IMG/VR virus record: IMGVR_UViG_2698536505_000016
DNA length: 8,503 nucleotides
Reading direction: 5' to 3' (one strand)
From: a virus
Lineage: Monodnaviria > Loebvirae > Hofneiviricota > Faserviricetes > Tubulavirales > Inoviridae
Shown: piece after piece, positions 1 to 8,503 of the stretch
Numbering within the stretch: position 1 is the stretch's first letter
How the letters are laid out: the number at the start of each line of letters is the position of its first letter
Translations under genes and position numbers: made by a program
The notes under the pieces: generated by a model
Databases searched by the model: none
What the model was told of the DNA's origin: nothing
What the model saw: the letters and a program-made list of their open reading frames with translations, nothing else

Positions 1-3
1 ATT

Positions 4-36
4 GGTGCGCATAATGTACGACTCGTTATGTTGAAA
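4..36 (+). other. dif-like XerC/XerD recombination site (candidate attP arm)
   Basis: GGTGCGCATAATGTA at 4-18 matches the XerC arm and start of the central region of E. coli dif (GGTGCGCATAATGTATATTATGTTAAAT, from memory); TTATGTTGAAA at 26-36 resembles the XerD arm TTATGTTAAAT (9 of 11), displaced by about 5 extra central nucleotides. Confidence 0.55.
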
Positions 37-75
37 AGGCCGCTGCGAAAATCGAATCCCGCAGCGGCCTCTTTA
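37..75 (-). terminator. Hairpin with 11-bp GC-rich stem; probable intrinsic terminator of the minus-strand operon, possibly bidirectional
   Basis: AGGCCGCTGCG (37-47) pairs with CGCAGCGGCCT (60-70), 12-nt loop; on the minus strand the stem is followed by TTTTC, and it lies just 3' of the ORF ending at 101. Confidence 0.5.
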
Positions 76-100
76 GCATAACGTCATTGTGCGAACCAAT

Positions 101-580
101 TTATATAGAAATGAAAAACTCCTCTTCATTTCTTCTTTTATAATTGTCATCCCATATGAGTTTTATTCGGTATTTAGTTTTACTTCCAAAGCTTATTCCC
201 GCTAAAATTTCAATTCCATGTTGCGGGTGTAATACCTCATATGGAAATTTATCTTCTACATCATGCATTGAAAGATATTCATTTCCATCGTTATCAGGGA
301 AATGAATCTCTATATTTTTAGCCTCAACTCTCCCTCTATTAAATATCTTGAGCCTATAGTTGTTTTTGGCTATTTTTACGAGGCGAGCACCAAGCTCAGC
401 TTTCATCTCATTAATTGCTGACTTTGTTTCTTTTTCCAGAAGCAACTTACGTAACCTGTCTTGCTCATCCTTTATAACCTTTTGTTCTCTATCGCTTTTT
501 CTCGATTTCATTTCTGACGATATGATAGTGTAAATCGATACTACAAGCGCAGCTAAAGCGATGGCATCACTTGTTGTCAT
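101..580 (-). CDS. Hypothetical membrane-anchored protein, 159 aa: N-terminal TM helix, charged coiled-coil-like segment, C-terminal domain of unknown function
   Basis: ATG at 580-578 overlaps the upstream stop as TAATG; AAGGA Shine-Dalgarno 7 nt upstream; hydrophobic N-terminus AIALAALVVSIYTIISS followed by a K/E/R-rich segment; AT-rich coding sequence by eye. Confidence 0.65.
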   Translation of the reverse strand: MTTSDAIALAALVVSIYTIISSEMKSRKSDREQKVIKDEQDRLRKLLLEKETKSAINEMKAELGARLVKIAKNNYRLKIFNRGRVEAKNIEIHFPDNDGNEYLSMHDVEDKFPYEVLHPQHGIEILAGISFGSKTKYRIKLIWDDNYKRRNEEEFFISI

Positions 581-855
581 TATTTGATCCTTATATTCTT
601 ACTTCCCTTAAATGCCTTTTTGAGCATGTCGTTAAACTGTTTTTGAATGTCTTTTGTTAACTCTTCTTTTATTTCATCTACATGAGCGTCAATACTCACC
701 CCGTTTTCTTGGATTAACTCATCATTAGTAAATTCTTTCCCGCAGCCTACACATCTAACGACTTCAGACTCTTCCTCGTGTTCCATCTCTGTATTTCCGC
801 ACACAGGACATAGCAGGGTAATGTTTCTATTGTATTTCTCAGGATTCAGTTTCAT
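580..855 (-). CDS. Small zinc-ribbon protein, 91 aa, with a CPVCG...CVGCG motif resembling YgiT/MqsA-type zinc fingers
   Basis: ATG at 855-853 with GAGAGGA Shine-Dalgarno 5 nt upstream; two CxxC pairs 19 residues apart; stop overlaps the start of the downstream gene. Confidence 0.65.
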   Translation of the reverse strand: MKLNPEKYNRNITLLCPVCGNTEMEHEEESEVVRCVGCGKEFTNDELIQENGVSIDAHVDEIKEELTKDIQKQFNDMLKKAFKGSKNIRIK

Positions 856-883
856 ATGTTTCCTCTCTTCTACGTTTTATTGA

Positions 884-1306
884 TTACCAGTAATATGAAT
901 TTCTTCTGTGCCACCAATAAAGCAGGCCATATCCGACAATAAGAATCCCGAAGAACATCAGAGACATTCCCCAGCCAGTTCCATACCACGAAACCATATC
1001 ATCGAAAACCAGCCCACCCGTTTCACGAACTCCGGCAGCTTCCTTAAGAATTGGCTTGAATACCGGAATCAGAAGGGCGATCGCCAGTGGAGCACCCCAG
1101 CGAATAAGGCCAGTTTCCATTTTGATCCCGAAAAAGATCCCCGCACCGACAACAAGCAGCCAGACTATCAGGCCAGGCGCAGTTTCCAGTGCTGTTTGCC
1201 ATTCAACATCGAAAGTTTTCATTAGCCAGGCAACAACTGCCAGACAGAAAGCAAATACGCCTACAACAACCAGTTCAACGCCGCTTGTTTCGTTATTTCT
1301 ACTCAT
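884..1306 (-). CDS. Hypothetical integral membrane protein, about 140 aa, four predicted TM helices
   Basis: Internal ATG at 1306-1304 with AAGGA about 8 nt upstream; four hydrophobic stretches; the longer reading from 1453 would run through a hairpin and overlap the upstream gene. Confidence 0.55.
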   Translation of the reverse strand: MSRNNETSGVELVVVGVFAFCLAVVAWLMKTFDVEWQTALETAPGLIVWLLVVGAGIFFGIKMETGLIRWGAPLAIALLIPVFKPILKEAAGVRETGGLVFDDMVSWYGTGWGMSLMFFGILIVGYGLLYWWHRRNSYYW

Positions 1307-1339
1307 CCTTTTGATCCTTTGTTGCTGTTCAAAATCCGC

Positions 1340-1377
1340 ACAATAAAGAACGTGCAGTGTAGGTAATACTGCACGTT
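1340..1377 (-). terminator. Hairpin plus T-rich tract between the regulator gene and the membrane-protein gene; terminator or attenuator
   Basis: Perfect 8-bp inverted repeat CGTGCAGT (1351-1358) / ACTGCACG (1368-1375) with 9-nt loop; followed on the minus strand by TTCTTTATTG. Confidence 0.4.
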
Positions 1378-1394
1378 TGTACCATTCGTGGTAC

Positions 1395-1577
1395 TTAATC
1401 CTTTTGTTTGGCAGACATGAGATCTTCTGCTGCATCTTTAGAGTAGTTATCAATCAGATAACCTAAAATCTCTGTCCATGTAATTGTTTTTCCTAGTTTT
1501 ACACTGGCATTTATAGCCAGTCGTTCTAGTTTCATTTTTCTTTCTTCCGTCACGTTATAAGTCGTGCGCTTTGCCAT
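1395..1577 (-). CDS. Putative small DNA-binding regulator, 60 aa, ribbon-helix-helix-like (candidate phage repressor)
   Basis: ATG at 1577; N-terminal short beta-strand-like segment (RTTYNVT) followed by two predicted helices, the pattern of Arc/MetJ/CopG regulators; transcribed divergently from gII. Confidence 0.45.
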   Translation of the reverse strand: MAKRTTYNVTEERKMKLERLAINASVKLGKTITWTEILGYLIDNYSKDAAEDLMSAKQKD

Positions 1578-1746
1578 TTTTTACGCTCGTTCAATGCAAT
1601 ATTTGAAGTGAGTATACATGCTCGTGAACTCATACCATCCAAGCCTCTTGAACTCACTAGCTCACTGGTGTAATGTTAAAACACTAATGAACTACTGAAC
1701 TCATGTGTTAGTAAGTCGTCATTTTTGCAATTTTGAGGATTTATTC
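1578..1746. promoter_or_regulatory. Divergent control region between the regulator gene and gII; contains direct repeats (candidate operators or iterons) and candidate promoters
   Basis: Three 13-nt direct repeats, CTCGTGAACTCAT (1621-1633), CTCTTGAACTCAC (1645-1657), CTACTGAACTCAT (1692-1704), plus partial TGAACTAC (1688-1695); plus-strand TTGAAC (1648-1653), 17-nt spacer, TAATGT (1671-1676); minus-strand TATACT -10-like hexamer (complement of 1611-1616). Confidence 0.4.
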
Positions 1747-2799
1747 GTGATCGATTGGCTTACCGGGATTTTCCCTTGCACACACAAACCGCTTCCGGCG
1801 GGGAGTGTTGTCAGCGTTGATGCTGACGGTGCAATTGAGTGGGAAACCGTTAAGCGACTGACTGTTCGCGGTTCGCATGAAGCAACGATGAAAGTACGAT
1901 CGATAGGATCTAATGGCGAAGGTAAAGCGACACATTTGTACATTGATGGTAATCCTTCCAAGTTTCTGCAGGGGCATTCTGTTGTTGGGTCGGATGATAT
2001 ACAAGGGCTCATGTTGACGGTCTATGCCAGGATTTTATCCTTATTGAATATTCCTCATGATTTAGCGTCTTATAAAGCCGTTATGGCAGGTCAGTATAAA
2101 ATTTCACGTGTTGACATTAATTACATGTATTCATTATCTACGCTGGAAAATGTCAGATCATGGCTTTATGCCGCCGAATTTAAAGCTAAAACACGCCATG
2201 GTCGCGCATGTGGGAAAGGCGGTACAGTTTATTTAGGTAAAAACTCCCGTCGATGGAGTCTGAAATTTTATTCAAAATATGATGAACACGTTTCTGGTAA
2301 AAAAGGGCACCAGATAGCCGAAGAGTTTGTACGAGCCGGGTTACTGGACTGGACGAAAGATAAATTACGTATTGAATTAACATTAAGAACAACTGAGCTT
2401 ATTGATTTAAATTTAACGCTTGGCGCTAACTGGAATATGAAAACACCACGTCAATTATTCTCTGAATATGTAGGGAGAATAGAAATGAATCAGAATGCTA
2501 TTTTAAGTGATGAAAAAATAACGAAACTGCCAAGAAAAATACAGTCAACTTATTTACTTTGGAAACAAGGGGCTAACATGAAAGAAATGTTACCTCATAA
2601 CACTTTTTATCGCCATAGAAGAGAATTGCTTTCGTTCGGTATCGATATTAATTTCTATTGTGATTCACCAGACTCTAATAACGTTGTTCCGCTAATAAGA
2701 ACGCTGGAAGCCAAGCCAGCGGAAATCCCCTTATGGATTTATGAGAAAGGTTTTATTTTCGATTACAACCGTATTTCGCACGCCAGTAGCTGGCATTAA
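1747..2799 (+). CDS. gII: Replication initiation protein pII (rolling-circle nickase), about 350 aa
   Basis: GTG start at 1747 preceded by GAGGA (1735-1739); product then begins MIDWLTGIFP, like M13 pII (MIDMLVLRLPF); internal motifs GNPSKFLQGHSVVG and NNVVPL resemble M13 pII. The ORF track start at 1705 is also GTG, with no Shine-Dalgarno. Confidence 0.85.
   Translation: MIDWLTGIFPCTHKPLPAGSVVSVDADGAIEWETVKRLTVRGSHEATMKVRSIGSNGEGKATHLYIDGNPSKFLQGHSVVGSDDIQGLMLTVYARILSLLNIPHDLASYKAVMAGQYKISRVDINYMYSLSTLENVRSWLYAAEFKAKTRHGRACGKGGTVYLGKNSRRWSLKFYSKYDEHVSGKKGHQIAEEFVRAGLLDWTKDKLRIELTLRTTELIDLNLTLGANWNMKTPRQLFSEYVGRIEMNQNAILSDEKITKLPRKIQSTYLLWKQGANMKEMLPHNTFYRHRRELLSFGIDINFYCDSPDSNNVVPLIRTLEAKPAEIPLWIYEKGFIFDYNRISHASSWH
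2485..2799 (+). CDS. gX: Candidate gene X product: in-frame internal start within gII giving its C-terminal 104 aa
   Basis: ATG at 2485 preceded by AGGGAG (2472-2477) at 7-nt spacing; Ff phages make pX from an internal start in gII of similar size (111 aa in M13). Confidence 0.4.
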   Translation: MNQNAILSDEKITKLPRKIQSTYLLWKQGANMKEMLPHNTFYRHRRELLSFGIDINFYCDSPDSNNVVPLIRTLEAKPAEIPLWIYEKGFIFDYNRISHASSWH

Positions 2800-2810
2800 A
2801 GGAAAGTAAT

Positions 2811-3128
2811 ATGTCTAATTATGGTCTTTTCGTTAAGGGTAAAATGTTGGGAGCCCGCCAACGTAATAAAGTTAATGGTCAGGGCTATTATAATGAAATT
2901 GGTATTGGCCTTGAAATACCTGATGGTTTTGGTGGTACAAAGCAGGATCAAATTATTATTCGAGTTTCTCAGGCTCTCGTTAACGCAGGTCTAATGAACC
3001 AGGCGAATGCTTTCATTGGGAAATTAGTTCAAATTCCTGTCTATGTCCGTGCGTGGTCAATGGAGGGTAGGGAAGGTGTAACTTATAATGTTGCTTCCGA
3101 TGGTGGCATCGCAGAGATCAAAGGTTAA
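2811..3128 (+). CDS. Gene-V-position protein, 105 aa; putative ssDNA-binding protein by synteny, divergent from Ff gVp
   Basis: ATG at 2811 with GGAAAG Shine-Dalgarno directly after the gII stop; sits between gII and gVII; little obvious similarity to M13 gVp by eye. Confidence 0.5.
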   Translation: MSNYGLFVKGKMLGARQRNKVNGQGYYNEIGIGLEIPDGFGGTKQDQIIIRVSQALVNAGLMNQANAFIGKLVQIPVYVRAWSMEGREGVTYNVASDGGIAEIKG

Positions 3129-3130
3129 AT

Positions 3131-3217
3131 ATGGACGATGTTATTCAAATTTTGATAGCGTCTGGCATCGTTATTTCTTTTGGCCTCGGCGCGATTACTG
3201 CGGGGGTCTTTCGTTAA
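3131..3217 (+). CDS. gVII: Minor coat protein pVII, 28 aa, hydrophobic
   Basis: ATG at 3131 with AAGG upstream; product MDDVIQILIASGIVISFGLGAITAGVFR resembles M13 pVII in size and C-terminus; stop overlaps the next start as TAATG. Confidence 0.55.
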   Translation: MDDVIQILIASGIVISFGLGAITAGVFR

Positions 3218-3312
3218 TGTATATCGTTTATTTCTTCGGGGCTTATACCTTTGGTTTTGCCCTTTTCTATGCGGTCGGTTCATTTAAATCATTTTCTGAC
3301 CGATTAATGTAA
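3217..3312 (+). CDS. gIX: Minor coat protein pIX, 31 aa, hydrophobic
   Basis: ATG at 3217 overlapping the gVII stop; product MYIVYFFGAYTFGFALFYAVGSFKSFSDRLM; size and position match Ff pIX. Confidence 0.55.
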   Translation: MYIVYFFGAYTFGFALFYAVGSFKSFSDRLM

Positions 3313-3331
3313 ACTTAATGGAGTTATTCCT

Positions 3332-3574
3332 ATGAAAATTCTGTCTACTGTTAAATATAAAATTGCTCTGGCTTCAACTGCGCTTTTTATTTCTGCAAGT
3401 TCTTTTGCGGCTGAAGGCGCTACAGGTGGTACTGATTATGCAGGTCAGGCAATGGATGCTTTGTTGACTCAGGCAAATGATCTCATTGGTAAAGTATGGC
3501 CTGTTGTTGTTGCTGTGGTTGGCGCTGGGCTTGCCATTCGTATTTTCAAAAAATTCTCTTCAAAAGCGGTTTGA
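3332..3574 (+). CDS. gVIII: Major coat protein pVIII precursor, 80 aa, signal peptide plus about 54-aa mature protein
   Basis: GGAG Shine-Dalgarno 8 nt upstream; likely cleavage at SFA/AEG; mature C-terminus ...[13 protein letters not shown] closely matches IKe/M13 coat protein (...LFKKF(S/T)SKA) from memory. Confidence 0.9.
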
Positions 3575-3582
3575 ATTTCACT

Positions 3583-3608
3583 CAGGGGCACTCGTTGCCC
3601 CTTTATTA
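3583..3608 (+). terminator. Rho-independent terminator after gVIII
   Basis: 7-bp stem AGGGGCA / TGCCCCT with 5-nt loop, followed by TTTATT; same position as the central terminator of Ff phages. Confidence 0.7.
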
Positions 3609-3620
3609 AAGCGGGTTACT

Positions 3621-4931
3621 ATGAGAAGGAAAATATTAATTCTTTCCGCTGTCCTCATTTCTCCTTTTTCACATGCTGAGTCATGGGAAAGCATTACTAA
3701 ATCCACTTATCAAAGTTCTGCCTACGCTGAAAGTAAGCAAATAACCAATCAGGATGGCTCTAAGATAACGGTTTACTATATTGATGCTGCTATGCAGGCC
3801 TCCGCTTGTCAGGGTGCTAAATCCAGTGCTCAGAGTGTATTTACTCGGATTAAACCAACTTATGAGGGTATCTGGCCTGATTCTGAATTCCGTCTTGTTT
3901 TTACTGGCGATTGTACTTACAGCGATTCACCAGGGCAGAAGGATAAATATTGGTCTTTAACGGCTTATATTGTTGGTAATATTCAGCGTTCTGTTCCTGA
4001 TGAAAAACCTACTGACCCGACACCAGAAGAAATTTGTGAAGCGAAGCCGCCAGAAGAAGGTGTATTTAATAATGTTGATTCATATGATGGTGGTCGCTAT
4101 ATCTACTATAACGGCTGTGAATATGAGGCTACTGGTGTCATTGTTTGTCAGGGTGATGGTACTGTTTGCGCTGCAACATGGAAGCCTACAGGTGCTGTAG
4201 CTGACCCCTCTGATAAACCCTCACCCCCCCAAAATGGTGGTGGTGAGTCCGGCGGTGGTGAGTCCAGCGGTGGTGAGTCCGGTGGTGGTGAGTCCGGTGG
4301 TGGTGAGTCCGGTGGTGGTGAGTCCGGCGGTGGTGAGTCCGGTGGTGGTGAGTCCGGCGGTGGTGAGTCCGGTGGCGGTAGTTCTGGCGGTGGCTCTAGT
4401 GGTTCCAGTCTTTCTAAAGGTGATATTCAGTCTGCGATCGAAGGTGCTTCACCCAAAATAGCCAGCGATATTCATGATAAATTAACGGAGAAAGACACTT
4501 CATCAGATGATAAAAAAAATGCCGATGAACAAACCAGGAATAATATAAATCGTCTTGACGATTCCATTAACAATCTTACGCGGGGGGCTGGCCGTTTTGC
4601 TGACCCTTCAGGTGGTGATTCTCGTTATGGAAAGGGCGACTCTGAATTAGATGGCGCTTCTACTTTAGCTGATTCTGAATTGGGAATTGAAAAGGATTCT
4701 CACGGTGCTTTATGGGAAGCATTTTTAAATAAAGGTGCTATGCTGCCTAATTTACCCAATGGTAACGGCTGCTCTGATTTTATTATTTTTCCCGGAGAGA
4801 TTTATCAGATTGATATTGGTTGCGATAAATTACTGACTATTAAAGATGTTCTTTCATGGGTTTTTTATTGCCTTACGTTCTGGTATGTCTTTACTTCTTT
4901 AACTTCATTGCTTCGCAAAGGGGGTGAGTGA
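3621..4931 (+). CDS. gIII: Adsorption/minor coat protein pIII, 436 aa: signal peptide, Cys-containing N-terminal domains, (GGGES)n linker, C-terminal membrane anchor
   Basis: ATG at 3621 after the terminator (track start 3477 overlaps gVIII); C-terminus ...[36 protein letters not shown] resembles the M13 pIII anchor; glycine-rich linker typical of pIII. Confidence 0.85.
4236..4400 (+). repeat. Tandem 15-bp repeat array inside gIII, about 9 near-perfect and 2 degenerate units, encoding (GGGES)n
   Basis: GG(T/C)GGTGGTGAGTCC repeated head-to-tail from 4236 to 4370, in frame with gIII, then two degenerate units to 4400. Confidence 0.9.
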
Positions 4932-5272
4932 TGCCTTTATTATTAGGTATTCCTGCATTGTTGCGTTTTCTTATTGGTCTTGTTCCTTTGTTTATTGGCT
5001 ATGTGGCGAGTTTTTTAGCTCGACTTGCTACCAGAACAGGATTAATCGCCTTTGCATTGGTCGCATTAATTACAACAACTGTTACGCTTTTAATGCAGTA
5101 CCTTGCTGAGGTCATGTATAACGGTTTACCTGCTGATTTCTCCCATTTAATGGCGTCTGTATTGCCTGACCATTTTCAGGCGTGTGTTAACGTTATTATG
5201 GTTACTCGTATCAGTGTTTTTGTTTTCGATTTAAAACAAAAATTTCTTGATTATGCAAACAGGGTGATTTAA
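4931..5272 (+). CDS. gVI: Minor coat protein pVI, 113 aa
   Basis: ATG at 4931 overlaps the gIII stop (TGATG); [14 protein letters not shown]... and ...FVFDLKQKF... resemble M13 pVI (MPVLLGIPLLLRFL..., ...FIFDVKQKI...). Confidence 0.9.
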   Translation: MPLLLGIPALLRFLIGLVPLFIGYVASFLARLATRTGLIAFALVALITTTVTLLMQYLAEVMYNGLPADFSHLMASVLPDHFQACVNVIMVTRISVFVFDLKQKFLDYANRVI

Positions 5273-6367
5273 ATGGCGGTTTATGTAGTAACAGGCAAAT
5301 TAGGCTCAGGCAAGACACTTGTTAGTGTTTCCAGAATACAGGAAAGACTTGCTAAGGGTTGTCCTGTTGCCACTAATCTTGATCTTAAATTGCATAATAT
5401 GCCTATGGTTGGGCGTTATGCGAAAAAAACGCGCGTTATTCGCATTCCTGACAAGCCTTCATTAAATGATTTACTTGCTATTGGTATTGGGAATACATCT
5501 TACGATGAATCCCGTAATGGCCTCCTTGTACTTGATGAATGTGGTACTTGGTTTAATTCCCGCTCATGGGGTGATAAAGACAGACAACCTGTTATTGACT
5601 GGTTTTTACATGCCAGAAAATTAGGCTGGGATATTATATTTTTGATTCAGGATATTTCGATAATGGATAAGCAAGCTCGTCTGGCGCTTGCTGAGCATGT
5701 TGTTTATTGTCGCCGTTCAGATAAATTAAACATTCCTTTTGTTGGCTCCATTATGAATTTGGTTTCAGGGGCGAGATTTTCTTTACCAAAGGTACACTTT
5801 GGCATTGTCAAATATGGTGATAATGTTAATTCAATCACTGTTGATAAATGGATATATACAGGAAAATCTCTTTATTCTGCTTACAATACCAAACAAGCGT
5901 TCACAGATAATTATCCTCATGGCGCATTTTCGCTTTTGCCACCATTTATCACGCACGGTCAATTTTCTGTTCACAGAGGATTTAGTTATTATATGCGCCT
6001 CACTAAAATTTATTTTCGCAAATCGAACCGTCTTATATTAATGCTTTCTTTTTTGGCGCTGGGGCTTGCGTTTGGTTTCTGGCTCCAGTCTGGAAAGAAT
6101 GTTGATGAAATCTCAGCTATTAAATCTGCTTATGCTGAACAGGCGAGGGCGGTAACGCCTGATTCGTCCAGTGACTTACCCCGACTTTCTATTAATTCTT
6201 TTTCACAACTTGGCTTTGACGTTTCCGTTACGTTTGTTGATGCAAAAGGCATGAAATATCAGTATTTTGATTTGATTAAAGATGGTTATTCCGTTGATAT
6301 TAAAGATGCCTGTCGTGTTGTTATTAGAAAAGGCCGTTATTTACAGACTGTTACCTGTCAGGAGTAA
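5273..6367 (+). CDS. gI: Assembly ATPase pI (Zot-like), 364 aa, Walker A GKLGSGKT
   Basis: Start abuts the gVI stop; N-terminal about 160 aa is highly similar to M13 pI (MAVYFVTGKLGSGKTLVSV..., LLVLDECGTWFN..., AEHVVYCRR...). Confidence 0.95.
   Translation: MAVYVVTGKLGSGKTLVSVSRIQERLAKGCPVATNLDLKLHNMPMVGRYAKKTRVIRIPDKPSLNDLLAIGIGNTSYDESRNGLLVLDECGTWFNSRSWGDKDRQPVIDWFLHARKLGWDIIFLIQDISIMDKQARLALAEHVVYCRRSDKLNIPFVGSIMNLVSGARFSLPKVHFGIVKYGDNVNSITVDKWIYTGKSLYSAYNTKQAFTDNYPHGAFSLLPPFITHGQFSVHRGFSYYMRLTKIYFRKSNRLILMLSFLALGLAFGFWLQSGKNVDEISAIKSAYAEQARAVTPDSSSDLPRLSINSFSQLGFDVSVTFVDAKGMKYQYFDLIKDGYSVDIKDACRVVIRKGRYLQTVTCQE
5993..6367 (+). CDS. gXI: Candidate pXI: in-frame internal start at Met241 of pI
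   Basis: ATG at 5993 is Met241 of pI, the same position as the pXI start in M13, immediately before the predicted TM segment (MRLTKIYFRK...). Confidence 0.45.
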   Translation: MRLTKIYFRKSNRLILMLSFLALGLAFGFWLQSGKNVDEISAIKSAYAEQARAVTPDSSSDLPRLSINSFSQLGFDVSVTFVDAKGMKYQYFDLIKDGYSVDIKDACRVVIRKGRYLQTVTCQE

Positions 6368-6374
6368 TATTATT

Positions 6375-7640
6375 ATGCGCTCTGTTATTGTTGCTTTTTT
6401 ATTTGCCTGTTCATTCTGCGTTTCTGCTGAAACTGTTAATTTAAATAATTCATCTGTTCGCTCATTTGTTCAGTGGTATTCTTCAAAAACTGGCAAGCCT
6501 GTTATTGTTAATCCTGATATTAAAGGAAACGTAACCGTATTTAATGCTGATGTTAATCCAACAAATATTGATGATTTCTTTAAGTCTGTTCTGAATGCTA
6601 ACGGTTTTGTCATGCTTTCTGGCAATCCTGCGGTAGTCTCTTTGCCGTCTAAATTACCTTCACAGATGGTTTCGGATTCCGATGATTCTGATAACCAGTC
6701 TTATGATACTTTTCCTTCTGAGCCATCTTACCAGCCAGTACCTGTGGCGCTTACGGTCAGAAATTTTAAGCTGACAAAAGTTAGATCGTCCGATGTTCAG
6801 CAACTGATTAAAATTTATCTTGATTCTAATGGTGGTGGTAATGTCGTGGATTATCCAGGCAATAACTCGCTGATTGTTTCTGCGCCTGACGAGCTGCTGC
6901 CGGTTCTGTCCGATTTTATCAATTCTGTGGATGTTGCCCGCGATCAGGTTCTCATTCAGTCGCTGATGTTTGAAACCAGCTTGTCTGATGGCGTTGATTT
7001 ATCGTTTGCGGCAGGTTCTGCATCCGGTCATAAGGTTGCGGGGGGCTTTAATACTTCTGCACTGGGTAGCGCTCTTTCTACGGCGGGCGGTTCTTTTGGT
7101 ATTTTTGATGGTAACGTGTTGGCGCTGTCTCTGCGTGCTGTCCAGAGTAATTCACGCTCTAAGGTGATTTCAACGCCGCGTATTCTTACTCAGTCTGGTC
7201 AGACTGGTTACATTTCCGTAGGTAAGAATGTGCCGTTTATCACCGGAAAGGTAACGGGCGAATCTGCCGGGGTAAATAATCCGTTTCAGACTATCGAGCG
7301 TCATGATGTTGGCGTTTCTCTCAAGGTAACGCCTGTTGTCATGGGTAACGGGCAACTAGTTCTGACTATCGACACTCGCGCTGATTCAATCAGCAATGAT
7401 GATCAGGCATCCGATATTATTACTAATCAGCGCCAGATTCAGACGACAGTCCAGATTAAGGATGGTCAGACGTTGTTATTGGGAGGGCTTATCGATTCAT
7501 CGTTAAGCAATGCCGAGCGTTCAGTTCCAGTTATAAGTAAAATTCCTCTTATAGGCTGGATTTTCAGTAGCAAGGCAGACAGCAATGAACAGCGTATTAT
7601 GTATATTTTGCTTACAGCACATATCATTCGTCCACTTTGA
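6375..7640 (+). CDS. gIV: Outer-membrane secretin pIV precursor, 421 aa
   Basis: ATG at 6375 with GGAG at 6361-6364 (track start 6282 overlaps gI); signal peptide MRSVIVAFLFACSFCVSA; long conserved stretches match M13 pIV (e.g. PRILTLSGQ.G.ISVG.NVPFITG.VTGESA.VNNPFQTIER, TLLLGGL, KIPLIG). Confidence 0.95.
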   Translation: MRSVIVAFLFACSFCVSAETVNLNNSSVRSFVQWYSSKTGKPVIVNPDIKGNVTVFNADVNPTNIDDFFKSVLNANGFVMLSGNPAVVSLPSKLPSQMVSDSDDSDNQSYDTFPSEPSYQPVPVALTVRNFKLTKVRSSDVQQLIKIYLDSNGGGNVVDYPGNNSLIVSAPDELLPVLSDFINSVDVARDQVLIQSLMFETSLSDGVDLSFAAGSASGHKVAGGFNTSALGSALSTAGGSFGIFDGNVLALSLRAVQSNSRSKVISTPRILTQSGQTGYISVGKNVPFITGKVTGESAGVNNPFQTIERHDVGVSLKVTPVVMGNGQLVLTIDTRADSISNDDQASDIITNQRQIQTTVQIKDGQTLLLGGLIDSSLSNAERSVPVISKIPLIGWIFSSKADSNEQRIMYILLTAHIIRPL

Positions 7641-7682
7641 TGGATAGCGGGTAGGTGCGTGAGCCCTGCTCGCTATCCATCA
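7638..7682 (+). other. Long hairpin starting at the gIV stop codon; candidate packaging signal or origin-associated structure
   Basis: Perfect 12-bp inverted repeat TGATGGATAGCG (7638-7649) / CGCTATCCATCA (7671-7682), extendable to about 18 bp with two G-T wobbles, 9-nt loop; no T-run follows. Ff packaging signal is a hairpin just after gIV. Confidence 0.45.
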
Positions 7683-7709
7683 AATGGACATTATTGATTG
7701 GGGTAACTA

Positions 7710-8018
7710 ATGGATTCTTATGGGATTTTATCTGCTCTGGCAGAACGAACGATTACAGCGGAAGAAGCAAAAACAATGACACTTGCAGCCAGAAGTTCTT
7801 CGGCTCAGGTAAATGAAGCATCACTTGCTCTGTTACTGATTGATAATACTCTGGATGCGATCAAAGCAGCTGCCAGTGAAGGGAAAGGATACACTTTACT
7901 TCCTTCTTATGAGATTTCTGTAAAAGCCATTGATTTAGCAGAAGAATTTTTAAGGAAACAATGCGGCTATGTTATTGATAACCAGAATGGCGTAAGGACG
8001 GTCTATTGGTTTATATGA
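7710..8018 (+). CDS. Hypothetical protein, 102 aa, predicted mostly helical, no recognised motif
   Basis: ATG at 7710 with a weak G-rich Shine-Dalgarno; lies between gIV and the att region where Ff phages have only non-coding sequence. Confidence 0.5.
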   Translation: MDSYGILSALAERTITAEEAKTMTLAARSSSAQVNEASLALLLIDNTLDAIKAAASEGKGYTLLPSYEISVKAIDLAEEFLRKQCGYVIDNQNGVRTVYWFI

Positions 8019-8135
8019 TAACCCCGGACAATGACAAAACTTGCTTTTGTTAGTGTCAGGGGTTGGCCAAGCCGAACAATTCTGTTTTTTTAGCGTTATT
8101 GCTGATTCGGCGCGGCAGCATTACGAGGAGATAAA

Positions 8136-8369
8136 ATGCAATTTTTCACATCCAGCGATACTGTAATGTTATGTGCGAAGACCTGCGATCGCTGTGGTCG
8201 CCATGCGAAGACGGTGGTAGATGACATTGAGTTCAATGAGTTTCTGTCTGTTAATCACTTAGCTGGATACGGTTCAATTTTTGGTGACAGTAATCGCTTA
8301 AAACTGGATTTATGCCAACATTGCCTGAAAGACGTCCTGGGCCAGTGGATTACGGTCTGTGACCAATGA
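8136..8369 (+). CDS. Hypothetical small cysteine-rich protein, 77 aa, putative zinc-binding
   Basis: Strong GAGGAG Shine-Dalgarno 5 nt upstream of ATG at 8136; CxxC pairs at residues 17/20 and 61/64; followed by the att hairpin. Confidence 0.55.
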   Translation: MQFFTSSDTVMLCAKTCDRCGRHAKTVVDDIEFNEFLSVNHLAGYGSIFGDSNRLKLDLCQHCLKDVLGQWITVCDQ

Positions 8370-8407
8370 CGGCACCGGTAACGCCAGTTCCCGCCATCCT
8401 TACCATT

Positions 8408-8440
8408 GGTGCGCATAATGTACGACTCGTTATGTTGAAA
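8408..8440 (+). other. dif-like XerC/XerD recombination site, second copy
   Basis: Same sequence as 4-36. Confidence 0.55.
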
Positions 8441-8479
8441 AGGCCGCTGCGAAAATCGAATCCCGCAGCGGCCTCTTTA
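8441..8479 (+). terminator. Same hairpin, second copy, downstream of the 8136-8369 ORF; candidate plus-strand terminator
   Basis: Identical stem-loop followed by TCTTT on the plus strand; located about 70 nt after the stop at 8369. Confidence 0.35.
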
Positions 8480-8503
8480 GCATAACGTCATTGTGCGAAC
8501 CAA

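What the first reader, a model, noticed from the sequence alone, without database searches (positions are those of the whole stretch)
1..100. Terminal repeat is a roughly 100-nt imperfect palindrome with dif-like arms: candidate folded single-stranded attP for XerCD integration in an Ff/IKe-like coliphage
The left half carries an exact match to the XerC arm of E. coli dif (GGTGCGCATAA, as I recall it) and a XerD-arm-like TTATGTTGAAA, but with about 11 nt between the arms instead of 6. The right half (71-100) is an imperfect inverted copy: 1-17 pairs with 84-100 and 24-35 with 72-83, while 18-23 (ACGACT) has no partner, and a perfect 11-bp hairpin (37-70) forms the tip. Folded as plus-strand ssDNA this gives a duplex with dif-like arms and an asymmetric central bulge, the known strategy of CTXphi. 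Ff-class phages are classically non-integrating, so a dif-type att plus a repressor-like gene would make this a temperate relative.
Basis: partly seen in the sequence, partly recalled or inferred. Interest (0 to 1): 0.8.

Follow-up and report, generated by a model that had tools for sequence, protein, structure and literature searches.

The report
Folded dif-like phage attachment site

Summary
Window 1-100 holds two dif-like sites in inverted orientation. Site 1 (+ strand) is GGTGCGCATAA / 11 nt / TTATGTTGAAA. Site 2 (- strand) is GGTTCGCACAA / 5 nt / TTATGCTAAAG. A perfect 11-bp hairpin lies between them. As ssDNA the region folds at -30.9 kcal/mol (z = -8.4) into paired XerC and XerD arms around a 7x1-nt internal loop.

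The window is an 8404-nt circular unit with a 99-nt terminal overlap. The phage has IKe-like structural genes and YpfPhi-like gII/gV, which matches the published UPPhi group.

In complete E. coli genomes it lies at dif beside hipBA. attL is the host XerC arm joined to the phage 11-nt spacer. attR is an intact 28-bp dif. Tandem copies are common, and the crossover maps to the XerC arm/spacer border. This is the CTXphi-type design.

The 100 nt are identical to the YpfPhi junction in Yersinia pestis, where the inverted XerC/XerD pair was already described. Reviews list YpfPhi and CUS-1 as CTX-type.

The side observation with the most novelty potential is that bases 27-100 also sit inside dif-targeting IS1202-family insertion sequences, next to a variable cargo gene.

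The parts
1..100 (+). attP: imperfect palindrome holding two inverted dif-like sites and a tip hairpin. Predicted to fold in the packaged (+) ssDNA.
   Evidence: Identical to the YpfPhi tandem junction in Y. pestis (L105).
4..14 (+). Site 1 XerC-binding arm GGTGCGCATAA (11/11 to E. coli dif). Predicted XerC cleavage after A14.
   Evidence: The crossover is bracketed by host versus phage arm variants at attL and the tandem junction.
15..25 (+). Site 1 spacer, 11 nt (TGTACGACTCG). TGTA matches the XerC side of the dif central region TGTATA. The XerD side has no homology. 17-23 are unpaired in the fold.
26..36 (+). Site 1 XerD-like arm TTATGTTGAAA (9/11). Invariant in all 35 aligned relatives.
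37..70 (+). Tip hairpin: perfect 11-bp G+C-rich stem with a 12-nt loop. The stem is nearly invariant and the loop variable among relatives. On the minus strand it is followed by TTTTC, so it may also terminate the leftward cargo genes (inferred).
71..97 (-). Site 2, read on the minus strand: XerC-like arm GGTTCGCACAA (87-97), 5-nt spacer TGACG (82-86), XerD-like arm TTATGCTAAAG (71-81). It supplies the complementary strand of the folded site.
8405..8503 (+). Second copy of bases 1-99 (terminal overlap of a circular or tandem unit).
101..883 (-). Variable cargo slot directly abutting the palindrome. Here it holds a 159-aa ORF and a 91-aa ECs_2282-family CxxC protein. It is replaced by other genes in otherwise 97-99% identical prophages.

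Best explanation
Bases 1-100 are the attP of a temperate filamentous phage that encodes no integrase. The phage is UPPhi-type, with an IKe-like virion and assembly module and a YpfPhi-like replication module.

Proposed mechanism: in the packaged (+) ssDNA, site 1 (4-36) base-pairs with the inverted site 2 (71-97). This creates a duplex XerC-binding arm and a duplex XerD-binding arm, separated by an asymmetric internal loop of 7 nt opposite 1 nt and closed by the 37-70 hairpin. Host XerC and XerD bind this dif mimic and synapse it with chromosomal dif. XerC cleaves after A14 and exchanges one strand pair. The exchange is stabilised because the phage TGTA is identical to the first four bases of the dif central region. 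XerD cannot complete the reaction, because the XerD side of the spacer has no homology. The junction is therefore resolved by replication.

The result is a prophage with a dead attL (host XerC arm, then the 11-nt spacer) and a regenerated dif at attR. Integration is effectively one-way, and new phage genomes arise by rolling-circle replication across tandem copies.

Shown here: the anatomy, the fold prediction, the dif location, the junction sequences, the crossover interval, the tandem arrays and an episomal relative. Inferred from CTXphi: ssDNA as the substrate, XerC-only catalysis and resolution by replication.
For: Fold: -30.9 kcal/mol, z = -8.4, stable in a 400-nt context.

Arm matches are far above chance.

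Prophages at hipBA-dif: in TUM13936 attL reads host ..GGTTTATGTT|GGTGCGCATAATGTA|CGACTCGTTATGTTGAAA, and attR is phage ..CCTTACTATT followed by the intact dif GGTGCGCATAA TGTATA TTATGTTAAAT. The same attR occurs in UM146 and AF22.

Crossover interval: in Y. pestis, attL carries GGTGCACATAA while the tandem junction carries the phage GGTGCGCATAA. In E. coli 503025, attL carries GGTG.. while the tandem junction carries the phage AGTG... The exchange therefore lies between XerC-arm position 6 and spacer position 4.

Frequency: the phage end joined to intact dif is found in 164 of 5426 E. coli genomes. A phage-to-phage attP junction is found in 98 genomes.

A related inovirus occurs as a circular 9565-bp episome with the complete palindrome (L008).

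Neither site is a normal duplex Xer site, since the spacers are 11 and 5 bp against 6 bp in dif.

Generality: 65 of 69 unique long-spacer sites from 88 viral contigs have an inverted partner that pairs arm-to-arm in the minimum-energy fold, and the partner's spacer is always shorter (by 4-6 nt in 65 of 66).

Covariation: the outer stem, including 3 nt outside the XerC arm, changes on both sides (ATTG..CAAT versus GCCA..TGGC). Six pairs carry double changes, and 94% of cells are paired against 29-52% when the partner columns are slid.

No recombinase gene appears among the annotated or profiled ORFs.

Literature: CTXphi attP1 has a 12-bp spacer, attP2 has 5-7 bp, and the two are inverted (PMC4246890). 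[quoted passage not shown] YpfPhi and CUS-1 are listed as CTX-type.
Against: No experiment on this sequence was available. The junction sequences alone would also fit XerC exchange on duplex site 1 (the VGJphi style).

Most stem positions are invariant among relatives, so they say nothing either way. Many aligned sequences are attL hybrids and share ancestry, so the covariation statistics are weak.

The distal half of the XerD-arm duplex is poorly paired (pair probability 0.27-0.45 plus an A.C mismatch).

The review notes that YpfPhi stays mostly extrachromosomal when transduced into E. coli in the laboratory.
Confidence: 0.85

Rival explanations
1. Duplex attP (VGJphi type): the replicative form recombines with dif through site 1 as double-stranded DNA, XerC exchanges one strand pair, and site 2 and the hairpin are irrelevant to integration.
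For: The attL and attR sequences are the ones this route would also give. The XerC arm is perfect and TGTA homology is present.
Against: The 11-bp spacer is far from the 6-bp dif spacer, and the review states that CTXphi attP1, with 12 bp, is unsuitable as a duplex. An inverted partner site with a shorter spacer accompanies 65 of 69 such sites, although the search did not ask for one. Compensatory changes extend outside the XerC arm. Tandem arrays are frequent, as expected for non-excising prophages.
Confidence: 0.08
2. The palindrome is mainly a different cis element of the phage, such as a packaging signal, a complementary-strand origin or a bidirectional transcription terminator, and the dif-like arms only mark where integration happened.
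For: The tip hairpin is G+C-rich and followed by TTTTC on the minus strand, just downstream of the leftward cargo genes. It holds the same position downstream of the passenger gene in the IS-borne copies. Its stem is conserved in sequence rather than by covariation.
Against: A separate strong hairpin lies directly after gIV at 7630-7689 (-24.5 kcal/mol, z = -8.8), where IKe has its morphogenetic signal. A terminator does not explain two dif-like sites paired arm-to-arm. A secondary terminator role for 37-70 is compatible with the main explanation.
Confidence: 0.05
3. Assembly artefact: the terminal repeat and palindrome come from mis-joined reads at a hairpin.
For: The 99-nt overlap starts on the first base of the palindrome. 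That is an odd coincidence, and 99 is a common assembler k-mer length.
Against: The same 100 nt occur inside complete, independently assembled genomes: 230 E. coli genomes cover at least 80% of it. It also occurs in Y. pestis and eight other genera.
Confidence: 0.01

Closest known systems
YpfPhi (Yersinia pestis) and CUS-1 (E. coli O18:K1:H7) filamentous prophages
   Same: The attP is identical over bases 1-101 to the YpfPhi tandem junction (L105). gII is 86% and gV 93% identical in amino acids. Both integrate at dif, regenerate dif at attR, form tandem copies, carry variable accessory ORFs next to attL, and carry two small ORFs next to attR.
   Different: The virion, assembly and secretin genes are unrelated or distant (gIV 27%, no hits for the others). 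The cargo genes differ.
UPPhi phages (Virus Evol 2020, PMC7307601)
   Same: An IKe/I2-2-like structural module, YpfPhi-like genes II and V, dif integration, reverse-oriented ORFs just after the dif-like site, two extra ORFs in the former intergenic region, and a glycine-rich repeat in g3p. The window is most likely a member of this group.
   Different: I could not align the window to the UPPhi901 sequence itself. That paper speaks only of 'a copy of the dif site': the words hairpin, inverted and attP do not occur in it.
CTXphi attP(+) of Vibrio cholerae
   Same: Two inverted dif-like sites, one with an over-long spacer (12 bp against 11 here) and one with a short spacer (5-7 against 5). Both show homology to dif only on the XerC side, a regenerated dif, tandem prophages and no integrase.
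   Different: The sites are 34 nt apart here against about 90. The sequences, host and phage backbone are unrelated. XerC-only catalysis and the ssDNA substrate are demonstrated for CTXphi but not for this sequence.
VGJphi-type IMEX
   Same: Uses host XerCD at dif, with the first exchange by XerC.
   Different: VGJphi has a single 29-bp duplex site and excises. Here there are two inverted sites with 11- and 5-bp spacers.
IKe / Ff coliphages
   Same: Gene order and 51-69% amino-acid identity of gVIII, gIII, gVI, gI and gIV. Both have a hairpin after gIV.
   Different: IKe has no dif-like site, no leftward cargo or regulatory genes, and a different gII. It does not integrate.

Membership tests
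CTX-type IMEX (integrative mobile element exploiting Xer, folded-ssDNA class) | No element-encoded integrase | tested here: met
   No recombinase appears among the annotated prophage genes or the profiled ORFs.
CTX-type IMEX (integrative mobile element exploiting Xer, folded-ssDNA class) | Integrated at the chromosomal dif site | tested here: met
   The prophage lies next to hipBA with dif at its right end. The phage-end/dif junction occurs in 164 genomes.
CTX-type IMEX (integrative mobile element exploiting Xer, folded-ssDNA class) | Two dif-like sites in inverted orientation, one with an over-long spacer and one with a short spacer | tested here: met
   Spacers of 11 nt and 5 nt. CTXphi has 12 and 5-7.
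CTX-type IMEX (integrative mobile element exploiting Xer, folded-ssDNA class) | The (+) strand folds so that the two sites form duplex XerC and XerD arms around an unpaired centre | tested here: met
   Prediction only. Covariation in the outer stem.
CTX-type IMEX (integrative mobile element exploiting Xer, folded-ssDNA class) | Crossover at the XerC arm/spacer border, with homology to dif only on the XerC side | tested here: met
   TGTA is shared, and the XerD side (TCG against ATA) is not. The crossover is bracketed by arm variants.
CTX-type IMEX (integrative mobile element exploiting Xer, folded-ssDNA class) | dif regenerated at attR, non-canonical attL, and tandem prophages as the source of new genomes | tested here: met
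   Intact 28-bp dif at attR. Tandem junctions in 98 genomes. That phage is produced from the tandems was not tested.
CTX-type IMEX (integrative mobile element exploiting Xer, folded-ssDNA class) | ssDNA is the recombination substrate; XerC catalysis is required and XerD catalysis is not | not testable with these tools
   Needs in vitro or in vivo recombination assays.
UPPhi group (Lineavirus-related, dif-integrating) | IKe/I2-2-like structural genes together with YpfPhi-like genes II and V | tested here: met
UPPhi group (Lineavirus-related, dif-integrating) | At least 75% nucleotide identity to UPPhi901 (the paper's own criterion) | not tested
VGJ-type IMEX | Single duplex dif-like site with a 6-7 bp spacer, flanked after integration by two compatible sites | tested here: not met
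   Spacers are 11 and 5 bp, and there are two inverted sites.

The most novel reading that the evidence does not exclude
The right three quarters of the palindrome (27-100: XerD-like arm, tip hairpin, inverted site 2) may be a portable module that marks one fixed edge of a gene-cargo slot.

This slot is shared between at least four unrelated inovirus backbones and dif-hunting IS1202-family transporter insertion sequences on hundreds of E. coli plasmids. Defence-like and toxin genes (SIR2, PD-(D/E)XK, Doc, STM4504/CBY_0614, CxxC proteins) would be swapped at this edge. That would link filamentous phages, dif/xrs-targeting IS and plasmid Xer sites into one exchange network, perhaps through Xer or hairpin-directed recombination at site 2.

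The sharing itself is observed. The functional link is speculative, and I do not know whether it has been reported.
Probability: 0.25. Interest if true: 0.55.

Novelty: already known. Interest (0 to 1): 0.25.

Why it matters
This is a clean sequence-only recognition of how an integrase-less ssDNA phage hijacks the chromosome-dimer resolution machinery.

It also makes explicit something the UPPhi paper did not state: IKe-like coliphages carry the same CTX-type folded attP as the plague phage YpfPhi. This attP type is found in phages of at least ten genera of Enterobacterales.

The practical value lies in annotating prophage ends at dif and in explaining the tandem arrays seen there. It is not a new mechanism. 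The IS1202/attP cargo-slot link is the only part that might add something new.

Tried and rejected
(1) Phage collection: megablast of the whole unit found only a 190-nt gIV stretch shared with IKe and PEar. Distant blastn of the attP, and of a Vibrio-type attP from a viral contig, found nothing. I therefore could not align against CTXphi itself and relied on the review's description.

(2) I first took the phage for CUS-1, because UM146 belongs to the O18:K1 lineage. I rejected this after tblastn showed IKe-like structural genes and only gII/gV shared with YpfPhi.

(3) Repressor claim: Pfam, NCBIfam and PHROGs gave no repressor or HTH hit for the four leftward ORFs.

(4) The terminator scan did not flag the tip hairpin, whose loop exceeds the scan's 3-8 nt limit.

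(5) I tried to derive the IS-borne half-attP from a simple history of IS insertion next to site 1, site 2, attL or attR. None of these reproduces the observed order (IS end, XerD-like arm, hairpin, site 2, cargo, transposase, IS end), so its origin is left open.

(6) I could not explain why the 99-nt overlap starts exactly at the palindrome. A de Bruijn unitig bounded by the attL, attP and attR branch points would span about 2-8422, which is not what is seen.

Full report
**The observation**

The window is one 8404-nt unit plus a 99-nt overlap: 1-99 equals 8405-8503. Bases 1-100 read ATT GGTGCGCATAA TGTACGACTCG TTATGTTGAAA, then a hairpin, then CTTTAGCATAA CGTCA TTGTGCGAACC AAT.

Site 1 lies on the + strand at 4-36. 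It has a perfect E. coli dif XerC arm, an 11-nt spacer and a 9/11 XerD arm. Read on the minus strand, 71-97 is a second site, GGTTCGCACAA TGACG TTATGCTAAAG, scoring 9/11 and 9/11 with a 5-nt spacer.

A scan for dif-like arm pairs scores the two sites 20/22 and 18/22. In 300 dinucleotide-preserving shuffles of the unit, the best score was 18, and that occurred only twice.

As single-stranded DNA, 1-100 folds at -30.9 kcal/mol (shuffles -12.4 +/- 2.2, z = -8.4). In the fold, 1-16 pairs with 85-100, 24-36 with 71-83, and 37-47 with 60-70, while 17-23 lie opposite a single T84. The structure survives in a 400-nt context, with pair probability about 0.9 for the XerC-arm stem and 0.99 for the tip.

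**The element that carries it**

The + strand encodes gII (Phage_CRI and G2P_X_C domains), gV, gVII, gVIII, gIII, gVI, gI and a secretin gIV. Four ORFs point leftward between the palindrome and gII. Two small ORFs lie between gIV and the palindrome.

The structural and assembly proteins are 51-69% identical to those of IKe. gII and gV are 86% and 93% identical to those of YpfPhi in Yersinia pestis NCTC5923. This mosaic is what the UPPhi paper describes (PMC7307601): IKe/I2-2-like phages with YpfPhi-like genes II and V that integrate at dif. My first guess, CUS-1, was wrong.

A separate strong hairpin directly after gIV (7630-7689, -24.5 kcal/mol, z = -8.8) occupies the position of IKe's morphogenetic signal. 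The 1-100 palindrome is therefore not the packaging signal.

**Where the phage sits in genomes**

- Forty-seven complete E. coli genomes hold at least 80% of the unit at 98-99.6% identity.
- In UM146, TUM13936, AF22, WL297 and SCU-118 the prophage, or the tandem prophage array it belongs to, lies beside hipBA and ends at dif.
- In TUM13936, attL is host flank ..GGTTTATGTT, then GGTGCGCATAATGTA, then the phage-specific CGACTCGTTATGTTGAAA. attR is phage ..CCTTACTATT followed by an intact GGTGCGCATAA TGTATA TTATGTTAAAT.
- In AF22 two copies are in tandem, and the joint between them is the complete palindrome.
- A query made of the phage right end fused to intact dif is covered in 164 of 5426 genomes.
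- A query made of the phage right end fused to site 1 with its phage spacer is covered in 98 genomes, almost all on chromosomes.
- A YpfPhi-like relative exists as a circular 9565-bp episome carrying the full palindrome (L008).

**The crossover point**

- In Y. pestis, attL has the arm GGTGCACATAA, while the phage-to-phage junction has GGTGCGCATAA.
- In E. coli 503025, which carries an unrelated inovirus, attL has GGTG.. while the tandem junction has the phage's AGTG...
- Phage and dif spacers diverge after TGTA.

The exchange therefore falls between XerC-arm position 6 and spacer position 4. This interval contains the canonical XerC cleavage site after A14.

The junction is at site 1, which has XerC-spacer-XerD polarity on the strand that is co-linear with the genes. 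In inoviruses that is the packaged strand (established knowledge, not tested here). A folded minus strand would have used site 2 and given the opposite prophage orientation.

**Folded ssDNA or duplex?**

The junctions alone cannot decide this. Three lines of evidence favour the folded form.

1. Neither site is a normal duplex Xer site: the spacers are 11 and 5 bp against 6 bp in dif. The review of Vibrio IMEXs states that CTXphi attP1 (12 bp) and attP2 (5-7 bp) are each unusable as duplexes and work only when paired within the (+) strand (PMC4246890).

2. I scanned viral contigs for only a XerC half-arm, a 9-13 nt spacer starting TGT, and TTATGTT. This returned 88 contigs. Of 69 unique sites, 65 have an inverted partner that pairs arm-to-arm in the minimum-energy DNA fold, although the search did not ask for a partner. 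The partner's spacer is always shorter, by 4-6 nt in 65 of 66 cases. Two size classes appear: an enterobacterial class (10-11/5 nt, about 100 nt in all) and a Vibrio-like class (12-13/6-7 nt, about 160 nt).

3. Among 35 enterobacterial-type sequences, 94% of pair cells are standard pairs, against 29-52% when the 3' partner columns are slid. Six pairs carry changes on both sides. The clearest case is ATTG..CAAT in the window against GCCA..TGGC in the 503025 phage. That is four consecutive compensatory pairs, three of them outside the XerC arm, where a duplex Xer site would impose no constraint.

There are caveats. Most stem columns never vary. Many rows are attL hybrids whose left end is host DNA. 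The sequences are related by descent.

**How it most likely works**

The (+) ssDNA folds, and XerC and XerD bind the two imperfect duplex arms. XerC cleaves after A14 and exchanges one strand with dif. The identical TGTA lets the invading strand pair. The XerD side of the spacer has no homology, so the intermediate is resolved by replication.

The result is a non-functional attL, a regenerated dif and no excision. New genomes come from rolling-circle replication across tandem copies, which fits the frequency of tandems. The steps after folding are inferred from CTXphi.

**What is already known**

- Two papers from the Xer field list YpfPhi and CUS-1 as CTX-type or CTX-related elements.
- The window's 100 nt are identical to the YpfPhi junction.

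The reading is therefore correct but published. The only gap is that the UPPhi paper mentions just 'a copy of the dif site'. I found no report of a direct recombination assay on this enterobacterial attP in the papers I read.

**Host range of this attP type**

The core (XerD-like arm plus hairpin stem) occurs in representative genomes of Yersinia pestis, Photorhabdus, Pectobacterium, Kluyvera, Lelliottia, Kosakonia, Izhakiella, Rosenbergiella and Pantoea.

Within E. coli it serves at least four unrelated inovirus backbones, at 84-95% attP identity to the window: the window type, the YpfPhi-like L008, L009 with a Rep_trans-type initiator, and L010.

**Side finding: the half-attP inside insertion sequences**

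Bases 27-100 occur at about 93% identity in some 485 places on E. coli plasmids and in chromosomes, with no phage attached.

In plasmid ET625 and chromosome AR_0006, the piece lies inside a unit of about 2.8 kb bounded by TGT...ACA ends with roughly 50-nt imperfect inverted repeats. The internal order is IS end, XerD-like arm, hairpin, site 2, a cargo gene (STM4504/CBY_0614 or SIR2), an ISNCY/IS1202-family transposase, IS end.

The transposase-proximal end lies 5 bp from the XerC arm of chromosomal dif, or 5 bp from a plasmid dif-like site, CTTACGTATAA TCTATC TTATGTTAAAT. That is the published behaviour of the dif-hunting IS1202 family, including the passenger-carrying tISKpn21 (PMC10132070 and bioRxiv 10.1101/2022.12.17.520857).

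In both phages and IS, the cargo slot starts exactly where the palindrome ends. In the window the slot is 101-883, and it is replaced in otherwise 97-99% identical prophages. The two IS1202 papers call the passengers 'unrelated' and do not mention a phage attP. I could not reconstruct how the piece entered the IS.

**Verdict**

The feature is real and correctly interpreted, and it is a member of a known and published kind. Interest is low, apart from the IS/cargo-slot link.

Noticed in passing
window 27-100; L004 3951-6762; L005 3951-6712: The XerD-like arm, tip hairpin and inverted site 2 occur at about 93% identity inside IS1202-family (ISNCY) transporter insertion sequences. These sit 5 bp from the XerC arm of dif or of a plasmid dif-like site. 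There are about 485 plasmid places in E. coli, and one in Pantoea (L101). Similarity to the phage begins at window 26/27, the spacer/XerD-arm border.
   Followed up: partly
window 101-883: A variable cargo slot abuts the palindrome. Otherwise near-identical prophages carry STM4504/CBY_0614, a Doc-family toxin, PD-(D/E)XK nuclease or CxxC proteins here, and the IS-borne copies carry SIR2 or STM4504. Many of these look like defence or toxin genes.
   Followed up: partly
window 37-70 and alignment A2 columns 37-70: The 10-11 bp G+C-rich tip stem (GGCCGCTGCG/CGCAGCGGCC) is almost invariant across unrelated phage backbones, while its 12-nt loop varies freely. This is conservation of sequence rather than of pairing only, and I have no explanation for it. 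A terminator role or a protein-binding role are both possible.
   Followed up: no
window 1-99 and 8405-8503: The terminal overlap is exactly 99 nt and starts on the first base of the palindrome. The length suggests an assembler k-mer overlap, but I could not explain why it is in register with the palindrome.
   Followed up: partly
window 7630-7689: A strong hairpin (20-bp arms, -24.5 kcal/mol, z = -8.8) lies immediately after gIV, where IKe has its morphogenetic (packaging) signal.
   Followed up: partly
window 4191-4415: Eleven or so tandem 15-nt repeats encode GGGES-type linker repeats in g3p. g3p length differs between otherwise identical prophages (410, 416, 430 and 434 aa).
   Followed up: no
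E. coli EC5502, NZ_CP092647.1 (hits H10, H101, H110): There are 15-17 places per genome for the phage and its junctions, spanning the record origin. This suggests a tandem array of about 15 prophage copies (roughly 120 kb) at dif.
   Followed up: no
L001 2780-3010 (UM146, left of the prophage): The RefSeq record has dense N/ambiguity codes over the hipA 3' end. The readable bases resemble a mix of host flank and phage right end, so this is probably a collapsed tandem copy in that assembly.
   Followed up: no
L010 10001-10099 and 19000-19098: Two different long-spacer attL-type sites lie 9 kb apart at one dif locus. This suggests successive integration of different elements, each at the dif regenerated by the previous one.
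   Followed up: no
L103 and L112 (genome contigs): Contigs carrying this phage with an E. coli hipA-dif flank are binned into MAGs labelled Candidatus Nanosynbacter and Ruminococcaceae. This is most likely a binning error.
   Followed up: no

Follow-up and report, generated by a model that had tools for sequence, protein, structure and literature searches.

A 99-nt CTXΦ-type attachment cassette bounds a contig that probably holds one complete copy of a UPΦ-group inovirus

The sequence analyzed here (the window, 8,503 nt) begins and ends with the same bases, which raises the question of what this terminal repeat represents. In a self-comparison of the window, bases 1-99 were exactly identical to bases 8405-8503, and 99 nt was the longest prefix that matched a suffix; the identity extends no further as the window stops there. 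An exact repeat of this length within 8.5 kb cannot have arisen by chance. The starts of the two copies are spaced 8404 nt apart, giving a phage unit of 8,404 bp. These values agree with the initial annotation, which had reported a 99-bp identity of both ends and a true genome of 8404 bp; its further statement that the window edges are repeat boundaries is true by construction. The window was byte-identical to the entire contig CYAI01000069.1 (8503 nt), contig number 69 of the multi-contig draft bacterial assembly GCA_001277655.1 (NCBI), so its ends are contig ends and not arbitrary cuts. We consider it likely that the window is one full 8,404-bp copy of a UPΦ-group inovirus, that the contig is bounded by a 99-nt attP, and that the redundancy spans a real closed junction.

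The inovirus core genes were identified by Pfam, PHROG, and gene calls in the canonical order gII, gV, gVII, gVIII, gIII, gVI, gI/Zot, and gIV secretin, all on the plus strand. Gene II (1747-2799) encodes the rolling-circle replication initiator (Phage_CRI, 4.7e-71; G2P_X_C, 2.3e-29), and is followed by the gene V ssDNA-binding protein (2811-3128; Putative_G5P, 8.3e-51), a gene VII-like minor coat protein (3131-3217; Inovirus_G7P_2), and the gene VIII major coat protein (3332-3574; Phage_coatGP8, 3.4e-19). The gene III attachment protein (3621-4931) has a tandem repeat of 15 nt (GGGES) at approximately 4236-4385, and the copy number of this repeat sets the 8,404-bp length: gene III was 90 nt shorter in strain 20Y000092, and the sister prophage unit was 8,314 bp. 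A gene VI-like protein (4931-5272; DUF5455), the gene I Zot-family assembly ATPase (5273-6367; Zot, 6.3e-41), and the gene IV secretin (6375-7640; approximately 80% DNA identity to gene IV of IKe/PEar phages) complete the set. No recombinase or integrase match was found among the called ORFs scanned (in Pfam, all but the 28-aa gVII product).

The core genes are flanked by accessory modules. The left, attL-proximal module (101-1306, minus strand) comprises three ORFs of unknown function at 101-580 (159 aa), 580-855 (91 aa, zinc-ribbon-like), and 884-1306 (140 aa), and is swapped for unrelated modules in relatives. A conserved island at 1338-1405 (plus strand), common to the UPΦ and YpfΦ/CUS-type backbones, contains an invariant palindrome with a 12-bp stem (1349-1377) as well as another hairpin in which the changes are compensatory, and is a candidate plus-strand origin. 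A minus-strand 60-aa ORF (1395-1577) is kept in UPΦ variants and, judging from its position, may encode a regulator. On the right, attR-proximal side (7710-8369, plus strand), two ORFs of unknown function are located at 7710-8018 (102 aa) and 8136-8369 (77 aa). Searches of the accessory ORFs with PADLOC and Pfam returned nothing convincing; the 91-aa protein alone gave matches, which were weak and zinc-ribbon-like.

The repeat itself is more than a stretch of redundant sequence. Its first copy (1-99, plus strand) is a complete attP cassette, as seen from the exact repeat, its folding, and its conservation; adding base 100 completes a near-palindrome, ATTGG...CCAAT. As plus-strand ssDNA, the hairpin over bases 1-100 had a folding energy of -30.9 kcal/mol (z = -8.4), and none of 200 shuffled sequences folded as well. 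The corresponding minus-strand value was -28.5 kcal/mol, and this advantage of the plus strand is too modest for strand specificity to be concluded from folding energies by themselves. The first dif-like site, attP1 (4-36, plus strand), consists of a XerC arm, GGTGCGCATAA (4-14), that is identical to that of E. coli dif, an 11-nt spacer, TGTACGACTCG (15-25), whose first four bases, TGTA, are the same as in dif, and a XerD arm, TTATGTTGAAA (26-36), with two mismatches to dif. An apical stem-loop (37-70, plus strand) follows, with GGCCGCTGCG, a 12-nt loop, and CGCAGCGGCC. The inverted site, attP2 (71-97, minus strand), contains the XerC arm GGTTCGCACAA, the 5-nt spacer TGACG, and the XerD arm TTATGCTAAAG. 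When attP1 and attP2 are paired, the XerC side forms nine Watson-Crick pairs, one G-T pair, and one mismatch, and the XerD side forms eight Watson-Crick pairs, two G-T pairs, and one mismatch. Compared with the 6-nt spacer of dif, neither that of attP1 (11 nt) nor that of attP2 (5 nt) suits Xer recombination between duplexes. A pair of inverted dif-like sites with such spacers is the feature of a CTXΦ-type site, and the 99 nt are the whole CTXΦ-type attP of this phage. The orientation of the genes suggests that the plus strand of the window is the packaged strand, which is predicted to fold so that the two sites form a single XerC-XerD substrate whose centre is bulged. We also considered the GC-rich apical stem as a bidirectional terminator; it was not flagged by the terminator scan, whose loop limit is below the 12-nt loop present here.

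The cassette is conserved as a unit. Most of the retrieved copies were 97-100% identical and three divergent copies were 92-96% identical; the identity of 97-100% was kept even on backbones that are only approximately 80% alike. The natural variants (approximately 10 distinct) mostly differed in the loop only (48-59). Elsewhere, G89A converts a T-G wobble into a T-A pair, and G91A, from Erwinia, breaks a hairpin pair. The right edge of the conserved block fell at base 99-101 in many unrelated contexts, and 13 different, unrelated sequences followed base 99 among the cassette copies. The repeat-boundary statement, true by construction for the window, therefore gains content, since the same 99-nt block is delimited independently by the hairpin (1-100) and by the conservation block. 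As the 99 nt are the whole, conserved attP with 13 unrelated sequences after base 99, the contig ends coincide with a real module boundary.

Relatives of the window place this cassette at the chromosomal dif site. E. coli prophages at dif were 98-99.6% identical to the window, the best being 99.4-99.6% identical over 100% coverage, and the near-identical prophages sit between hipA and dif. Along with the core genes and the lack of a recombinase match, this bears out the initial annotation of a filamentous, dif-integrating phage. The comparators were prophage and plasmid records; UPΦ, YpfΦ, and CUS-1Φ are apparently absent as records of the phage collection, in which a megablast search with the window matched only approximately 190 nt of gene IV, in IKe/PEar phages. 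In the IMG/VR set searched, a single contig carried the junction; it belonged to a diverged relative, and the window itself was not among the entries.

The ends of the integrated copies show how the cassette is arranged. In UM146, 20Y000092, and EC5502, attL was a host flank followed by the cassette from base 2-3, whereas attR in UM146 and 20Y000092 was a perfect, restored dif that shared only approximately 16-18 nt with the left end. The full element was present at the left end only of these two prophages; a complete attP on one side and an unbroken dif on the opposite side is the CTXΦ-type layout. The prophage junctions place the crossover within GGTGCGCATAATGTA. Direct repeats flank many integrative elements and the repeat holds dif-like sequence, so the two 99-nt copies might be read as a duplicated attachment site, attL and attR, around a single prophage. 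Given the restored dif on the right, the probability of this reading is close to nil: no host sequence was found in the window, and in our graph simulation of the assembly a lone prophage was absorbed into the chromosome contig and yielded no separate contig. The initial annotation had preferred a circle or tandem over attL/attR, and the same evidence upholds this preference.

These observations fit an integration process of the CTXΦ type. The cassette would act as an attachment site with two inverted dif-like sites, and the packaged plus strand would fold into a hairpin mimicking a dif duplex, with a XerC arm equal to that of host dif and a bulged 11-nt/5-nt centre. Host XerC would then swap one strand pair with chromosomal dif. 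After such an exchange, the prophage would carry the complete cassette on its hipA side, and an intact dif would be rebuilt on the opposite side, where the attR joint would read phage right end, GGTGCGCATAATGTA, TATTATGTTAAAT, and host. The rebuilt dif could receive a further phage, whether or not it is of the same type. Because successive phages would integrate at the rebuilt dif, every joint of an array would consist of right end, cassette, and left module in that order, and would be identical to the joint of the circular replicative form (RF).

This is the joint formed in the window by the second, redundant cassette copy (8405-8503, plus strand), which follows the phage right end (...CCATCCTTACC). 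A 400-nt junction probe matched end to end in seven complete E. coli chromosomes (98-100% identity), each carrying the homotypic closed junction; in a circular 7,938-bp Salmonella replicon, it matched as far as the point where the left module, a different one, begins. The recurrence of the junction in these chromosomes and in this episome supports the initial annotation of the window as a circle or tandem unit with an att region contiguous with both gene blocks. Approximately 37 further records among the 60 listed contained the phage end and the cassette followed by another module; heterotypic joints outnumbered homotypic ones among the complete genomes listed. EC5502 carried an array of at least five copies, 20Y000092 a clean two-copy array (hipA-E-A-E-A-dif, E being the cassette), and F11 an array of two UPΦ-like copies with two or more of the YpfΦ/CUS type. 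A circular 9,565-bp E. coli record was an episome of the YpfΦ/CUS type. The joint of the window is internal in arrays and in circular records. If the virion genome were linear and truly redundant at its ends, for packaging or circularisation, it would have the formal look of the direct terminal repeat seen here, but inoviruses package circular ssDNA, and with the gene content of the window and these internal joints we regard this reading as having a negligible chance of being correct.

Array junctions and episome junctions are identical, so the sequence alone cannot separate a circle from a tandem, as the initial annotation had noted. The state of the source strain was judged from where the contig begins and stops. 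The repeat length is best read as the k of the assembler; k = 99 is assumed, 99 being a commonly used value. The duplicated 99 nt would then be an assembly-level redundancy and neither a biological terminal repeat nor an attL/attR pair. The extents of the hairpin (1-100) and of the conserved block (to 99-101) are nearly equal to this k (99), which is a coincidence under every scenario.

If the source strain held only the circular replicative form, with dif empty, an assembler with k = 99 could have printed the cycle with a k-length overlap. In the simulation, a k = 99 cycle did give a 99-nt overlap. Circular episomal records of sister phages exist, and YpfΦ is often exclusively extrachromosomal (PMC4266046); a metagenome contig of a sister phage (L014) is a circular example from the same phage group. 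However, the start of a simulated pure circle was arbitrary, and an isolated cycle has no defined start, so that the prior for a start at cassette base 1 is about 1 in 8,404. The start of the window is not arbitrary, as it coincides with cassette base 1, whereas in L014, our control, the closing overlap is 20 nt long and begins within gene I. Prophages of the UPΦ group have also been reported as dif-integrated tandems (PMC7307601). A pure episome is therefore improbable.

A copy integrated at dif accounts for the defined start. The simulated attL branch fixed the contig start at base 1, or at base 2 with another host flank. The merge point is set by the host flank: the flanks of EC5502 and 20Y000092 place it at base 3 and base 2, respectively, and only an L013-type flank (TTTAT directly before ATTGG) places it at base 1. 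A start at base 1 from the host/phage homology boundary alone was rejected with the EC5502 and 20Y000092 flanks, which give base 3 and 2. Since no particular start is expected of a pure circle, the most likely state of the source strain is an integrated copy at dif accompanied by a closed junction. The closed junction could come from a homotypic tandem, from one copy plus the replicative form, or from a heterotypic array sharing the cassette. With the first two, the raw unitig in the simulation covered 1-8422, and an additional assembler path extension of 81 nt would be needed to reach 8503.

The third source, which adds a further configuration to the circle and the tandem of the initial annotation, is a single copy beside hipA followed by a different dif-integrating element with an identical cassette. 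The 99-mer would then be a graph vertex with two edges in and two out, and the contig would be the edge leading back to that vertex, requiring neither a second copy of the phage nor a circle. At K = 99, the arrangement host-E-A-E-non-T module was the sole simulated configuration to give exactly 1-8503 as a raw unitig. Heterotypic joints are the commoner ones in the complete genomes listed, F11 and L005 provide examples, and a non-T base comes first in some of the modules that share the cassette (L003, L006, L015, and L021). This arrangement nevertheless asks for a neighbour that starts with a non-T base after the cassette and shares no 99-mer with the phage backbone, whereas many observed neighbours begin with T or share backbone; with such neighbours, the simulated contig started late or a break elsewhere would be expected. 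It also requires an L013-type host flank, with T before ATTGG. As the specific state of the source strain, we consider a heterotypic array possible but rather unlikely. It is a sub-case of our preferred reading, namely, one full phage copy whose contig closes on a real junction at attP.

The shared cassette has a further consequence. As UPΦ and YpfΦ use the same 99-nt cassette, both lineages can occupy one array and trade accessory modules. In the first unit of L005, the cassette and a 1.3-kb module were 99.5% identical to the YpfΦ/CUS-type phage of F11, while the backbone was that of UPΦ (98% identical to the window), and the switch between module and backbone fell inside the invariant palindrome. 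In F11, both lineages were present in a single array. Tentatively, and with some doubt, we suggest that the cassette and the hairpin island at approximately 1338-1405 bound a swappable module that is exchanged between UPΦ and YpfΦ/CUS-type phages by rolling-circle replication across dif arrays. A general mechanism of exchange in arrays was reportedly established for CTXΦ by Davis and Waldor in 2000. If our suggestion is true, its novelty would be limited to the exchange between two enterobacterial lineages and to the placement of the origin, and the exact placement of the contig ends would betray a mixed array in the source strain.

More generally, when an inovirus contig taken from a draft bacterial assembly shows a direct terminal repeat, this is no proof of a free circular virus, because dif arrays, even with an unrelated neighbouring phage, give the same picture. 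The terminal duplication is an ordinary outcome of residence at dif combined with assembler output, and as such it is known biology. The practical value of this result is limited and current understanding is not overturned; relative to the initial annotation, it refines the repeat into a complete attP hairpin.

Among known systems, IKe and I2-2 (Lineavirus, Ff-like) have related morphogenesis genes in the same order as the window. These phages do not integrate (PMC7307601), and from this lifestyle a functional dif-type attP is not expected in them. The 99-nt cassette was 100% identical in YpfΦ (Yersinia pestis NCTC5923), where it is located at a phage-to-phage junction. YpfΦ and CUS-1Φ (E. coli O18:K1:H7) also share with the window group integration at dif, restoration of dif on the 3' side, arrays and episomes, and a variable attL-proximal module (PMC4266046); they are of the CTXΦ type with inverted XerC/XerD sites and form arrays of two to four copies as well as episomes (PMC4266046; PMC4246890). 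In their backbones, only genes II and V aligned with the window by blastn (approximately 80% identity), and the rest was unaligned. The window is thus neither YpfΦ nor CUS-1Φ itself, since an identity of approximately 99% over the backbone of approximately 7 kb was not found with the Y. pestis and F11 type-B phages.

CTXΦ of Vibrio cholerae provides the model for the site. Its inverted dif-like sites have spacers of 12 and 5-7 bp, compared with 11 and 5 nt here; the identity to dif beside the XerC arm that marks a CTXΦ-type site is present here as TGTA. CTXΦ likewise has no phage recombinase, regenerates dif on one side, and forms arrays and hybrid genomes. In contrast, its arms are approximately 90 bp apart, compared with 34 nt here, and the host and the dif sequence differ. 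CTXΦ uses the host secretin EpsD, whereas the window phage encodes its own secretin (gene IV) and carries no toxin genes. By analogy, UPΦ may integrate irreversibly as ssDNA through a CTXΦ-like forked hairpin of attP(+), with catalysis by XerC only and replicative resolution.

The closest known system is UPΦ. The window was 98.2% identical over 100% coverage to the ECONIH2 prophage (CP014667), the case study of PMC7307601, and the identity to UPΦ was judged on this prophage. At dif, UPΦ viruses form integrated tandem repeats that are collapsed in short-read assemblies (Shapiro and Putonti 2020, PMC7307601), and the relatives of the window likewise integrate at dif beside hipA in tandem arrays. 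Variation of the GGGES repeat in g3p is common to the window and UPΦ, as is the resemblance of genes II and V to YpfΦ and of gene IV to IKe. The UPΦ901 unit is 7,560 bp, compared with 8,404 bp here; the window unit is longer because of extra accessory ORFs, as PMC7307601 describes for ECONIH2. The terms attP, hairpin, and inverted sites each have no occurrence in PMC7307601, and identification of the cassette adds to the description of UPΦ, though it is unsurprising in a phage group that has already been described. The window can now be recorded as a UPΦ variant with the correct unit (8,404 bp) and an exact attP.

The longest prefix of the window that was also a suffix measured 99 nt, with bases 1-99 identical to 8405-8503 at a spacing of 8,404 bp, exactly as the initial annotation had claimed. 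NCBI contig CYAI01000069.1 (8,503 nt; assembly GCA_001277655.1) was byte-identical to the window over its whole record; therefore, the window is a small stand-alone contig from a multi-contig draft genome assembly. This identity to an entire contig record ruled out a metagenomic viral genome or an arbitrary cut.

Pfam, PHROG, and gene calls revealed a complete inovirus in the window, comprising, in order, gII (1747-2799), gV, gVII, gVIII, gIII (3621-4931), a gVI-like gene, gI/Zot, and the gIV secretin (6375-7640). Accessory ORFs without assigned function flanked the att region on both sides, and no recombinase gene was detected in the window by the same three approaches. Full-length identity was 99.4-99.6% with E. 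coli chromosomal prophages, including those of UM146, TUM13936, and 20Y000092, and 98.2% with ECONIH2, the case study for the "UPΦ viruses" (PMC7307601). Members of this group insert at dif in tandem, carry differing numbers of GGGES repeats in g3p, and have genes II and V in common with YpfΦ and the remainder in common with IKe/I2-2 (PMC7307601). In agreement with that report, gene IV of the IKe and PEar phages was ~80% identical to that of the window, as were genes II and V of a Y. pestis phage. On sequence similarity, the window is assigned to the UPΦ group; YpfΦ or CUS-1Φ itself was rejected given the ~80% identity to the Y. pestis phage across genes II and V.

Within gene III, positions 4236-4385 held approximately ten tandem 15-nt units coding for GGGES. 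Their copy number differed among strains, gene III being 90 nt shorter in 20Y000092 and also shorter in UM146. The 20Y000092 phage unit was 8,314 bp, and this 90-bp deficit matched six fewer 15-nt repeats, so the length of 8,404 bp is specific to the window's strain. Genome length is set by GGGES copy number, and short-read assemblies may mis-size the array. Directly after the gene IV stop codon, at 7636-7684, lay an inverted repeat of 20 nt (90% complementarity, 9-nt gap), a possible terminator or a hairpin serving packaging or the minus origin. Matches to sigma-70-like promoters were depleted across the whole window (6 observed versus 20.9 ± 4.3 in shuffles).

Together with base 100, the 99-nt element formed a near-palindrome (ATTGG...CCAAT) containing two dif-like sites. 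attP1 (4-36; GGTGCGCATAA-TGTACGACTCG-TTATGTTGAAA) had an 11-nt spacer and a XerC arm identical to that of E. coli dif, and attP2 (71-97, minus strand; GGTTCGCACAA-TGACG-TTATGCTAAAG) was inverted with a 5-nt spacer. The plus strand of the element was predicted to fold as ssDNA into a single long hairpin (-30.9 kcal/mol, z = -8.4), in which arm pairing recreated both the XerC and XerD sides of a site with a bulged center; the predicted minus-strand fold was slightly weaker (-28.5 kcal/mol). The UPΦ paper makes no mention of attP or of a hairpin (PMC7307601), and this identification is an addition to its account.

Across 25 loci, the element was 97-100% identical in most copies and 92-96% identical in three divergent copies. 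This conservation held across backbones only ~80% alike and extended to Y. pestis, Phytobacter, and Erwinia tracheiphila. Base 99 was followed by 13 unrelated sequence types, and what preceded base 1 was either a host flank or a phage right end, of which there were two. Such a conserved block with switching neighbors indicates that modules truly begin and end at base 1 and base 99/100, where an assembly graph would hence branch. The element was 99-100% identical at the loci from Erwinia tracheiphila (L018, 2728-2824) and Phytobacter (L015, 5027-5125), where the neighboring phage DNA aligned to the window barely or just in part. Conservation at both loci took in the apical stem as well, which should be dispensable for XerCD binding. 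Judging from these alignments, the cassette may have recently spread horizontally or been homogenized. A relic covering about 27-98 (~93% identity), with the attP1 XerC arm missing, was present in hundreds of IncF-type plasmids (e.g., NZ_CP094340.1, 3005-3071; ~390 conjugative plasmids in PLSDB). It directly adjoined a STM4504/CBY_0614-family gene, a name that also appeared in hits to certain UPΦ-like prophages on chromosomes, and looks like an old integration or a phage accessory module captured by plasmids.

In the integrated prophages of UM146 and 20Y000092, the full element occurred solely at the hipA-side end, and the opposite end was a perfect dif (GGTGCGCATAATGTATATTATGTTAAAT), as expected from XerC-side strand exchange at GGTGCGCATAA/TGTA. 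The two ends had only ~16-18 nt in common, which ruled out attL/attR of a single prophage as the origin of the 99-nt repeat. EC5502 carried an array of at least five copies and 20Y000092 one of two copies (hipA-element-phage-element-phage-dif). Every internal joint in both arrays consisted of the right end, the full element, and the left module, as in the closed junction of the window, bearing out the proposal that both gene blocks are contiguous with the att region. A 400-nt probe over this junction was compared with 5,426 complete E. coli genomes, and 60 records were listed. Seven genomes contained the homotypic junction end to end (98-100% identity); among the 60 listed, roughly 37 combined a phage end and the element with a different module (or the reverse), and the rest showed attL only or attR only. 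A single array in F11 (NZ_CP076123.1; elements at 5565, 14151, and 23239) contained two copies of UPΦ-like phage and, after them, at least two of the YpfΦ/CUS type, all linked through the element; the UPΦ paper described only one UPΦ/YpfΦ co-infection, at different loci (PMC7307601). A circular 7,938-bp Salmonella "plasmid" had the same junction and matched 20Y000092 exactly in its UPΦ structural proteins, and a 9,565-bp E. coli "plasmid" was of the YpfΦ/CUS type. Thus, circles and arrays both occur in relatives with an identical joint, supporting the initial interpretation that the junction does not separate these states.

Three further records deserve comment. In UM146 (NC_017632.1), Ns at 5966-6005, left of the element, coincided precisely with the positions of difference between the hipA-side flank and the phage right end. 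An attL junction was fused in this assembly with a phage-to-phage junction, and an array or replicative form was probably collapsed to one copy; hipA is annotated as a pseudogene because of this merged sequence. A K. pneumoniae IncFIB/HI1B plasmid (NZ_CP132684.1) carried at least two adjacent YpfΦ/CUS-type copies, connected by the identical 99-nt element (6024-6122); therefore, arrays of this type also occur on plasmids, beyond chromosomal dif. The "Candidatus Nanosynbacter" MAG contig JARKOR010000214.1 joined the window's phage to a hipA-side flank 100% identical to an E. coli chromosome, so this Patescibacteria MAG contains an E. coli contig binned there by mistake.

De Bruijn unitigs were simulated for several phage/host configurations. 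A lone prophage merged into the chromosome contig, and a homotypic tandem, or one copy plus the replicative form, yielded a unitig of 1..8422 whatever the value of K, or 2..8422 when a different host flank was used. A pure circle gave an isolated cycle with an arbitrary start, so a source strain holding only an episome needs a coincidence of roughly 1 in 8,404 for the contig start. The control L014, a sister UPΦ variant from a metagenome (PPYF01188766.1, 8,596 nt), had a 20-nt closing overlap and started inside gene I, showing how an unconstrained circular contig looks; its unit measured 8,576 bp, with a different left module. A heterotypic neighbor sharing the cassette is a viable third configuration: host, element, phage, element, and a module with a non-T first base reproduced exactly 1..8503 at K = 99. 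We infer that 99 is the assembler's k and that the start at base 1 reflects the attL branch, so an integrated copy would coexist with the closed junction.

Module exchange was evident in unit 1 of metagenome contig L005 (694-8979). There, the element and a left module of 1.3 kb, with 99.5% identity to the YpfΦ/CUS-type phage of F11, were joined to a backbone of UPΦ type that matched the window at 98% identity. The parent switch fell within an island (window about 1338-1405) whose sequence is conserved across the two backbones, UPΦ and YpfΦ/CUS. In it, a palindrome with a 12-bp stem (about 1349-1377) was invariant, and another hairpin showed compensatory changes. Origin-to-origin replication over a mixed array is the established CTXΦ model, as cited in PMC4246890 and PMC7307601, and by analogy would produce such a chimera. 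On this model, the island is a candidate for both the plus-strand origin and the point of module exchange; homologous recombination inside the island is an alternative explanation for the chimera.

The phage group is published, and its attachment-site type and array habit are already known. The additions are modest: the repeat is a complete attP cassette, the cassette is common to YpfΦ, a heterotypic array offers a third explanation, and terminal repeats in contigs of this kind do not prove a free circle. The analysis shows the anatomy of the sites with the fold predicted for them, how the junctions are built, and that both arrays and episomes exist, and a mechanism can be proposed from this anatomy and the CTXΦ paradigm. 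The packaged plus strand would fold its own attP, host XerCD would bind it, and XerC would swap one strand pair with dif, the intermediate being resolved by replication. The cassette would land at the hipA side and dif would be regenerated at the opposite end, allowing repeated integrations to build up homotypic or heterotypic arrays. Rolling-circle replication, either across neighboring units or on the replicative form, would then remake phage DNA. An ssDNA substrate, XerC-only catalysis, and irreversibility would apply to UPΦ by the same analogy. YpfΦ and CUS-1Φ are classed as CTXΦ-type (PMC4246890), and inverted XerC/XerD sites have been reported for YpfΦ (PMC4266046). CTXΦ attP(+) consists of inverted sites with central regions of 12 bp and 5-7 bp (PMC4246890), an anatomy matched by the inverted sites of the window's element, with spacers here of 11 nt and 5 nt.

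Follow-up and report, generated by a model that had tools for sequence, protein, structure and literature searches.

The window analysed here, a stretch of 8,503 nucleotides taken at its full length, corresponds to a single unit of an inovirus prophage of the CUS-1/UPphi901 type, inserted at dif next to hipBA, and the hipBA-adjacent prophage of UM146 is 99.4% identical to the window. It has been reported that CUS-1, YpfPhi and UPphi integrate at dif (PMC4266046, PMC7307601). Positions 1-99 constitute the phage att region, in which two inverted dif-like XerC/XerD sites flank a hairpin; this segment is repeated exactly at 8405-8503, i.e. at both window ends, and marks the dif-proximal prophage end, the cargo slot starting at position 101. 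Two genes on the minus strand fill this slot: a gene for a 91-aa zinc-ribbon protein of the ECs_2282 type (580-855; ORF list and NF047912 match), followed by one for a 159-aa protein (101-580; ORF list). The initial annotation had described this pair as a candidate toxin-antitoxin (TA), abortive-infection or exclusion module, and its coordinates, protein lengths and CPVCG/CVGCG motifs were reproduced exactly, as was the TAATG start/stop overlap, in which base 580 is shared by the stop codon TAA (582-580) and the start codon ATG (580-578). A bicistronic and translationally coupled layout, generic for type II TA systems, is present with an overlap of 1 nt. Both ORFs are real genes rather than chance occurrences, because full-length homologues are found down to ~25-45% identity with their length kept.

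The cassette opens with a 5' leader (856-883, minus strand) that contains the Shine-Dalgarno (SD)-like sequence AGAGGA (866-861) for the 91-aa gene, and a second such sequence, AAGGA (592-588), can be read ahead of the 159-aa gene. Directly 3' of the latter lies a GC-rich 17-bp hairpin (34-73) with T/A runs on both sides, which is probably a bidirectional intrinsic terminator; it was missed by a simple terminator scan, and the RNA fold of 100-20 on the minus strand reaches -39 kcal/mol. This hairpin is located inside the 99-bp att region and accompanies the pair in plasmid and island copies; homology to the window covers ~28-872 in four loci (L003, L004, L014 and L015), and L058 keeps 27-101 at 95%. 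A promoter scan of the minus strand between 855 and 1800 found no sigma-70-like promoter. The cassette is self-contained and promoter-less, consisting of the SD sequence, the zinc-ribbon gene, the overlapping gene for the membrane protein and the terminator hairpin, and a leftward, repressor-side transcript in the lysogen would express the pair. With regard to base composition, the pair has a GC content of 35.4% as compared to 41.8% in the remaining phage, and no other 755-bp window of the phage is as low, the lowest being 36.0%; however, its GC3 (0.31-0.39) falls within the range of the core genes (0.25-0.47). The AT-richness noted initially is consequently real, although 'markedly' overstated it, given the modest GC gap and the GC3 inside the core-gene range.

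The 91-aa protein displays a 4-Cys ribbon (~13-43) with the Cys pairs C16-P-V-C19-G and C35-V-G-C38-G, followed by a DELIxEN motif, a long helix (52-87) and a basic, invariant C-terminal tail, AFKGSKNIRIK. Cys knuckles and tail are kept from Enterobacterales to Bacteroidales, and the AF2 model has a pLDDT of 80.1, the tail being of low confidence in the monomer. The protein passes the NCBIfam model NF047912 (ECs_2282 zinc-binding) with 65.2 bits against a cutoff of 37 over residues 12-65, it is matched by phrog_4852 (E 8e-18), and in the UM146 prophage it is annotated by NCBI as an ECs_2282 family putative zinc-binding protein. In PADLOC-DB v2.0.0 only partial, ribbon-level matches were obtained, namely to PDC-S64 (E 4e-7, 59/339 positions), to the Cas12f zinc ribbon and to HEC-08, whose zinc-ribbon region is weakly similar (E 3e-4). 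HEC-08 is a validated HEPN defence protein and PDC-S64 a candidate (bioRxiv 10.1101/2024.01.29.577857). A resemblance to YgiT/MqsA had been suggested initially and does not hold: the scores of 18.9 bits for TIGR03830 and 14.8 for TIGR03831 stay below the respective cutoffs of 61.8 and 20.2, in the AF2 model the ribbon is followed by nothing but helix 52-87, in place of the C-terminal XRE-type HTH of that family, and Foldseek comparison with MqsA (3gn5/3ga8) is non-significant (E 0.68-1.2). No HTH match was found in a Pfam scan, and an HTH or RHH DNA-binding domain is likewise absent from the AF2 model. PDB sequence searches with the profiles of both proteins returned only generic eS27-type ribbons and noise.

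The 159-aa protein is predicted to be a single-pass protein of N-out/C-in topology: a short N-terminus leads into a hydrophobic helix (6-24), which is continued up to residue 59 by a charged stalk, likewise helical, with a conserved LLLEKE, and a C-terminal domain follows. In agreement with the single N-terminal TM helix proposed initially, the highest Kyte-Doolittle value over 19 residues is 1.85, obtained for residues 6-24 (family median 1.95), the hydrophobic segment is N-terminal in 96% of 130 family members, and K/R residues in the 12 flanking positions number 3.0 after the segment and 0.4 before it. Membrane insertion is nonetheless uncertain, because this segment is short in some homologues, the Kyte-Doolittle window being below 1.6 in 23% of members. 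The AlphaFold2 model (pLDDT 83.5) contains an unbroken helix 3-59, where a coiled-coil-like segment had been noted initially, and then a 7-8-strand beta-sandwich; the C-terminal domain previously left unassigned is in this model an Ig-like beta-sandwich (63-158), with conserved N81-x-G83-xxx-A87-x-N89-V, F112-P113 and W143-x-D145. Natural alleles of the gene that lack the N-terminal membrane helix are recurrent. Pfam, NCBIfam and PADLOC scans of the 159-aa protein gave only noise (NusG_II, E 0.11; DUF6941, E 0.24), and matches in BFVD are confined to uncharacterised phage proteins with a similar TM and sandwich architecture. A weak match to the holin-like phrog_1350 (E 0.003), limited to the TM and charged region (residues 1-63), does not make the protein a holin, since no endolysin or spanin gene lies nearby; inoviruses do not lyse their host. 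No catalytic or enzymatic domain was detected in either protein by Pfam, NCBIfam, PDB sequence and structure searches, and no catalogued defence system in PADLOC-DB v2.0.0 has models matched by both.

Comparison with sibling prophages delineates the slot, as these keep 1-100 and the sequence from 884 onward and have exactly 101-883 replaced by other genes. One sibling (L011) carries an AbiJ_NTD4+DUF7014 gene in this place, another (L012) an unrelated pair of 89 and 240 aa, and a Salmonella circular replicative form of 7,938 bp a Fic/Doc gene. The upstream edge of the exchangeable segment falls at 876-883, homology restarting at 884 in L011 and at 877 in L012, and non-phage copies share sequence up to ~872. 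The neighbouring 140-aa membrane gene (884-1309) can be rejected as a third component, because it remains in place where other cargo substitutes for the pair, and copies outside phages lack it. A second, different inovirus backbone also has the pair at its dif end, and the pair is present in only 28 out of 5,426 complete E. coli genomes, most UPphi-type prophages being devoid of it. Judged from these sequence comparisons, the pair is exchangeable cargo at the dif-proximal slot of a CUS-1/UPphi901-type filamentous prophage, and the proposal of a horizontally acquired moron is borne out by the swapping of 101-883 in siblings and by copies on plasmids and islands devoid of inovirus genes. Similarly, the stated lack of a counterpart in Ff/IKe phages is corroborated: neither protein has a tblastn match among 50,697 deposited phage genomes, and the sole match of the window to IKe is a pIV segment. 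Neither protein matches an inovirus core function (pI-pIX/pX, morphogenesis/replication) in Pfam or PHROG, a result which leaves the initial reading standing.

Outside the phage, the pair is abundant. A search of species-representative genomes with the 159-aa profile identified 39 loci in Proteobacteria, Bacteroidota and others, and a zinc-ribbon homologue is located immediately upstream on the same strand in all 39, with a spacing that typically ranges from a 1-4-nt overlap to a gap of up to ~22 nt when longest-ORF starts are used; a few larger apparent overlaps are attributable to over-extended ORF calls. From the zinc-ribbon side, every locus checked against both profiles has a 159-aa partner, and three further zinc-ribbon loci have a neighbouring gene of 157-159 aa according to database gene calls. 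The 159-aa family comprises about 1,290 clusters at 50% identity (E <= 1e-3), or 472 at E <= 1e-10, nearly all of 145-160 aa, and includes environmental Beta- and Alphaproteobacteria as well as Bacteroidota, while zinc-ribbon proteins matching at E <= 0.01 number 1,211. Copies occur on plasmids, in integron-like arrays, in satellite-type islands and in type I R-M operons, all without inovirus genes. At the level of sequence, the pair belongs to a large, unnamed family of cassettes, identical in their two-gene make-up, which move among prophages, plasmids, arrays, islands and R-M operons.

The neighbours of these loci are often defence or TA genes. For example, on an E. kobei plasmid the pair lies beside a CBASS-like NTase with S-4TM, a TIR protein, DUF4411/XRE and a GNAT/DUF1778 TA module; in Proteus it is found between type I R-M with Mrr and an AlpA/DUF3987 island; in one MAG it adjoins SIR2-nSTAND and type I R-M; in Yersinia it resides in an AlpA/primase/integrase island, adjoining an OLD-like AAA_15-TOPRIM protein; and in Bacteroidales it is placed inside a type I R-M operon in the order hsdM, SLFN/AlbA_2, the pair, hsdS. 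Neighbours in other loci include DUF4238, HEPN-RES, GmrSD_C with Abi_C, and a TIR/HEPN/PIN/SymE array. Among 120 genes that flank 34 loci, counted without a matched background control, the top Pfam families were type I R-M subunits, AAA_21, SLFN and SMODS, and several loci (e.g. L006, L055 and L061) have no recognisable defence neighbour. In the Doron 2018, Gao 2020 and Millman 2022 screens, guilt by association reportedly fails for about half of the tested candidates.

Because it is widespread and often located among anti-phage defence genes, the pair makes a good candidate for a novel module of defence or toxin-like type. The reading tentatively favoured here, with a confidence slightly short of even, is that of an anti-phage defence module, of abortive-infection or TA-like type, with a putative membrane effector. 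Its architecture, as judged from the TM statistics, the fold models, the invariant tail, the weak holin-like match of residues 1-63, the weak likeness of the ribbon to HEC-08/PDC-S64 and the TM-less alleles, fits a predicted sensor combined with a membrane effector. According to the proposed mechanism, the 159-aa protein would be anchored in the inner membrane and expose its stalk and beta-sandwich to the cytoplasm, where the 91-aa protein might bind it, laying its long helix along the stalk and extending the beta-sandwich by one strand through its invariant basic tail. The roles of sensor and/or restraint could fall to the zinc-ribbon protein, and an infection cue would release or re-organise the complex, upon which the membrane helices of the 159-aa protein may oligomerise, compromise the membrane and stop the invading phage. 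In this scheme we infer the physical interaction, the identity of the effector, the membrane damage and the phage phenotype.

A type II TA addiction module, in which the 159-aa protein would be the toxin and the zinc-ribbon protein a labile, autoregulating antitoxin that stabilises the prophage, plasmid or array, is an unlikely alternative, in which the labels toxin and antitoxin are presumptive. It draws on the conservation of both the small-gene-first order and the start/stop overlap, on plasmid copies that adjoin RelE/ParE, ParDE and TacAT modules, on the presence of the pair in integron-like arrays, a frequent home of TA cassettes (bioRxiv 10.1101/2024.07.02.601686), on the Fic/Doc gene in the identical slot of a sibling phage, and on the recurrence of N-terminally truncated alleles of the putative toxin. 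On the other hand, homology to TA families is lacking, with MqsA HMMs under cutoff, no HTH/RHH domain and no PADLOC/TA matches; it would be atypical for a proteinaceous type II toxin to have an Ig-like cytoplasmic domain of 96 residues but no enzyme fold, and copies within type I R-M operons and on satellite-type islands favour defence over plain addiction. The TA and defence readings are not mutually exclusive.

Defence is also to be weighed against a non-defence accessory role, whether as an ExPEC lysogenic-conversion or fitness factor, a module for membrane stress or regulation, or a counter-restriction (anti-defence) cassette, which is considered improbable. Modest in vivo fitness effects have been linked to CUS-1 and YpfPhi (PMC4266046), many kinds of mobile element carry the cassette, and neither an enzymatic nor a known defence domain was found; however, the published CUS-1 virulence mutation affects puvA, a virion protein, and not the pair (PMC4266046), the environmental Beta-/Alphaproteobacteria and Bacteroidota members indicate that the family is not pathogen-specific, and an anti-restriction gene would not be expected to be embedded in type I R-M operons of the chromosome. 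Finally, a filamentous-phage-specific role, in superinfection exclusion by blocking inovirus entry at TolQRA/pilus or in modulating assembly, is very improbable. In its favour stand the predicted location of the 159-aa protein at the inner membrane, the site of inovirus entry and assembly, the co-orientation of the pair with repressor-side genes and its carriage by two different inovirus backbones; against it stand the family loci without any inovirus gene, a majority that spans several phyla, the absence of the pair from most UPphi-type prophages, the lack of homology to morphogenesis/replication proteins and a folded domain predicted to be cytoplasmic, not periplasmic.

The defence module favoured here differs from the systems that it most resembles. 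MqsRA shares with the pair a small N-terminal 4-Cys zinc module (in MqsA/YgiT) and a bicistronic, overlapping operon, whereas the 159-aa partner is not an RNase of the MqsR/RelE fold and the C-terminal HTH of MqsA is missing in the 91-aa protein; the MqsRA operon has its toxin gene in first position. ECs_2282, which lends its name to the zinc-binding family, stands alone in the lambdoid prophage Sp12 as a gene for 66 aa, without a 159-aa partner, long helix or basic tail; its product resembles the 91-aa protein only weakly, with 31% identity over 68 aligned columns in BLASTP (E 2e-4), and scores 17.7 bits against the pair-specific profile. Abortive-infection systems of two genes that combine a cytoplasmic sensor with a membrane effector, such as RexAB, Sucellos and the TM effectors of CBASS, Pycsar and retrons, are also prophage- or cassette-borne and have one membrane product without an enzymatic domain; in known examples both genes are needed, and morons or integron cassettes carry them (bioRxiv 10.1101/2024.07.02.601686). 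However, there is no sequence or fold kinship with these systems, nor any PADLOC match to RexA/RexB or other effectors, and the 159-aa protein has one TM helix as opposed to 2-4 in effectors of this type, which lack an Ig-like domain and a zinc-ribbon partner; the integron system Sucellos, being RexAB-like, is different from the pair. Like PrrC and the HEC systems of Payne et al., which are embedded in type I R-M/Hma, the Bacteroidales pair lies between hsdM and hsdS, adjoining a gene for a SLFN/AlbA_2 ATPase, but it lacks a HEPN or anticodon-nuclease domain, and the likeness to HEC-08 is confined to a generic ribbon of ~50 residues.

The CUS-1 'orf1/orf1a' and the reverse-oriented ORFs of UPphi901 occupy the same locus and position as the pair and are equated with it by position only. 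It has been reported that the attL/dif-adjacent ORFs differ between CUS-1, YpfPhi and UPphi variants, their function and homologues being unreported (PMC4266046, PMC7307601); in contrast to the CUS-1/UPphi901 papers, which give no homologues, the pair emerges here as a widespread, independently mobile family with a defence-island context. No description of the pair emerged from literature searches by accession number, for ECs_2282 or for defence pairs that join a zinc ribbon to a TM protein, and the main text of Rousset 2022 on P4/P2 hotspots does not mention a zinc-ribbon system. It is conceivable, if doubtful, that the pair is the founding member of a widespread and as yet unnamed immune system made up of two genes, extending over the ~1,290 clusters in Proteobacteria, Bacteroidota and possibly beyond, which would spread promoter-less via Xer/dif sites, integron-like arrays and R-M operons, including the ExPEC filamentous prophage.

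Should the pair be a defence or abortive-infection module, it would represent a compact (~0.78 kb), enzyme-free, two-protein addition to the bacterial immune repertoire, and the filamentous prophages that integrate at dif in ExPEC, Salmonella and Yersinia would possess a cargo slot that swaps defence-type genes, namely the pair, the AbiJ-like gene and Fic/Doc. Such defence-type cargo could help explain the retention of these unstable prophages. In addition, the long-standing 'unknown ORFs' of CUS-1/UPphi gain a concrete, testable hypothesis, and in one gene family three ways for a cassette to move come together, namely Xer/dif sites, integron-like arrays and the embedding of copies within R-M operons.

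The minus strand of the window carries a gene for a 91-aa zinc-ribbon protein (580..855) and, downstream of it, a gene for a 159-aa protein (101..580). The ORF list returns exactly these two lengths with base 580 common to both genes, which bears out the start/stop overlap described in the initial annotation: the upstream gene ends in ATC AAA TAA, and the A at 580 both closes this stop codon and opens the following ATG. Shine-Dalgarno-like motifs precede both starts on the minus strand (AGAGGA at 866-861 and AAGGA at 592-588). With a GC content of 35.4% versus 41.8% for the remaining phage unit, the pair is the most AT-rich 755-bp stretch of the window (the minimum elsewhere is 36.0% GC); AT-richness as such therefore stands, although the qualifier 'markedly' was an overstatement because the GC3 of the pair is unremarkable.

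The same two genes are found together well outside inoviruses. At the nucleotide level (~74-93% identity), the pair is present on Serratia, Enterobacter and Pantoea plasmids and on Lonsdalea and Trabulsiella chromosomes, and most of these copies also retain the 17-nt stretch upstream and the hairpin that follows. Among clusters at 50% identity, the 159-aa family profile matched 1,290 at E <= 1e-3 and 472 at E <= 1e-10, their lengths falling at 145-160 aa in almost all cases, and the zinc-ribbon profile matched 1,211 proteins, the best 120 being nearly all ~93 aa long. Scanning one genome per species yielded 39 loci from Gamma-, Beta- and Alphaproteobacteria, Desulfobulbus, Coriobacteriia, Bacteroidota and a Methanoculleus MAG, and hmmsearch with the zinc-ribbon profile placed a homologue directly upstream, on the same strand, in 39/39, the two genes typically overlapping by 1 or 4 nt or lying up to ~22 nt apart. 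Every locus reached from the zinc-ribbon side (Proteus, Agarivorans, Sulfuricurvum-like, Alcanivorax, Alteromonas, Vibrio, Vreelandella, Pseudoalteromonas and Yersinia) likewise has a partner-sized gene next to it, whose membership of the family was profile-checked except in the last three. The Methanoculleus match (L036) may reflect contamination or horizontal transfer, and a 100% identical copy on a 'Candidatus Nanosynbacter' MAG contig (L013), whose upstream flank is E. coli-like, is probably a binning contaminant. Loci L022-L028 and L051 (relatives L021, L029, L030), from Variovorax, Xenophilus, Hydrogenophaga, a Comamonadaceae MAG and a 'Bacteroidetes' MAG, share an identical pair and identical flanks of at least 3 kb, with DUF2958 upstream and a 272-aa gene plus an 879-aa AAA_13/AAA_21 ATPase gene downstream, and this unit resembles a conjugative or integrative element of recent spread. 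In Klebsiella (L058-L060, 8517-8900), a conserved 127-aa gene without a Pfam match lies after the pair and before the hairpin region, and may be a lineage-specific third gene.

Aligned over its full length, the window matches at 99.4% identity a prophage of E. coli UM146, which is flanked by hipBA and an SDR oxidoreductase gene. This prophage encodes pII, pV, pVII, pVIII, pIII, pVI, pI (Zot) and pIV in plus orientation, together with four small minus-strand genes. The first 99 bp of the window recur exactly at its other end (1-99 and 8405-8503). Two inverted dif-like XerC/XerD sites in the repeat, GGTGCGCATAA-TGTACGACTCG-TTATGTTGAAA at 4-36 and a second one, read as reverse complement, at 75-98, enclose a 17-bp GC-rich hairpin, an arrangement that resembles the folded attP of the CTXphi type. 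Approximately 90-99 bp of this repeat also occur on Klebsiella, Pantoea and Citrobacter plasmids at 86-98% identity, without an annotated gene (matches H34-H47). CUS-1/YpfPhi and UPphi901 have been described as dif-integrating Lineavirus-like inoviruses that often form tandem arrays (PMC4266046, PMC7307601). The window fits these descriptions, so that the pair would, judging from its position, represent known but uncharacterised ORFs of such phages. The chromosome of E. coli EC5502 (NZ_CP092647.1) was hit at 17 places by the whole-window search and at 16 by the pair-only search, indicating a very long tandem prophage array; L011 and L012, two sibling prophage loci, likewise contain tandem duplicates. 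Behind pIV, the plus-strand ORFs at 7710-8018 (102 aa, phrog_4115) and 8136-8369 (77 aa, phrog_5435, CxxC...CxxC pattern) are the counterparts of the 'h1/h2' genes of unknown function that define UPphi phages (PMC7307601).

Local BLAST of window positions 1-1700 against sibling prophages revealed sharp breakpoints around the pair. L011 shares 1-100 and 884-1700 with the window and carries in between a 309-aa AbiJ_NTD4+DUF7014 protein, L012 is homologous from 877 onward and holds an unrelated 89+240-aa pair in the slot, and a 7,938-bp circular replicon of the same phage in Salmonella has a Fic/Doc gene, its homology to the window covering 1-102 and 1322-1700. In ST131 strain MB1159, a different inovirus core bears the pair, along with the adjoining 140-aa membrane gene, at its corresponding dif end, and a 148-aa HTH regulator takes the place of the 60-aa gene at 1395-1577 (minus strand, RstR-like position, phrog_2503). 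Most of the phage is present in 47 genomes, whereas the pair occurs in only 28/5,426 complete E. coli genomes, always on the chromosome and in up to 16 copies in one strain. These comparisons identify the pair, at the sequence level, as exchangeable cargo of the prophage. The neighbouring gene for a 140-aa multi-pass membrane protein (884-1309, minus strand, phrog_4174; 423 nt from the annotated start) was considered as a further component and placed outside the module, since it is retained when the pair is replaced and is missing from non-phage copies; like the 60-aa gene, it is of unknown function and conserved across UPphi variants.

Homology of non-phage copies (L003, L004, L014, L015, L058) begins at ~28-30, at an XerD-arm-like TTATGTT, and continues through the hairpin and across the second dif-like site as far as the pair; Klebsiella L058 keeps 95% identity in segment 27-101, against only 67.5% in the pair itself. 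This pattern suggests possible mobility of the cassette together with, or through, an Xer/dif-like site, as in a 'dif module'. Two further loci look like chromosomal integron cassette arrays: Agarivorans L006, where 121-nt repeats (93% identical; 5774-5894 and 7719-7839) bracket the pair, and Alcanivorax L056, a same-strand array of small genes (PIN, HEPN, TIR, the pair, SymE, GFA, GNAT) punctuated by ~36-79-nt palindromic repeats at 2136, 3654, 5011, 9340 and 10092.

Where neighbours could be annotated, defence and toxin-antitoxin (TA) genes are frequent. These include a CBASS-like NTase with S-4TM, TIR, DUF4411/XRE and GNAT/DUF1778 at one locus, type I R-M with Mrr on one side and an AlpA/DUF3987 island on the other in Proteus, SIR2-nSTAND with type I R-M, and the order hsdM - SLFN/AlbA_2 - pair - hsdS in four Bacteroidales genomes. 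HsdR lies directly upstream in Desulfobulbus. In two Yersinia species an OLD-like AAA_15-TOPRIM gene comes immediately after the pair, which in one of them is situated between a P4-alpha-like primase and an integrase, and an abortive-infection family gene and RelE are nearby on a Pantoea plasmid. DUF4238, HEPN-RES, and GmrSD_C with Abi_C occur at further loci, and the integron-like same-strand array of Alcanivorax, with its palindromic intergenic repeats, contributes PIN, HEPN_Swt1, CAP12-type TIR and SymE. A census of two genes per side (34 non-redundant loci, 120 proteins) was headed by type I R-M subunits, AAA_21, SLFN/AlbA_2 and SMODS, as a raw ranking without background control; flanking-gene annotation gave no recognisable defence neighbour at some loci (L006, L055, L061).

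Two CxxC knuckles (C16/C19 and C35/C38) are present in the 91-aa protein, whose AF2 model (pLDDT 80.1) comprises a zinc ribbon at ~13-43, a DELIxEN turn, a long helix at 52-87 and the tail AFKGSKNIRIK. This tail is almost invariant from E. coli to Bacteroidales and of low confidence in the monomer model, a pattern typical of a segment that would fold on a partner. The protein passes NF047912 (ECs_2282 family), whose namesake from Sakai prophage Sp12 is a distant, shorter and stand-alone relative. A resemblance to YgiT/MqsA had been proposed, but the protein fails both family models, and structure and sequence searches returned generic ribbons only, such as eS27, TFIIB and Cas12f.

In the 159-aa protein, a lysine/arginine-rich segment comes after the hydrophobic N-terminal stretch, and the AF2 model (30-sequence alignment, pLDDT 83.5) consists of a single helix at 3-59 and a 7-8-strand beta-sandwich at 63-158. 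Its best hydrophobic window is residues 6-24 (KD 1.85; family median 1.95), and this window is N-terminal in 96% of 130 family members, and the K/R count rises from 0.4 ahead of it to 3.0 within the 12 residues that follow, from which the positive-inside rule predicts an N-out/C-in topology with cytoplasmic stalk and sandwich. Conservation across the family falls on A11/L12 of the membrane helix, on L43 and the LLLEKE stretch of the stalk, and on N81-x-G83-xxx-A87-x-N89-V, F112-P113 and W143-x-D145 of the sandwich. Annotated alleles without the first 41-45 residues, i.e. the membrane helix and part of the stalk, recur in Klebsiella, Salmonella and Enterobacteriaceae (homologues P0032, P0035, P0040, P0048, P0051), and P0072 is a fragment fused to transposase domains; such copies may be inactivated.

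No homology of the pair to inovirus functions was found and its co-occurrence outside the phage is abundant, which favours a mobile accessory module, as the initial annotation had envisaged. That this module serves defence or abortive infection through a membrane effector is a tentative reading, just short of an even chance. It draws on the Abi/toxin-type genes that occupy the slot in sibling phages, on the embedding of the pair in R-M operons and defence islands, on the 159-aa product being a small membrane protein without enzymatic domain, as are RexAB, CBASS, Pycsar and retron effectors, and, weakly, on the occurrence of this ribbon type in validated or candidate defence proteins. Under such a mechanism, the 91-aa helix would dock on the stalk and its tail on the sandwich, and release would lead to membrane failure. 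Possible alternatives to a defence module are a plain addiction TA system, a function in inovirus-specific exclusion and an accessory role unrelated to defence.

The pair is undescribed in PADLOC v2, Pfam, PDB and the searchable literature, outside which a recent naming is possible; NCBIfam offers only the domain-level ECs_2282 name, and PHROGs labels both families 'unknown function'. The kind of system is familiar, both as a prophage-borne moron of defence/TA type and as a two-gene sensor plus membrane effector, and the gene-pair family itself appears uncharacterised. In conclusion, the strongest statement supported is that the pair constitutes a conserved two-gene cassette, promoter-less and biochemically uncharacterised, whose behaviour resembles that of defence/TA cargo.

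What the first reader, a model, noticed from the sequence alone, without database searches (positions are those of the whole stretch)
884..1306. Four-TM membrane protein between the regulator and the zinc-ribbon pair
A roughly 140-aa protein with four hydrophobic helices, GC-richer than the downstream pair, sits after a hairpin/T-tract that could act as an attenuator. Small polytopic membrane proteins in prophage regulatory regions are often superinfection-exclusion or immunity factors; Ff has nothing comparable.
Basis: inference. Interest (0 to 1): 0.5.

Follow-up and report, generated by a model that had tools for sequence, protein, structure and literature searches.

The report
Conserved four-helix membrane gene beside phage repressor
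The flagged stretch is a real, strongly conserved gene for a small four-helix inner-membrane protein that travels right behind the repressor gene of chromosome-integrating filamentous phages of E. coli and its relatives; it most likely protects the carrier cell (exclusion/immunity type), but its function has never been tested.

Summary
Window 884..1306 (minus strand) encodes a 140-aa protein with four hydrophobic helices and higher GC than its neighbours. Two hairpins and a T-rich tail lie upstream.

The window is a UPphi901-type, dif-integrating inovirus prophage. It matches E. coli UM146 at 99.4%.

The gene is real. Pairwise dN/dS is 0.03-0.13, the AlphaFold2 model reaches pLDDT 85, and RefSeq annotates it as WP_000089312.1, "hypothetical protein".

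It matches only PHROG 4174, a family of unknown function. Pfam, NCBIfam, PADLOC, PDB and BFVD gave nothing informative.

Its context is informative:
- It always sits directly downstream of the leftward regulator, on the same strand. This holds across regulator, replication, virion and distal-cargo types.
- It heads a hypervariable slot that sometimes holds defence-like genes (a TIR effector, a DpnII/MboI-type nuclease).
- It survives intact in three of four phage-less remnants next to dif.
- About a fifth of related E. coli prophages lack it.
- Distant relatives lie on plasmids (one next to CBASS) and other mobile elements.

Best reading (about 0.4): a lysogeny-expressed inner-membrane exclusion or immunity factor. 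This is circumstantial; no experiment exists. It would be a new member of a known kind, of moderate interest.

The parts
884..1306 (-). CDS of the 140-aa four-helix inner-membrane protein (here 'TM4'; WP_000089312.1; PHROG 4174; probably 'h3' of the UPphi paper)
   Evidence: ORF and translation. RefSeq CDS. dN/dS 0.03-0.13. AF2 four-helix bundle, pLDDT 85. PHROG 4174 full length, E 1.5e-85.
1315..1319 (-). Shine-Dalgarno-like AAGGA, 8 nt before the ATG
   Evidence: Read from the sequence. An AAAGGA/AAGG motif is kept in most upstream alignments.
1349..1377 (-). Hairpin 2: 10-bp stem (AACGTGCAGT/ACTGCACGTT) with a 9-nt loop. It is invariant except for one loop base across phages with different regulators.
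   Evidence: Inverted repeat I8. RNA fold. 11 distinct sequences: 9 of 10 pairs never vary, while TM4 dS against the window is 0.2-0.8.
1341..1348 (-). T-rich tail (CTTTATTG) after hairpin 2. Together they look like an intrinsic terminator or attenuator.
   Evidence: Sequence. The consensus scan missed it only because its loop limit is 8 nt and this loop is 9 nt.
1379..1394 (-). Hairpin 1: 6-bp stem and 4-nt loop, immediately after the regulator's stop codon
   Evidence: Fold. Two base pairs are changed on both sides (GTACCA/TGGTAC against GTCTCA/TGAGAC), and the variant tracks the regulator type. Hairpins of the same design but different sequence occur in the L013 and L036 groups.
1395..1577 (-). 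60-aa leftward regulator-slot gene (PHROG 2503), directly upstream of TM4 on the same strand
   Evidence: In CUS-1-type phages a 148-aa HTH_3/CI-repressor-type protein fills the same slot.
1611..1641 (-). Best candidate leftward promoter (TG-extended -10 TATACT at 1611-1616). This is a weak consensus match only.
   Evidence: Relaxed hexamer scan. No promoter-like site lies between the regulator and TM4, so co-transcription is inferred.
580..855 (-). 91-aa ECs_2282-family CxxC zinc-ribbon protein. It is the first gene of the variable cargo slot downstream of TM4.
   Evidence: NCBIfam NF047912, E 3.6e-18. Present in only 29 of 5,426 E. coli genomes, against 128 for TM4.
101..580 (-). 159-aa protein with an N-terminal hydrophobic segment and no cysteines (PHROG 6723). 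It is the second cargo gene.
   Evidence: It co-occurs with the zinc-ribbon gene.

Best explanation
The ORF is a genuine accessory ('moron'-type) gene. It encodes a 140-aa inner-membrane protein of four packed helices.

Predicted topology: N- and C-termini in the cytoplasm. Two acidic, aromatic-rich loops face the periplasm, one of them carrying the invariant WYGTxWGM motif.

It is probably transcribed from the leftward (lysogeny) promoter together with the repressor-slot gene, by read-through of two conserved hairpins. It would therefore be made in lysogens.

Most likely it acts as a prophage-expressed exclusion or immunity factor. Sitting in the inner membrane, its periplasmic face would interfere with the inner-membrane step of entry by incoming phage. 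For filamentous phages that step is Tol-dependent uncoating and DNA translocation, which is common to phages with different pilus receptors. This would protect the carrier cell and its resident prophage.

Shown here: the gene is real, it is a four-helix membrane protein, its position is fixed, it is dispensable for the phage, it is retained in remnants, and it lies on mobile elements.

Inferred: topology, co-transcription, and the whole exclusion mechanism including its target.
For: 1. Real membrane protein under strong constraint.

2. In 39 loci it lies immediately downstream of the leftward regulator on the same strand. This holds across four regulator types, two unrelated virion modules (IKe-like UPphi and CUS-1-like), at least two replication modules and at least six different distal cargos. 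A 37%-identical relative keeps the regulator-TM4 pairing. Exclusion genes sit in this kind of place in other temperate phages (own knowledge: lactococcal sie2009, lambda rexAB).

3. TM4 alleles do not track the pIII type. The protein is 100% identical in L017, whose pIII is 79% identical, and 96-98% identical in phages with an unrelated pIII. This argues for a target common to all these phages rather than a specific receptor.

4. It is not needed by the phage. Another cassette replaces it in E. coli O114:H49. TM4 is in 128 genomes against 165 for the shared pII/pV module. It has no match in any of 50,697 deposited phage genomes. The Ypf-phi review describes the corresponding ORFs of infectious Ypf-phi as unrelated to those of CUS-1 (PMC4266046).

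5. Four independent remnants next to dif have lost the whole phage body but keep the left arm. TM4 is intact in three of them: Mixta and two Lonsdalea strains.

6. The slot just after TM4 sometimes carries defence-type genes: a CAP12/Pycsar-type TIR effector and a DpnII/MboI-type nuclease that matches PADLOC candidates.

7. Distant relatives sit on mobile elements: an IncHI2 plasmid beside a type II CBASS, a T4SS cluster, small Rep/ParA plasmids, an IS1595-linked locus, and a prophage edge.

8. The positive-inside rule places the conserved aromatic and acidic loops in the periplasm. K+R is 3.6 in about 21 residues on the N-tail/loop 2/C-tail side. It is 2.4 in about 36 residues, with net charge about -2.5, in loops 1 and 3.
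Against: There is no experimental evidence, and no sequence or fold similarity to any characterised exclusion, immunity or defence protein.

Prophages carrying TM4 still occur as tandem arrays, sometimes heterogeneous (PMC7307601). Exclusion, if present, is therefore not absolute, or the arrays arise from within the cell.

One of the four remnants has a truncated TM4 while its downstream cargo is intact, so retention is not universal.

The partial superinfection protection reported for Ypf-phi cannot be due to TM4 if Ypf-phi lacks it.

The defence-island association rests on a few loci.
Confidence: 0.38

Rival explanations
1. Lysogenic-conversion factor unrelated to phage exclusion. On this reading the membrane protein changes envelope physiology to the host's benefit, for example stress, bile or antimicrobial-peptide tolerance, colicin tolerance, or fitness during infection.
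For: Accessory position, GC3 unlike the rest of the phage, retention in phage-less remnants, and presence on plasmids. CUS-1 and Ypf-phi prophages give modest in-vivo fitness benefits of unknown genetic basis (PMC4266046). UPphi prophages are enriched in urinary isolates (PMC7307601).
Against: No transporter, enzyme or sensor signature. The protein is too small to be a typical transporter. The only CUS-1 virulence hit cited in that review maps to puvA, described there as a virion receptor-binding protein, not to this gene.
Confidence: 0.2
2. RexB-like membrane executor of an abortive-infection module. TM4 would be the constant membrane component and would be triggered by the swappable downstream cargo (zinc-ribbon protein plus 159-aa protein, TIR protein, nuclease protein).
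For: It has the same size, helix count and placement downstream of the repressor as lambda RexB (own knowledge). It is always the first gene before a variable, partly defence-like cargo slot. In distant relatives a convergent membrane protein of about 160 aa recurs as a partner.
Against: No sequence match to the RexB Pfam family or to anything in PADLOC. TM4 occurs with unrelated cargos, and alone in Mixta and Lonsdalea L009. No obligate partner is therefore conserved.
Confidence: 0.12
3. Receptor-level or conjugation-level exclusion. TM4 would block assembly or function of a conjugative pilus or T4SS, as PfsE does with PilC for type IV pili, or it would act as an entry-exclusion protein against incoming conjugative DNA.
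For: The closest relatives of UPphi, IKe and I2-2, use conjugative pili (PMC7307601). A 63%-identical homologue lies inside a T4SS gene cluster next to a Cag12-family lipoprotein. PfsE also depends on a conserved aromatic cluster, YAWGW (PMC8764522), which resembles WYGTGWGM only superficially.
Against: TM4 is nearly identical in phages with unrelated pIII receptor-binding proteins. It also occurs in chromosomal remnants and on small non-conjugative plasmids.
Confidence: 0.1
4. Phage life-cycle function, for example damping assembly or secretion in lysogens, or anchoring replication or integration near the membrane.
For: It is tightly linked to the regulator and to the shared pII/pV replication module. 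Hairpin 2, next to it, is an invariant cis element.
Against: The gene is absent from about a fifth of related E. coli prophages and has no match in any deposited phage genome. It is kept where no phage genes remain. Relatives occur on non-phage elements.
Confidence: 0.08
5. Chance ORF or mis-annotation. The real feature would be on the plus strand or would be non-coding.
For: Plus-strand ORFs of 96-105 aa overlap the region.
Against: dN/dS of 0.03-0.13 in the minus frame. Length and start codon are conserved across genera. A confident AF2 model was built from coevolving homologues. 41 representative clusters were found in 1.84 billion proteins.
Confidence: 0.01

Closest known systems
ORF 'h3' of UPphi901-type phages (Shapiro & Putonti 2020, PMC7307601), and the equivalent unnamed ORF of CUS-1-type prophages such as UTI89 WP_000089310.1
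   Same: Very probably the same gene. It is a reverse-oriented ORF near dif, reported in 221 of 229 UPphi prophages, while the two ORFs beyond it are in only 56-57. This matches the counts here: 128 E. coli genomes for TM4 against 29 for the zinc-ribbon/159-aa pair. The UTI89 copy is 96% identical in protein.
   Different: The paper reports only 'no homology, unknown function'. It does not mention the membrane topology, the linkage to the repressor slot across phage types, the remnants or the distant relatives. The h3 = TM4 assignment is my inference, because the figure is not held.
PfsE (PA0721) of Pseudomonas filamentous phage Pf4
   Same: An inner-membrane protein encoded by an inovirus that prevents superinfection and depends on a conserved aromatic cluster (PMC8764522).
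   Different: PfsE has 30 residues and lies in the core Pf4 genome. It acts on PilC of type IV pili. TM4 has 140 residues and four helices, lies in the leftward operon, and is independent of receptor type. No homology has been shown.
Lambda RexB (own knowledge)
   Same: A four-helix inner-membrane protein of about 144 aa, co-transcribed with the repressor in lysogens.
   Different: RexB needs RexA and works by abortive infection. No sequence similarity (no Pfam hit). TM4 has no conserved partner.
Inner-membrane superinfection-exclusion proteins of tailed phages: P22 SieA, T4 Imm, HK97 gp15, lactococcal Sie2009 (own knowledge; review PMC11436027 was listed but not read)
   Same: Small membrane proteins without detectable homologues, expressed from the prophage, often next to the repressor, that block DNA entry at the inner membrane.
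   Different: These families are unrelated to TM4 (no Pfam or PHROG hit). Filamentous-phage entry goes through TolQRA rather than tail-mediated injection.
Plasmid entry-exclusion proteins such as F TraS (own knowledge)
   Same: Small polytopic inner-membrane proteins on mobile elements that stop a second copy from entering. One TM4 relative lies in a T4SS cluster.
   Different: No sequence similarity was detected. TM4 is mainly phage-borne.

Membership tests
PHROG 4174 (phage protein family, unknown function) | Full-length match to the family profile | tested here: met
   E 1.5e-85, residues 1-140 on profile positions 1-140 of 140.
UPphi accessory ORF 'h3' | Reverse-oriented ORF near dif that is present in nearly all UPphi prophages, unlike the two ORFs beyond it | tested here: inconclusive
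   Position and prevalence fit. The paper's figure and sequence are not held, so identity is inferred.
Superinfection-exclusion proteins (functional class) | Membrane localisation | tested here: met
   Prediction only: four hydrophobic helices and an AF2 bundle.
Superinfection-exclusion proteins (functional class) | Expressed from the prophage in the lysogenic state | not testable with these tools
   The gene is on the same strand as the repressor-slot gene and directly downstream of it, with no promoter-like site between them. No transcript data are available.
Superinfection-exclusion proteins (functional class) | Expression blocks infection by the same or other phages | not testable with these tools
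   This needs infection or transduction assays.
Known exclusion/Abi membrane families in Pfam and PHROGs (RexB, T4 Imm, SieB and others) | Sequence match to the family model | tested here: not met
   No Pfam family at E <= 1 for the window protein. Only scattered single-member hits at E of 0.008 or weaker among 29 family members. The only PHROG hit is 4174.
Holins | Match to a holin family, and a lysis-cassette context | tested here: not met
   No holin hit in PHROGs or Pfam for TM4. Filamentous phages do not lyse the host, and the gene lies in the leftward operon.
Known or candidate anti-phage defence systems (PADLOC 2.0) | Match to a component model | tested here: not met
   No hit for TM4 or for three distant homologues. 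Neighbouring cargo does hit TIR, PDC-S35 and nuclease models.
Toxin of a toxin-antitoxin pair | An obligate adjacent antitoxin partner | tested here: not met
   The upstream partner varies across four unrelated regulator types. In Mixta no credible partner ORF lies upstream of the gene.
Solved or predicted structural families | Significant fold match | tested here: not met

The most novel reading that the evidence does not exclude
TM4 is the founding member of a widespread family of inner-membrane exclusion proteins carried by mobile elements, found in inoviruses, plasmids and prophages. It would block a shared envelope entry route, for example TolQRA-dependent uptake of filamentous phages and perhaps of group A colicins. 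In dif-integrating inoviruses it would also be the fixed anchor of a previously unrecognised defence-cargo hotspot (regulator - TM4 - swappable TIR, nuclease or zinc-ribbon genes). That hotspot is what the host retains when the phage body is deleted.
Probability: 0.15. Interest if true: 0.7.

Novelty: new member of a known kind. Interest (0 to 1): 0.4.

Why it matters
CUS-1, Ypf-phi and UPphi prophages sit at the chromosome dimer-resolution site (dif) of extraintestinal E. coli, Salmonella, Klebsiella and Yersinia. They have been linked to fitness in the host, yet their accessory genes remain 'hypothetical'.

This gene is the most widely shared of those accessory genes. It is in 128 of 5,426 complete E. 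coli genomes, more than twice the 56 that carry the UPphi virion genes.

If it is an exclusion factor, it would help explain how these prophages police superinfection and tandem-array formation, and why hosts keep this arm after losing the phage. It would also identify a small membrane protein able to block filamentous-phage entry, and possibly entry of other phages.

The neighbouring cargo slot also looks like a defence hotspot in inoviruses.

Tried and rejected
- Family searches gave nothing for TM4 or its distant relatives: Pfam, NCBIfam and PADLOC.
- tblastn against 50,697 phage genomes found no match. Ypf-phi itself is not in that collection, so its lack of TM4 rests on the review and on the absence of any Y. 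pestis name among the hits.
- The first AF2 model, built from close homologues only, was mediocre (pLDDT 66). It was replaced by the model built on the deeper alignment.
- Gonzalez et al. 2002, the CUS-1 paper, is not held. PMC10354491 does not mention the relevant ORFs.
- Alignment A5 was too divergent to use for a locus scan.
- Rfam has no family matching the hairpins.
- The terminator-like site inside the CDS (974..948) is probably chance: 2 sites found against 1.0 expected.
- Holin, TA toxin and chance ORF were considered and rejected (see the membership tests).
- The idea that the UTI89 369-aa cargo protein is a TIR protein like the one in DEC5E was rejected, because the two are unrelated.
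- A PDB search with the 60-aa regulator found nothing.

Full report
WHAT THE WINDOW IS. The 8,503-base window is one unit of a filamentous prophage integrated at dif. It matches E. coli UM146 (NC_017632, 1,980,676-1,989,084) at 99.4% over its full length, and 47 complete E. coli genomes cover at least 80% of it. In UM146 it lies between hipBA and the chromosomal dif site. The virion genes resemble IKe, with pIV about 80% identical in DNA, and pIII carries GGGES repeats. This is the 'UPphi901' group described by Shapiro & Putonti (PMC7307601). The window's first and last 98 bases are the same sequence.

THE OBSERVATION. The ORF is on the minus strand, with ATG at 1306 and its stop codon ending at 884, and encodes 140 aa. 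RefSeq annotates exactly this CDS as a hypothetical protein, WP_000089312.1. All homologues start at the same methionine, and an AAGGA lies 8 nt upstream.

- Hydropathy shows four hydrophobic segments.
- AlphaFold2 on 29 diverse homologues gives a four-helix bundle, pLDDT 85.4 and pTM 0.72, with helices 6-32, 36-63, 67-91 and 111-137.
- GC is 0.48 against 0.35-0.37 for the two downstream genes. GC3 is 0.45 against 0.25-0.39 for nearly all other genes. The cassette therefore has a different compositional history.
- Between the regulator's stop codon (1395-1397) and the gene lie two hairpins, at 1379-1394 and 1349-1377. The second is followed by CTTTATTG.
- Pairwise dN/dS is 0.03-0.13.

There are two corrections. 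Only one of the 'zinc-ribbon pair' is a zinc ribbon: the 91-aa ECs_2282-family protein. The 159-aa protein has no cysteines.

WHAT IT RESEMBLES. Nothing characterised.
- Pfam, NCBIfam and PADLOC give no hit.
- PHROGs gives a full-length hit to family 4174, of unknown function.
- tblastn against 50,697 deposited phage genomes finds nothing.
- Fold searches give only insignificant or generic matches.
- All database names for the protein are 'hypothetical'.

The close family is restricted to Enterobacterales: 49 clusters, down to 53% identity. An exhaustive profile search of 1.84 billion representatives finds only 41 clusters, including full-length relatives at 20-40% identity. Invariant or near-invariant positions are P73, P85, W107-Y108-G109 and G125-Y126.

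Charge distribution across 29 members favours an N-in/C-in topology. K+R density is 0.17 per residue in the N-tail, loop 2 and C-tail. It is 0.07 per residue, with net negative charge, in loops 1 and 3. This would put the conserved aromatic motif and the acidic loop in the periplasm. That placement is an inference.

CONTEXT, THE MAIN EVIDENCE. I ran a tblastn panel on 39 loci from E. coli genomes, one-genome-per-species contigs, IMG/VR and other assemblies. It shows the gene always lies immediately downstream of the leftward regulator, on the same strand. Everything else around it varies:
- Regulator: the 60-aa protein of this window, a 63%-identical 71-aa relative, the 148-aa CI-type HTH protein of CUS-1, or HTH proteins only 35-40% identical to that one.
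- Virion module: IKe-like or CUS-1/Ypf-like.
- Replication protein: at least two types.
- Distal cargo: the zinc-ribbon plus 159-aa pair, a 369-aa protein, a TIR protein, a nuclease plus DUF6953, and others.

Between this window and the CUS-1-type prophage of UTI89, DNA similarity in the left arm is confined to window 883-1405 (92.8%). That is the ORF plus about 100 bp upstream. A 37%-identical relative in an IMG/VR inovirus again follows a small regulator-like ORF.

Counts in 5,426 complete E. coli genomes are:
- TM4: 128
- the shared pII/pV module: 165
- the 60-aa regulator: 49
- UPphi-type pI-pIV: 56
- the zinc-ribbon/159-aa pair: 29

This pattern matches the paper's 'h3' (221 of 229 prophages) against 'h4/h5' (56-57). 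TM4 is therefore very probably h3, which the authors reported as novel and of unknown function.

DISPENSABILITY AND RETENTION. Some related prophages carry another cassette in its place. E. coli O114:H49 has a 132-aa soluble protein plus a 120-aa membrane protein, unrelated to TM4. The Ypf-phi review says the corresponding ORFs of infectious Ypf-phi are unrelated to those of CUS-1. The gene is therefore not needed for replication, assembly or secretion.

Conversely, four chromosomes carry remnants next to dif that have lost the entire phage body but keep the left arm.
- Mixta intestinalis has TM4 alone, 378 bp from dif.
- Lonsdalea quercina strain 1 has TM4 with its hairpins, a 3' stub of a regulator gene and a stub of the 159-aa gene.
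- Lonsdalea quercina strain 2 has a different allele plus two cargo genes.
- Pectobacterium versatile has a TM4 that lacks its first 34 codons, with the cargo intact.

TM4 is thus intact in three of the four remnants. This pattern is what one expects of cargo that benefits the host, though the sample is small.

NEIGHBOURS AND DISTANT RELATIVES. The slot after TM4 sometimes carries defence-type genes. E. coli O55:H7 DEC5E has a protein with a CAP12/Pycsar-type TIR domain (PF10137, E 4e-20), which also hits PADLOC PDC-S35 and TIR effector models. A plasmid-integrated CUS-type prophage has a DpnII/MboI-type nuclease (PF18742, E 7e-59) plus DUF6953.

Distant TM4 relatives lie in these places:
- on an IncHI2 plasmid directly upstream of a type II CBASS operon;
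- inside a T4SS cluster, at 63% identity;
- next to an IS1595 transposase and a DUF6471 protein;
- on small Rep/ParA plasmids and a conjugative plasmid, often with a convergent membrane protein of about 160 aa;
- at the integrase end of a tailed prophage.

The extended family is thus cargo of mobile elements in general.

THE HAIRPINS. No promoter-like site lies between the regulator and TM4. The best leftward candidate is a TG-extended -10 at 1611-1616, upstream of the regulator. Co-transcription by read-through is therefore the simplest model.

Hairpin 1 has two base pairs changed on both sides, and the variant tracks the regulator type. Other phage groups have a hairpin of the same design (a 6-7 bp stem and a 4-nt loop) but different sequence at the same place.

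Hairpin 2 is invariant in stem and loop, apart from one loop base, across loci whose TM4 differs from the window's at dS 0.2-0.8. This is more constraint than a terminator needs. It may be a protein-binding or single-stranded-DNA element. Rfam has nothing for it.

MECHANISM. I commit, at about 0.4, to a lysogeny-expressed inner-membrane exclusion or immunity factor.

Because TM4 alleles do not track pIII type, a common step is a more likely target than a particular pilus. That step could be Tol-dependent insertion and uncoating at the inner membrane, or a more general DNA-entry step.

The rivals are:
- another lysogenic-conversion role (0.2);
- a RexB-like abortive-infection executor working with the variable cargo (0.12);
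- pilus- or conjugation-level exclusion (0.1);
- a phage life-cycle role (0.08).

All of these are inferences from context. None is shown.

COMPARISON AND VERDICT. The gene has been seen before, as a hypothetical ORF in RefSeq, in PHROG 4174 and probably as 'h3'. It has never been characterised.

In function it would join the known class of prophage membrane exclusion proteins. Those include PfsE of Pf4 (PMC8764522) and, from my own knowledge, lambda RexB, P22 SieA and lactococcal Sie2009. It has no sequence or fold relationship to any of them.

I rate it a new member of a known kind, with interest 0.4.

Noticed in passing
window 1-99 and 8406-8503: The window's two ends are the same sequence. 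Each end holds a dif-like site (4-31) followed by a 24-nt inverted repeat (arms 24-47 and 60-83). The far arm runs into a second, inverted dif-like sequence. This looks like a CTXphi-style forked-hairpin attP for XerCD integration of single-stranded DNA.
   Followed up: partly
window 7636-7684: A 20-nt inverted repeat, 90% complementary, starts at the pIV stop codon. It is a candidate packaging signal or terminator, in the position where Ff phages have theirs (the Ff position is from my own knowledge).
   Followed up: no
window 1349-1377; same element in L002, L009, L012, L015, L017, L038: Hairpin 2 is invariant, loop included except for one base, across phages whose adjacent coding sequence has diverged to dS 0.2-0.8. 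This suggests a sequence-specific cis element rather than a plain terminator.
   Followed up: partly
L054 2234-3337 (E. coli O55:H7 DEC5E); L053 10491-11559 (Klebsiella plasmid): The slot distal to TM4 is hypervariable and sometimes holds defence-type genes: a CAP12/Pycsar-type TIR protein, and a DpnII/MboI-type nuclease plus DUF6953. The N-terminal region of the nuclease protein matches the same PADLOC candidate family (PDC-S35) as the TIR protein. This may be a defence hotspot in inoviruses.
   Followed up: partly
It has an N-terminal hydrophobic segment (PHROG 6723, plus a weak holin-family hit at E 0.003). Only the 91-aa neighbour is a zinc ribbon.
   Followed up: partly
L055 1-5900 (E. 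coli O114:H49 strain 90-9280): Three tandem units of [regulator - pII - truncated pV] precede a full prophage. This is reminiscent of the RS1 satellite arrays beside CTXphi.
   Followed up: no
L003 (E. coli EC5502), whole locus: This assembly shows 16-17 tandem prophage copies with many frameshifted genes, including TM4 copies. It is probably a long-read assembly artefact on top of a real tandem array. It explains many of the 78-87-aa TM4 'fragments' in the protein database.
   Followed up: no
L058-L066, L040-L042 (metagenome contigs): In the distant subfamily (24-44% identity among members) the TM4-like gene is repeatedly paired tail-to-tail with a polytopic membrane protein of about 156-168 aa. 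The two often overlap by a few bases. This may be a conserved two-gene module.
   Followed up: no
L009 7595-7816 (Lonsdalea quercina): The remnant upstream of TM4 contains a short tandem repeat. It reads as repeated SSG, or AQA in another frame, and is fused to the 3' end of a regulator gene. This is a sign of decay of the regulator while TM4 stays intact.
   Followed up: no
window 4234-4461: The GGGES-coding repeat region of pIII is the main site of length differences between this window and its closest E. coli matches, as the UPphi paper also reports.
   Followed up: no

Follow-up and report, generated by a model that had tools for sequence, protein, structure and literature searches.

A PF17426 Protein With a Predicted SSB-Like OB Fold Occupies the Gene V Slot of a UPΦ-Type Filamentous Prophage of Escherichia coli

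The gene V (gV) slot of the prophage considered here raises a simple question: what is the 105-aa protein that sits where M13 and IKe encode gVp, and with which neighbors was it inherited? The window, that is, the whole 8,503-nt stretch of DNA that was analyzed, has gII/gX on one side of the slot and gVII on the other, and an earlier note had placed a 105-aa protein in the slot at 2811-3128; coordinates, length, and slot all proved correct when the ORF and the sequence were read (Table 1). In our judgment the protein is quite probably the gV equivalent of a UPΦ-type prophage, a member of Pfam family PF17426 that was inherited together with gII and gX as a replication module and that coats ssDNA by means of an OB fold.

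Table 1. Coordinates of the features discussed in the text, counted from the first nucleotide of the window.
Feature	Position	Strand	Description
Gene II, rolling-circle replication initiator	1747..2799	+	350 aa, GTG start; Phage_CRI E=9e-70, G2P_X_C E=2.5e-29; RefSeq 350 aa
Gene X, in-frame internal start in gII	2485..2799	+	104 aa; internal ATG, GGGAG upstream
Module common to the window and YpfΦ/CUS-type prophages	1748..3135	+	80% nt identity to prophage L021 (blastn)
Shine-Dalgarno-like AGGAAAG of the gV-slot ORF	2800..2806	+	AGGA-to-ATG gap 7 nt; read from the sequence
gV-slot ORF, subject of this study	2811..3128	+	ATG, 105 aa, TAA; PF17426 Putative_G5P; predicted SSB-like OB fold
Gene VII, first of the Lineavirus-like morphogenesis block	3131..3217	+	28 aa; Inovirus_G7P_2 E=2.7e-11
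Gene IX	3217..3312	+	31 aa; start overlaps gVII stop (TAATG)
Gene VIII, major coat protein precursor	3332..3574	+	80 aa; Phage_coatGP8 E=3.4e-19
Gene III	3618-4931		long (GGGES)n glycine-rich linker at about 4230-4460
Accessory ORFs, h1/h2 of the UPΦ paper	7710-8018, 8136-8369	+	no family
Accessory reverse ORFs	101-580, 580-855	-	no family

The gV-slot gene is real and strongly constrained. Its ATG lies 11 nt past the stop codon of gII (TAA, 2797-2799), the ATG of gVII follows 2 nt beyond its own stop, and the other plus-strand frames across the ORF are interrupted by 4-13 stops. Compared with the copy in prophage L021 (81% identical in nucleotides and 93% in amino acids), 48 of 71 synonymous sites have changed and 10 of 244 non-synonymous sites (dN/dS = 0.024); the exact protein was found in 5527 indexed blocks of public assemblies. 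That the ORF arose by chance or was mis-called, and has no product, is scarcely credible in view of this constraint, a Pfam match at E=8e-51, relatives that fall into 43 clusters at 50% identity, and the sequence itself, which shows a ribosome site and a gene tightly coupled to both gII and gVII. An Rfam search around the gene returned no match, and promoter and terminator scans of the same surroundings were uninformative, promoter-like sites being fewer than in shuffles.

The gV-slot protein belongs to PF17426, the type of gene V product found in I2-2, YpfΦ, and CUS phages, rather than to PF02303. It matched PF17426 in hmmscan at E=8.3e-51 (171.1 bits; cut-off, 25), and the match runs from end to end, with residues 2-104 corresponding to profile positions 1-108 of 108; it also matched phrog_1547 (E=4e-51), and its RefSeq entry, WP_000073833.1, is named "DNA-binding protein." Among deposited phages the best match was the "gene V product" of I2-2 (39-40% aa identity), itself a PF17426 protein, which lies directly after the replication initiator and before the coat genes, the same position that the window protein takes in its own inovirus genome. 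An exhaustive phmmer search over 1.8 billion cluster representatives returned 43 clusters at E<=0.001, most of them of about 100-125 aa, with some shorter fragments and a few repeat proteins that were judged spurious. The matches set aside as spurious were the large proteins P0041, P0047, P0054, and P0065, of which P0041 and P0047, on inspection, proved to be repeat proteins (TPR-like and Ig/cadherin-like) with multiple matches to residues 24-62. PF17426 was passed by all 33 aligned relatives, and the family-conserved G5, G10, G14, and G31, the aromatic residue in the D-G-F-G-G loop, and aromatic 82 are all present in the gV-slot protein, with G10, G14, and G31 invariant among the 33. Since the family is catalogued and the phage group has been described, the protein is to be counted as already known.

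A separate observation concerns the C-terminus. In many distant PF17426 members the sequence closes with a short "…KAA" or "…AA" tail (P0036, P0043, P0050, P0051, P0053, P0057, P0058, P0061, P0062, P0064, and P0068), which the window protein does not have, and a PF02303 (gVp-family) protein, P0078, is also tailed, ending "…QPKAA." A C-terminal tag common to two gV-slot families that are unrelated might act as a degron or as a tip for binding a partner.

Comparison with gVp of Ff and IKe gave no detectable relation in any of four sequence-level tests. With hmmscan, the gV-slot protein had no PF02303 or PF17878 match at E<=1, while the control proteins, gVp of IKe and M13, matched both families (PF02303 at E 2e-23 for IKe and 1e-42 for M13). 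BLASTP against the gV proteins of M13, IKe, and If1 produced no alignment at E<=10 except 6-residue noise. When the profile of the PF17426-type family (a 33-sequence alignment) was aligned by hhalign with an Ff/IKe gVp profile (an 11-sequence alignment), the probability was 1.1%, over 9 aligned columns. A search of the PDB with the family profile retrieved no gVp chain at E<=10, the sole matches being SSB-like PrgE (E=0.085, weak) and an unrelated protease; as a positive control, the gVp profile retrieved 16 distinct gVp sequences from the PDB at about 1e-37. The earlier note had seen little resemblance to M13 gVp by eye, which the searches bear out, and no profile placed the protein in the Ff gVp family. 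Ff gVp is an OB-type barrel, and a true but extremely diverged ortholog of it, descended vertically with its similarity eroded past detection, would agree with the shared slot, the similar size (105 vs. 87-88 aa), and the same general class of OB-type β-barrel, as well as with an adjacent gII that falls in the same Pfam families as Ff gII; we regard such an origin as improbable.

The element that carries the gene is a UPΦ-type inovirus, Lineavirus-like and dif-integrating. The window matches E. coli chromosomes over its full length at 98-99.6% identity, and in E. coli UM146 the element adjoins hipBA and has a perfect 28-bp dif site as its right boundary. The window begins and ends with a perfect 99-nt direct repeat (1-99 and 8405-8503) and is therefore one 8404-bp phage unit plus the repeat. 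Within the repeat lies a dif-like site, GGTGCGCATAA-TGTACGACTCG-TTATGTTGAAA, with a perfect XerC arm, a central region of 11 nt instead of 6, and two differences in the XerD arm; it is followed by a GC-rich hairpin (GGCCGCTGCG…CGCAGCGGCC). The repeat looks like the tandem-copy junction, or attP, of a XerCD-dependent inovirus. Genes are arranged in the order gII/gX, gV slot, gVII, gIX, gVIII, gIII, gVI, gI, and gIV, with two ORFs without family past gIV and four reverse-strand ORFs in the left part. UPΦ phages have been described as relatives of IKe and I2-2 that integrate at dif and carry two extra genes, h1 and h2, along with reverse ORFs near dif (PMC7307601), and PCR primers for UPΦ901 have been published (Shapiro and Putonti, PMC7307601). 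These UPΦ901-specific primers map inside gIII of the window, at 4201-4220 (0 mismatches) and 3751-3770 (2 mismatches), and the gene order, h1/h2 ORFs, reverse ORFs, and dif integration were all found as well; by its primers and its match to the published description, the window is thus of UPΦ type. Identification of the window as CUS-1/YpfΦ itself was rejected on account of its IKe/I2-2-like structural genes and the mapping of the UPΦ901 primers within it; what YpfΦ/CUS-type elements have in common with the window is limited to gII/gV, a single reverse ORF, and the dif-like region.

Some observations on the accessory regions may be recorded here. The 91-aa reverse ORF gave weak zinc-ribbon-like matches (CxxC…CxxC), and its RefSeq name is "ECs_2282 family putative zinc-binding protein." The reverse ORF at 886-1405 (minus strand, within 884-1453) has no Pfam family, and public assemblies call its product at 140 aa; its nucleotide identity to L021 is 96%, far above the 80% of gII/gV, and the elements differ in the ORFs to the left of it. 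Just upstream of gII, a divergent ORF of 60 aa (1395-1577, minus strand) takes the position of an rstR-like repressor and has no Pfam match, and YpfΦ/CUS-type relatives encode a 148-aa HTH_3 protein in its place. In gIII, the length of the linker varies among near-identical prophages, with products of 406-437 aa across loci, and this variation accounts for the difference in length between the window and the UM146 element. The metagenome scaffold ERZ28627254 (L004/L005) holds a tandem duplication of the prophage in another chromosomal neighborhood, where a Fic-domain gene replaces the left-hand reverse ORFs of the window.

The relatives of the replication genes differ from those of the morphogenesis genes. 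The block shared with L021 begins at the second base of gII and extends 7 nt beyond the stop codon of gV. The structural genes of L021, a prophage integrated at dif, are unrelated and encode a 570-aa protein in the gIII slot, a DUF2523 protein, and a 341-aa Zot protein, which makes L021 one of the YpfΦ/CUS type. The structural genes of the window are 65-69% identical to I2-2 in nucleotides; because the block is L021-like and the structural genes are I2-2-like, gII, gX, and gV can be taken as one exchangeable replication module. At the protein level (BLASTP), gII is 57% identical to I2-2, 21% to M13, and 20% to IKe, and gV is 40% identical to I2-2, with no match to M13, IKe, or If1. The divergence from M13 and IKe thus covers gII, gX, and gV together, not gV alone. 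For gene X, phrog_17464 matches residues 261-360 of the long ORF, and the gene is annotated likewise in I2-2, IKe, and M13. Downstream of the slot, aa identities are 70% to IKe and I2-2 for gVII, 57% to IKe and 53% to I2-2 for gIX, 54-60% to IKe and I2-2 for gVIII (60% to IKe), 53% to both for gIII, 52% to IKe for gVI, 65-66% to both for gI, and 72-73% to both for gIV, while identity to M13 among the coat and assembly proteins is 32-54%, with no BLASTP match to M13 for gVII and gIX.

These comparisons indicate that gV was inherited with gII/gX as a replication module, and that recombination has joined this module to different morphogenesis modules. Stassen et al. reportedly came to the same module conclusion for the replication module of I2-2 (1992, J Mol Evol). 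The flanking genes, which the earlier note had called strongly Ff-like, are not so: those downstream are closest to IKe and I2-2, and gII is as distant from M13 as stated above. Its suggestion of a module replacement is supported by the match of the block to YpfΦ/CUS types, with the replaced module including gII/gX and the replacement being already documented. A split of the gII/gV module has been described in UPΦ phages (PMC7307601): in UPΦ901, genes II and V share >85% identity with YpfΦ and <15% similarity with IKe and M13, and the remainder is IKe/I2-2-like. A further comparison concerns prophage L022 of Brenneria alni (1715-3096, aligned with 1747-3128 of the window), where gII is 92% and gV 74.5% identical in nucleotides; both are about 80% identical to L021. 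The difference between gII and gV in L022 suggests, at the level of sequence identity, a further recombination breakpoint between the two genes inside the module.

The fold of the gV-slot protein is predicted to be SSB/PriB-like. The AlphaFold2 model, computed from an alignment of 37 sequences (mean pLDDT 88.6, pTM 0.75), contains strands at 6-19, 26-37, 43-52, 72-84, and 87-94 and helices at 54-58 and 61-67, which together make up a helix-capped OB fold. The best 50 Foldseek matches in the PDB were all bacterial, mitochondrial, or apicoplast SSBs except for one chain of an RNA-editing complex, with E from 3e-5 and TM-scores of 0.41-0.59. In BFVD, many of the top matches are nameless and the best named ones are SSBs of tailed phages; one named match is the SSB of Thermus phage OH3, which we take to be a filamentous phage. 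gVp is absent among the PDB and BFVD matches listed, and the nearest solved structures were not of the gVp type. Conservation across the family was compatible with an ssDNA-binding OB domain: among the 33 relatives, an aromatic residue is present at position 40, in the β2-β3 loop D38-G-F40-G-G42, in 100% and at position 82 in 97%, a basic residue at position 16 in 85%, and K71 itself in 79%; the pI is 9.3 for the gV-slot protein and 8.7-9.4 for most family members, with some acidic. The β2-β3 loop, W82, and the basic residues R16 and K71 are the likely DNA-contacting elements.

By analogy with gVp, we infer that a gVp-type mechanism is the best supported for this small, basic protein with a single predicted OB domain. 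Rolling-circle replication driven by gIIp would make plus-strand ssDNA, which the gV-slot protein would coat cooperatively as it emerges; coating would block conversion of the ssDNA to the double-stranded replicative form, and the coated strand would then be passed to the pI/pIV export machine, where pVIII would displace the protein. ssDNA binding, the oligomeric state, and any gVp-like repression of translation are properties that we infer for the protein, and the ssDNA binding presumed by the PF17426 family name draws its support from the analogy of fold. A literature search found no biochemical study of I2-2 gVp, YPO2275, or any PF17426 member.

The positions of distant relatives bear on this proposal. 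In L013 and L014, family members with 25-35% identity directly follow the Rep gene and precede the coat genes; the Rep family is Rep_trans in L013 and G2P_X_C in L014, and the coat family is Phage_Coat_B in both. L012 has coat genes (Phage_coatGP8) downstream of its family member on a contig too short to reach the Rep gene, and Pseudomonas phage 97-1 has a family member in the same slot. As the slot is kept with different Rep and coat families, it is conserved independently of its neighbors, as expected for a core function in replication or packaging. An OB-fold protein with another job in the replication module, for instance regulating gIIp, acting solely as a translational repressor, or serving as a cofactor of integration, and not a genome-coating SSB, seems to us distinctly unlikely. 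The presumed status of ssDNA binding and the acidic family members would leave room for such a job, and one member has a sub-threshold match to CTX_RstB (E 0.038), RstB being tied to CTXφ integration. However, the 8.4-kb unit encodes no other candidate SSB, conservation of the slot beside unrelated Rep families argues against a Rep-specific accessory, the non-integrating phage I2-2 carries a family member too, and hhalign to CTXφ RstB (PF07459) gave a probability of 0.5%. Coating of ssDNA stays the preferred role for the gV-slot protein.

The oddity of the gV slot has a simple and documented cause, and its significance is mostly one of bookkeeping: the prophage is an I2-2/YpfΦ-type gII/gX/gV module recombined onto an IKe/I2-2-like morphogenesis block. 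PF17426 provides what is presumed to be the ssDNA-coating protein in prophages of medical relevance, namely YpfΦ of Yersinia pestis and CUS and UPΦ of extra-intestinal E. coli. The small addition made by this analysis is the predicted fold, SSB/PriB-like and not gVp-like, which amounts to a concrete and cheaply testable hypothesis. A possible, still tentative, extension is that PF17426 is not a diverged gVp and arose when an OB domain of cellular type (SSB/PriB-like, helix-capped) was recruited independently to the gV slot of inoviruses. If so, inoviruses would have filled the ssDNA-coating role repeatedly with unrelated OB proteins (PF02303, PF17426, DUF1293, RstB, and the If1 type), and the nucleoprotein that I2-2, YpfΦ, and UPΦ phages form before assembly could differ from the Ff gVp-ssDNA rod in stoichiometry and architecture.

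Several known proteins can be set beside the gV-slot protein. VGJφ ORF112 (DUF1293, PF06950), CTXφ RstB, and the ss-DNA binding protein of If1 occupy the gV slot in their own genomes, as the window protein does, and were rejected as its homologs for want of a detectable relationship: hhalign gave a probability of 0.14% for ORF112 and the low value above for RstB, and If1 gV, which is without Pfam family, had no BLASTP similarity to it. Bacterial and mitochondrial SSB and PriB OB domains (E. coli SSB 1KAW/1EYG, Rim1 6CQK, and PriB 2CCZ) are 7-18% identical to it in structural alignments, and the SSB family PF00436 was not matched by the protein at E<=1 or by its 33 relatives at E<=10. The predicted model has a helix between β3 and β4 as in the OB fold of bacterial SSBs; in contrast to these, the protein ends at residue 105 (…IAEIKG) after the OB domain, and the disordered linker and acidic C-terminal tip are missing. 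Ff/IKe gVp (PF02303; PDB 1VQB, 1GVP) takes the same slot and is likewise small, single-domain, and β-rich, and coating of plus-strand ssDNA for export is presumed for both; the gV-slot protein differs in its greater length, in the undetected sequence and profile similarity, and in a model ordered β1-β2-β3-α-β4-β5 with a helical cap whose top structural matches are SSB and PriB. The closest counterparts are within PF17426, a family to which gene V of UPΦ901 and the YPO2275-type protein encoded by YpfΦ/CUS prophages also belong. The gene V product of I2-2 (Lineavirus I22, NP_039617.1) matches the family over its full length like the gV-slot protein, and the copy in L021 is nearer still. As in the window, the gene V products of I2-2, YpfΦ, and UPΦ follow a short (344-350 aa) gII of the Phage_CRI type, and the gV-slot protein, a close variant of RefSeq proteins, shows no substantive difference from them.

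Follow-up and report, generated by a model that had tools for sequence, protein, structure and literature searches.

In-frame length variation of the pIII linker repeat in filamentous prophages of Escherichia coli, beside homopolymers with no sign of length switching

Gene III is the most variable gene of the UPphi group of filamentous phages: Shapiro and Putonti (Virus Evolution 2020; PMC7307601) recorded 95 protein variants in 229 genomes, which differ mostly in GGGES copy number. GGGES copy-number variation in gene III of this phage group is thus already published. The same paper cites Bruno and Bradbury (1997, Gene 184:121) for the IKe linker, whose length changed naturally and in the laboratory with, as summarised there, no observed fitness effect or selective advantage. 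The f1 cryo-EM map does not resolve the glycine-rich linkers, flexible tethers proposed to let several pIII copies reach the pilus (PMC10175506).

Here we treat gene III of one such phage, using 'the window' for the whole 8503-nt stretch of DNA that was analysed. A sequence-only reading had pointed to a tandem array of 15-bp units in this gene, with a C7 tract upstream and an A8 tract downstream, and had proposed that together they make pIII a hotspot for length or phase variation. The length part of that proposal holds for the array; the phase part, which depends on the homopolymers, does not. Across related phages, where repeat number and tract lengths were both expected to vary, the array varies and the homopolymer tract lengths are invariant.

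On its architecture and on the GGGES-repeat pIII described in PMC7307601, we assign the window to a UPphi-type, IKe-like, dif-integrating filamentous prophage of E. coli. It has an exact 99-nt terminal direct repeat (1-99 = 8405-8503) and therefore holds a single genome unit of 8404 nt with a redundant end. The repeat starts with ATTGGTGCGCATAATGTA, the first 15 bases of dif, with the XerC-side half GGTGCGCATAATGTA; beyond that half come a divergent centre, a TTATGTTGAAA arm and then a GC-rich hairpin, GGCCGCTGCG...CGCAGCGGCC. Presumably this repeat is the phage attP. The full 28-nt E. coli dif is absent from the window with up to 3 mismatches allowed and the XerC-side half alone is kept, which fits the dif-like site described in PMC7307601. 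This terminal element, over ~95 nt, also has matches in plasmids of Klebsiella, Pantoea and Citrobacter.

The window is 98-99.6% identical to prophages lying beside hipBA, in the dif region, of 47 complete E. coli genomes, often in tandem. The prophage adjoins hipBA in UM146, 1434 and HUM3355, and is tandem in 1434, HUM3355 and EC5502. Two ORFs follow gIV on the plus strand (7710-8018 and 8136-8369) and three run in reverse (101-580, 580-855 and 884-1453), with matching annotation in UM146. The window thus has what marks UPphi viruses, namely a dif-like start with dif integration often in tandem, and an IKe-like core with two extra post-gIV genes and reverse ORFs. Whole-window megablast against GenBank phages returned nothing beyond a 190-bp match in gIV, to IKe and PEar phages; that collection has no phage record for it. 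Its identity was established from E. coli chromosomes and from PMC7307601.

Several features of these prophages are recorded here in their own right. Many that are 99% identical cover just 86-91% of the window, the region of the reverse ORFs being replaced by other cargo (a death-on-curing family toxin, an STM4504/CBY_0614 family protein or a PD-(D/E)XK nuclease); the region at window positions 1-1500 is an exchangeable accessory module beside the dif-like site. EC5502 (L002, NZ_CP092647.1) carries 15-17 prophage copies in one chromosome, apparently as a long tandem array across the record origin, and its assembly is probably noisy in the prophage region. In strain 1434 an ISEcp1 transposase is inserted in gene IV (secretin) of the second tandem copy (L073, 19861-21123). 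A 7938-bp Salmonella enterica 'plasmid' (NZ_CP140410.1) essentially equals this phage at 99.2% identity and is probably its replicative form, and in E. coli KE48 (NZ_CP141085.1) the prophage is on a 385-kb plasmid instead of at the chromosomal dif.

The pIII protein is 52-54% identical to the pIII of IKe, I2-2 and the Erwinia PEar phages over 83-86% of its length (tblastn, phage records). In UM146 the RefSeq name of the orthologue is 'attachment protein' and its neighbours are the major coat protein and a pVI-like DUF5455 protein, which places gene III between gVIII and gVI as expected for a G3P of the IKe/Lineavirus type. PDB entry 4eo0 (Attachment protein G3P) matches residues 20-128 (E=3e-26). 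The solved 4eo0 chain aligns from residue 20, from which residues 1-19 are presumed to be the signal peptide. The N1-type region has, besides its match to 4eo1, a Pfam hit to PF05357 (Phage_Coat_A) at residues 135-176 (25.6 bits against a cut-off of 20.8) and matches to the fd/f1 N1 structures 1g3p, 2g3p, 1tol and 8b3o. We take 4eo0 to be the IKe pilus-binding domain and 4eo1 the IKe TolA-binding domain. A second matched stretch of pIII aligns with f1 pIII in cryo-EM entry 8b3o (f1 virion tip), and the C-terminal 19 residues of the translation are hydrophobic.

The protein therefore reads, in order, as signal peptide, pilus-binding domain, short Pro-rich hinge, TolA-binding domain, Gly/Ser/Glu linker (residues 206-262) and C-terminal cap and anchor domain. 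With a pilus-binding domain, an N1-type domain, and a glycine linker followed by a C-domain, it is classed from its sequence as a G3P of the IKe/Lineavirus type. The identification of the gene as that of the adsorption protein, and of the array as the linker between receptor-binding and anchor domains, is borne out by PF21443, PF05357, 4eo0 and 4eo1. Direct reading also finds the C7 tract, the A8 tract and the nine 15-bp units within gene III exactly where they had been placed (Table 1).

Table 1. Coordinates of gene III, its domains and its repeated tracts in the window
Feature	Position	Strand	Details and basis
Gene III (attachment/adsorption protein pIII)	3621..4931	+	436 aa + stop; ORF and translation
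N-terminal pilus-binding domain	3678..4004	+	aa 20-128; PF21443 G3P_pilus-bind, E=2.4e-25, aa 22-125
TolA-binding (N1-type) domain	4008..4205	+	aa 130-195; PDB 4eo1, E=4e-25
C7 homopolymer just before the linker	4224..4230	+	codons TCA CCC CCC CAA, Ser-Pro-Pro-Gln; direct reading
Nine near-identical 15-bp units, (G/S)GGES; hypervariable part of the linker	4236..4370	+	direct reading; codon 206 starts at 4236
Degenerate linker end	4371..4409	+	two GGGSS units + GSS, 13 residues
C-terminal domain (virion cap, membrane anchor)	4410..4928	+	alignment with IKe and I2-2 pIII reaches residue 434 (tblastn)
A8 homopolymer in the C-terminal domain	4512..4519	+	codons AAA AAA AAT, Lys-Lys-Asn; direct reading

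In PEC422 (L024) gene III lacks its normal C-terminus, the frame running on for 575 aa into foreign sequence, and is annotated as incomplete; a rearrangement or insertion, and no change in a homopolymer, accounts for this loss. A UPphi gene III of 92% identity appears in a 'Candidatus Nanosynbacter' Patescibacteria MAG (L048, JARKOR010000214.1), where it is almost certainly a binning contaminant from an enterobacterium.

The array of the window consists of units GGTGGTGGTGAGTCC and GGCGGTGGTGAGTCC, plus one AGCGGTGGTGAGTCC, which vary solely in the first codon (GGT, GGC or AGC) and encode eight GGGES and one SGGES. Written as a unit string it is 'abcaaabab', then def, a combination absent from every other copy examined. 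TRF reports 4239-4393 with period 15, 10.3 copies, 90% matches and a score of 238, and a separate repeat search gives the same 15-nt register. Such an array is far beyond chance, and its head-to-tail, near-identical units in multiples of 3 nt are those of a coding VNTR. An ORF of 75 aa in the +1 frame (4234-4461, +) also runs through the array; it was set aside as a by-product of the periodic sequence, with no sign of coding.

The segment 4100-4650 was searched by megablast against 5426 complete E. coli genomes, of which 48 matched. Matches covered between 443 and 626 bp (551 in the window), with 23 distinct values in the 48 genomes, all of them congruent with 551 modulo 3, that is, in frame. 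The claim that unit gain or loss stays in frame and alters linker length is thereby upheld. For linker parsing one genome per length class was fetched; among the parsed E. coli copies the array measures 74-257 bp and pIII 400 to 461 aa.

Parsing separates three variable linker modules: (GGGES)n of 15 bp, (GGSS)m of 12 bp, and a 10-residue repeat k of 30 bp. GGGES-type units occur in about 1 to 10 copies in relatives (9 in the window). The 12-bp GGSS module expands at the degenerate linker end of relatives, in 0-5 copies (units d, h, e and f). A second sub-lineage has alternating 10-residue, 30-bp units that terminate in GGGFS. In the related lineages of Salmonella, E. ruysiae and Izhakiella the linker is built of (GGGDT)n, and in IKe and I2-2 it mixes GGDT, GGST and GGSS units. 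Different units homogenised in each lineage are what ongoing concerted evolution of a slipping repeat is expected to produce.

The array changes fast relative to substitution in its surroundings. Among genome pairs with 0 differences across 1590 bp of flanks, 23 of 24 have differing arrays, a fraction inflated by the choice of one genome per length class; an unselected sample partly corrects for this, with 20 distinct arrays in 27 copies not picked by length (IMG/VR, metagenomes and viromes, and GTDB representatives). Two BH100 substrains, MG2014 and MG2017, show 0 substitutions in 3.5 kb and are one 30-bp double unit apart. Within a single genome, the two tandem prophage copies of strain 1434 are exactly one 12-bp GGCGGTAGTTCT unit apart. 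The three tandem copies of HUM3355 have identical arrays, so the array is not altered at every replication. In protein terms, a handful of RefSeq accessions covers the major coat and pVI-like proteins of nearly all the genomes that were fetched, whereas the pIII accession differs in most; two clusters of pIII at 90% identity hold 165 and 682 distinct member sequences. Frequent in-frame length variation of the linker among near-identical prophages is thus strongly supported, and copy number is polymorphic among close relatives with conserved flanks, the second mark of a VNTR.

We read the array, with a probability of roughly 0.85, as a fast-evolving and probably near-neutral coding minisatellite that encodes the pIII tether, with whole units gained and lost in frame and the homopolymers incidental. 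In pIII this linker connects the receptor-binding part at the N-terminus, made up of the pilus-binding domain followed by the TolA-binding domain, to the virion-capping C-terminal domain. Units would be gained and lost by strand slippage at replication, or when repeats or tandem prophage copies recombine unequally; the direct repeats alone suffice to explain the instability of the array, and G-quadruplexes or hairpins in the G-rich viral strand need not be invoked. Since the unit lengths of 15, 12 and 30 bp are multiples of three, every unit event stays in frame. A disordered tether may tolerate a wide span of lengths, and this, together with the summary of the IKe study in PMC7307601, suggests near-neutrality.

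A different account of the same variation is that linker length is under diversifying or tuning selection, the number of units adapting the reach of pIII to pili and envelopes, or its antigenicity, as an evolvability device. Rapid, reversible change of tether length through three independently expanding modules (15, 12 and 30 bp) would then be a selected device that tunes the reach of the receptor domains. Depending on the conjugative pili and the enterobacterial host, this would alter how well or how widely the phage infects; alternatively, it would change antigenicity in the human gut and urinary tract. We consider both the general account and this specific form of it unlikely. In their favour, pIII is the most variable protein of the phage and its variation is concentrated in the linker, and the phage is found in several host genera, each in our data as in PMC7307601; the range of GGGES-type copy number is wide; and the UPphi authors, who suggest IncI pili as the likely receptor, consider that the variation may relate to host specificity and, in what they say of the IKe study, note that host range was untested there (PMC7307601). 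Against this, the data seen hold no association of length with host or source, genomes with identical flanks (from humans, chickens and different countries) having many lengths. High mutational input explains the pattern by itself, and the in-frame character of the changes is guaranteed by the unit lengths and hence is no evidence of selection. The IKe work also found no fitness effect, as it is cited in PMC7307601.

The array comparison rests on assemblies, in which tandem repeats can be collapsed or mis-assembled, and the copy-number differences might accordingly be artefacts of short or noisy reads over the repeat. The assemblies of EC5502 and 1434 are indeed noisy, with frameshifts in many prophage genes, and the BH100 difference is one between two assemblies of a single strain. 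However, arrays of just 74-257 bp are spanned by long reads, and identical complex arrays recur in independent projects: 'glbdmdmdn' is common to Combat2C1, L030 and L031, and 'gbdhef' to 1368KP, L036 and L048. The UPphi authors, moreover, saw the same variation in their own isolates (PMC7307601). We therefore regard artefact as a very improbable source of the variation.

The homopolymers behave differently from the array. C7 and A8 are the longest C run and the longest A run of the window. Under a first-order Markov model of the window, 0.44 A runs of at least 8 and 0.07 C runs of at least 7 are expected; for runs of at least 7 of any base, the window has 4 where about 5.9 are expected. Homopolymers are thus no more frequent than chance predicts.

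The C tract is C6 (TCA ACC CCC CAA, S-T-P-Q) in all 54 related arrays parsed, with no length variant among them. The C7 of the window is therefore an A-to-C substitution at 4224 (Thr to Pro) and not a product of slippage, and this Thr-to-Pro change was found in no other copy examined. The A tract is A8 in 27 of 27 parsed E. coli copies, in 11 IMG/VR or GTDB copies and in 14 metagenome copies (52 in total). A query bearing A9 found no perfect match at 104 places in the 48 E. coli genomes; A7 alleles were judged from the reading frame, which is kept at the 48 best places, and from the directly read copies. More distant relatives have A5-A7 with Lys-Lys kept, and no C run. The view of the two tracts as slippage sites accordingly fails, A8 being invariant in reliable copies and C7 having arisen by substitution.

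Two IMG/VR contigs do carry +1 frameshifts at the A tract or next to it: L045, from IMG taxon 2740892487, has A9, and in L046, from metagenome 3300045988, A8 is followed by one additional G. We rejected them as cases of A-tract slippage because the same contigs carry 1-nt indels at other long homopolymers (in L045 one base more in the A7 tract at 5423 and again in the T6 tract at 6395, in L046 one base fewer at 5423), and indels at several homopolymers across three different essential genes at once are a signature of sequencing error. The tandem copies of EC5502 were likewise rejected as a homopolymer test, nearly every gene there being annotated as frameshifted in an assembly too noisy for the purpose. 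As a separate observation, one contig of the (GGGDT)n lineage (L047, IMGVR_UViG_2695420487_000001) has a frameshift at about codon 152, in the TolA-binding domain (between …FNNVY and LMMV…), with the remainder intact in another frame.

Both tracts are in-frame mononucleotide runs at which a change of length switches frame, and a +1 or -1 shift at either would, as computed, leave a truncated pIII of 208-308 aa; the claim that single-base slippage truncates pIII is right in this sense, but nothing indicates that it occurs. Tract-length polymorphism of the ON/OFF kind among close relatives was absent from all reliable copies. That C7 and A8 are phase-variation switches, at which one-base slippage reversibly truncates pIII and so toggles virion-competent and defective states or yields a periplasmic N-terminal fragment, is the least credible of the readings, for the lengths of the runs, the computed products and the two frameshifted contigs are outweighed by A8 in 52 of 52 directly read copies, A9 in none of 104 complete-genome copies, a kept frame in 48 of 48 best-place spans, C6 in 54 of 54 relatives, the error pattern of L045 and L046, the lack of conservation of either tract in distant relatives, and run counts at or below chance. 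Both tracts are incidental, arising from the codons for Pro-Pro and Lys-Lys-Asn, and nothing suggests that their length switches.

Independent data thus confirm the UPphi pIII linker as a fast-evolving coding minisatellite, a result that matters little beyond housekeeping; the array is a real but ordinary, known coding minisatellite. Our additions are modest: the three-module anatomy, examples of change within a strain and within a genome, and a clear negative for homopolymer phase variation, which removes the more exciting idea of a phage adsorption protein that varies in phase. For UPphi prophages the linker array could serve as a typing marker of high resolution. Caution is called for when clustering gene III, building gene III phylogenies or calling pIII 'variants'. 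Should linker length tune host range, the array would offer a simple model of tether-length adaptation in phage receptor binding, relevant to phage-display engineering.

Among known systems, the homopolymer and SSR contingency loci of bacterial pathogens resemble gene III in having mononucleotide runs in a surface-protein gene where a one-base change would truncate the product; they differ in their defining ON/OFF tract-length polymorphism among close relatives, which was tested here and is absent. The pIII of IKe (and I2-2) is alike in having pilus-binding, TolA-binding, Gly-rich linker and C domains, with the linker in the same position and of similar length (residues about 205-261), and unlike in its overall identity of 50-54% and in linkers that are degenerate GGDT/GGST/GGSS mixtures rather than identical GGGES runs. 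IKe and I2-2 do not integrate, unlike the window phage. The UPphi viruses (UPphi901 and relatives) share the IKe/I2-2-like gene set, the dif-like genome start, the reverse accessory ORFs and dif integration that is often tandem; the UPphi paper (PMC7307601) differs from the present work in having neither a dissection into separate 15-, 12- and 30-bp modules nor an examination of homopolymers. In Ff phages (M13/fd/f1) the linkers G1 and G2 of pIII, (EGGGS)n and (GGGS)n, likewise join the N-terminal domains to the C domain as flexible Gly/Ser/Glu tethers and are disordered in cryo-EM (PMC10175506), and the TolA-binding domain is homologous by PDB search. Ff pIII, however, has a pair of linkers and its N-terminal domains the other way round (TolA-binding N1 ahead of pilus-binding N2), whereas the window pIII has a short Pro-rich hinge between its N-terminal domains and one long Gly linker.

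Follow-up and report, generated by a model that had tools for sequence, protein, structure and literature searches.

A hairpin on the gene IV stop codon as the probable packaging signal of a UPΦ-type filamentous phage

Introduction

What is the function of a strong DNA hairpin that opens on the stop codon of gene IV (gIV) in a filamentous phage genome? An original prediction, made from the sequence alone, described an 18-bp hairpin at 7638-7682, pointed out that its location right after gIV matches that of the Ff packaging signal, and considered a simple intrinsic terminator unlikely for lack of a U-tract, with a role as an origin element given as another option. The packaging signals of Ff and IKe are long hairpins located between gIV and the origin, and they act in an orientation-dependent manner (bioRxiv 10.1101/2023.12.30.573655); for other filamentous-phage signals, an effect of about 100-fold upon loss is reported in the same preprint. 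The analysis presented here indicates that the hairpin is very probably the packaging (morphogenetic) signal of a UPΦ-type phage, belonging to the class represented by IKe and I2-2, with its function transferred by homology. It is a previously unannotated instance of a well-known type of element. The register and apex shared with the 'morphogenetic signal' of IKe and I2-2, the covariation of the stem, and the + strand bias of the fold all support the packaging function that had been proposed from position.

Phage and Genome Layout

The window (the whole stretch of DNA that was analyzed, 8503 nt) has identical ends of 99 nt (1-99 = 8405-8503), and thus represents a single 8404-nt unit of an element that is either circular or repeated in tandem. 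Its + strand encodes all the genes of an Ff-like set, comprising gII (1705-2799), gV (2811-3128), gVII (3131-3217), gIX (3217-3312), gVIII (3332-3574), gIII (ending at 4931), gVI (4928-5272), gI (5273-6367), and gIV (6375-7640). The tip proteins are encoded by gVII, recognized by translation and comparison and by a PHROG match, and by gIX, of the IKe/I2-2 type and also with a PHROG match. The product of gI is a Zot-type assembly ATPase (Pfam Zot, E = 6e-41) and, by analogy, would be a component of the assembly site where the packaging signal is read. The gIV product is a secretin, with Pfam Secretin, Secretin_N, and N0 domains; the longest gIV open reading frame (ORF) begins at 6282, and the start at 6375 is that of the RefSeq annotation. 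Two cargo ORFs follow on the + strand (7710-8018 and 8136-8369), both from PHROG families of unknown function. Beyond them, a dif-like site (4-31) marks prophage junctions, and three reverse ORFs on the - strand (101-1306) belong to phage protein families of unknown function.

This gene layout agrees with the description of UPΦ901 and its relatives (Shapiro and Putonti 2020, PMC7307601), in which the morphogenesis genes are IKe/I2-2-like, genes II and V resemble those of YpfΦ, a dif site is followed by reverse-oriented ORFs, and two novel ORFs stand where IKe, I2-2, and M13 have intergenic DNA. The window can, therefore, be assigned to a filamentous phage of Enterobacteria that is of the UPΦ901 type and integrates at dif, and it contains a single unit of this phage. 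Copies of the element are arranged head to tail as a prophage array beside hipBA in E. coli KFu015, with the dif-like GGTGCGCATAATGTA at the start of each unit, and a free circular form of the same phage exists as a 7938-bp circular 'plasmid' in Salmonella.

Prophages of the UPΦ group, integrated at dif, are common in uropathogenic E. coli, Salmonella, Klebsiella, Citrobacter, and Yersinia, and no description of their cis-acting elements had been given before. A packaging signal or hairpin is nowhere mentioned in the UPΦ paper (PMC7307601), a silence that was counted against reading the hairpin as a packaging signal.

Structure of the Hairpin

Folded as single-stranded DNA (ssDNA), the segment 7630-7690 adopts one single hairpin. 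The full structure, proposed here as the packaging signal, covers 60 nt of the + strand (7630-7689) and contains 27 pairs, its 5' foot being made of the last gIV codons and the stop codon TGA (7638-7640). At its base, a 5-bp extension pairs GTCCA (7630-7634) with TGGAC (7685-7689), and C7635 is bulged. The main stem then runs for 20 bp (7636-7655 with 7665-7684, two G.T wobbles among them), with a G+C content of 58%; the same arms were returned by a repeat search as 20-nt inverted arms, 90% complementary and separated by a 9-nt gap. Above a bulged T7656, two apical pairs (7657-7658 with 7663-7664) close the loop GTGA (7659-7662). Within this structure, a 45-nt core (7638-7682), which is the covariance-model match described below, opens on the stop codon, and the conserved apex CGGGTAGGTGCGTGAGCCCTGC (7648-7669) includes the succession GG, bulged T, GC, loop, GC, CC. 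The hairpin does start on the gIV stop codon, as first described, and the 18-bp structure given at the outset is its core, the complete structure being somewhat longer.

The minimum free energy of the hairpin is -24.8 kcal/mol, against -6.3 ± 2.0 kcal/mol in 200 dinucleotide shuffles (z = -9.2), none of which folded as stably (0/200). This folding-energy calculation had been suggested as a check of the original prediction, and it confirms the hairpin. The hairpin is also the most stable 70-nt segment of the + strand, 6.4 sd under the mean of such segments. The complementary - strand folds at -20.8 kcal/mol, leaving an advantage of 4 kcal/mol for the + strand. As RNA, the segment 7620-7720 folds at -51.4 kcal/mol (z = -7.7).

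The hairpin is not followed by any contiguous T-run, the longest run in the tail ATTATTGATTGGGG being TT, as had been stated at the outset; the tail is still T-rich (ATTATTGATT, 5/8 T), a feature that is not conserved, relatives having between 1 and 5 T out of 8. The site is absent from the list produced by a terminator scan. An Rfam search of the whole window (E <= 1) gave no match at the hairpin, and two weak chance matches at the terminal hairpin.

A motif of the form CGGGT...GGTG has been described on the ascending limb of the Ff and IKe signals (bioRxiv 10.1101/2023.12.30.573655), and it is found as CGGGTAGGTG at 7648-7657, on the ascending limb of the window hairpin. CGGGT is not kept by all relatives; only GGTGCG is near-universal.

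Likeness to Annotated Packaging Signals

The closest annotated counterparts of the hairpin are found in IKe and I2-2. In the IKe RefSeq record (NC_002014), positions 6141-6196 are labelled 'stem loop structure pot. transcription termination, morphogenetic signal' and overlap the gIV stop codon (6149-6151); elsewhere, the IKe signal is given as nt 6141-6197 (bioRxiv 10.1101/2023.12.30.573655). In I2-2 (X14336), positions 2260-2330 are annotated 'morphogenetic signal' and likewise overlap the gIV stop codon (2271-2273). The hairpins of the window, IKe, and I2-2 stand in identical register on a conserved CTTTGA. A blastn-short comparison of the complete IKe intergenic region with the window gave a sole match above noise, at the apex, where IKe CGGGTAGGTGCGCTAGCCCTGC (6158-6179) and window 7648-7669 are identical at 20 of 22 positions. 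The I2-2 hairpin is 79.5% identical to that of the window over 44 nt, and is one of two non-coding similarities with I2-2.

The resemblance to IKe extends to several details. The hairpin begins a few bases before the gIV TGA, the apex (CGGGTAGGTGCG..AGCCCTGC) has the bulged T and the T.G wobble, and the C-terminus of the cognate pVII is identical to that of the window. In contrast, the lower stem differs in sequence and is broken by several internal loops in IKe, versus 20 uninterrupted pairs in the window. Past the hairpin, IKe has its minus- and plus-strand origins and the window has two cargo ORFs, the dif site, and three reverse ORFs, and the IKe replication module is unrelated to that of the window. 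With I2-2, the window shares the position of the hairpin and its apex (GGGGTAGGTGCGTTAGCCCTGCCCC), the gII type, and a second conserved hairpin, GAACGTGCAGTGTA.GTAATACTGCA (window 1348-1394). I2-2 nevertheless differs in being non-integrating and in the placement of this second element, ~340 nt past the signal versus ~2.1 kb in the window.

Hairpin A of the Ff phages (f1/M13/fd) is also a long imperfect hairpin located directly after the gIV stop codon on the + strand, with CGGGT...GGTG on its ascending limb, and this signal is read by pVII/pIX in an orientation-dependent manner. Nevertheless, it belongs to another sequence class, with an apex ...ACGCGCAGCGT... that is shared with If1, and it is missed by the IKe-class covariance model. 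The Ff loop reportedly tolerates changes (bioRxiv 10.1101/2023.12.30.573655), whereas the IKe-class apex is nearly invariant. The comparison with the IKe and Ff packaging hairpins, which had been put forward as a check, thus bears out the proposal at the level of sequence for IKe, and for Ff reveals a different class.

Relatives and Sequence Classes

Viral contigs, species-representative genomes, and metagenomes were searched for relatives with pIV as the query, and at each locus the DNA was folded from 12 nt upstream of the gIV stop codon. A strong hairpin occurs at the same place in every phage with a pIV at least about 50% identical, save one Xenorhabdus locus (L056), in which the fold reaches only -7.5 kcal/mol. 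These gIV-end hairpins are split into sequence classes. IKe, I2-2, the UPΦ group, and several uncultured relatives carry the apex GG-T-GC-G..A-GC-CC, usually in the full form GGTAGGTGCG(Y)WAGCCCTGC, and share it in near-invariant form although their pIV are only about 70% identical. An apex around GCGCAGCG is common to Ff (represented by an f1 contaminant contig), If1, and Photorhabdus prophages, and a third hairpin type is found in one Xenorhabdus prophage. As Ff, If1, and Photorhabdus prophages have a strong hairpin of another class at the same place, the position appears as a trait of the family.

The 20-mer of this IKe-class apex has 16 exact matches in 2.9 million viral contigs, 15 of which lie directly after gIV, the remaining one being a chance, hairpin-less match. 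Two other loci, L146 and L038, were picked up by a relaxed apex motif and set aside as chance matches without a hairpin. Upstream and downstream identities were also computed against 14 relatives by global alignment; they are too noisy to define a sharp breakpoint and serve as a qualitative guide only.

Covariation and Strand Bias

A plain MAFFT alignment of 68-nt segments anchored on the stop codon put the 3' arms out of place, and no more than 10 pairs could be recovered from it by RNAalifold. Another alignment was, therefore, used, in which 17 distinct hairpins from viral, genome, and metagenome contigs were anchored on the apex and extended ungapped by 18 nt outward on each side. MAFFT left these arms ungapped, so the alignment was not fitted to the stem. 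In this alignment, 93.2% of the cells form standard pairs, compared with 70.6 ± 1.7% in column shuffles, and this value was reached in 0 of 500 shuffles; sliding the registers by 1-3 columns leaves 36-44% of cells paired. Double changes affect 14 of the 20 pairs (81 cells), against 10.4 ± 1.4 pairs in the shuffles, and a separate count of covariation gave the same picture. As the 17 aligned sequences are related, the shuffle statistics overstate their independence and are not to be read as probabilities.

The four apical pairs are invariant, and the consensus that emerges from the 17 sequences consists of a near-invariant IKe-class apex (GG, bulged T, GC, a loop of 3-5 nt, GC, CC) above a lower stem that co-varies. 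A relative with a pIV 92% identical (L012) offers a simple example: its 5' arm shows only two differences (ATAG to CTGG), both of which are compensated in the 3' arm (CTAT to CCAG). Coding constraint does not explain this covariation, since nearly all of the stem is located past the stop codon.

The fold is more stable on the + strand in all 17 hairpins, by 4.4 kcal/mol on average. This is because the conserved T.G and G.T wobbles become A.C mismatches on the complementary strand; 11 of the 17 sequences have a T.G wobble as the fourth pair counted from the apex, and further G.T pairs also occur. The + strand is the strand packaged by filamentous phages, and it is also the mRNA sense. The bias excludes a minus-strand role, and fits viral ssDNA and mRNA alike.

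A covariance model built from the apex-anchored alignment matches the window hairpin on the + strand with a score of 62.8 bits (E = 3.6e-15), against 24.8 bits for the - strand, and has no other match in the window with E < 0.3. In each further IKe-class locus, it finds exactly one site, at the gIV stop codon, and it gives no match in Ff, If1, or more distant loci.

Tip Proteins as Presumed Readers

In Ff, pV leaves the hairpin uncovered, and the C-terminal ends of pVII and pIX bind it at the pI/pXI assembly site (PMC10175506). Recognition of the signal in M13 requires R33 of pVII and E29 of pIX (PMC10480500). The pVII C-terminus encoded in the window (...SFGLGAITAGVFR) is identical to that of IKe pVII, and the pIX C-terminus (...KSFSDRLM) shares with those of M13 and I2-2 an acidic residue located four positions from the end. 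With tip proteins of the IKe type, the window thus appears to carry an IKe-class signal beside IKe-class pVII and pIX, the presumed readers.

Origin and Cargo

The original prediction also noted that the hairpin is followed by coding sequence instead of the origin. This holds true, and it reflects the insertion of cargo genes and a dif site (PMC7307601). The segment between the hairpin and the candidate origin contains the ORFs 7710-8018 and 8136-8369, the dif-like site, and the reverse ORFs (101-1306); the cargo ORFs (7710-8369) occupy the place of the minus-strand origin of IKe and I2-2. Neither the viral-strand nor the minus-strand assignment is favored for the hairpin by the comparison with IKe, whose annotated origin hairpins (6333-6385, 6410-6438, and 6554-6599) are separate elements, 180-450 nt further downstream, and no IKe origin element was found in the window when the whole IKe intergenic region was used as a blastn-short query.

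The replication module of the window is unlike that of IKe and related to that of I2-2, being of the I2-2/YpfΦ type. A double hairpin at 1348-1394 (+ strand, fold z = -5.8) is conserved with the I2-2 intergenic region, where 2666-2712 (GAACGTGCAGTGTA.GTAATACTGCAACGTT) shows 85% identity with it over 48 nt. All loci covering that part of the genome have a single copy of it per phage unit, whatever the cargo, and its conservation makes it a candidate for the viral-strand origin of the I2-2/YpfΦ-type gII module. The idea that the hairpin at gIV could itself be an origin element consequently loses ground, as its IKe origin counterparts are missing and another candidate origin is available.

The distance from the signal to this candidate origin is ~2.1 kb in the window, compared with ~340 nt in I2-2, because cargo and dif have been inserted between them. 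That the same hairpin is followed by different downstream content indicates that the signal stays with the morphogenesis module and the origin with gII, with the cargo in between. On circular ssDNA, the separation between signal and origin should be irrelevant to packaging. The ~2 kb that separate the hairpin from the candidate origin, in contrast to the arrangement in Ff and IKe, were counted against the reading of the hairpin as a packaging signal.

Alternative Functions

Several other functions can be envisaged for such a structure. The most serious alternative, although quite unlikely, is an RNA element, in which a stem-loop in the gIV message would terminate or attenuate transcription (as a weak intrinsic or Rho-assisted terminator) or shield the 3' end from exonucleases, thereby setting the read-through into the 7710-8369 ORFs. 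The hairpin lies exactly at the end of the last core gene, its G+C-rich stem makes a very stable RNA fold (7620-7720, z = -7.7), its tail ATTATTGATT contains 5 T out of 8, the IKe homologue is also labelled 'pot. transcription termination', and the + strand bias suits mRNA as well as viral ssDNA. Nevertheless, the T content of the tail ranges from 1 to 5 of 8 across relatives, and, as initially argued, the lack of a contiguous U-tract and the absence of the site from the terminator scan make a simple intrinsic terminator unlikely. Above all, a terminator needs the stem alone, whereas here almost no variation is seen in the apex, the bulged T, and most of the loop; such conservation, in phages whose pIV are only about 70% identical, points to recognition by a protein. 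The hairpin is, moreover, unchanged in front of wholly different downstream sequences, the origin in IKe and cargo here. An RNA role may possibly coexist with packaging, as a second role. Less probable still is a replication element, either a hairpin priming the minus strand for host RNA polymerase on incoming ssDNA, or a part of the viral-strand origin. Filamentous phage origins are indeed hairpins of the same intergenic region, and no IKe-like minus-strand origin was found elsewhere in the window, but the IKe origins are annotated as separate hairpins and the window hairpin matches hairpin A only. Origins travel with gII, whereas this hairpin is common to phages with different replication modules (IKe versus I2-2/UPΦ), and the separate element at 1348-1394 co-occurs with the gII type of the window.

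The integration of the phage at dif, together with the identity of the apex GGTGCG to the first six bases of the dif XerC arm and the end of similarity between relatives at the hairpin foot, could suggest a recombination site, that is, a folded single-strand Xer substrate like CTXΦ attP(+), or a hotspot of cargo exchange. This is highly improbable, as only 6 of the 11 XerC-arm bases are present, with no XerD arm and no central region, a proper dif-like site marking the prophage junctions exists at 4-31, and the hairpin is equally conserved in the non-integrating IKe and I2-2. Finally, the chance that the hairpin is an accidental palindrome or a functionless selfish repeat is negligible: it has only the general frequency of short palindromes in its favor, against a fold that none of the 200 shuffles equals in stability (z = -9.2), 14 of 20 pairs that covary, a single copy in each genome, and a position that is fixed in relatives with a pIV at least about 50% identical, save the Xenorhabdus locus L056.

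Proposed Mechanism and Implications

With a packaging signal as the preferred reading, a mechanism can be outlined from what is known of Ff and IKe. In the circular ssDNA of the + strand, the segment 7630-7689, being self-complementary, would fold into a duplex hairpin, which the ssDNA-binding protein pV would leave uncoated. The hairpin would then start the exchange of pV for pVIII and set the orientation of the DNA, its segment being brought to the pVII/pIX tip, the end that would be first to emerge from the cell. Reading by sequence probably concerns the invariant apex (GG, bulged T, GC, 3-5-nt loop, GC, CC), while for the lower stem pairing alone would be required. The hairpin would be part of the morphogenesis module (gVII to gIV), and not of the replication module; its belonging to the former would explain why it stays on the gIV stop codon while the downstream DNA gave way, presumably to cargo genes, a dif site, and another type of origin. 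In the gIV mRNA, the hairpin may also slow or end transcription, as a secondary role.

A more far-reaching proposal combines three elements. The apex would be a specific recognition code for IKe-type pVII/pIX, based on sequence and not on shape alone, in contrast to the tolerance of the Ff loop; the foot of the hairpin would form a fixed 3' boundary of the morphogenesis module, behind which cargo (origins, accessory genes, dif) is swapped; and the hairpin would double as a read-through attenuator. Taken as a whole, this proposal is speculative and rather doubtful.

In practical terms, a packaging signal at this site would make a defined element of 45-60 nt available for transduction assays and for phagemids based on UPΦ or IKe, and would predict which end of the genome occupies the virion tip. 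The alignment yields the first comparative consensus for the IKe-class signal, with an invariant apex above a free lower stem. From an evolutionary viewpoint, the signal would travel with the morphogenesis genes as replication modules and cargo are exchanged, which gives a clear picture of the place where cargo is inserted.

The formation of the hairpin in the gIV mRNA as well (-51 kcal/mol, 7620-7720), with its tail of 5/8 T, was a further observation counted against its reading as a packaging signal. A cis-acting hairpin is also present in another dif-integrating inovirus. Without sequence relation to that of the window, it differs in being a short GC stem of 7-8 bp located inside the replication gene, which works in either orientation and in which the loop bases are essential (bioRxiv 10.1101/2023.12.30.573655).

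Termini of the Element and the dif-Like Site

The two ends of the window are the same sequence, positions 1-99 being identical to 8405-8503. These 99-nt ends carry a dif-like XerC arm (GGTGCGCATAATGTA, 4-18), followed, after 11 nt rather than 6 nt, by a XerD-like arm (TTATGTTGAAA). A symmetric hairpin with 24-nt arms (24-83), also within the identical ends, lies 3' of the XerC arm. Folding gave this hairpin equal stability on the plus and minus strands, and A-rich and T-rich tracts border it. Two ORFs, 8136-8369 (+) and 101-580 (-), converge on this hairpin, which looks like a bidirectional terminator between them.

The dif-adjacent segment of about 92 nt (8412-8503) has copies with 90-99% identity on over 400 plasmids, most of which are conjugative IncF plasmids from E. 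coli and Klebsiella. The plasmid copies sit in unannotated DNA, and could be either a Xer site belonging to the plasmids or what is left of a phage integration event.

Candidate Origins and Other Hairpins

Outside the packaging-signal hairpin, a double hairpin at 1348-1394, conserved with the intergenic region of the filamentous phage I2-2, is a candidate for the viral-strand origin. Directly 5' of gII, several GAACTCA repeats (1620-1705) may be binding sites for the gII protein or for a repressor.

Another strong hairpin (8020-8065) is located directly 3' of the cargo ORF 7710-8018. It folds at about -16 kcal/mol in the window, and its counterpart in a related locus (L017) forms a longer fold, at -26.7 kcal/mol. 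A run of seven T follows about 25 nt downstream. Hairpin 8020-8065 could be a terminator or else a candidate minus-strand origin.

Gene III Repeats and the Start of gIV

Gene III contains approximately eleven 15-nt repeats (4191-4415; GGTGGTGGTGAGTCC), encoding GGGES, and the repeat number of this gene is known to differ between UPΦ strains (PMC7307601). At its longest, the gIV ORF extends back into gI, to a start at 6282. The RefSeq secretin start is placed at 6375, just past the gI stop at 6367, and agrees better with the Ff gene layout.

Related Genomes and Probably Misassigned Sequences

Although its database entry calls it an unnamed plasmid, a 7938-bp circular sequence from Salmonella enterica (L177; NZ_CP140410.1) comprises the whole genome of a UPΦ-type phage, and presumably represents the replicative form of such a phage. 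It harbors a Doc-family toxin gene where the window has its reverse ORFs, and the same Doc cargo occurs in the prophage array of E. coli KFu015.

Filamentous phage DNA was also encountered within assemblies of unlikely hosts (loci L057, L051, L060, and L069). A 'SAR11 cluster bacterium' contig contains f1/M13 vector sequence, a 'Candidatus Nanosynbacter' MAG contains UPΦ, an 'Actinomadura monticuli' assembly contains an If1-like phage, and a 'Paenibacillus tengchongensis' assembly holds a filamentous phage fragment (coverage 0.57). The phage DNA at these four loci most likely results from contamination or mis-binning.
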